This document shows positions 1 to 30,323 of a stretch of 30,323 nucleotides of DNA, piece after piece. The position numbers and the translations under genes were made by a program. The stretch lies in IMG/VR virus record IMGVR_UViG_3300028837_001169, positions 1-30,323 of that record; one strand, written 5' to 3'. The DNA comes from a virus (Duplodnaviria; Caudoviricetes). The notes below the pieces were generated by a model. That model made no database searches, was not told the DNA's origin, and saw only the letters and a list, made by a program, of their open reading frames with translations. Every line of letters starts with the position of its first letter. Within the stretch, counting starts at the first letter, position 1.

Positions 1-17
1 TTACCAAGGAGGTATAT

Positions 18-227
18 ATGTTAGATTTTACAATTCATGAAAATAAAGATAAATTAATAAAAACAATGGCAGAAAAATTATTTAATTTTCAAAATTGTCC
101 GCCAGGTTGTGAAAAATATAAAGATTGTTCTTTTGGTAAAGATATTGCAATAAATTGTTGGATAGCCTGGGCAAAGCGGAAAATTGAAAGTCAGGTAAAA
201 AATGGCACGGGATCCGGAAAATTATAA
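18..227 (+). CDS. hypothetical phage protein (Cys-containing)
   Basis: 69-aa ORF with strong SD AAGGAGG upstream. Confidence 0.6.
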   Translation: MLDFTIHENKDKLIKTMAEKLFNFQNCPPGCEKYKDCSFGKDIAINCWIAWAKRKIESQVKNGTGSGKL

Positions 228-468
228 TTATTACAAAAGCAATCTCTTAGGACAAGAGTACTGCATGCATAAAAAAACCGGGGAGGTTATTTTTCAGGAC
301 GGAATTCGCTATTCCCAGAATGAAATTAAATTATTAAAAAAACTATGTGAAAATAAAAAATTAAATGATGAAAAAAAAGAAAATACAATAAAAGCTATCC
401 ATATCTTGAAACAAGTTTTTTCCGGTGAAATTACCGATAATGAAATCGAAAAGGAGTTGAATAAGTGA
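202..468 (+). CDS. hypothetical phage protein
   Basis: 88-aa ORF overlapping the previous gene, co-oriented. Confidence 0.6.
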   Translation: MARDPENYNYYKSNLLGQEYCMHKKTGEVIFQDGIRYSQNEIKLLKKLCENKKLNDEKKENTIKAIHILKQVFSGEITDNEIEKELNK

Positions 469-529
469 GAGTGGCGGTATTATGCGAGTTTTCCGGAGCT
501 GCGGCTATGGCTACCCAATGGGGTGGGCT

Positions 530-1135
530 ATGAGCAACCTGATAACTCAATCGGAATTTTCGCGTAAGTTAAAAATATCACGCCAGGCTGTGCACGATGC
601 AAAGAAAAAAGGATTACTCAATATAGAAAAAAAAGGAAAGCGGGAATATATCAATCTAGATGGATATAAAACAATCCGGTATATAAAAAATGATAACTGC
701 CAACGCAAAGAAAAAAAGCAGAAAATTGAAGTAGATTTAAAAAATCTCACAATTAATACGCAATTACCTGCAAATATTGCAAAGGGATTACAACAAGGTG
801 ACACTATAAGACTAATTTTTGAAAAAGCCAGGGCAGAGGAAAAAATTGCAAAAGCAGAAAAAGCAAGGCTTGAAAATGCTTATAAAAGAGGAGAATTAAT
901 AATAAAGGAAAAAGTATATAATACAATAATGTATTATCTTGACCGGGTTAATAGGGGGATGGAACTTATTGGAAATACTTTCCTTAATGATACTGGAGAT
1001 GCAATCGTCACGGCAGGAAAAGTAACCCCTGAAATTCGAAAAAGATTTGTAGATATGATGCTAAAGCATATCGATTCTGCAAAAAAGCAGACGATAAAAT
1101 ATATCAAAAAAATTGAAAAGGAGCAGGCTAAATGA
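530..1135 (+). CDS. terminase small subunit (Nu1-like N-terminal HTH)
   Basis: ITQSEFSRKLKISRQAVHDA HTH, then coiled coil ARAEEKIAKAEKARLEN..RGELI; lies upstream of GpA-type TerL; ATG 530 preferred over 482. Confidence 0.75.
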   Translation: MSNLITQSEFSRKLKISRQAVHDAKKKGLLNIEKKGKREYINLDGYKTIRYIKNDNCQRKEKKQKIEVDLKNLTINTQLPANIAKGLQQGDTIRLIFEKARAEEKIAKAEKARLENAYKRGELIIKEKVYNTIMYYLDRVNRGMELIGNTFLNDTGDAIVTAGKVTPEIRKRFVDMMLKHIDSAKKQTIKYIKKIEKEQAK

Positions 1136-1500
1136 CGAAAGTAATAATTGAATCACCTTATGCAGGAAATTTTTCATGCGGTATTAAATGGATTGATAAA
1201 ATTGTCAATTATTTTATCATCTTACAAAATAAAAGATACGCCCGCAAATGTATGCATGATTGTTTTTCCAGGAGTGAGGCCCCTTATGCTTCCCATCTTC
1301 TTTACACTCAGCCCGGAATCCTGAATGATAATAATTATATCGAAAGAAAAAAAGGTATCGAGGCAGGGTTTGTGTGGAGAAAAGGTGCAACCGTGATAGC
1401 GGTATATACAGACAAGGGAATTTCTAAGGGTATGAAGCAAGGGATTGCTCGAGCGCTTCTTGAGGGAAGGAAAATTGAATATAGAAAACTAAGGAGATGA
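1132..1500 (+). CDS. DUF4406-like / nucleoside 2-deoxyribosyltransferase-fold protein
   Basis: VIIESPYAG..APYASHLLYTQ..GISKGMKQGI pattern common in phage accessory genes; ATGA coupling to terS. Confidence 0.6.
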   Translation: MTKVIIESPYAGNFSCGIKWIDKIVNYFIILQNKRYARKCMHDCFSRSEAPYASHLLYTQPGILNDNNYIERKKGIEAGFVWRKGATVIAVYTDKGISKGMKQGIARALLEGRKIEYRKLRR

Positions 1501-1506
1501 ATTATT

Positions 1507-2535
1507 ATGAAAAATGAAATTATCCAGGGTAATGCCCTGGAAATACTTCAAACATTACAACCCGAATCAGCCCATTGCTGCATAACCTCTCCACCGTATT
1601 GGCAGCTTAGAGATTATGATATTGAGCCAACCACATGGACGGCCGGTACCTTTTCTCCTATGCCAGGTTTGCCGGAATTATCTATACCAGCCATGCAATG
1701 TGTATATGGATTAGAATCCGATATTTCGGCCTACGTCTGGCATACCGTCCAAATTTTCCGGGAAGTAAAGCGAGTATTGCGAAAAGATGGGACCTTATGG
1801 CTGAACATTGGTGATACTTATTGTACTTCAGGCGGCACTGGCTTCGCAGGAGATGATAATGGACTGGGAAAAAAATATAGTAGTAATGGAAAGCGAAAAA
1901 GAAATAGGATAAATACTGCAGGAATAAAAACTAAAAATATGTATGGCCTGCCCTGGAGGATTGCTTTTGCCCTACAAGCAGACGGCTGGTATCTTAGACA
2001 GGATATAATTTGGTCAAAAGCATGTCCTACTCCTGAGCCTATAATGATCGATAGATGCACAAAAGCGCATGAATATATTTTCCTTTTTTCAAAATCAAAA
2101 AAATATTATTTTGACAGCTTGGCAATTGCCGAACCATATAAAGAAAGAACAAAAACAAGTTGGAATACAAAAAAAAACGAGTTGAAGTATAAATCAAAAA
2201 AAGACAAAAAAATAAAAGGCCTTAATATGAAAAATTCCATAAAAGAAAGAAAACCGAATAAATACGGAAAAGCCTCTAAAAAATCAGTTTGGACAATCTC
2301 CGGCGCAAGGTTTTCTGATGCTCATTTCGCAGTTTTTCCGGTGAAATTAATCATTCCCTGTATTCAAGCCGGATGCCCTCCTGAAGGAACTGTACTCGAT
2401 CCGTTCGGAGGTACCGGTACTACTGCCCTGGTATCTGCGAAATTAAATAGAAATTCAATTCTTATAGAGATTAAACCGGAATATATACAAATGATAAAAG
2501 ATAGATTAAGAAAGGAAATTCCATTATTTGCATAA
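1507..2535 (+). CDS. DNA methyltransferase, N4-C/N6-A beta class
   Basis: Catalytic TSPPY near the N-terminus, SAM-binding VLDPFGGTGTT near the C-terminus, HFAVFP motif. Confidence 0.92.
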   Translation: MKNEIIQGNALEILQTLQPESAHCCITSPPYWQLRDYDIEPTTWTAGTFSPMPGLPELSIPAMQCVYGLESDISAYVWHTVQIFREVKRVLRKDGTLWLNIGDTYCTSGGTGFAGDDNGLGKKYSSNGKRKRNRINTAGIKTKNMYGLPWRIAFALQADGWYLRQDIIWSKACPTPEPIMIDRCTKAHEYIFLFSKSKKYYFDSLAIAEPYKERTKTSWNTKKNELKYKSKKDKKIKGLNMKNSIKERKPNKYGKASKKSVWTISGARFSDAHFAVFPVKLIIPCIQAGCPPEGTVLDPFGGTGTTALVSAKLNRNSILIEIKPEYIQMIKDRLRKEIPLFA

Positions 2536-2591
2536 AGAGGATCGATAGGGAGTATATCAAAAGGAATTGTATTTATAAGGGCAAAAATAAA

Positions 2592-4553
2592 ATGACCGAA
2601 ATAATAACATCAACCGAGACGGATTGTTCATGGCTTATAGATGCATTTTCTCGCAGGCCTACAAAACATAGAAATATTACTATCCCTGAATATTCAGAGA
2701 CAACGATAATCCCCGCCGGAAAGTACAGGGATGCATTATTCCGGCTCGACCGTGCACCTTACGTGCGCGAACCATTACAAAAACTTTCCCCTGGCTCAAA
2801 TACGCAGGAAGTAAGATTGATGTTTCCAGCGCAAAGCAGCAAAACGACAATAGGCGAGATTGTTGTAATGTATTATATCGAAATTGTGCCCTCGGAAATT
2901 CTCCATGTAAACTCAAACGCAGATCAATGCCGTATATGGTTTCAAACTCGCATATCTCCACGGGCTATGCAAAAAGGAATAGAATTCCGCGCACAGGTGG
3001 AAGGCACAAGAAGGTCAGGAAATACATTATATTCAAAAGAATTTGATGGCGGGAATCTCGATCTTGCATCCGCCCTCTCATCTGCCCAGCTTGCCTCAAA
3101 AACAAAAAGGATAATTCATGCCTGTGAAATCGACAGATGGCGTGAAGAGTTAGGCTCGGAGGGTCTTACATGGGAGATTATGTACGCCAGGACTCAGGCA
3201 TGGGGAGATCAAAGAAAAATACTTGCAGAGTCTACACCAGGCACATATGAGGCAAGCCTTATATGGCGATTATACGAAGAAGGAGATCAACGTCTTTTCT
3301 GGGTACAATGTCCTATATGCAAAGAACCACAAACATTGGAATTATATGCTGAAAAAAAATACGGTCTCTATTATGAAACAAAAGCCGGTATAATAGACAC
3401 AAAGTCAATCTGTTATATTTGTCCATCCTGTGAGAAATCCTGGAAAGAATACATGAAACATTATGTACTTATGACAGGGAACTGGAGAAAACAAATAGAT
3501 TCAAAAAATCCTTATATTTCGAGTTATCATATTAATGGCATTTACTCCCCTTTTTTGGGATGGGAAGAAATAGCAAGAAAACACAATAAGATCAAAAATA
3601 ATTATATATTGCAAAAAAGTTTTGACAATCTTGTTATGGGAAGACCTTCGAAAGAAACGGGTGTACGTCCGAAAGCAGAAAAGGTGATTGAACTTAAGGG
3701 CATTTATCGTCCTGGAATAGTACCGGAAGGTGTATTGTTTTTGACGATAGGCATGGATGTACAGCGCGGATCAAAAGGGGACAAAAAAAATCCGCCCCGG
3801 GTAGAGCTGGAAATATTGGGTACCGGACCCGGATATCGCACATGGTCAATCGATTATCTGAGATTTGAGGGAGAAGTGACGAATCCGCACGGCGGCGCAT
3901 GGGAAAAATTGCACAAATGGGCAGTTGATACCGGGCTGGTATGGAAGCGAAAAAGCGATCTTAAAGAATTCCGGCCTATGCTGATTTTCATTGATTCAGG
4001 CGATGGATATCTTACCAGTACCGTATATACATTTACCCAGCGCTGGAAAAATACATTTCCCATCAAGGGAACCTCTTCCTTGAAATCACCAGAAAAAGGC
4101 GATCCAATCACAAAAGAAAATTTTTCCCGATATCGGTATACACTGATTGCCGAAGGGTTGATATTATATACAATAGCTACGAATTTCTACAAAACAATGA
4201 TATATAATAACCTCAAAATTAAGCGTATTCCAGGAGAAATACAGGCACCCGGATTCTGCGATTTTCCCTTTGAATACGGACAAAAAGGGTCAAAATATCA
4301 ATATTATTTCTCCATGCTCACGGCTGAGGAAAAATTGAAAGACGGAAGATTTGACAATGGCGGCAGACGTAACGAAGCTCTTGACTGTAGAGTTTATGCC
4401 CTATGTGCCGCAGATGTCTATCTTTATGGTCTTGTAAAAAAGCTTAGAGACGCCATGAAAGGAAAGATGAAACGGGAGGATATCGAAAAAATTAATCGGA
4501 AATGGATAATTGAAAAGCTAAAAAAAGAAATAGGTACTCCTCTGGGCTTTTGA
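2592..4553 (+). CDS. terminase large subunit, lambda GpA family
   Basis: APYVREP, AQxxKT, ESTP, GDQRLFWVQCPIC, CPSC, LTIGMDVQ, FIDSG, RNEALDCRVYA motifs. Confidence 0.93.
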   Translation: MTEIITSTETDCSWLIDAFSRRPTKHRNITIPEYSETTIIPAGKYRDALFRLDRAPYVREPLQKLSPGSNTQEVRLMFPAQSSKTTIGEIVVMYYIEIVPSEILHVNSNADQCRIWFQTRISPRAMQKGIEFRAQVEGTRRSGNTLYSKEFDGGNLDLASALSSAQLASKTKRIIHACEIDRWREELGSEGLTWEIMYARTQAWGDQRKILAESTPGTYEASLIWRLYEEGDQRLFWVQCPICKEPQTLELYAEKKYGLYYETKAGIIDTKSICYICPSCEKSWKEYMKHYVLMTGNWRKQIDSKNPYISSYHINGIYSPFLGWEEIARKHNKIKNNYILQKSFDNLVMGRPSKETGVRPKAEKVIELKGIYRPGIVPEGVLFLTIGMDVQRGSKGDKKNPPRVELEILGTGPGYRTWSIDYLRFEGEVTNPHGGAWEKLHKWAVDTGLVWKRKSDLKEFRPMLIFIDSGDGYLTSTVYTFTQRWKNTFPIKGTSSLKSPEKGDPITKENFSRYRYTLIAEGLILYTIATNFYKTMIYNNLKIKRIPGEIQAPGFCDFPFEYGQKGSKYQYYFSMLTAEEKLKDGRFDNGGRRNEALDCRVYALCAADVYLYGLVKKLRDAMKGKMKREDIEKINRKWIIEKLKKEIGTPLGF

Positions 4554-4584
4554 AATGCCAGGGTACCTGAACGGCAAAGACGCC

Positions 4585-4600
4585 TGGCATACTATTTGCA
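4585..4600 (+). promoter_or_regulatory. sigma-54 (-24/-12) promoter P1
   Basis: TGGCAT-ACTAT-TTGCA matches TGGCAY-N5-TTGCW; predicted +1 near 4611-4612 coincides with an ATG. Confidence 0.65.
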
Positions 4601-4611
4601 TGTATATTAAT

Positions 4612-4878
4612 ATGAAAATATATGACCCAAATAAACGAAAAGCAAGATACAGAAAAAACCGGAAAAAAGAACTCAAAAAGGCAAAAGAAAGATATCGAGA
4701 TAACCGGGAAAAGCTCAAAGCAGATGCTCTGGCCCGATATTATATAGAGCACGAAAAAAATAAAAAGAAAAATCGGGACCGAATGAGAAAAAAAAGGGCA
4801 CTTGAAAAGCAAAAACGTTCAACGGTAAAAATTGATGTGTCAAAAAAACACAATTCTAAAAAAATAGAAGAAAAGTAG
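4612..4878 (+). CDS. highly basic helical protein (possibly nucleic-acid binding), probably leaderless
   Basis: MKIYDPNKRKARYRKNRKKELKKAKERYRDNREKLK..; in frame with ORF 4555..4878; no SD. Confidence 0.55.
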   Translation: MKIYDPNKRKARYRKNRKKELKKAKERYRDNREKLKADALARYYIEHEKNKKKNRDRMRKKRALEKQKRSTVKIDVSKKHNSKKIEEK

Positions 4879-4936
4879 TGTCAAAAAAACACAAATAGTA
4901 TTATTTTGTAGACATTTTACTGTATCAAAAAAACAC
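4837..4936. promoter_or_regulatory. three GT(G/A)TCAAAAAAACAC repeats, candidate enhancer (UAS) sites
   Basis: Copies at 4837-4851, 4878-4892 and 4922-4936 (starts 41 and 44 bp apart), GTGT..ACAC dyad, 70-170 bp upstream of P2. Confidence 0.65.
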
Positions 4937-5004
4937 ACCTTTTTCTCTTTATCTTGTTAGATGGTAAAATCAAGCAATATAAGCACTTCTTTTCTGTGTT
5001 TTCT

Positions 5005-5020
5005 TGGCACGGATCTTGCA
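5005..5020 (+). promoter_or_regulatory. sigma-54 (-24/-12) promoter P2
   Basis: (T)TGGCAC-GGATC-TTGCA, a perfect consensus in intergenic DNA; predicted +1 near 5031. Confidence 0.8.
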
Positions 5021-5030
5021 TCTATATATA

Positions 5031-5220
5031 TAGGTAAGAAAAACCTACGGAGTCTTTGACAGACTGGCTCCGGCTTAAACCTGAGGGTAGTAACCCAGGG
5101 GGAATTGAAACCGGGGAATTGAGAGAGCACACAAAGGACTACGGGTAGCGCACTTAAATACATCACATCAGCCGTTCGACTCGGCACAGTCCTATACCCT
5201 GCATAGCAGGGAAAACAAAC
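5031..5220 (+). ncRNA. putative structured leader RNA with tRNA-like subdomain
   Basis: Consecutive hairpins 5031-5047, 5048-5072, 5080-5099, a T-arm/acceptor-like fold 5135-5194, and hairpin 5197-5211. Confidence 0.45.
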
Positions 5221-5240
5221 AAACCTTGAGGAGGGTGATT

Positions 5241-5462
5241 ATGAAGACATTAAACGAAACAAGAAGAGAACAAGTTGAGAGAGAAGCAAAGATTTTTTTG
5301 ATCGACCAAATAATTGAACAGTCGGGAGGACTTATTTCTAAGGAAAATGCACCTGATTATATAATAGAATTTGGTTGGCATAAAAATTGTGTATATGCCT
5401 CGATTGATGCCCTAAATAATCCTGTTGTAATTGCAACTTTAAAAAAGGGCGTTTTATATTAA
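5241..5462 (+). CDS. small cassette protein 1 (MKTLNE..), unknown function
   Basis: SD GAGGAGGG then ATG 5241. Confidence 0.7.
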   Translation: MKTLNETRREQVEREAKIFLIDQIIEQSGGLISKENAPDYIIEFGWHKNCVYASIDALNNPVVIATLKKGVLY

Positions 5463-5470
5463 AAAATGGA

Positions 5471-5569
5471 GAGGAGGGGACCTGGCCGGACCCTCCTCAT
5501 TTTACCCGGGTGTCCTGCGGGGTGCCTGGGCGAAATTGCCGGCGGGCTTACGCAAGTAGGAGGGTGAAT
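5471..5569 (+). repeat. intergenic structured repeat, copy A
   Basis: Identical to 7231-7326 outside the central hairpin; three hairpins plus SD. Confidence 0.9.
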
Positions 5570-5776
5570 ATGAGAACTAATTTAACAAGAAAAGAAAGAA
5601 AACAGATTAAAAAGTATAATGATTGTATCAGACCGATTGATAAAATCATGAGAAGAAACAATACATGGTATGTACTTTTTTGTGATTCGTATCAGTATGA
5701 AGAGGCTGAGTATGAGGAGGGTGAATATGAAGACATTACCAACATGGAAAACAGACAGAATCCTACAGATTGTTAA
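5570..5776 (+). CDS. small cassette protein 2 (MRTNLTRKE..), chimeric C-terminus
   Basis: SD then ATG 5570; 5593-5712 is identical to the reverse complement of 30204-30323. Confidence 0.65.
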   Translation: MRTNLTRKERKQIKKYNDCIRPIDKIMRRNNTWYVLFCDSYQYEEAEYEEGEYEDITNMENRQNPTDC

Positions 5777-5936
5777 AGGAATAAAAAATCAACCTATAGG
5801 AATTCAAGATTTTGACACAAGGGATACCGAAACCATTAATGCTCTTATTGAAAAAAAAATAGTGAAAATAGAAAATAATAAGCCTTTTCTTACAAAAAAA
5901 GGTGAAAAGCTTTTATCTAAAATAAAAGCAAAATAA
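5727..5936 (+). CDS. small cassette protein 3 (MKTLPT..), winged-helix-like
   Basis: SD GAGGAGGG then ATG 5727; INALIEKKIVKIENNKPFLTKKGEKLL resembles a wHTH wing. Confidence 0.65.
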   Translation: MKTLPTWKTDRILQIVKGIKNQPIGIQDFDTRDTETINALIEKKIVKIENNKPFLTKKGEKLLSKIKAK

Positions 5937-6044
5937 CTATATCCGGGGACCTTCCCGGTATGTCTGATAAGCGGTGCGTCCGGTCGATGAGTCGATCACG
6001 TTCAGGCGGGAGTACTAATAACCGAAACCTTGAGGAGGGCAATT

Positions 6045-6254
6045 ATGACAAAGATAAAATATAAAGGAGAAATATTATATAAATGTTTTTTTTCACCAGG
6101 GCAGATATATTATTATGCATCTTGTTTGCCCATGCCATGTGGGTTTGGACATGTGAAAACGCTTGAGGAAGCATATCAACAAAAAAAAAGATTAATGGCC
6201 TGGGCAGATCAACAGGAAATCGACTTACGCAGATGGAGAGGAGAAGAGATATGA
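6045..6254 (+). CDS. small cassette protein 4, unknown function
   Basis: AAACCTTGAGGAGGG junction then ATG 6045. Confidence 0.65.
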   Translation: MTKIKYKGEILYKCFFSPGQIYYYASCLPMPCGFGHVKTLEEAYQQKKRLMAWADQQEIDLRRWRGEEI

Positions 6255-7219
6255 AGACATTAACAAAGAATGAAAGAAACTTAATAGAAATAAGCGAAAA
6301 TTTTGACTTGCTTAAAGATTTTGAAATTAAAATTTTTAAAGAAAAAAAATATGTCAGGATTTCCAGAAATAAATATATCTGGGAATATTTTTCTTTTACG
6401 GATTTTCCAGACTTGCCAGTAAAGGCAAGTGTAGAAGAAATAAAAAATCATATAAAAATGTATCTTTTTTTTCTTGAGGAACAAAGATATAAAGACATGG
6501 AAAGCAAACTTACAAAATATGAAAAAAAGTATATTGCACAAATTGATTTTCAAAAATTGTTTGATCTAGAAGATAAGATGATTTCTGAAAACAAATATAG
6601 GTCTATACTATTGTTAATGACAAACCACCGAATTCGTATAGGTTGCTGGGGGTACATAAATATGTACCCAGAAGAATTCGGTATATATTACGAGTCATCA
6701 CGTTTTTATTCTTATCCGAAAAACGGTGTGTTCTCAACATTGACCCACCGCCAAGATTATTCATATAAAAACGAACTATTCACTTTTGAAAGAAGAAAAA
6801 AAATGATGATTTATGAAATAATTTTAGAACGCTGCCTAAATAAAAGGTACAAGAAAAAAAGGAAAAACAGGGAAGCAATGATATATTTTCTCTTAAAAAG
6901 AAATCTTTGCAAACCAATACTGTTAAAATATGAAAAATTCGAAAAATATTGTAAATCAAAACACATTAAAACAACAAAAGAAACATTTCAATCTATAACC
7001 ACAGATATATTTCAAAATGTTTTTAGTTCTACAGACAAATCAGAATTATCTATAGGCGGAGAGATCATCCTTGACGCTCCTATGTTATTTGATAATCACG
7101 TCGAACGAAGAAATTTCGATTCAAAAATAGACAAATGTGATTTTAAAGGATATGTTCCTGCAGGAACCTGGTTAACAATGGAGGGGAAATATTACTTTCA
7201 AAAGATGAATAATAGTTAA
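6251..7219 (+). CDS. cassette protein 5 (MKTLTK.., 322 aa), unknown function, very AT-rich
   Basis: ATGAAGACATTA start with ATGA coupling to the previous stop. Confidence 0.7.
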   Translation: MKTLTKNERNLIEISENFDLLKDFEIKIFKEKKYVRISRNKYIWEYFSFTDFPDLPVKASVEEIKNHIKMYLFFLEEQRYKDMESKLTKYEKKYIAQIDFQKLFDLEDKMISENKYRSILLLMTNHRIRIGCWGYINMYPEEFGIYYESSRFYSYPKNGVFSTLTHRQDYSYKNELFTFERRKKMMIYEIILERCLNKRYKKKRKNREAMIYFLLKRNLCKPILLKYEKFEKYCKSKHIKTTKETFQSITTDIFQNVFSSTDKSELSIGGEIILDAPMLFDNHVERRNFDSKIDKCDFKGYVPAGTWLTMEGKYYFQKMNNS

Positions 7220-7230
7220 TTTATTTTCCC

Positions 7231-7328
7231 GAGGAGGGGACCTGGCCGGACCCTCCTCATTTTACCCGGCAGCCCCATGGGGCTGCCGGGTAAAATTGCC
7301 GGCGGGCTTACGCAAGTAGGAGGGTGCC
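7231..7328 (+). repeat. intergenic structured repeat, copy B
   Basis: Contains a perfect 38-bp palindrome at 7259-7296. Confidence 0.9.
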
Positions 7329-7358
7329 ATGAAAACAATAAGAATATGCAAAAAATAA
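7329..7358 (+). CDS. 9-codon minigene or cassette remnant MKTIRICKK
   Basis: Strong SD AGGAGGG, ATG 7329, TAA 7356-7358. Confidence 0.35.
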   Translation: MKTIRICKK

Positions 7359-7387
7359 GTCCCTTTGCTCTCTCGGATCTATGTGGG

Positions 7388-7412
7388 AAGCCGGGGAAAC
7401 CCGGCTTTTTTT
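7388..7412 (+). terminator. intrinsic terminator closing the cassette island
   Basis: AAGCCGGG-GAAA-CCCGGCTT followed by a T-run. Confidence 0.8.
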
Positions 7413-7413
7413 C

Positions 7414-7442
7414 TTGACATAAAAATAAACTTATGCTATTTT
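7414..7442 (+). promoter_or_regulatory. sigma-70 promoter for the head genes
   Basis: TTGACA-17bp-TATTTT with extended TG. Confidence 0.65.
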
Positions 7443-7448
7443 TGTAGT

Positions 7449-7736
7449 ATGGCTTGTCTTACCGTCGAGAGGCGAATTGAATTAGAAGAAAGATTACAAA
7501 AAAAAATAGCTCAACTCGAAAAATTGTATGAAGCATTTGACAATTTTGATAATGTCGAACAATACAAATTTCAATCAGCAGAAACAATGCAGCAAACAAA
7601 ATATCGAGGCATAAAAGAATTGCAGGACGCTATCGATCGGCTTGAAGCATCAATTGACAGAATTAATCGGATTCTTGGAAATACCGGACTAAAAAATATA
7701 GTTCTAAGGCGCCGGGGGTATTGTGGCACTATTTGA
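7449..7736 (+). CDS. head-tail joining protein, gpW-like
   Basis: Helix-hairpin-helix pattern (QYKFQS..TKYRGIKELQDAIDRLE) directly before the portal; ATG 7449. Confidence 0.7.
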   Translation: MACLTVERRIELEERLQKKIAQLEKLYEAFDNFDNVEQYKFQSAETMQQTKYRGIKELQDAIDRLEASIDRINRILGNTGLKNIVLRRRGYCGTI

Positions 7737-9315
7737 TTTTCTTTTCAAAAAACAGATAAAAAAACTTGCAAAAAAAACAGCCGACAAATATATAACACAT
7801 TATGTATATAGTCTGAAAGCAGCATATAATAATTACCACTCTTACAGCGATATGTATTCAGGCGCAAAGTGGCCGTATGGTCTCTCGGCTCCCGGATCCG
7901 GTTTTCTTATCAATCATTATACTACTCGACAAGAGGTGCGGGCAAAAGTCAATGAAAATCTAATTGCAAAAAGTATAGTAAGCAGATTTGCCGATACCGT
8001 AGCCGATATAGGCCTAAAAAGAGAATCTATCCCGGATCCTGAAATTCTGGGAATTACTCCAGAGCAGGCCGAGGAGTGGGCTGAAAATGTTGATCGTCGT
8101 TTCCATCTCTGGGCAAAATCAAAAAAACAGCATAGATCGGGTCAATACAATTTCTATCAATCTCATAGATTATATGCTGAATGGATGTACAGGGATAATG
8201 ATATTTTTACTCGCCTTTATTATTCTCAAAAAAGAGATTTACTCAATCCCCTTCAATTCGATTTTATAGAACCGAATCAAATTCGGGGAGATGCTTTTAC
8301 CTCTTCTTGTTATCAATTATCAAATGATGGAGATGGAATAATAAGAAATCAGGATGGATCCGAAAAAGCCTATAAGGTTTGGTTACAAATCCCCGGGAAA
8401 TATGAATACAAAGATATAGAAATTCCCGCAATTGGTCCGAGATCGAAAAGAAAAATGATGCTCCATGGATTTGCTCCTAAATATGCAGGACAGGGGCGGG
8501 GCTTTTCTCCGCTTGCTCACGCAATACAGGAATTTGAAAACGTAACAGATTTCTCCTCTTCGATTATAAAAAAAGCAATTGCACAAAGTTCTATTGCTCT
8601 CGGTGTAGAGAATGATCAACTTGATCCATCCGATCCGCTTGAAAATCTGAATATTTCGGGAGCCGGTCCTATCACAGATACCGGGGAAGAATTCGTTCAA
8701 GCGCAGCCTGCAGGACCGCGTTTGAATTATTGCCAACTTCCGGAAGCAACCTTGACAACTCCCGGAAGTGTCGGCGTTTTTAATATGCAAAAAGGCGACC
8801 ACCTAAAATATTATGAAAATAAAACTCCGGCAGACAGTTACGAATCATTCATGAATACTTTTGTGTCTTATCTTTCAGCAAGTACCGGAATGCCTGTAGA
8901 ATTTTTGCTCATTAAATTTAATAACAATTATTCATCTACGCGGGCTATGCTCATAATTGCCTGGAGGATTGCCCTTATATGGCGTGAAGAAATGGCGGCC
9001 GATTATCTCGATCCAGTATTCGAGGCATGGCTATCTGAAGAAATAGCTGCTGGCAGAATTCTTGCACCTGGATGGCAGGATCCGATTTTAAGGGCTGCCT
9101 GGCTTTACGGGAATTGGATCGGCTCACCCATGCCGCAAATCGATCCACAACGGGCAGCAAAAGCAAACGAAATTAATGCAGGAATGGGATTGACTACCCT
9201 GGACAGAGAGGCAAGAAATCTTAACGGATCATCAGGGAAGGCAAATAGAACAAAACTGAAAAAAGAATATAGCGAATTACCGCCGTCACCATTCAAGAAG
9301 GGAGGAAGTGTATAA
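7723..9315 (+). CDS. portal protein, lambda family
   Basis: 530 aa; GQGRGFSPLA, NYSSTRA, W(I)GSPMPQIDP motifs. Confidence 0.92.
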   Translation: MALFDFLFKKQIKKLAKKTADKYITHYVYSLKAAYNNYHSYSDMYSGAKWPYGLSAPGSGFLINHYTTRQEVRAKVNENLIAKSIVSRFADTVADIGLKRESIPDPEILGITPEQAEEWAENVDRRFHLWAKSKKQHRSGQYNFYQSHRLYAEWMYRDNDIFTRLYYSQKRDLLNPLQFDFIEPNQIRGDAFTSSCYQLSNDGDGIIRNQDGSEKAYKVWLQIPGKYEYKDIEIPAIGPRSKRKMMLHGFAPKYAGQGRGFSPLAHAIQEFENVTDFSSSIIKKAIAQSSIALGVENDQLDPSDPLENLNISGAGPITDTGEEFVQAQPAGPRLNYCQLPEATLTTPGSVGVFNMQKGDHLKYYENKTPADSYESFMNTFVSYLSASTGMPVEFLLIKFNNNYSSTRAMLIIAWRIALIWREEMAADYLDPVFEAWLSEEIAAGRILAPGWQDPILRAAWLYGNWIGSPMPQIDPQRAAKANEINAGMGLTTLDREARNLNGSSGKANRTKLKKEYSELPPSPFKKGGSV

Positions 9316-9587
9316 TGGCAAATCCAGTAATAATTGATTGTCCTGCAGGACAATGGACCGCAATAGCAATCAAGATAACAACCGGAATAATCTGGATGAA
9401 AGATACCAGTCCGAATGTGTATCTACAAACATATCGAGATAATGGCGATCTTGCACCAACTACCGAAGATGAGGGAGTACAGATTTTCATTAATCAAAAT
9501 TATGAAATAATATCGGCAGATGCTAATATCGATATATATATCTGGCCGAAAGGTGAAAACGGGAAAGTAAGGGTTGATTTGCCATGA
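9315..9587 (+). CDS. hypothetical beta-rich virion protein
   Basis: TAATG coupling with the portal, SD GGAGG. Confidence 0.6.
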   Translation: MANPVIIDCPAGQWTAIAIKITTGIIWMKDTSPNVYLQTYRDNGDLAPTTEDEGVQIFINQNYEIISADANIDIYIWPKGENGKVRVDLP

Positions 9588-10054
9588 CTGGATTTATTGG
9601 GCCTGCCTCTCCCTGGTGGAATACACAATCCTCGAAAATAAGATTTACATCCGAGGGCGGTTTAGCGATAAGATTGATAAATGATACCGGAGCTGTAAGC
9701 GTAAAAGGTACAATCGTAAAAGGTTCACAAAATATTAACAATGCTGTATCATTAATACCGATTGATAATCCGGATCCGCTGGGTGTAGTATATGAAGCTG
9801 GAATTCCAAATGGGGAATTGGTATGGATTGTAATACAGGGAATTGCACATGTATTATATACAACAATAGTAACTCGTGGTACTTTTTCGAGATGTCCTGC
9901 AGGCGGGGATATTGCTCCGGTGGCTGGACGAGCAATTAATGAAGCATTACCAGTACCACCTTTTGCGACAAATAAGCATTTCCAGGAGATCGGTCATCCG
10001 ATAGAATCAATTGGGGTTCCAGGTTTGGCTTTGACAATATTACATTTTAACTAG
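9584..10054 (+). CDS. putative head decoration/fibre protein (DUF2190-like)
   Basis: KGTIVK..PLGVVYEAGIPNGELVWIVIQGIAHV pattern. Confidence 0.45.
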   Translation: MTGFIGPASPWWNTQSSKIRFTSEGGLAIRLINDTGAVSVKGTIVKGSQNINNAVSLIPIDNPDPLGVVYEAGIPNGELVWIVIQGIAHVLYTTIVTRGTFSRCPAGGDIAPVAGRAINEALPVPPFATNKHFQEIGHPIESIGVPGLALTILHFN

Positions 10055-10065
10055 GAGAATAAAAA

Positions 10066-10584
10066 ATGATAGGAACTGGAAAAAAAGGTATGAGATGTGC
10101 TCAGCTTATAATTACAGGTGATTCTAATAATATACCAGCAGTTTTTACACTTATGAGTAAAATAAGTTTTCCAAATCTTATTTTTACTCAGCAACTTGAC
10201 AATCTTATTACTTTCGAAGAAAATACAGGGATTTTTGTTCTCCAGCATCAAGGCGTATTATATATGTCGGCAACTTTGAATTTGCAAGCATCTATTGCAA
10301 TGTCAACACTCGAATTAATACCGGAATTCAATCAAGGAGATGGATGGAATCCTGGGGCGGGGAAAAAAAAGAAATGTGTTGCAACGGATCCTGATCAAAT
10401 TGAATGGGCAGGAATGAGAGAATTACAAAAAAATACGCAGATTAGATTTTATTTTGCCTCAACGGGACCGGGAGAGATTGTTTTCAAAACTGAAGTTCTG
10501 GATCCTGGAGGAATTCATGAATGTACTATACCCGCTGCAATATTTTATTTGTTTTTTCACAAAAGTAACGAACCGGTTATATAA
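10066..10584 (+). CDS. hypothetical beta-sandwich protein (C1q/BclA-like?)
   Basis: SD AGGAG; TGIFVLQHQGVLYMSATLNL pattern. Confidence 0.45.
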   Translation: MIGTGKKGMRCAQLIITGDSNNIPAVFTLMSKISFPNLIFTQQLDNLITFEENTGIFVLQHQGVLYMSATLNLQASIAMSTLELIPEFNQGDGWNPGAGKKKKCVATDPDQIEWAGMRELQKNTQIRFYFASTGPGEIVFKTEVLDPGGIHECTIPAAIFYLFFHKSNEPVI

Positions 10585-10592
10585 GGAATAAT

Positions 10593-11006
10593 ATGTGTAT
10601 GACTGACATGACAGATACAGAGAAAGACGAAATACTCACAGCTTGCAGAGAAATGAGAAATGTCAAAGGTTTTATTTCTACAATAAAAACAGAACAGGAA
10701 AAATTAAAATTACAACATAGATTTTTAGATGAAAAAATCGAAGAAGAGAAAAAAGAAAGAAAAGAAGAGATAAAAAATATGCAGGATGAGTTTAGGGATA
10801 TGGAAGAGAAAATCGAGAATAAGTTTGAGATATTTTTTTATAAAATCGGAGATATTAATAAAAGAATTGATTATAAAATAAATATGGTTTCAAATAAAAT
10901 ATCAGGAATTAATAAACAAATATTTATATGGATGGGTAGTATTCTTTTTTCTATTTTAGTAAGTATTATAATGCTAATTATAAGTAAAATAAATGGATGG
11001 TTTTAA
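10593..11006 (+). CDS. coiled-coil protein with C-terminal TM (XhlA-like lysis accessory)
   Basis: Heptad-rich body with a hydrophobic C-terminus (IFIWMGSILFSILVSIIMLII). Confidence 0.55.
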   Translation: MCMTDMTDTEKDEILTACREMRNVKGFISTIKTEQEKLKLQHRFLDEKIEEEKKERKEEIKNMQDEFRDMEEKIENKFEIFFYKIGDINKRIDYKINMVSNKISGINKQIFIWMGSILFSILVSIIMLIISKINGWF

Positions 11007-11007
11007 T

Positions 11008-11247
11008 ATGAACAGAAAAAAACAAATGAGTAAAAAAATGATTATCTTTTTTTCTGTTCATATTGTATTAACTATATATATGTTTTTGATTACTTTTTTT
11101 TCTCCGGAATCATTATCTATAATGGGAAATTATATTGTTTGGGCACAAATAGCCAATGCCGGAATCGCTACAGGAGGACGGGTGGCTGATGATTTTCAAA
11201 GGGGAATATATTATAAGCCAGAACTTGATGAGGAAAAGGATGAATGA
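11008..11247 (+). CDS. putative holin
   Basis: About 79 aa, two hydrophobic segments, charged C-tail, upstream of the endolysin; start uncertain. Confidence 0.55.
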   Translation: MNRKKQMSKKMIIFFSVHIVLTIYMFLITFFSPESLSIMGNYIVWAQIANAGIATGGRVADDFQRGIYYKPELDEEKDE

Positions 11248-11683
11248 AAAAATTAATATTTGGTTTTTTATTAGTATTATTTTGTCTTGTTTTTTGGCAG
11301 GATGTATTATTATCGGAATATACAATTACATTACAGCAAATAGAAGAAATCAAGAAGCTATACGAAGAGCAGAACAGATTAACAGGTATAATATTGCATT
11401 ACTCGAAGGAAAAGAAAGAACTATTGCAGAACTTACAAGATATAGAGAATCAGAGAGAAATCGACTTGAAAGAGAAAGAAGAATTTCAGAGAGAGAAAGA
11501 AGAATTGAGGAAAGAGAAAAACAGTATAATAGTCGAGAGAGAGAACGAATTGAAAATAGTAGGGAAATCTATAGCAGGATTGGAGAAGGAGAAAGCGATA
11601 TTGAAAAAATCGCTAAAACTCTCAAGGAAACAATTAGAAGAGGAAAAGAAATTATCCAGGAAATCATGGCCGGGAATAATTGA
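11240..11683 (+). CDS. putative spanin-like lipoprotein (overlapping frame)
   Basis: Signal-like N-terminus with ILSC and LAGC lipobox candidates, then an R/E-rich coiled coil. Confidence 0.5.
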   Translation: MNEKINIWFFISIILSCFLAGCIIIGIYNYITANRRNQEAIRRAEQINRYNIALLEGKERTIAELTRYRESERNRLERERRISERERRIEEREKQYNSRERERIENSREIYSRIGEGESDIEKIAKTLKETIRRGKEIIQEIMAGNN

Positions 11684-11738
11684 TTTTCTTATTTGGGGAG
11701 TAATAGCAATATTATCATTTTTTGCAGGGAGGATATAA
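11244..11738 (+). CDS. putative spanin-like membrane coiled-coil protein
   Basis: MKKLIFGFLLVLFCLVFW N-terminal hydrophobic segment, long coiled coil, C-terminal hydrophobic segment. Confidence 0.55.
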   Translation: MKKLIFGFLLVLFCLVFWQDVLLSEYTITLQQIEEIKKLYEEQNRLTGIILHYSKEKKELLQNLQDIENQREIDLKEKEEFQREKEELRKEKNSIIVERENELKIVGKSIAGLEKEKAILKKSLKLSRKQLEEEKKLSRKSWPGIIDFLIWGVIAILSFFAGRI

Positions 11739-11741
11739 CAT

Positions 11742-12293
11742 ATGCTTAGAGGGGCAATGTATTATCAAAAAAATCGTGAGAAATTAATTGAGATTCAAAA
11801 TAAAGTGCTTCAGGACAAAGACGTACAACCAGGGTATCCTACATGGGGAGGCCATGTAAAAAAGAAATTGCCATATGAGCCAGGACAACAAAAAGGAATT
11901 ACCTGGTGTAATAGAGGAGCAGAACGGATTGCTCGATTAGCAGGGGCAGATACAAAACCTATACTGCATCGAAAAGGAATAGGGCATACAAACGCTAACG
12001 GGATGTACAAATATGCCGTGAAATCTGCAAAGAGAAAAATAATCCGGGAAATCGACATCGAAACAGCGCAGATATTATCCTGGAATGGCTTTGTAATTTT
12101 AGCAACCGCAAAATGCGTGAAGGGTAATCGGCCAGGGCATGTAGTAATATTGCGGCCGACTCCCTTAGGCGAAGAACAGCTATGCGCTAATATCGGCGGA
12201 CTCATGGGAGTAATGACCGTAAAAAAAGTCTTTAACGTAAATTATTTAAGCCCGATAAAATATTTTTTATTACCACGAAAAGAAAAATCTTGA
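11742..12293 (+). CDS. putative endolysin, Cys/His (CHAP-like) peptidase
   Basis: TWCN..NANGM..GHVVIL catalytic pattern; last gene of a membrane-protein cluster. Confidence 0.65.
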   Translation: MLRGAMYYQKNREKLIEIQNKVLQDKDVQPGYPTWGGHVKKKLPYEPGQQKGITWCNRGAERIARLAGADTKPILHRKGIGHTNANGMYKYAVKSAKRKIIREIDIETAQILSWNGFVILATAKCVKGNRPGHVVILRPTPLGEEQLCANIGGLMGVMTVKKVFNVNYLSPIKYFLLPRKEKS

Positions 12294-12318
12294 CAAGAAA
12301 GGATTAAAATAGTAGTAT
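12290..12318 (+). promoter_or_regulatory. sigma-70 promoter
   Basis: TTGACA-17bp-TAGTAT; ATG starts 6 nt after the -10. Confidence 0.65.
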
Positions 12319-12323
12319 TAGAA

Positions 12324-13940
12324 ATGCACAAGATATATGCTTTTTTAGAGTCTGAACTTATAAGCTATCTGGAAAAAATTGAAAATGCTACGCCAGAAGA
12401 AATAAAAGCAGCCGAAAGTATTTTTTCAGATAAACCACTTCCAAATATTCTTACAATTAAAGATGGAAAAGCACAAATTTTGATTCATGGTCCGCTTACA
12501 CAAAAGGGCCCTCCTCCCATTGCAAGATTTTTCGGACTTGATGGGACCGGATATATCCAAATAATTGAAGCAATCAATAATATTCCTGAAAATATAGAAA
12601 AAATTGAATTACTCATGAATACTCCAGGCGGAGAAGTGCTTGGGGTTGATAATGTTTTTCAAGCAGTGACAGCGCTTTACGAAAAAAAGGAAGTGATCGC
12701 CATTAACCAGGGTATGATTGCATCGGCAGGATACTGGATAGCCTCGGCAGCGTCACGAATTATTAGCGAATCTCCAGTGAATCTTACGGGATCCATAGGA
12801 GTTGTTATAATCGCAGTTGATACAAAAAAATTTGAGGAAAAAATCGGAATACGTGTTGTCACGGTGGTTTCGCGCAATGCACCCGAAAAAGTACCGGATA
12901 TTTCAAAAAAATCAGGGATTCGGACATTACAGGAAATGGCCGATTCTTTGGAACGAGTTTTTATGAGTCGGATTTCAGAGGGCCGCAATCTTCCTGTAGA
13001 ACATATTGAGAAATTTTATGGACGTGGAAAAGTACTTGTTTCTTTAGATCCGAATGGAACTGACGCAATTGACGTAAAAATGATTGACGAAGTCATAACA
13101 GCAAAACAGGATGAAAAAGAAAAAGAATATGACAATGAAAATGATACAATTTATGGTATGGTTTCAGAGTTTTTTGATCCACTTGCACCTTATGAAAACG
13201 AACACTCGGCACGTCTTTTAAGCCCGACAGTTTCAAAAATCCGTGTCCGTCGTACTTCCGGAAGCGGAAAAGGAACCGTACAGGGCGTAAAAATTCCCGA
13301 ATCAATTGATATTATATGGTTCGTTCAAAAAATAGAAGAAAAGGAAGTACCCAGGGCACAGGCTTTAAGATTCCCCGTTTCAACCTGGACGGAATCAGAG
13401 GCCCGTGATTGGATAAAAAAGAAAAAATTAAAAACAATTCTTTTTGAACCTGCAAAAAAAACAAAAGCTGAAAATATAAAATCCCCCGCAGATAGTGCGG
13501 GAATCAATAAACAGGAGGTTATTATGCCAACATTAAAAAACTTTCTGGTAGAAAATCCCGCCGCCCAGGTCGAATATAATCAGGCTCTGGAAGAAAAATA
13601 CAAAGCGGGGGTTGAAACCGGAAAACAAGAGATTAAGGGAGATGTAAAAAAGATTTCTCCTTTTCTTACGTCAGAAACTTATGATTCTGCCATCAAGCAA
13701 ACAGCCGTGAAAGTATTGACCGGGGAAATAGGAATTGATGCTTTTCTTGCCGTAGTCTCAATTGAAGATGCAAGGAAAGAAAAGGAGAAATCTTCCGATG
13801 CAAAAAAGGAAACTAAAAAAATCGGCAATACCCCGGGACAACAGCAACAAACTGGCGGAAATGAAACCGGGGATATAAAAACAGAAGCCGATTTCCAAGC
13901 AGAAATTACAAAAATTAAAGCACAGGAAGGGGGCAAATAA
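12324..13940 (+). CDS. prohead protease (S49/gpC-like) fused to an extra domain and the scaffold
   Basis: NTPGGEV, ASAGYWIASAA, GSIGV motifs. Confidence 0.9.
   Translation: MHKIYAFLESELISYLEKIENATPEEIKAAESIFSDKPLPNILTIKDGKAQILIHGPLTQKGPPPIARFFGLDGTGYIQIIEAINNIPENIEKIELLMNTPGGEVLGVDNVFQAVTALYEKKEVIAINQGMIASAGYWIASAASRIISESPVNLTGSIGVVIIAVDTKKFEEKIGIRVVTVVSRNAPEKVPDISKKSGIRTLQEMADSLERVFMSRISEGRNLPVEHIEKFYGRGKVLVSLDPNGTDAIDVKMIDEVITAKQDEKEKEYDNENDTIYGMVSEFFDPLAPYENEHSARLLSPTVSKIRVRRTSGSGKGTVQGVKIPESIDIIWFVQKIEEKEVPRAQALRFPVSTWTESEARDWIKKKKLKTILFEPAKKTKAENIKSPADSAGINKQEVIMPTLKNFLVENPAAQVEYNQALEEKYKAGVETGKQEIKGDVKKISPFLTSETYDSAIKQTAVKVLTGEIGIDAFLAVVSIEDARKEKEKSSDAKKETKKIGNTPGQQQQTGGNETGDIKTEADFQAEITKIKAQEGGK
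13524..13940 (+). CDS. scaffolding protein from an in-frame internal start (Nu3-like)
   Basis: Strong SD CAGGAGG before an in-frame ATG at 13524. Confidence 0.7.
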   Translation: MPTLKNFLVENPAAQVEYNQALEEKYKAGVETGKQEIKGDVKKISPFLTSETYDSAIKQTAVKVLTGEIGIDAFLAVVSIEDARKEKEKSSDAKKETKKIGNTPGQQQQTGGNETGDIKTEADFQAEITKIKAQEGGK

Positions 13941-14413
13941 TGGCAGTACAAAACAGACTTGATATTGATACACGCCCTATGATCCTTGAAGAACTGCCTT
14001 CGTGCAAGCGTCTTGATCGGGCAGTAATTGCTCAGGATGCAGGAAGAGCAGATCCGCTATTAAGCCGTACTCTTATGGCCAAAATTGCAGCTACGGGAAA
14101 ATGGGTATCTTATACGGACGAAACGGCTACCGATGGAACAGCTTTTCCGGCTGGCATTTATGATCCGGAAAGATCACTCGGAGATATTGCCGCCGCCGAC
14201 ATTGTGGCTGGTGATGTAAACGATGTTCCTATTATAATTTTCGGTGCTCTTTTTGATGATGAAAAACTTATTATTGAAAATAGTAAAACTCTCGATACCG
14301 TAATCGGGGCCGGAACCGTACAGGCACAGACAGTGGCGGATGCACTTATAAAACGGTCATTAATTCCACAGTCAGCGATTTCAGGCTCACAACCTGAAAA
14401 TCCGGCAGTATAA
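13940..14413 (+). CDS. head decoration protein (gpD-like)
   Basis: Between scaffold and capsid; ATDGTAFPAGI motif. Confidence 0.75.
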   Translation: MAVQNRLDIDTRPMILEELPSCKRLDRAVIAQDAGRADPLLSRTLMAKIAATGKWVSYTDETATDGTAFPAGIYDPERSLGDIAAADIVAGDVNDVPIIIFGALFDDEKLIIENSKTLDTVIGAGTVQAQTVADALIKRSLIPQSAISGSQPENPAV

Positions 14414-14423
14414 GGAGGAAATC

Positions 14424-15623
14424 ATGCCAATACCAGTAGATTTTTATAGCCGCTATATGGCGGAATTATTCGATCAACGAAATATACAGGCATCTCCACG
14501 GGCTTTTCAATCTATTTTTGGAAATCCAGCAGGTGGCGGACTCACTCATTTTTCTGTCGATGAAATGACAATCAATATTGATATCATTAAGTCGAAAGGA
14601 GAAAAACTTGCAGCTACAGTACACAGGGGTCAAAGTTCAAATCCTACGGATGTAGATAACACAACAGATTATGAATGGTCAAATATTGGAAGAACATGGC
14701 CGCTCGTTGAGGAATCGGGAAATATTAATTCGACTCAACTTCTCAAAAGAAGCCCAGGAGATAATCCTTATCAGCAAAGAACACAGCTCGAACGCAATAG
14801 AGCACTTGCCCGTGATATTCACAATGAACATATGCGGAGATCAATGCGTACATGGGAATATCAAGCAAGTCAATCAATCCTTACCGGAAAAATGCCTGCT
14901 ATAATCGGGACAACGAATGTAAATTTGATTTACGATTTTTACCGTCCGGCTTCTCATACGATCGGAGTTGCAGTTCCATGGGACAATGCATCCGCCGATA
15001 TACTCGGTGATATTGATTCCGCCCTGGATATAGGCCGTGAAGATTCCTATAGACATCTTGATTTTCTTGCAATCGGTGGAAATGCAATGAATGCATTTAT
15101 CAGAGATCTTACAGTGCAAAAAATTGCAGATAATCAGCGTTTCGAGCTTATCCAGGTAAGCCTTAATTTCCCCGTACCTCCAAGATTTGCGAGATATATT
15201 AATAATGGCTGGACTGCATACGGAAGGTTACGGACTCCGAAGGGCAGGGAAGTATGGATTTTTGTGAATGATATGATCTATACCGATTCTGCAGGAAATC
15301 CACAAAATTATATGCCCCTTGATAAGGCTTTTCTCCTTTCCTCTCAGGCACGGTTCGATCGGTATTTCGGTCCTCGTGATCGCATGCCGATAACTTCGTC
15401 AGAGATGATGTGGTATCAAGAATTTTTTGGATTTTCGATGGCAGCACCACCTATGCCGCCCAATACTCCTGCTGATGATATTGTACCGGCAGCCGCATTT
15501 TTTCATGACGGATATATGCCAGAAGGAAAGAAAACGGCAGTATTACGTACACAATCGGCTCCTATTTTTGCGACAACAGAGACGGATGCTATTGTGGTAC
15601 TCGAAGACCTGATAACACCATAA
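14424..15623 (+). CDS. major capsid protein, lambda E family
   Basis: 399 aa, RTWEYQASQSILTGK, W..ADILGDI, C-terminal QSAPI. Confidence 0.88.
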   Translation: MPIPVDFYSRYMAELFDQRNIQASPRAFQSIFGNPAGGGLTHFSVDEMTINIDIIKSKGEKLAATVHRGQSSNPTDVDNTTDYEWSNIGRTWPLVEESGNINSTQLLKRSPGDNPYQQRTQLERNRALARDIHNEHMRRSMRTWEYQASQSILTGKMPAIIGTTNVNLIYDFYRPASHTIGVAVPWDNASADILGDIDSALDIGREDSYRHLDFLAIGGNAMNAFIRDLTVQKIADNQRFELIQVSLNFPVPPRFARYINNGWTAYGRLRTPKGREVWIFVNDMIYTDSAGNPQNYMPLDKAFLLSSQARFDRYFGPRDRMPITSSEMMWYQEFFGFSMAAPPMPPNTPADDIVPAAAFFHDGYMPEGKKTAVLRTQSAPIFATTETDAIVVLEDLITP

Positions 15624-15633
15624 GGAGGAATCA

Positions 15634-15918
15634 ATGGGAAAATCACAAATATATTGGCTTGGTCCAGGAGTATACGGATCGAAAGCACAAAAGAATTTGC
15701 TTATTCCGGGTGATCCTATTCCTGATAATTGGTCAAAAGAAAATTTTGAGCGATTTAAAAATAAAATCGGCGAAAAGCTTGAAAAAGGAGTACTCCAGGA
15801 TGTAAAGTCCCTAAAAGAGGAAATCAAAACGCTTAGAGCTGAAATTAAGGCTATTACAGCGGAGAGGGACGGACTGTTTGAGGAACTCGAAGGACGCAAA
15901 AAGGAAGGTGATGAATAA
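15634..15918 (+). CDS. hypothetical protein (FI-position)
   Basis: SD AGGAGG, directly after the capsid gene. Confidence 0.65.
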   Translation: MGKSQIYWLGPGVYGSKAQKNLLIPGDPIPDNWSKENFERFKNKIGEKLEKGVLQDVKSLKEEIKTLRAEIKAITAERDGLFEELEGRKKEGDE

Positions 15919-16091
15919 TGCCAATTATAGTACCTGACGATAAAGTTTTATATATCGGAAAACGAAAATTTAAGCCAAAAGAAAATATTCCGGCATATAT
16001 CGAAGATAAAGCAAGAGCAAATTTTGAACATATAGAATTGCCACCCGAACCGGAAACATCGGAATCATCTGAATCAGTACCGGAGGAGTAA
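15918..16091 (+). CDS. 57-aa hypothetical protein MPIIVPDDKV.. (absent from the ORF track)
   Basis: Fills the gap exactly, with TAATG coupling at both ends. Confidence 0.7.
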   Translation: MPIIVPDDKVLYIGKRKFKPKENIPAYIEDKARANFEHIELPPEPETSESSESVPEE

Positions 16092-16486
16092 TGCCAAATT
16101 TGCGTGTACGGTCAGCACAGGATGCAAGATATCTAAATGCAAAAGATTGGGGATTACCTGTAAATTTGATTTCGCCTGATGGAATAACGTATGATACGGA
16201 TATAATAACAGGCGACCAACTTAAGGCCCTTACAATCTCATATGATCGTACCACAATTGTTCCTGAAACCGGGGAAGATGTAGTTGTACCAGATCTTATA
16301 GTTACACTTTCCCGGTTATCATTAGAACAAATTCCACAATCCGGGGAATTTTGGATAGTAGAGATTCCCGAAAGTCCAACGAGTGATATTATGAAAAAAT
16401 TTATGATATCGCCGACAAAAGCAGTTGAAGGCGGAAAATCTAATGAGTATATACGTCTATATCTGCAAGAAGTGGAACAAGTATGA
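16091..16486 (+). CDS. head-tail joining/closure protein
   Basis: Synteny, size, beta-rich, SD GGAGGAG. Confidence 0.55.
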   Translation: MPNLRVRSAQDARYLNAKDWGLPVNLISPDGITYDTDIITGDQLKALTISYDRTTIVPETGEDVVVPDLIVTLSRLSLEQIPQSGEFWIVEIPESPTSDIMKKFMISPTKAVEGGKSNEYIRLYLQEVEQV

Positions 16487-17115
16487 ATTTTATTACGATT
16501 AAGAATTCTATCACAAATATTCTCGGTCTTGCAGAATCCGGACGTTATCGTACAGTCGGCTTCCAAAGACAAACGAGAGCGGCTGAGGAAGTGAAAGGCA
16601 ATAATAGACAAGTTACCGTGTTTTTCAGCCGAGGAGATTTCCCGAAAAGTTCCGGCAGGAATACTGGACCTGTTCAGCATGATATTACCTATCGGATTGA
16701 ACTTATTGTTTCATCGGCTGCAAAAATGGATCTAAGTATAATTAATAATCCATCAAGCACACCAGAACAAAAAGCGGTAGCCTTGGCGGCGGCACACGAG
16801 GCAGCGGCTTTGGCTGATGAATTAATGGATGAATTATGGTCTATAATCTATCAAATCTTGATGGATGGCCGCAATGTTGACATGGGTCTTTCTGTAGGAA
16901 CCGTAGCAAATCGTTGGATAGACTCATTTCAAAAAGATGAGCCGAGAACACGTGGAAAATTTGTTGTCCTTACAGGAATAGGAATTCTTACATTACGAAC
17001 TGGAGAACAGGTATCCGGAGATACTGGAGCGCCGGGAGCAAATATAATCAATACAACCTTCGATATCAAGGATAATATTCCCGGTATCGCAGGCGTATGG
17101 ATAGATAATACATAA
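16483..17115 (+). CDS. tail completion/terminator-like protein
   Basis: Immediately before the sheath gene. Confidence 0.5.
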   Translation: MNFITIKNSITNILGLAESGRYRTVGFQRQTRAAEEVKGNNRQVTVFFSRGDFPKSSGRNTGPVQHDITYRIELIVSSAAKMDLSIINNPSSTPEQKAVALAAAHEAAALADELMDELWSIIYQILMDGRNVDMGLSVGTVANRWIDSFQKDEPRTRGKFVVLTGIGILTLRTGEQVSGDTGAPGANIINTTFDIKDNIPGIAGVWIDNT

Positions 17116-17130
17116 GGAGGAAAAAACTAT

Positions 17131-18720
17131 ATGGGAGTAACGGTAAACAGCAAAGCGGCGATAATTGCGTCAGCTATAAGAAACCAATCTTTCACTACAA
17201 CGCCCAGGGTAGTACCAAGAAAGATTGTAATAATAGGAAACTATGATCCTGGAAAAACCGATATTGTTCCCGATCAACTTATCCAGGTAACCTCTTCAGA
17301 ACAGGTAGGCAGTATATGCGGATTTGGATCCGTAATTCACCGCCTTGCAGTTCAGGCATTCAAAGGTAGTAGGGGAGAAATTGAAACATGGATTATCCCG
17401 CAGGAAGAGGATGACCTTGGTATTCAGGCGACCGGGGATCTGGATTTTACCGGTTCTACCGGGGAAGGTGGAAATATTTCTTTATATATCGGAGGAATTC
17501 TCGATTTTCCTGTAATTATTCCCGTCGTAGATGGAGCCACAGCGGCTGAAATATGTAGCGATACGGTCGATGCAATTAATGCAATCAAAGAATTACCAGT
17601 AACGGCAGCAATTAATGTAACCCCTGAAATTTGCGATATTATAGCAAAACAAAAAGGAGCATTCGGTAATAGTATTACGATTGCCTTCAATTTGAAAGGC
17701 GAATCACTTCCTCCTGGAATAGTTGTATCCGTTAGTTATTCTCCCGCACTACAATACGCAGGGCTTACCGGAGGTGCCGGAACTTGTGATATTAAGCCAG
17801 CTCTTGATGCAATGGGTACAGGGGACAATGCAAATGAAAAGTTTTTTACAGATCCAATTCACGGATACCCATGTAATCTTGTTAATGATGATATTCTTAA
17901 TTATGTTGGCGCTGGAAATGAAAAAGTAGGACTATACAGTGAATTAGTGCATCGGCCATTTCAAACTATTGTTGGTTCGAGATTAATACAAGAATCTGGG
18001 TTGGCTACTCTTATTGCACTCGGAAATGGAAGAAAATTGGACCGTGCGAATGGAGTTCTTGGCGCACCAGGTAGTTATTCGATAGCGGAAGAAATTTCCG
18101 CACAGGCAATGGGAATAAGGGCTAGAATTGCAAATATAAGACCGGAGGAAAATTATGTTGACAGATTATTACAAGATATCGATCCGGGTGAGCCAGAAGA
18201 CAGATGGACGGATATTTACAATAATCGTGATCTTGCAGTGAAAAATGGAATTTCTCCAACAGTCGTAAGAAATGGAAATGTATATCTTCAAAATCTTATT
18301 ACTTTTTATCATCCGGATGAAGTTCCGGTAAATTCAAACGGATATGCATCATTCCGTAATCTTGCTCTTATCCAAAATCTTCTCGATTCACAATATCGTA
18401 CCTTCACTACTGAAAAATGGAAAAATTTCACGATTGTCGAAGATGTGACAAAAATTACAAGTACGGTAAGCCGTGAAAAAGTCCGAGATATCGATGCCGT
18501 ACGTGATGAGTGCGTTAAATTAATAAAAGCCTGGTATGGACTAGGCTGGATATACGAAACATCTTACGCAATACAAAGACTTTCAGATCCTGACGCAATT
18601 GTTATAAGGGGCGGAACGGATGGATTTGATATCAATCTCAAAGTAATACTCTCAGGTGAGGGATTAATTGTAAATATTACAACAGCTTTTGACACGAGCA
18701 TCGCCGTCTTAAGCGAATAA
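17131..18720 (+). CDS. tail sheath protein (Mu gpL-like)
   Basis: 529 aa; GFGSVIHRLA, TAKQKG-like AKQKGAFGN, GLTGGAG, RDLAVKNGISP. Confidence 0.88.
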   Translation: MGVTVNSKAAIIASAIRNQSFTTTPRVVPRKIVIIGNYDPGKTDIVPDQLIQVTSSEQVGSICGFGSVIHRLAVQAFKGSRGEIETWIIPQEEDDLGIQATGDLDFTGSTGEGGNISLYIGGILDFPVIIPVVDGATAAEICSDTVDAINAIKELPVTAAINVTPEICDIIAKQKGAFGNSITIAFNLKGESLPPGIVVSVSYSPALQYAGLTGGAGTCDIKPALDAMGTGDNANEKFFTDPIHGYPCNLVNDDILNYVGAGNEKVGLYSELVHRPFQTIVGSRLIQESGLATLIALGNGRKLDRANGVLGAPGSYSIAEEISAQAMGIRARIANIRPEENYVDRLLQDIDPGEPEDRWTDIYNNRDLAVKNGISPTVVRNGNVYLQNLITFYHPDEVPVNSNGYASFRNLALIQNLLDSQYRTFTTEKWKNFTIVEDVTKITSTVSREKVRDIDAVRDECVKLIKAWYGLGWIYETSYAIQRLSDPDAIVIRGGTDGFDINLKVILSGEGLIVNITTAFDTSIAVLSE

Positions 18721-18731
18721 AGGAGGACACA

Positions 18732-19115
18732 ATGGGTGATACAGCCGGAACAATACGAAAAGTATTAGTCGACGGAGTTTCATATGACGTAATGGCAGAT
18801 ACGGACGTAACTGAGACAGCATCAAAATATCTCAATGAATCAATTCCTACGTCCGGACGAAATATAAAAAAAATGACAGCCAGGGCAGAGGTAAGGGAGG
18901 GTATTGTAATTGCGTGTAATCCAAGCGAACAAAGCGTTTTGAAAAATGTAGCAGAATCTACAAAAGATGATATACCGCTTTCGTACGTAAAAGCGGATGG
19001 ATCGCAATATACCTGTGAGGGATGGATTGAATTCGAAAGCGTGACGACCATGGAAAACCGCGGCTCCATAAAAATGTATAACAGGACGGAATGGGAATCT
19101 TTCGTCGCTAATTAA
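18732..19115 (+). CDS. tail tube protein (Mu gpM-like)
   Basis: 127 aa after the sheath; TAGTIRKVLVDG. Confidence 0.78.
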   Translation: MGDTAGTIRKVLVDGVSYDVMADTDVTETASKYLNESIPTSGRNIKKMTARAEVREGIVIACNPSEQSVLKNVAESTKDDIPLSYVKADGSQYTCEGWIEFESVTTMENRGSIKMYNRTEWESFVAN

Positions 19116-19141
19116 TTACAAAACCAAGGAGGAAAAGATTA

Positions 19142-19603
19142 ATGACAAAATCTCTTAAAAAAATTGTATCCAGAATGAGAAATAATAAAAAAGAAGAATT
19201 TCAAATTTCCGAAGAATCGGCACTTAATGAAATTTGCAAATTACTCGAATATTATGATATTGATATGGAACGCCTTGAAGTCACAGACGATATCGAAGTT
19301 CAAGGAGAAAGCGTGTTATATAGCCTTATAAGATATTTCAGGCTCGGAAAGCTTAAAATAGAACAAAATGAAAAGAATTTTTTTATTACCCAGACTCTTG
19401 AAAACGGAACGGAAGTTAAATACGGGGAACCAACTGCACAAAAAAAGCGAATCATGGATAAGTGCGAAATTAAAGAACGTAATATGCGTATACAAATGTT
19501 CATGGGTGCCCTTAGTGGAATTGGTCTCGATGGAGTAGATAAATTTAACGTGCGTGATCTTGCAGTAATGGAGGTGCTAGGTAACATTTTTTTGTTAGCA
19601 TAA
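19142..19603 (+). CDS. tail assembly chaperone
   Basis: Between tube and TMP; ends at a slippery sequence. Confidence 0.75.
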   Translation: MTKSLKKIVSRMRNNKKEEFQISEESALNEICKLLEYYDIDMERLEVTDDIEVQGESVLYSLIRYFRLGKLKIEQNEKNFFITQTLENGTEVKYGEPTAQKKRIMDKCEIKERNMRIQMFMGALSGIGLDGVDKFNVRDLAVMEVLGNIFLLA

Positions 19604-19797
19604 GAAAAGACGGCAAATCAACCGTTATAAGTATTATGGATACATGGATGGGAAATATGTTTTATCGGCATCAACCTATTGATGTTATTGATAATATGAC
19701 TTATTCGGATCTGAAATATTGGAATGAATGGCACGAAATAATGATACGGGCCGAAAAAAGAGTAATTAAGGAGGCAGAATCTAAAAGAAATGCCTGA
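19588..19797 (+). CDS. -1 frameshift extension of the tail chaperone (G-T / E-E' type)
   Basis: T TTT TTG at 19588-19594; the -1 frame is open to TGA 19795-19797. Confidence 0.7.
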   Translation, partial: FFVSIRKDGKSTVISIMDTWMGNMFYRHQPIDVIDNMTYSDLKYWNEWHEIMIRAEKRVIKEAESKRNA

Positions 19798-21865
19798 TTT
19801 CGTAATTTCAACGATTTTCAAATCTCGAGATCAAATATCCGGTACTTTTGCGAAAATGTCCCGGTCTGCCGGGATTTTCGGTGATAAATCATCAAAAGCT
19901 TTTCGCAGGGCCGGAAAGGCAGGCTCAGGATTCGGTAATATTTTGAAGGGAATACTTGCGGCAGGATTCATACAGCGGGGGATCACAATGCTTACAAATG
20001 GACTTCGTGAGGTGGGCGATCAATTCATCGGACTCGATCAAAGCATAACAAGCGCATCATCAAAGTTTTCAGACCTGGATCTTAGCACAAAAGAAGGACA
20101 GAAATCTCTTGAAGAACTTAAAAAAGCAGCACGTACCACGGGGGCATTAACAGAAAAAACAGCAGCCGAAGCCGCCGGCGGTCTGGAATTTTGGGCACTT
20201 GCCGGCGTAAACGCAGCGCAGGCCATGGCATTACTTCCCGGATCTGTTAATCTTGCCACAATTGCTGAAAGAGATCTTGCAAGATCCTCTGATATTGCCT
20301 CCGATTCTTTGGGCGCTTTCGGACTAATGACAAAAGATACCGCCCAGTTGGAGAAGAACTTTACCCGCCTTCTTGATGTAATGTCAAAAACTATGACCTC
20401 TGCTAATACTGATATAGAGGCTATGTTTGAAACGACAAAAAAGGGAGGTGCTACCTTTACAGCGGCCGGTCAAAGTCTTGAAACATTCAATGCTATAGCA
20501 GGAATTCTCGCAAATAATGCTGTTAAAGGTTCAGAGGCTGGAACAATTATGAGAAATATGATGTTGCGACTTGCGGATCCCTCAAAAGAAGCGGCCGGTA
20601 TTATTAATAATCTCGGAATTACTATCAAGGATAGTCAAGGCAATTTCAGGGATGTTATTGATATAATGGCAAATTTTGAAAAAGCGACTGCAAAAATGGG
20701 AACAGCCGAAAAAACGGCAGCATTATCAACAATTTTCGGTGCAAGGGCAATAACTGGTATTAATATCCTTTTAAAGGAAGGCACCGATAAAATAAGGGAT
20801 TTCAGGGATGAACTTCTTAACGCTGGCGGTACCTCTGAAAAAATGGCAGCACTTATGCGTCAATCATTACAAAACCGTCTTGCAGCTCTTCAGTCAGCAG
20901 CTATAGAGGTTGGTTTTCAATTTGTGGAAAGCTTCGAAAAATTTGGAGGGGATGCAATAGGAAAATTCACCGAGTTTATCCGAGCAATACCTATGAGAGA
21001 AATTATGGAAAATATAGCCCGACTCGGAAAACCTATAATGATGGTAGTCGATGCCATTATGTCTTTAGGAAGTGCGATTTTTGATGTTCTCAATGTTGCT
21101 TTTTCAACCTTAACGTTTAACACTGGAAAAAATATTGATATAATAGGCACCCTTGGTGAAGTGTTCGAATTTATTTCAGGAGTCATAAAATCTTTTGCGG
21201 CCGGAATAAAATTTCTTTCCCCCGTACTCGGTCCAATCGTGGCAGTCATAGGAGCCTGGACGATCGCACAATGGGCGCTTAATATTGCCCTTTCAGCAAA
21301 TCCAATAGGAATTATTATTATCGCATTAACCGCCTTAATAGCTGCGATCGGCTGGGTTGTAACAAATTGGGAAAACTTAACCGCAGGGATAAAAAAAACA
21401 GTAGGAAAAATAGGAGCCTGGTTCGAAAAGTTTCTTGATAACGAATTTTTTACAGGAATAAAAGATTTTTTTACGAGCATTCCGGATAAAATAGTACAAG
21501 GATGGGAGAAAGTAAAGAAATTTTTCACCGATTTTTATAATAATATTTTAAAGCCAATTGGTGATTTTTTTATAAATTTCGGAAAAAAAATAGAAGAGTT
21601 TGTCGGAGGTGCTGCAAAGGGAATAGGAGATATATTCACAGGAGCTTTTGAATTGGGAAAAGATATAGGCGAGGCAATTGTGGGAAAAGAAGAACCTCCG
21701 ACTCCTGAAAGAATTGCACCAAATGAAACAGAATTGAAGGTCAAGAGTTCCCTCGAGGTTACCGGAAAAGTAGAATTCACCGGGGCACCGGAAGGAACTA
21801 CCGCATCGTTCGGGGTAACCGGGGCGCCCGATATTCCGGTTGAAGGGCTGGGACCAAATCGATGA
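19790..21865 (+). CDS. tape measure protein (TP901-family core)
   Basis: 691 aa, Ala/Gly-rich, KGSEAGT..NM, ANPIGIII motifs. Confidence 0.92.
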   Translation: MPDFVISTIFKSRDQISGTFAKMSRSAGIFGDKSSKAFRRAGKAGSGFGNILKGILAAGFIQRGITMLTNGLREVGDQFIGLDQSITSASSKFSDLDLSTKEGQKSLEELKKAARTTGALTEKTAAEAAGGLEFWALAGVNAAQAMALLPGSVNLATIAERDLARSSDIASDSLGAFGLMTKDTAQLEKNFTRLLDVMSKTMTSANTDIEAMFETTKKGGATFTAAGQSLETFNAIAGILANNAVKGSEAGTIMRNMMLRLADPSKEAAGIINNLGITIKDSQGNFRDVIDIMANFEKATAKMGTAEKTAALSTIFGARAITGINILLKEGTDKIRDFRDELLNAGGTSEKMAALMRQSLQNRLAALQSAAIEVGFQFVESFEKFGGDAIGKFTEFIRAIPMREIMENIARLGKPIMMVVDAIMSLGSAIFDVLNVAFSTLTFNTGKNIDIIGTLGEVFEFISGVIKSFAAGIKFLSPVLGPIVAVIGAWTIAQWALNIALSANPIGIIIIALTALIAAIGWVVTNWENLTAGIKKTVGKIGAWFEKFLDNEFFTGIKDFFTSIPDKIVQGWEKVKKFFTDFYNNILKPIGDFFINFGKKIEEFVGGAAKGIGDIFTGAFELGKDIGEAIVGKEEPPTPERIAPNETELKVKSSLEVTGKVEFTGAPEGTTASFGVTGAPDIPVEGLGPNR

Positions 21866-23130
21866 GCGATTGGATTGAAAGAACCCGCGGAACAATTAAG
21901 CTGACCTCTCCGGAAGGAAATATATTTGAGGCACTTTGGAGATCAAATCGTATATCTCAGGGGAAGAAAATAGGGGAATTTAATTATCCAAAAATTTTGG
22001 GCTCTGTTATTCAGGATCTTGGAGTTAATAGTACAAGATATCCCATGATTTTGTATTTTGACGGTCCTGATAATGATATCGAAGGTCAAAGATTTCAGGC
22101 CGCATTCAATGAGTCGGGAGTCTGGACGATAATCCATCCGGTACTTGGTGAAAAATTATTACAGCCTATTTCCTTTTCTCCGGATATTAATCCGACAACT
22201 TCAGGAAATGTAACCGTTTTCACAACCGAATGGATAGAACCCATTTCAGATGCTGTCATAACTTCGGTACAGGAATTAGAAGCACGGATACAAGAACAGC
22301 AAGCGAAACTTAATGCTCAGGGTGCAAGTCAATTCACGCAAATAACGAGTCAAATTGAAACCGGTGAAACCGTGGCGATCACCGATGAGTCGAATAACTT
22401 TCTTACCTCTTACGATGAATTTCTCGATGGATTGGCTCAAATCAATTCGGATATATATAATGGAGTTGTAGGAATTAAGAGAGGTATAGATAATACAATA
22501 TTGCAACCAATCATAAATACATCTGCATTATTCGGTCAATTTCAGCAAACTCTTGAACTGCCGGCACTTGTTACAAATGATTTTGAGGCACGTATTACGC
22601 CTTACATAGACTTTGCAACCGATATTTTTACCGGTTCGGAGGGAATAGCAAATACAGCAATTGGAAAAAATACGGCGGCTACAAAGGAAGCCGTATTGTC
22701 GGCTGTTATATCAACGCTTGGAACAATAGCGATAACATCTGATTTACAAACCAGACCGCAGGCAATACAGGCAGTGGAAGACATTACAAATTTATTTAAT
22801 GAAATTACAAATAATTTGGATATTATACAGAAAAACTTTTCTGATAATACGGTCAATAATCAATATTTTTCGCAAAGTCAATCATTTTCTGAAGCATCTT
22901 TACTTATAGCTTATATTTCTGCTTATCTTTTGAGAATTTCTTTAGATTTGAAAATTGAAAAACGCTTTATTCTCAAAAAAGATCGGACATCAATCGAAAT
23001 CACTATTTCCGAATACGGGGGGCTCGGAGAAAATGATAATAATCTCGATTTATTCATTTTCTCCAATAATCTAAAAAATCGTGATATTTTGATACTTCCG
23101 GCAGGAAAAGAGGTAGTTGTTTATGTCTGA
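21862..23130 (+). CDS. DNA circularization-family tail protein (Mu gpN-like)
   Basis: FNYP..IQDLG..GVWTIIHPVLG pattern after the TMP. Confidence 0.75.
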   Translation: MSDWIERTRGTIKLTSPEGNIFEALWRSNRISQGKKIGEFNYPKILGSVIQDLGVNSTRYPMILYFDGPDNDIEGQRFQAAFNESGVWTIIHPVLGEKLLQPISFSPDINPTTSGNVTVFTTEWIEPISDAVITSVQELEARIQEQQAKLNAQGASQFTQITSQIETGETVAITDESNNFLTSYDEFLDGLAQINSDIYNGVVGIKRGIDNTILQPIINTSALFGQFQQTLELPALVTNDFEARITPYIDFATDIFTGSEGIANTAIGKNTAATKEAVLSAVISTLGTIAITSDLQTRPQAIQAVEDITNLFNEITNNLDIIQKNFSDNTVNNQYFSQSQSFSEASLLIAYISAYLLRISLDLKIEKRFILKKDRTSIEITISEYGGLGENDNNLDLFIFSNNLKNRDILILPAGKEVVVYV

Positions 23131-24409
23131 CATTATCTCCTTTCCTACTGCAAATAAAAGATATCAGGTAATTGAAGGCGATACATTGAATTCTATTTCT
23201 CTTAAAGCTTACGGAATTGATTCTTATATATCGAATATCGTTGCTGCAAATCCAAAACTTTCTATAAGAGAAACAAATGATTCCGGATTGCCCGAATTAA
23301 TTATAAATGAAGTATTATTTATACCGCAAATCCCTGAAAGAAGAAATGTAAACCAGGTAAAAAATAGGAGAATAATAACAGAAAAAGAAAAGGACGATTT
23401 TACGCTTATTCTTGATGACAGGGAAATTCCTGTTTTTTCTGCGAAGTTATTATTGACTATGGATACGGCAGCGGATGGATTTTCCGCATCGATCGCATGG
23501 ATTCCGGGGCTTGATAAGGAGCTGGATGCAAGATTATTGCCCTTTAAATATCCTAAAGCTGAAATTTTTCTCGGCAATGAATTACAATTGACCGGCTACT
23601 TATATCAGGTCAATCCGGTCCTGAATAATCAAGGAAGGGTAAAAAATCTTTCAGGTGCATCATTTACGGCAGAGGCTATCGATTCAAATGTACGCCCACC
23701 TTACGAATTGAATAATATGAATTTGCAGCAAATAGCAAATAAACGATTGAAACAAATCGGATTAAAAGCTATTTTTGAAACCGCTCCGGGTGGAAAATTT
23801 GACAGGGTAACCGCTAATCCATGGGACAAGATATTCAATAATCTCACTGAACTGGCAGCACAAAGGGGAATATTAATCTCATCAACAAAAGAAGGCAACT
23901 TTTTATTTTTTCTTCCAGGATCCGGAGAAAACTGTGGAACTATAGAGGAGGGGCAGCCCTTGGCATTGTCCTTCCAGGCTAATTATAACGGCAGGCAAAG
24001 ATTCAATACTTACAAAGCGATTGGACAATCACCAGGAGCCGATGCTCAAACGGCAATGTCAATTGATGATAATGTACCTAAAACCAGGTTATTCACTTTT
24101 TCGGTTGACGATACTACTCCTGGCGATATTCAAAAAGCGGCAGACTGGAAGCGTTCAAAAATGCTTGCAGACATTTTGACTATGGCGATTCCGGTTTCTT
24201 CTTGGTATGCACCAAATGGAAAATTGTGGAAACCTAATAATTTTGTGACTGTTATTTCAGAAACCCTTGACCTGCCGGATGGAGTAACTTTACTAATCCG
24301 GTCCGTGAAGTTTTTATGTGAAGTATCAGGCACTCAGGCAATACTTGATGTAGTTCCGAAAGAAGTATATACAGGTGGAAAAATTATTGATCCATGGGGG
24401 ATAAAATGA
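23123..24409 (+). CDS. baseplate hub (Mu gpP-like) with N-terminal LysM/Tail_X-like domain
   Basis: YQVIEGDTLNSISLKAYG..IVAANP; C-terminal GKLWKPNNFVTV. Confidence 0.8.
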   Translation: MSDIISFPTANKRYQVIEGDTLNSISLKAYGIDSYISNIVAANPKLSIRETNDSGLPELIINEVLFIPQIPERRNVNQVKNRRIITEKEKDDFTLILDDREIPVFSAKLLLTMDTAADGFSASIAWIPGLDKELDARLLPFKYPKAEIFLGNELQLTGYLYQVNPVLNNQGRVKNLSGASFTAEAIDSNVRPPYELNNMNLQQIANKRLKQIGLKAIFETAPGGKFDRVTANPWDKIFNNLTELAAQRGILISSTKEGNFLFFLPGSGENCGTIEEGQPLALSFQANYNGRQRFNTYKAIGQSPGADAQTAMSIDDNVPKTRLFTFSVDDTTPGDIQKAADWKRSKMLADILTMAIPVSSWYAPNGKLWKPNNFVTVISETLDLPDGVTLLIRSVKFLCEVSGTQAILDVVPKEVYTGGKIIDPWGIK

Positions 24410-24774
24410 AAAGAATTACATTATGCGGATCGTCAAAATTTTGTGATTTAATGTCGGTTTGTGCGTGGTTGCTTGAAAAAGATGAACATGCAATAACAAT
24501 GGGATTACATTTATTACCTGATTGGTATAATGCCCCACTGGACCATTTAGCAGAGCATGAAGATTGCTCAAAGGAAATGGATGAGCTTCATAAAAGAAAG
24601 ATAGATATTTCAGATGAAATATTTGTCGTAAATTTTAACAATTATATTGGAGAGTCCACTCAAAGCGAAATTGAATATGCTAAAAAATTAGGTAAAACAA
24701 TTAGATATTATAATAATGATATTATAGGGAAAAAGGTTGATGCGATAATTAAAAAAATCAAGGAACCTAAATGA
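24406..24774 (+). CDS. nucleoside 2-deoxyribosyltransferase-fold accessory protein
   Basis: ITLCGSSKF..HKRKIDISDEIFVVN..YIGESTQSEIEYAKKLGK. Confidence 0.65.
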   Translation: MKRITLCGSSKFCDLMSVCAWLLEKDEHAITMGLHLLPDWYNAPLDHLAEHEDCSKEMDELHKRKIDISDEIFVVNFNNYIGESTQSEIEYAKKLGKTIRYYNNDIIGKKVDAIIKKIKEPK

Positions 24775-25265
24775 CAACTGGAATAATTACAGGGTATGAA
24801 ATAGGCAAAAATAAGACCGGGACTAAGGATGTTGTACTTCTCCAGGTGCGGATTACTGATAAGGATGATATTCAGACAATTGAATTGAGGAATAACCCGG
24901 GAGTTGATTCTATACCGGCCTTAGGATCAAGAGTTGTAATATTACAAATAACTCCATCCTGGAAAATTGCGGTTGCTACAAGCGATAATATAACTTCTGA
25001 TAGTTCGGACGGAGAAATGCGGCTTTATTCGCAGGATGCCGATGTCATAATGGCCTTTATGAAACTTCTAAAATCCGGTATAATAGAAATTAATGGAAAT
25101 GGAGATTTTGCCGTGAGATTTAATGCCCTTGATACGGCTTTACAGGCTTTTATCACGGATTTGAATACGAAACTTACTACGGCTTTTACGGGAGTCGGTG
25201 GGGCCTGGCCGGGAACATCTCTTGATATTTCGGGAGCAAAAGTGGATGAGGTAAAAATTATATGA
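24771..25265 (+). CDS. baseplate spike/assembly protein (Mu gp45-like)
   Basis: PGVDSIPALGSRVV..GEMRLYS. Confidence 0.7.
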   Translation: MTTGIITGYEIGKNKTGTKDVVLLQVRITDKDDIQTIELRNNPGVDSIPALGSRVVILQITPSWKIAVATSDNITSDSSDGEMRLYSQDADVIMAFMKLLKSGIIEINGNGDFAVRFNALDTALQAFITDLNTKLTTAFTGVGGAWPGTSLDISGAKVDEVKII

Positions 25266-25699
25266 GCCTTAAACGTTACCAAGGAGATCCAAGGATTTTT
25301 TTAGGGCCGGACGGTTCCTATTTCTCATATAAGGGTGGACAGCCTGAAATGGACCGGGGCTTTGAAAATCAGGTTAATATTCAATTATTTACAATGCCAG
25401 GCTGGTGTGGGAATATTTTTTTAGGGCCGGACAGTCAGGTTGGAAGTAATTTTCTTGATACTGCGAAAGGTGCAATTAATATTGATAAGCTTAACGATAC
25501 AAGACAGGCCGCAGAAAATGCATTGAAAAATCAGGCATTTGGAAAAGTTCAGGCAATAGTCACAAATCCTGAAAGCAATTTTTTGAATGTTGAAATTATA
25601 ATTGAGCCACCCGGAAAGGATATACAACGCCTTGTATTATTAAGAAATTGGAATAATTGGATAGAGCAGGCTAATGACCCGGCTTACAGGAAGGAATAA
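25262..25699 (+). CDS. baseplate protein (Mu gp46-like)
   Basis: QVNIQLFT..GWCGN..VGS motif. Confidence 0.75.
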   Translation: MSLKRYQGDPRIFLGPDGSYFSYKGGQPEMDRGFENQVNIQLFTMPGWCGNIFLGPDSQVGSNFLDTAKGAINIDKLNDTRQAAENALKNQAFGKVQAIVTNPESNFLNVEIIIEPPGKDIQRLVLLRNWNNWIEQANDPAYRKE

Positions 25700-25905
25700 T
25701 GAAAAATATTAATATCGAGATGACTGATGAATTATGGAAATTATTCAACAAAATCACAGAGGAAGTAAATATGCTAAGACCGGATACTATTAGGGATGTG
25801 GCTTTAATTTTTTTTATTGAAAGTGGAATTAAGCATTTTAGCATGGGGAGAAATACTCTTGAACGATTGCAAGAAATAGAAAATCAATTATCTGGGGAGA
25901 AATAA
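25699..25905 (+). CDS. small hypothetical protein (RHH-like N-terminus?)
   Basis: Translationally coupled; MKNINIEMTDELWKLF. Confidence 0.5.
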   Translation: MKNINIEMTDELWKLFNKITEEVNMLRPDTIRDVALIFFIESGIKHFSMGRNTLERLQEIENQLSGEK

Positions 25906-25907
25906 AT

Positions 25908-27101
25908 ATGTCTCTAAGAATACCAACGACACAGGAGCAAGTCGATCAAAATATAGCTAATCTTGAAAGTAGCCTAAATCAGGAAACTCCGGCCGTAGAT
26001 GTAGCGTATAACAAAGTCAATGCAGTTATGAATGCCCTTGCCTTTACTACATTGTACAAATTTGCAGTAGAAAGGGCCCTGCAGAATCTTGTGCTTACGG
26101 CTACCGGGGAGGACCTGGAAAAAATCGGTATCAATTATGGAGTTATAAGAAAACCGGCCGAAGCGGCAGTCATTGAAATTTCACTTCCCGCTACAAATGG
26201 AACAATTATACCTCTCACGGTAATATACACGGCAGATGCGAACGGATTACAGTATTATCCGGAAACACAAGCAACTGCATCCGGTGGATTCGCAGTACAT
26301 AATGTAAGATGTGAAGAGGTGGGAATTTCGGGGAATCTTATCATAGGTGATACATTACAAATAGACTCACAGATACCAGGTGCGCAAAGAATAGCAACTA
26401 TAACAGCGCTTGTGAATACAGGTGCTGAAAAAGAAGATCAAGAAGTATATCGTAGGCGTATTCTCAATGTAATAAGAACAAGCGGAGGAGGAGGCAATAC
26501 AGCAGATTACAGAAAATGGTCTGAACAAGTCGCAGGTGTTACCAGAGCTTATCCTTATTCGGGAAATCCTACCGATCTCGAAGAAAATGACGAATCCAGT
26601 GTACCTCCTGAAAGAACAATATATATACAGGCCGATAGTGATATCGATCCGGATGGAATTGCACCACAAAGTTTGCTTGATGAAGTAGAATCGGCTATTA
26701 TTACCAATTTGATTACTAGTATTTCGAATGAGCCTTTGGGGCTTACTAGCGAACATCTTTACGTACGATCTATCACAAGGACTTCAATTTTTATAAGAAT
26801 TATTAATCTTGATGTTGATTCTACCATAGAGGCTCAGGTGAAAGAAGATATCGAGGATGAACTTGAAAAGTACTTTTATAGGCTAAAACCATTTATTTCG
26901 GGATTAGATTTTGAAAATGATCGAAAGGATAGTATAACAAATGCGTCAGTTGCCTGTGCGGTACAAAAAGTAGTTGAGGCTTACGGAGGATCGGTCGAGG
27001 GAGTAGGATTTGGTCTTTTACCAGGTAGTTTCGTATCTGCTTACGTGTTGCTTCCGGGAGAACTTACAAAATTGGGTGGGGTAGATTATGTCACAACCTA
27101 A
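25908..27101 (+). CDS. baseplate J-like wedge protein (Mu gp47-like)
   Basis: TATGEDLE, GAEKE..YRRRI, GGNTADYRKWSEQVAGVTRAY. Confidence 0.9.
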   Translation: MSLRIPTTQEQVDQNIANLESSLNQETPAVDVAYNKVNAVMNALAFTTLYKFAVERALQNLVLTATGEDLEKIGINYGVIRKPAEAAVIEISLPATNGTIIPLTVIYTADANGLQYYPETQATASGGFAVHNVRCEEVGISGNLIIGDTLQIDSQIPGAQRIATITALVNTGAEKEDQEVYRRRILNVIRTSGGGGNTADYRKWSEQVAGVTRAYPYSGNPTDLEENDESSVPPERTIYIQADSDIDPDGIAPQSLLDEVESAIITNLITSISNEPLGLTSEHLYVRSITRTSIFIRIINLDVDSTIEAQVKEDIEDELEKYFYRLKPFISGLDFENDRKDSITNASVACAVQKVVEAYGGSVEGVGFGLLPGSFVSAYVLLPGELTKLGGVDYVTT

Positions 27102-27894
27102 TATTTCCCGCAGACTACTTAATGCACTATTACCGGATGGACCTCCATGGTATCCGAAAAAAAATGAAGATTTTGATAAATTCCTCAATGGCCTTTCTCT
27201 TAATATCGAAAATTTATTGTTGTACCTCGAGCAATTAAGTAATGTAAGAAATCCTTATAATATACCAATTGAATTACTTCCCGATCTTGAAAAAGAATAC
27301 GGAATAATTACAAAAAATAATATCTCAATTGAAACACGGCGGATGCAGCTCGCTGTAAAAATATATACCAATGGAGGCACTGGAAGTCCGGATGATCTAC
27401 AAAATGCTTTACGCGGTGCCGGATTTGATGTTTATGTTCATCCAAATGATCCGGCGATTGATCCGGCTATTTTGTTGGATCAAAATTTTCAAGTAACAAT
27501 TGGAGATCCGGTTTCTGCTTATATCGGAGATCCGAACGCTTATTTCGGAAAATTTGGCGGTTATCTTTTGGTTAATGGTTCCATATTTACCAGGCGGCCA
27601 AAATATTTAGGTATTGGAGATCCGGTTTTTGCTTATATCGGAGATCCGAATGCACAAATTGGTTATTTTTTAGGTTTAGAAATTAATGAAAAAACATATA
27701 ATATCCCCACAGATTCTGATACATGGCCTTTTATTTTTTTTGTAGGTGGACAGGCTGCGAGGGGAGGATCCGGGGAATTGATATCGATAGAGAATGCAGA
27801 AATTCCGGCTGAAAGACAATCTGAATTTGAAAATATAATATTACGGATTAAGCCTGTCTTTACGTGGGCTGGGATAATAGTAACGTATGTTTAA
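27088..27894 (+). CDS. baseplate wedge protein (DUF2313/Mu gp48-like)
   Basis: LNALLPDGPPW, ELLPDLEKEYG, RIKPVFT. Confidence 0.78.
   Translation: MSQPNISRRLLNALLPDGPPWYPKKNEDFDKFLNGLSLNIENLLLYLEQLSNVRNPYNIPIELLPDLEKEYGIITKNNISIETRRMQLAVKIYTNGGTGSPDDLQNALRGAGFDVYVHPNDPAIDPAILLDQNFQVTIGDPVSAYIGDPNAYFGKFGGYLLVNGSIFTRRPKYLGIGDPVFAYIGDPNAQIGYFLGLEINEKTYNIPTDSDTWPFIFFVGGQAARGGSGELISIENAEIPAERQSEFENIILRIKPVFTWAGIIVTYV
27499..27653 (+). repeat. 41-bp intragenic direct repeat (IGDPVxAYIGDPNA)
   Basis: 27499-27539 vs 27613-27653, 2 mismatches. Confidence 0.85.
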
Positions 27895-27906
27895 GGAGGA
27901 AAATTA

Positions 27907-28683
27907 ATGATAAATTATCAGACTACATTTACATATACAGATGGAGTTCCTTTTCCCAACACAAAAACGATTAATGCATCCGGAGCAGGAACGGCGGATG
28001 GAACGGAACTGGTTAAGGCATTTGGAGATAATATATGGGGACCTGCTCAAGCTTTGCTCCATGCGGCCGGACTTACTCCTGATAGCGTAACCGAAGCGCC
28101 AGGTACTTCACAGATACTTGATGCAATTAGAAAAATATCAGGATCCCCGGGGGAGGGAGTAATTTGGTGGAAGAGTGTTGATCCTTCTGTATCCGGAGAT
28201 CGTGTTTTGCTGCTTAATGGACAAGGCATACTTCGTGCAAATTATCCGGAACTTGATGCTGCTGTATATGTGGGTGATCCGGATAATCCAACGGCATCGG
28301 CTTTTTATCATGCAAATGATGCGGCCGGAACTTCAAGAAACACGGCCGGAATATATTTAATTTTGCCGGATACCAGGGGTTATGTGTTAAGAGGTCTTGA
28401 TCTTGCCTCAAGTGTGGATCCGGATGGAGCCAGTAGGGATATAGGGAGTATCCAAGATTTTGCACTTGAAAATATTATCGGGACTATGACGCTAAAAAAT
28501 CAGGCAAATGCCGCGGCACCTACCGGAGTTTTTGCACAGACTCCTGGTGCTTCTTTTCCCGGTCTTTCTATAACACTTGGAGCATTATCTGAAATTATGA
28601 CTTTTGATGCATCAACCGTGGTTAATACAGCCACAGAAACCCGCATGATTAATATTGCCACAAAATTTGGTATAAGATATTAA
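27907..28683 (+). CDS. short tail fibre with collar domain
   Basis: LNGQGILRANYPEL, LPDTRGYVLRGLD, GSIQD, ETRMINIA. Confidence 0.82.
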   Translation: MINYQTTFTYTDGVPFPNTKTINASGAGTADGTELVKAFGDNIWGPAQALLHAAGLTPDSVTEAPGTSQILDAIRKISGSPGEGVIWWKSVDPSVSGDRVLLLNGQGILRANYPELDAAVYVGDPDNPTASAFYHANDAAGTSRNTAGIYLILPDTRGYVLRGLDLASSVDPDGASRDIGSIQDFALENIIGTMTLKNQANAAAPTGVFAQTPGASFPGLSITLGALSEIMTFDASTVVNTATETRMINIATKFGIRY

Positions 28684-28715
28684 TTTTTATAATACAAAAT
28701 TAATAAGGAGGAAAT

Positions 28716-29540
28716 ATGCAGACTGTAATTTTAAAAGAAATTTCAGGATATAAAATTATTCGTGGATTTAGTCGGCTTACGCCAGATCCGGTTGAAACAA
28801 AAAAAATAATAGAACAAAAGTTAAAAAAAAGTAAAATTGCAAAGCGTATCGAGTCATTATTAAGACAAATTCAAACGATTAATAAAGCAATAATTTCTAT
28901 TCATCCGGCTGCACCTCATTGTGAAAATGAAACACAAATACGACAGCTTTTCATATCCGAAGATAAAGCAAATCAGATAATTAAATATAAGGATGAAAGA
29001 GAGAAAGTATTAATCGAATTAAAAGAATTATACAAAGAGCAGGAAAAAGAAAAAGCCGAATTAAAGATTAAGCATACAGTATATTTTGAACCACCGCCTT
29101 ATGAAATTGCAAAAATAGATGAAGAAATACAGATACTCAAAGAGAAGTTTAAAAAACTTGATAAACATCAACTCCTGGATGTGCACGGAAATATAATCTG
29201 GAACTATACGGATACGACATGGTGGTTAAAAAAAGATAAGTGGGAATCTAAAAACTACAATCTCGGAGAAAAGAAAGATCCTTTCGCTAAAATCTGGAAA
29301 GACTTAACAGATTCCGAACGACTGGAAATAGAAAATCAGATTGAACAGGACAGAATTGATGCCCTAAGTCCTGAAGAAAAGAAAAAAGAAAAGCAAAAGG
29401 TTATTGATAAGATTTCCATGACGGCAGTAAATAAAAAAGTAAGTTTTGAGATAGCGGGTGACACATCGAAAAAGGCATTTGCAAAATCAAAAAAATGGTA
29501 TCAAGAAAAAATAGAAGAGATAGAAAAAAAATACGGATAA
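28716..29540 (+). CDS. hypothetical protein (tail-fibre associated?)
   Basis: Strong SD, last + strand gene of the module. Confidence 0.6.
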   Translation: MQTVILKEISGYKIIRGFSRLTPDPVETKKIIEQKLKKSKIAKRIESLLRQIQTINKAIISIHPAAPHCENETQIRQLFISEDKANQIIKYKDEREKVLIELKELYKEQEKEKAELKIKHTVYFEPPPYEIAKIDEEIQILKEKFKKLDKHQLLDVHGNIIWNYTDTTWWLKKDKWESKNYNLGEKKDPFAKIWKDLTDSERLEIENQIEQDRIDALSPEEKKKEKQKVIDKISMTAVNKKVSFEIAGDTSKKAFAKSKKWYQEKIEEIEKKYG

Positions 29541-29600
29541 CCGGAATCCCTTCCGGTAGTCCTCCTTGGTCCGGGGGTTGAATAATCAATCCCCGGTTTT
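29540..29600. terminator. terminator region between convergent units
   Basis: Hairpins 29540-29557 and 29571-29596, the latter followed by TTTT. Confidence 0.6.
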
Positions 29601-29828
29601 ATGTCTTTTCTTAATTATCCTTAATGTTTCATAACATCCTTTAGGGCAATATTTTGATTCAAAATTATTTGCATTATAGCAAAATGCCCATTTATTGCCA
29701 TATTGTGAAAACATTATTTTTCTTGCATCCCGTTCATCTTTTGCATTGATTTGAATATAATAATCTTTCATTTCTTCATTGGTTTCGGGATGTTTATGCA
29801 TTTGTCCAAATGTAAAATAATACGTCAT
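29586..29828 (-). CDS. hypothetical phage protein (YYFTFGQMH)
   Basis: SD AAGGAGG, ATGA coupling with the HTH gene. Confidence 0.7.
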   Translation of the reverse strand: MTYYFTFGQMHKHPETNEEMKDYYIQINAKDERDARKIMFSQYGNKWAFCYNANNFESKYCPKGCYETLRIIKKRHKTGD

Positions 29829-30043
29829 ACTTTGTCCTCCTTTAATTTGCCGAAATTTTGTATTTCAATTTCATGTTTGATTTTTTCTATAAGCATTTTC
29901 CGATAAGCGACCGGCGGTACACGCTTTCCTTGTTCCCATGCCTGATAGGTACTAAGGGAAAATCCTAAAAATTTTGACATAGATTCCTGGGTATATCCTA
30001 TCCTTTTCCGATAGCTTTTCAATTGATCGCTAAATGATTTCAT
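29825..30043 (-). CDS. XRE-family HTH regulator
   Basis: LKSYRKRIGYTQESMSKFLGFSLSTYQAWEQGKRVP. Confidence 0.88.
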   Translation of the reverse strand: MKSFSDQLKSYRKRIGYTQESMSKFLGFSLSTYQAWEQGKRVPPVAYRKMLIEKIKHEIEIQNFGKLKEDKV

Positions 30044-30144
30044 TCCCTTTCTCTCCTCTTACGTTTCTGCCCGCCGGCAATTTTACCCAGCAGCCCCATG
30101 GGGCGACCGGGTAAAATGAGGAGAGTTTACGTAATGCCCTCCTC
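30044..30144 (-). repeat. intergenic structured repeat, copy C (inverted)
   Basis: Minus strand reads GAGGAGGG-11nt-CTCTCCTC ATTTTACCCGG..GGGTAAAAT TGCCGGCGGGC, then SD and ATG. Confidence 0.88.
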
Positions 30145-30163
30145 GGGGGCCAAAAAGTGCGGT

Positions 30164-30323
30164 TTAGTTTAAATTTAACTCCTCACAAATCATATCAATC
30201 ATGTACTCAGCCTCTTCATACTGATACGAATCACAAAAAAGTACATACCATGTATTGTTTCTTCTCATGATTTTATCAATCGGTCTGATACAATCATTAT
30301 ACTTTTTAATCTGTTTTCTTTCT
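30164..30323 (-). CDS. 3' part of a paralog of cassette protein 2 (runs off the window)
   Basis: ERKQIKKYNDCIRPIDK..EEAEYMIDMICEELNLN*; stop at 30164-30166. Confidence 0.75.
   Translation of the reverse strand, partial: ERKQIKKYNDCIRPIDKIMRRNNTWYVLFCDSYQYEEAEYMIDMICEELNLN

Follow-up and report, generated by a model that had tools for sequence, protein, structure and literature searches.

A variable array of accessory genes lies between the terminase large subunit gene (terL) and the gpW-like gene of an uncultured sediment phage, and its promoter region probably reproduces the sigma-54 promoter and enhancer that serve a spirochete stress regulon, with an enhancer-binding protein (EBP) of the host likely switching the array on. 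The window, that is, the whole stretch of 30,323 nucleotides analysed, belongs to an incomplete phage, approximately one-third of its genome being missing. A first-pass annotation had described a self-contained island that splits terL from the gpW-portal genes; the island is real, and every element listed for it was found in its place (Table 1), including six small, unrelated ORFs with a stereotyped RBS/start junction (present five times), a structured leader, and a terminator followed by a fresh sigma-70 promoter for the head genes. The terminator-like hairpin and U-run were visible by folding and absent from the output of the terminator scan. The gpW-like gene was called from its position and size alone, with no HMM match below 6e-4. 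Among 55 terL relatives with a portal gene in reach, 41 have a terL-portal gap of at most 501 nt.

Table 1. Features of the island, its boundaries and the second array
Feature	Position	Strand	Remarks
Terminase large subunit (gpA type), left boundary	2592..4553	+	PF05876, PF20454
P1, upstream sigma-54-like site	4585..4600	+	-24/-12 with one mismatch; weaker than P2
ORF0, 88-aa basic protein	4612..4878	+	60-90% to L115, L131
Enhancer box 1, TGTGT-N7-ACACA	4836..4852	.	motif scan, conservation, host matrix
Enhancer box 2	4877..4893	.	41 bp from box 1
Enhancer box 3	4921..4937	.	44 bp from box 2
P2, sigma-54 -24/-12 promoter of array	5005..5020	+	perfect consensus; predicted +1 at 5031-5032
Structured leader	5032..5240	+	5' hairpin, tRNA-like acceptor stem and T-arm (5135-5193), hairpin, RBS module
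Cargo ORF1, 73 aa	5241..5462	+	47% to C-terminal half of an L135-array ORF
Spacer A, copy 1	5471..5566	+	three hairpins side by side with a long central stem; RBS follows
Cargo ORF2, 5' part	5570..5712	+	true end and spacer C within missing 130 nt
Cargo ORF3, 69 aa	5727..5936	+	78% to L003 island ORF
Spacer B	5942..6024	+	hairpin, then minimal HDV-like (theta-like) fold
Cargo ORF4, 69 aa	6045..6254	+	without family assignment
Cargo ORF5, 322 aa, orphan	6251..7219	+	no relative found
Spacer A, copy 2	7231..7326	+	repeat comparison, folding; then 9-codon stub 7329-7358
Intrinsic-terminator-like hairpin and U-run	7388..7412 (hairpin 7388-7407)	+	folding; L003 has a comparable one ahead of gpW
Sigma-70 promoter with TG, for gpW-portal	7414..7442	+	same element in L003, L098
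gpW-like gene and lambda-type portal, right boundary	7449..9315	+	portal by PF05136
Second array end, start-truncated	29586..30323	-	ORF2 duplicate, spacer A copy 3, XRE-HTH gene, small ORF

Lambdoid morons are extra genes with their own promoter and terminator that are found among the head genes and differ between relatives. The island likewise stands between conserved genes, brings a promoter and terminator with it, and varies among relatives; unlike the morons, it is a multi-gene array with RNA spacers, is duplicated elsewhere in the genome, and is probably driven from a sigma-54 promoter.

The promoter region and its spirochete counterparts

The sigma-54 promoters and upstream repeats seen in the first pass were located at P1, P2 and three enhancer boxes. 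With P2, all 11 consensus bases and three of five spacer bases are identical in another phage contig, L115, and the promoter is also conserved in L131. The predicted start of P1 coincides with the ATG of ORF0, giving a leaderless message, and in L115 its -24 element is kept while its -12 element has one, non-consensus change. Sigma-54 sites taken alone are within chance (three matches in the window against 0.93 expected; 8 of 100 shuffles); for TGTGT-N7-ACACA, there were four matches against 0.26 expected (0 of 100 shuffles). The three boxes, each of 17 bp and phased, are identical between L115 and the window at 51 of 51 bases, compared to 33 of 66 third codon positions. Judged by this conservation beyond the neutral level, P2 and the boxes are under selection, and the boxes are positioned as conserved palindromic sites approximately 70-200 bp upstream of a sigma-54 promoter. 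An IHF-like site near 4968-4980, which departs from the consensus at two positions, was not counted. The sigma-54 platform is known from two independent phages only and the boxes from three contigs; no match to the platform was found among INPHARED phages. The first-pass notion of a sigma-54-driven platform is supported for the window and falls as a defining part of such arrays, as nine promoters in eight contig loci of related arrays are of the sigma-70 type.

The same box was found in bacterial genomes. Among spirochete orthologs of an alternative sigma gene, a sigma-54 site is present in 22 of 31 and the box upstream in 20 of 31 (18 of 29 without the two loci that were found by the box), with controls at 0 of 31 for coding sequence, a mean of 0.46 for shuffles, and zero for box spacer lengths of 6 and 8. 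With hsp20 orthologs, 22 of 28 have the sigma-54 site and 12 of 28 (11 of 27) the box, the controls being 0 of 28 and 1 of 28, respectively, and two of 30 loci having been dropped because their upstream regions were too short; as the host loci include close kin, all of these counts overstate independence. A matrix built from 15 host boxes placed the three phage boxes at the top of the window with 19.8, 16.3, and 13.3 bits, the next score being 9.2. The sigma gene itself encodes an RpoD/RpoS-like protein of 285 aa that scores below every NCBIfam equivalog cut-off, and it is often located beside groES. Genome-wide, matches to the exact 15-mer box are no more frequent than control matches in either 401 Spirochaetota (four, against six for the control) or 251 Desulfobacterota (three, against three for the control), and the latter were rejected as hosts, their matches lacking a consistent sigma-54 context. 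The RBS module is absent from the 401 Spirochaetota genomes, and hence no prophage ties the phage to its host; we infer that the host is a spirochete.

With this box also located ahead of sigma-54 genes of the host, a host EBP likely drives the phage array, in agreement with the earlier proposal that the island responds to a host signal through such a protein. No activator gene (PF00158) was found in five related phage records, the window's own phage being incomplete. Spirochete genomes carry several activators each; none of eight activator loci has a nearby box, and one box stands at the head of an operon running from murG to a kinase and response regulator in genome G188. A host NtrC-type activator, for which an Rrp2-like response regulator would be the first candidate, is proposed to bind the three in-phase boxes and open P2 under protein-damaging or envelope stress of the host. 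The array transcript would then stop at 7412, and the head genes would restart from their own sigma-70 promoter. In Borrelia burgdorferi, an alternative sigma gene has a sigma-54 promoter and is controlled by an NtrC-type activator, the Rrp2-RpoN-RpoS pathway (part of PMC4014564). The spirochete sigma gene identified here similarly lies behind a sigma-54 promoter; unlike the RpoS cascade as presented in that part of the article, it encodes the 285-aa RpoD/RpoS-like protein, and the box, for which Rrp2 is a candidate binder, is derived from the present comparison.

A captured host promoter might instead serve as a decoy, its boxes titrating the activator to dampen the stress regulon while the array is transcribed mostly by read-through from the late operon. 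Such a role would suit the three strong boxes of the phage, compared to one or two at host genes, and a terminator scan of the terL-island interval in which none was seen. It is nevertheless very improbable, given that the -24/-12 elements are conserved, that the leader begins at the predicted start and in register with the leader of the sigma-70 arrays, and that the platform in L115 stands away from terL.

The boxes could also be operators for the ORF0 product, which would regulate itself, with P2 being sigma-54 dependent and relying on a different activator or on activation from solution. ORF0 accompanies the boxes in all three contigs that have them, and box 1 overlaps its 3' end; moreover, an HTH gene and an identical arrangement of two promoters are found in the sigma-70 arrays of L090 and L124. 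As this leaderless HTH gene (HTH_17 in L090) occupies the slot of ORF0, the latter is a possible regulator travelling with the sigma-54 platform. Autoregulation in place of a host activator is nonetheless considered unlikely, since the box recurs in front of sigma-54 genes in bacterial genomes and since profile searches found no DNA-binding domain in ORF0, which has only two relatives among 1.84 billion representatives. With ORF0 as a competitor for the boxes, control by ORF0 and by a host activator may both apply.

Folded spacers between the genes

The leader and repeated spacers had been noted as structured, and this was borne out. Spacer A, of 96 nt, occurs twice in the island with 88% identity, and across 10 sequences, 8 of its 16 pairs show compensatory change, a level reached in 0 of 500 shuffles; in 9 of the 10, it folds better on the sense strand. 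This covariation is rich in G-U pairs, which favours a function of the spacers at the RNA level. Copy 2 has the appearance of a perfect palindrome; among the pieces listed, none spans 7260-7297. An integron-type attC in spacer A was rejected as no core sites were seen by eye, and ARAGORN finds no tRNA at 5135-5193. Spacers that are tRNA-like and resemble this leader element occur in L111, L124, and L172.

The first pass had missed ribozyme folds within the spacer family. Spacer B, also encountered in several different gene neighbourhoods, can be threaded as an HDV-like ribozyme of atypical form, with a predicted cut at 5961/5962 and the catalytic-position C at 6015. Its predicted P1, P2, P3, and P1.1 pairings and a C at the start of J4/2 were found in four sequences (77 of 78 cells paired), and a descriptor that was fitted to these same sequences gives a match; covariation among the four is within chance (120 of 500 shuffles). 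The commonest theta (minimal HDV-like) ribozyme of phages has a 7-nt L3, a 7-bp P1, and a 4-nt J4/2 (Kienbeck et al., 2024; part of PMC10879173). Spacer B resembles the theta class, as far as that part describes it, in its nested double pseudoknot, a G at the cleavage site, a loop beginning with a U-C-C that pairs with G-G, lack of P4, and catalytic-position C, and differs in its 6-bp P1, 4-bp P2, 20-nt L3 with a hairpin, 6-nt J4/2, and lack of an upstream tRNA. B2, a copy in G003, matches the commonest theta ribozyme in its L3 pattern and L4 stretch (part of PMC10879173); a pair of short motifs taken from spacers B and B2 does not occur in the nine text supplements of that article. Rfam gave nothing at gathering level on the island, and it also missed the hammerheads of relatives. 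By eye and against their consensus, twister, pistol, hatchet, hairpin, and twister-sister did not fit spacers A and C or the leader.

Folded spacers are proposed to cut or protect the message between genes, with self-cleavage in the hammerhead and HDV-like slots, and with long stems and the tRNA-like element as targets of host nucleases; they would double as short homology boxes at which recombination swaps genes. Alternatively, the spacers may be DNA recombination boxes and translation starts only, in the manner of PeSLs, with their RNA folds, including spacer B, not cleaving here. Concerning the RNA step alone and compatible with the enhancer part, this reading is quite possible if not favoured: intact hammerheads are absent from the window, the 7-nt L3 that is canonical for theta ribozymes is missing from spacer B, and the swap in L131 falls at the RBS/start. 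Against it stand the G-U-rich covariation and the elements that fill the same slot in relatives, namely six distinct intact hammerheads in five related contigs, directly before the same RBS module, and the near-canonical theta-like copy, with predicted cuts no more than 1 nt from that of spacer B.

Relation to described systems

The claim that this combination is not a described system was upheld in part. The array belongs to a described kind (portions of PMC3088659 and PMC2839356), and no paper was found on phage mimicry of this enhancer; a search of titles and the starts of abstracts found none describing phage promoters that depend on a host EBP in this way. Clustered hammerhead ribozymes flank variable prophage genes, one of them the anti-restriction gene ardA, and a long transcript was proposed to be cut into gene-sized messages (Perreault et al., 2011; part of PMC3088659). 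The present array shares with these small, non-constant genes parted by structured RNA; unlike the arrays covered there, its slots hold long-stem, tRNA-like, and HDV-like elements, and a sigma-54 enhancer stands at its head. PeSL cassettes of the T4-type phages RB49 and phi1 involve stem-loop intergenic repeats that mediate gene shuffling (Arbiol et al., 2010; part of PMC2839356), and they are likewise repeated intergenic modules with stem-loops in variable regions. Each PeSL, as described in that part, has a sigma-70 promoter and terminator; in contrast, one promoter heads the phage array and its spacers carry the RBS module, with no promoter or terminator call in the window's spacers.

A more far-reaching account is regarded as doubtful: a swappable counter-defence array would have been wired into the host sigma-54 stress regulon by enhancer copying, its promoter class switched from sigma-70 to sigma-54 with the transcript start kept and its message cut by a new HDV-like variant with an L3 hairpin, and the boxes would also reveal the DNA site of a spirochete Rrp2-type activator. 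Should phage promoters indeed depend on a host EBP, expression of accessory genes would be tied to the signalling state of the host. The comparison yields a concrete enhancer motif for a spirochete sigma-54 regulon (alternative sigma gene, hsp20), making the DNA target of the activator directly testable. The array family comes in matched sigma-70 and sigma-54 forms and has spacers of several classes at a single slot, which offers a ready test of why phages place ribozymes between genes.

Cargo genes and related arrays

No Pfam, PHROG, NCBIfam, or PADLOC assignment was obtained for the six small ORFs. ORF3 has a weak winged-helix hint (HTH_45, E 1e-3, below cut-off), Atlas matches of ORF1 were under the bar, and ORF5 has neither homolog nor Atlas match, its structure model being unusable (pLDDT 37). 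The first-pass view of the cargo as anti-defence or takeover effectors thus has no assigned protein of the window behind it, genes of the AcrIII-1 family (PF08960) being present in relatives only (3 of 62 ORFs scanned in related arrays); early accessory or counter-defence proteins are the most likely cargo. The array family is also a source of orphan proteins encoded alongside genes of the AcrIII-1 family.

A modular, shuffleable platform had been proposed, and three other alleles at the same site, together with spacers that are common to unrelated phages and form covarying RNA structures, agree with this. L003 and L098 carry other genes and a sigma-70 promoter there, and L131, a near-identical strain, keeps the platform, ORF1, and spacer A while another gene replaces ORF2 from the start codon. 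The comparison of relatives suggested in the first pass thus revealed varied gene content and conserved spacers, rather than the identical content and unconserved spacers it had named as evidence to the contrary. The window lacks 130 nt at 5712/5713 that are present in sediment contigs, namely L002 and contigs of runs X1, X3, and X4; they comprise the end of ORF2 and one further spacer, spacer C.

Of 59 metagenome matches to the RBS module, 11 were accepted as array loci (L106, L111, L115, L118, L124, L128, L131, L135/L139, L141, L146, and L158), the rest resembling ordinary host genes. Scans of viral contigs with the spacer A and B cores added one true contig; L159, L160, L162, L163, L165, and L167 from these scans, and also L089 and L092, were chance matches. 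At the far end of the window, ORF2 is duplicated within a second array, the promoter of which lies off the contig; G001 and G005 also have two arrays, with one promoter type.

A variable gene array between terL and the portal

The window, a 30.3-kb phage contig, runs in the order terS, a methylase gene, terL, the island, a gpW-like gene, a lambda-type portal gene and head genes, and its contractile tail is Mu-like. All of the island elements named by the first-pass annotation were found in it. In a survey of 85 terL loci, 55 of them with the portal in reach, the terL-portal gap was 501 nt or less in 41 and greater than 900 nt in 10, the window's (3170 nt) being the largest. The annotation's expectation that gene content would vary among relatives was borne out at three loci. 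L003 (TerL 77%) carries a sigma-70 promoter, one other ORF and an ORF3 homolog at the site, and L098 has two other ORFs there behind a sigma-70 promoter; L131 (97% across the platform) retains the platform, leader, ORF1 and spacer A, with the gene swapped within the first codons of ORF2. Unrelated phages, G003 with a different terminase type among them, also have the RBS module in their arrays, and in the sediment runs spacer B separates several distinct pairs of genes; the records G001 and G005 each hold two arrays with promoters near-identical within each. The island is almost certainly a variable array. Earlier papers already describe variable-gene arrays split by ribozymes (PMC3088659; PMC6765202) and gene shuffling via repeated regulatory modules (PMC2839356). 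To these the locus adds a swap of promoter class among arrays of a single family, and a putative enhancer in a phage that matches a definable host regulon.

Two studies contributed the runs that contain the window; all are of DNA, from marine sediment and the subsurface, and no RNA run is among them. Contigs L002 and those of runs X1, X3 and X4 possess 130 nt that are missing from the window at 5712/5713, so that the printed end of this ORF is chimeric and one spacer is absent; the absence would represent either an assembly error or a rare one-spacer deletion. A second array at the far end of the window includes a duplicate of ORF2 (120 nt identical) and a third spacer A, forming an inverted repeat that flanks the virion genes, and hence the label "inverted terminal repeats" on record G002.

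Coordinates of features in the window and in compared loci
Sequence	Feature	Position	Strand	Remark
Window	DUF7768 and DNA methyltransferase genes	1132-2535		inserted between terS and terL
Window	terL, gpA-type	2592-4553
Window	P1, sigma-54-like site	4585-4600
Window	22-nt conserved stretch	4810-4834		just upstream of box 1
Window	P2, sigma-54 site	5005-5020
Window	130-nt absence	5712/5713
Window	second cassette array	29586-30323	-	convergent with tail genes
L055	sigma-54 consensus	3008		directly past terL stop; distant phage (TerL 29%), island absent
L056	sigma-54 consensus	903		as L055
L141	AcrIII-1/DUF1874-family cargo	671-1219		tandem pair
L141	AcrIII-1/DUF1874-family cargo	1302-1664		tandem pair
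L168	AcrIII-1/DUF1874-family cargo	12943-13410	-

The predicted sigma-54 promoter, its putative enhancer boxes and a spirochete regulon

The sigma-54 consensus occurs three times in the window against 0.93 expected (8 of 100 shuffles), and by itself is weak evidence; the three 17-bp boxes, found in 0/100 shuffles, are not due to chance. The same platform is located away from terL in L115, a contig of another phage, where the boxes (51/51) and the P2 consensus (11/11) are identical to the window's, compared with 33/66 at third codon positions of ORF0 and 14/28 in the stretch after box 3. The leader begins 6 nt past the -10 box at eight of nine sigma-70 promoters of arrays, and the equivalent leader begins 12 nt past the -12 GC in both sigma-54 versions, within 1 nt of the transcription start expected for such promoters. 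P2 is very probably functional. P1 is aimed at the ATG of ORF0, as an upstream sigma-70 promoter in the L090 array is at a leaderless HTH gene, and its -12 element deviates in L115. The 22-nt stretch is near-invariant in L115 despite a frame shift there, and may possibly be an extra binding site.

An exact 15-mer of the box showed no enrichment across the bacterial genomes searched; two of its four Spirochaetota matches precede a sigma-54 site that stands in front of the same RpoD/RpoS-like sigma gene. Among 31 orthologs of this gene, namely L179 and 30 loci returned from 34 of the 61 genomes that matched, a sigma-54 site was present in 22 and the box, allowing no more than one mismatch, in 20 (coding controls, 0/31; shuffles, mean 0.46 and maximum 2), and among 28 hsp20 orthologs the values were 22 and 12 (controls 0/28 and 1/28, respectively), counts that include three host loci picked by the box itself and several that are close kin. 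With a matrix built from 15 host boxes, the three phage boxes ranked highest in the window; the sigma-70-type phages G003, G005 and L098 scored no more than 8.2 bits and G001 had one 13-bit site elsewhere.

A conserved Spirochaetota sigma-54 regulon with the enhancer consensus TGTGTCA-N3-TGACACA was observed at L178, L179, L186-L215 and L227-L256; its members include hsp20 and an alternative sigma gene, often next to groES. In the bacterial genome G614 (loci L181 and L185), a repeated element contains the box in three identical copies, all inside a 2.5-kb stretch that has no sigma-54 site.

No PF00158 gene was found in five related phage records, and spirochete genomes encode several activators each. 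It is likely that a host activator reads the phage boxes. One host box heads an operon whose last genes encode a kinase with a PAS domain and a regulator of the NtrC type, a single hint pointing to an Rrp2-type activator, known from Borrelia (PMC4014564). The box target genes, the only guide to the signal, tip the balance slightly towards a stress-type one.

Spacers, ribozyme-like folds and the leader

Six distinct type III hammerheads with loop-loop pairing, in five related contigs, lie immediately 5' of the RBS module; the search found none in the window and two chance matches elsewhere. Spacer B can be threaded onto a minimal HDV-like fold, and its predicted cut falls 1 nt from where the hammerheads of related contigs would cut in the same slot. 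In 2.89 Mb its descriptor, fitted to these very sequences, matched three chance places besides four array spacers, and it matched none of the shuffles (island, 0/300; spacers, 0/3000); covariation among the four sequences was not significant. Copy B2 in G003 matches the commonest theta ribozyme in its loop pattern and its L4 stretch; the window's spacer B departs by a hairpin in L3, so that its activity as a ribozyme is somewhat less likely than not. Spacer A forms a stem of 16 bp that covaries; in 9/10 sequences the sense strand folds more stably, and we would guess that RNase III cleaves it. RNA processing at the window's spacers is, by a small margin, the favored prediction. The leader contains an acceptor-stem and T-arm element resembling those of L111, L124 and L172.

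More recurrent spacer classes occur in L118, L141, L135 and L090, one class being a compact pseudoknot-like element 5' of the RBS; L135 has three repeats of a purine-rich hairpin element.

Cargo genes

Searches including Pfam, PHROG, NCBIfam and PADLOC gave no assignment for the six window ORFs. From a list of 75 ORFs, duplicates within the window and doubtful calls were set aside and one HTH ORF was added, which gave 62 scanned ORFs, mostly of related arrays; PF08960 was found in three. This is the family of STIV B116 and AcrIII-1 (10.1101/778746); one preprint reportedly questions the role of AcrIII-1 in native infection (10.1101/2023.01.10.523387). Array cargo of this family was located in L168 and, as a tandem pair, in L141.

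Follow-up and report, generated by a model that had tools for sequence, protein, structure and literature searches.

The early sites of phages SPO1 and SP82 are RNase III processing stems. Some phage operons are punctuated by ribozymes: hammerheads that occur in clusters lie on either side of single phage genes, and their cleavage was shown in vitro (Perreault et al. 2011, PMC3088659). Three of the 36 RAGATH motifs are ribozymes (PMC11061315). The purpose of the self-cleaving ribozymes of bacteria and phages is described as still open (PMC6765202). As to host nucleases, the minimal RNase III substrate has 11 base pairs above a cut located 6 nt in (PMC1540722). Here we describe an intergenic element of a sediment phage. 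Ribozyme-punctuated phage operons and RAGATH-like RNAs are already known; the element itself is a new motif. It is a real feature of the RNA level, is new to Rfam and has a narrow distribution, and we infer its function from the context in which it lies.

The window (the whole stretch of DNA analyzed, a virus record of 30,323 nt) is 61% complete according to CheckV and belongs to a myovirus: PHROGs annotation finds terminase, lambda-type portal, protease, capsid, sheath, tape measure and baseplate genes. Relatives of its capsid and sheath are less than 30% identical, and no tRNA or tmRNA was found in the window. The run contigs holding the region stem from marine sediment and subsurface DNA, with no RNA runs among the holders listed. 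Copies A and B of the element are situated among small orphan genes, with terL (2592-4553) on one side and the head genes (from 7449) on the other. Copy C belongs to a short minus-strand operon at the right end of the window, upstream of an HTH gene.

An earlier note had claimed three copies of a structured spacer, and these proved to be real (A 5471-5566, B 7231-7326, C on the minus strand 30144-30051), with all coordinates and pair counts correct. Every copy lies between a stop codon and the next SD-ATG of small accessory genes. A begins 8 nt past the stop of ORF 5241-5462, B 11 nt past that of ORF 6251-7219 and C 19 nt past that of the second gene X copy; over the seven copies measured the distances are 8, 11, 19, 10, 19, 7 and 8 nt, with 14 nt in L081. 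The anatomy is compact (Table 1). In seven of the eight distinct sequences hairpin 1 has 8 pairs and a loop of 11-12 nt. Hairpin 2 (37-38 nt) abuts it, and hairpin 3 is followed by a variable linker of 8-13 nt, the SD and the ATG. Sense-strand folding z-scores are -2.45 for A, -5.14 for B and -3.14 for C.

Table 1. Positions of the three element copies and of related features in the window.
Feature	Position	Strand	Description	Basis
A hairpin 1	5471..5498	+	SD-like 5' arm 5471-5478, 12-nt loop, anti-SD 3' arm 5491-5498	
A hairpin 2	5499..5536	+	17 pairs (11 WC, 5 G-U, 1 A-C), 4-nt loop	Run contigs agree
A hairpin 3	5537..5548	+	3 G-C pairs round GGCG loop; outer pair U-A/A-U in other copies	
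A SD and ATG of gene X	5558..5572	+	SD complementary to hairpin-1 3' arm over 8 nt	
Part of gene X	5593..5712	+	Inverted duplicate at 30204-30323	Sequence identity, depth, L078
Join	5712..5713		130 nt absent from window (end of gene X and structured spacer D)	IMG/VR assembly L020, contigs of runs X1, X3, X4
Hairpin of sister spacer E	5943..5958	+	Directly upstream of predicted HDV-like cleavage site	
Predicted minimal HDV-like ribozyme	5962..6024	+	P1 6 bp, P2 4 bp, P3 3 bp, P1.1, candidate catalytic C 6015; between A and B	
B hairpin 1	7231..7258	+	Identical to that of A	
B hairpin 2	7259..7296	+	Perfect 38-nt palindrome	
B hairpin 3, SD, ATG of 9-codon ORF	7297..7331	+		
Terminator-like hairpin and T-run	7388..7411	+	End of A-B operon	Sequence; absent from terminator-scan list
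TTGACA promoter-like site	7414		For head genes, 3' of terminator-like hairpin	Sequence
C hairpin 1	30118..30144	-	11-nt loop with perfect 6-nt palindrome	
C hairpin 2	30080..30117	-	14 WC, 2 G-U, 1 C-U	
C hairpin 3, SD, ATG of HTH regulator gene (30043-29825)	30041..30079	-		

The palindrome in hairpin 2 of B was confirmed, and so was the statement that C changes mostly to G-U. For A the reported C-G to G-C swap and the single A-C mismatch stand, but of the six G-U pairs counted the sixth would close a 2-nt loop, which leaves a physical count of 5 in a 17-pair stem. The tail TTGCCGGCGGGC, taken for invariant, is not: its second base varies in the homologues together with its partner, and the two belong to a 4-bp hairpin, our hairpin 3. 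This consists of three G-C pairs round a GGCG loop plus an outer pair that is U-A in two sequences, A-U in two and U-U in four. The variant hairpin 2 of A is not an assembly error, given that an 83-nt contig over 5480-5562 with 0 differences and single-copy depth is found in two runs of different samples. The window does have one assembly flaw of consequence, the 130 nt absent at 5712/5713. The part of gene X has a depth of 62 against 32-35 in the run contigs, and in L078 gene X has its own promoter. Gene X is thus present as two copies, and an inversion of 5713-30203 was rejected. Spacer D gives a hairpin-ribozyme match in Rfam (E 2.5), which we take as chance because a competing helix covers the matched region.

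Homologues of the element are few. Pattern scanning of IMG/VR located one in G001, a complete 39.5-kb siphovirus with head and tail genes unlike those of the window. All four JGI contigs of one assembly have the element as well: one copy is identical to A and three are new full-length variants; in a further copy the 5' part is replaced, and another is truncated at a contig end. Eight distinct sequences were compared. Successive IMG/VR pattern scans gave 2 true loci out of 19 (same phage), 1 locus (same phage), 3 out of 38 (2 from the same phage, 1 new) and 1 out of 4 (same phage). With a looser IMG/VR pattern (approximately 580 stretches), none of the 120 examined resembled the sister spacer. 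Neither of two GTDB matches was true, one being located inside a coding gene and the other matching by the hairpin only at 15.8 bits. Except in the same phage, the element is absent from the portal relatives (17 loci). None of 23 whole virus records contained a match under E 0.04, nor did 5 further records, and BLAST of annotated phages and plasmids returned no element match. L054 and L063 were rejected as relatives, as they have hairpin 1 in common merely through the construction of the pattern.

The covariance model and database search that the earlier note had proposed indicate a small family without an Rfam match. A model built from 7 copies and searched against 77 sources (492,961 bases) gave 10 matches at E<1e-10, all of them previously known members, and the next full-length score was 23 bits. 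In Rfam itself the sole match was to mir-8 and is due to chance (31.8 bits against 47); the copies of L078, L079 and L081 had none. Literature searches, which work by words and not by sequence, brought up no description of the element. Since the family is small and its members are close, every conservation argument is limited. The eight sequences derive from a small number of related sources and have a 17-nt stretch in common that never varies; part of their conservation therefore reflects recent copying.

Within these bounds the comparison points to selection on structure. Across the eight sequences hairpin 2 has 9 constant pairs, 3 that vary on one side, 4 that vary on both sides and 1 that is mismatched in five of the eight; 94.9% of the alignment cells pair and 16-17 pairs are kept. 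The whole-structure score lies above 500 of 500 shuffles, with a control that ignores relatedness and an alignment fitted to the structure. The counts for helix 1 (5 pairs changed on both sides) were discarded, because one row has a replaced 5' part and another is shifted. For these reasons (the control, the fitted alignment and the counts inflated by two rows) the evidence is restricted to helices 2 and 3.

It had also been argued that G-U pairs, which work only on the coding strand, imply selection on the structure of single-stranded RNA (or ssDNA). The distinct non-WC pair types are 6 G-U, 2 A-C and 1 other, and 6:2 corresponds to p=0.14. Transcription-linked deamination would yield the same G-U bias. 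The G-U excess alone is therefore a weak argument, but selection on a sense-strand RNA structure is supported on other grounds: compensatory pairs occur in more copies, and for 5 of 5 imperfect hairpins folding favours the sense strand by 4.9-8.2 kcal/mol (these hairpins are not independent). The perfect palindrome of B is not necessarily ancestral and, judged from the sequences, may be derived. A lower-stem mismatch is seen in hairpin 2 of five of the eight sequences, and a U-G plus an A-C pair at positions 5-6 is common to five of the eight; in B only the 3' arm departs from the common lower-stem form. Template switching would create such a one-arm change toward a perfect palindrome.

The neighbourhood of the element is informative. 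The sister spacers of the same operons contain four predicted type III hammerheads and three minimal HDV-like folds. In a promoter-led operon of G001, four consecutive spacers are occupied in turn by a minimal HDV-like fold that is near-canonical, a second HDV-like fold bearing an L3 hairpin, a predicted type III hammerhead and the element. The window spacer 5962-6024 is the homologue of the second of these and shows P1, P2, P3, P1.1 and the C of J4/2 in the fold test for a predicted ribozyme. Owing to an inserted hairpin, L3 is 20 nt long both here and in one of the G001 copies; the other G001 copy has an L3 of 7 nt. The window spacer accordingly falls outside the short L3 of minimal HDV-like ribozymes (7 nt in drz-Mtgn-1 as threaded, PMC10879173). 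Among the three HDV-like sequences, one pair of P1 differs on both sides; another P1 pair and a P2 pair differ on a single side. A loose HDV descriptor gives 0-3 matches per shuffled genome; a stricter one finds 3 matches and 0 in 20 shuffles, a flattered result as it was tuned on the same matches. The Rfam HDV-F-prausnitzii model matches nowhere, controls included.

When the shared gene-start motif was used as a query, 15 loci emerged, which brought in the phages G002 and G003. Here the spacer order is a hairpin of hairpin-1 geometry, a short GC-rich hairpin, a hammerhead and the SD; the homology of the first hairpin to hairpin 1 rests on position and likeness. The hammerhead descriptor gives 4 matches in 170,225 bases against 3 in 20 shuffles, and all four lie directly 5' of the shared gene-start motif. 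Rfam Hammerhead_3 scores weakly at both G002 sites with E 0.0014 and 0.023, below its cut-off, and the loop I/II pseudoknot of the hammerheads covaries between phages. The ribozyme neighbours of the element are, overall, predictions below Rfam cut-offs. Because L3 is non-standard in 2 of the 3 HDV-like folds and the core is changed in 2 of the 4 hammerheads, some of the predicted ribozymes may be inactive. As modelled, each would cut just 3' of a stable hairpin. The upstream message would then end in a hairpin and the downstream message start with a fold, which is the same plan as in A, B and C. Element and sister spacers thus have a common layout: stop, protective hairpin, cutting unit (with the cutting predicted) and SD.

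Our reading, held with moderate confidence, is that the element serves phage accessory operons as a cassette for mRNA processing and end protection, and that a host nuclease cuts it. The element likely marks cut sites that split a long mRNA into protected single-gene pieces, since it occupies the same slot as the predicted hammerhead and HDV-like RNAs in neighbouring spacers. According to this proposal the host nuclease would cut the long mRNA at the element, in or beside the fixed-length hairpin 2. The upstream message would be left ending in hairpin 1, and the downstream message would start with hairpin 3, ahead of its ribosome-binding site. Such a cut would separate the anti-SD arm from its SD, so that the downstream gene would be locked 'on'. 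The copies may have spread through recombination between shared cassette sequences, by which genes would be reshuffled. Of the three candidates put forward earlier, the RNase III-type processing site is the best supported, through the context of predicted ribozymes in sister spacers; its RNase III scores agree with the reading but are unspecific, as part of the permuted stems reach them too. Copy B precedes a 9-codon ORF only, an observation that speaks against processing.

As for the cutter, our tentative first choice is RNase III, whose substrate would be hairpin 2 together with the hairpin 1 on which it is assumed to stack. In 6 of 6 distinct hairpins the helix has 16-17 pairs, against a minimum of 11 (PMC1540722). 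Scored with the E. coli table, which may not be that of the host, the duplex scores are -23.3 to -32.5 for hairpin 2 alone and -18.9 to -22.9 for the stacked form (assumed geometry); the high and moderate thresholds are -25.5 and -33.8 (PMC6212723 Table S4). Alone, hairpin 2 exceeds the high threshold in 1 of 7 cases and the moderate one in 7 of 7, and 14-70% of the permutations with the same pairs score as well. Pairs 7-9 and 11 of hairpin 2 are invariant C-G/G-C, and such pairs are disfavoured next to the cut by the E. coli enzyme (PMC1540722, PMC6212723). The Mini-III motif WSSW (ACCU, PMC5141509) is missed by one pair, the invariant stem reading A-C-C-C. In view of the permuted stems and the disfavoured C-G run, nuclease processing is no more than compatible with the data. 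A single-strand endonuclease, with the hairpins stopping exonucleases, is an unlikely though possible cutter.

The earlier suggestion of a cis-regulatory RNA can be phrased as a translational switch without cleavage, in which the 3' arm of hairpin 1 has two alternative partners: the 5' arm of the same hairpin, which leaves the downstream gene on, and the SD of that gene, which turns it off. The trigger could for instance be a ribosome that melts hairpin 1 on finishing the upstream gene. We consider this unlikely. In 5 of 7 distinct full copies the arm matches the SD over 8 nt (A, B, C, L078) or 7 nt (G001). L079 has a match of only 6 nt; that of L081 contains an interruption, and its predicted off-state is 0.13 even without the 5' arm. 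Arm and SD covary once, a C-to-T change of the former going with a G-to-A change of the latter, though the SDs of these phages are all alike and some match is expected. The predicted off-state is 1.0 in C, 0.36 in B and 0.30 in L078, and without the 5' arm it reaches 0.84-1.0 in 7 of 8 copies; the on-state nonetheless amounts to 0.99-1.0 in 5 of 8. Moreover, copy L079:6-93 is without the arm and still has hairpins 2 and 3, and a switch leaves the fixed-length hairpin 2 unexplained.

The loops of hairpin 1 deserve separate mention. C, L078, L081 and G001 share one perfect 6-nt palindrome, G002 has a second (twice) and G003 a third, in a 2+6+1 layout; in these genomes 1.7% of 6-mers are palindromic. 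The loops of A, B and L079 are wobble palindromes only. The hairpin-1 loops are shaped like kissing loops and, by analogy, may let copies kiss.

An improbable proposal makes use of these loops. The element would be a new self-cleaving ribozyme class, doing the same job as the hammerhead and HDV-like sister spacers and interchangeable with them, and kissing of the loop palindromes would pair the ends of a gene cassette (for cleavage, RNA-circle ligation or coordinated release). The slot and plan shared with predicted ribozymes, the invariant 17-nt stretch and the invariant GGCG-loop hairpin are in favour, and earlier classes were discovered through exactly such context (PMC5737381). Yet the record of the RAGATH motifs given above (PMC11061315) advises caution, as does the anatomy: three helices abut, with almost no conserved single-stranded nucleotides. 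Copies A, B and C have no hammerhead core (CUGANGA and GAAA with an NUH site; descriptor and Rfam) and no HDV fold (a nested double pseudoknot; descriptors), a P1 partner being visible by eye only in the loops of A, B and L079. Rfam gives no ribozyme match at E<=1. By eye no pseudoknot is common to all copies, loop-tail pseudoknots being confined to single subgroups. Threading by eye on the consensus folds of twister, pistol, hatchet and twister-sister failed.

Alternatively, the element could act mainly at the DNA level as a recombination cassette of the PeSL kind, its structure being incidental or the decayed remnant of a ribozyme cassette. As a main function we give this little credit; it is compatible with the processing reading as a side effect. 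What follows A in the window is not the gene that follows it in L080, the spacers after gene X also differ, and in one copy the 5' flank has been exchanged, with the junction at the base of hairpin 2. The cross-overs, however, lie mostly at the shared SD-ATG and not in the element. Once the core of the minimal HDV-like spacer is left out, the 3' half of the element aligns to the remainder with a score of 13.9, as high in 0 of 500 shuffles with boundaries chosen post hoc and in 8 of 500 with longer ends. From this post hoc alignment the element may descend from a ribozyme cassette. Against a DNA-level role, the compensatory changes and sense-strand folding point to RNA selection, and no promoter-like site is present inside A or B.

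That hairpin 1 followed by AUUUU forms an attenuator or intrinsic terminator is very unlikely. It has an 8-bp GC-rich stem and then four U, but the loop is 11-12 nt, the U are only four, the same hairpin occurs in G002 without a U-run, and downstream there is no promoter-like site to restart transcription. A known REP/MITE or terminator family had been named as what would refute the earlier reading; no such match appeared in Rfam or GTDB, and the terminator scan did not list it. Integron attC core sites are RYYYAAC and GTTRRRY. The remaining suggestion, an attC-like recombination site or REP/MITE-like mobile element, has a long imperfect palindrome between gene cassettes in its favour and is largely refuted, because the core-site pair frames 0 of 7 elements examined, the variants keep G-U rather than extrahelical bases, neither of the two GTDB matches was true, and a tyrosine or serine recombinase or Y1 transposase is encoded in 0 of 4 phage records (1 complete, 3 incomplete).

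Returning to processing and end protection, the operons amount to a natural swap experiment, in which one slot before exchangeable genes is filled by a hammerhead, an HDV-like fold or the element. If the element cuts itself, it is a new ribozyme class; the alternatives are cutting by a host enzyme or an RNA that only shields. If none of the slot RNAs cuts, the element is an ordinary stabilising hairpin cassette. Two of the features would be new variants if they work: the hairpin in L3 of an HDV-like fold and, in phage mRNA, the covarying loop of the kissing type.

Comparison with known systems places the element close to several of them. As in the phage and prophage hammerhead operons (PMC3088659), structured RNAs are found between small variable genes of one transcript, and the hammerheads predicted in the sister spacers are of type III, with a pseudoknot between loops I and II. 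Unlike those operons, the present ones mix hammerhead, HDV-like and unassigned spacers in one slot, and the element is without a hammerhead core. With the RAGATH motifs it shares a structured intergenic RNA in a ribozyme-rich context; it matches no Rfam model, and the link is a slot-for-slot substitution that goes beyond nearby gene classes. The fold of the phage minimal HDV-like and theta ribozymes (Kienbeck et al. 2024, PMC10879173), with its P1 of 6 bp, its lack of a P4 stem and the C that opens J4/2, accommodates spacer 5962-6024 and two spacers of G001 on threading, whereas the A/B/C element does not fit it. The predicted HDV-like spacers also differ in that they do not lie beside tRNA, come from sediment instead of gut, and have an L3 hairpin in 2 of 3 cases.

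The HIV-1 DIS kissing hairpin (PMC7357161) likewise has a 6-nt apical-loop palindrome followed by A, as in the C-type copies, G002 and G003. The differences are that the element belongs to the mRNA of a bacterial virus, that A and B have the wobble form only, and that the 5' flanking bases are not always purines. Among the PeSL cassettes of T4-type phages (Arbiol et al. 2010, PMC2839356) repeated stem-loops also occur among non-essential genes, together with gene shuffling; a PeSL holds a promoter and a terminator, whereas in the element neither of the two is clear. Like T7 R1.1 and its minimal form (PMC1540722), finally, the element presents an intercistronic hairpin of approximately 1.5 turns upstream of an SD, and its geometry equals that of the minimal R1.1 substrate: 6 nt, 11 pairs and a tetraloop.

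The slot between terL and the gpW-like and portal genes is filled by a variable accessory operon (compared with L221 1-650). The related phage G005 has the same slot without a structured spacer, holding only two short genes. Most spacers end in a common gene-start motif (window 5221 and 6025; also in G001, a siphovirus, in the further phages G002 and G003, and in G005). The motif also comes after the early promoter, and the phages that carry it differ in their head and tail genes. This suggests that these phages have a host in common and that the motif is a cross-over point.

Loops of hairpin 1, both in the window's copy of the three-hairpin element and in the similar hairpins of L225 and L226, contain a palindrome of 6 nt arranged as 2+6+1; its sequence takes three different forms. 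The stop codon of the upstream gene falls inside such a loop in G002. Spacer J, another spacer type with a short hairpin and a 17-position imperfect stem, scores 21.9 bits (E 0.055) with R1, the covariance model of seven element copies, and is possibly a distant relative of the element. G003 has an additional repeated spacer with a GC-rich hairpin.

Features and their coordinates.
Feature	Location	Strand
Accessory slot	window 4555-7420	
Palindromic hairpin-1 loop	window 30126-30136	minus
Palindromic hairpin-1 loops	L225 619, 1254; L226 9386	
Predicted type III hammerhead	L082 12185	minus
Predicted type III hammerheads	L225 678, 1308; L226 9450	
Predicted minimal HDV-like ribozyme	window 5962-6024	
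Predicted minimal HDV-like ribozymes	L082 12717, 12460	minus
Spacer J	L080 69-147	minus
Repeated GC-rich spacer	L217 6160-6230, 6570-6640	
Multi-hairpin leader	window 5030-5240	
Long structured leader	L054 1900-2095; L063 770-960	
Two 64-nt repeats	window 27499-27676	

The long structured leader of two GC-rich contigs, which shows compensatory changes and a weak M23 match (E 0.034), is not related to the element family. Separately, a baseplate/tail gene contains two 64-nt repeats that are 80% alike.

A stretch of 130 nt, present as L020 96-225 in another assembly of the same phage, is absent from the window at 5712/5713. It includes the structured spacer D (folding z -3.7). The multi-hairpin leader, one hairpin of which bears a T-loop-like GTTCGA, has a 3' plan in common with spacer D.

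All four predicted hammerheads would form a loop I/II pseudoknot. Stem II has a U-C pair at its base in G001 and is branched in G002; the G003 core reads CCGAUGA. Two of the three predicted HDV-like ribozymes carry a 16-nt hairpin inserted in L3, and further copies of the window's own, from run contigs, have T6002C. Spacer D matches the hairpin-ribozyme model weakly (E 2.5).
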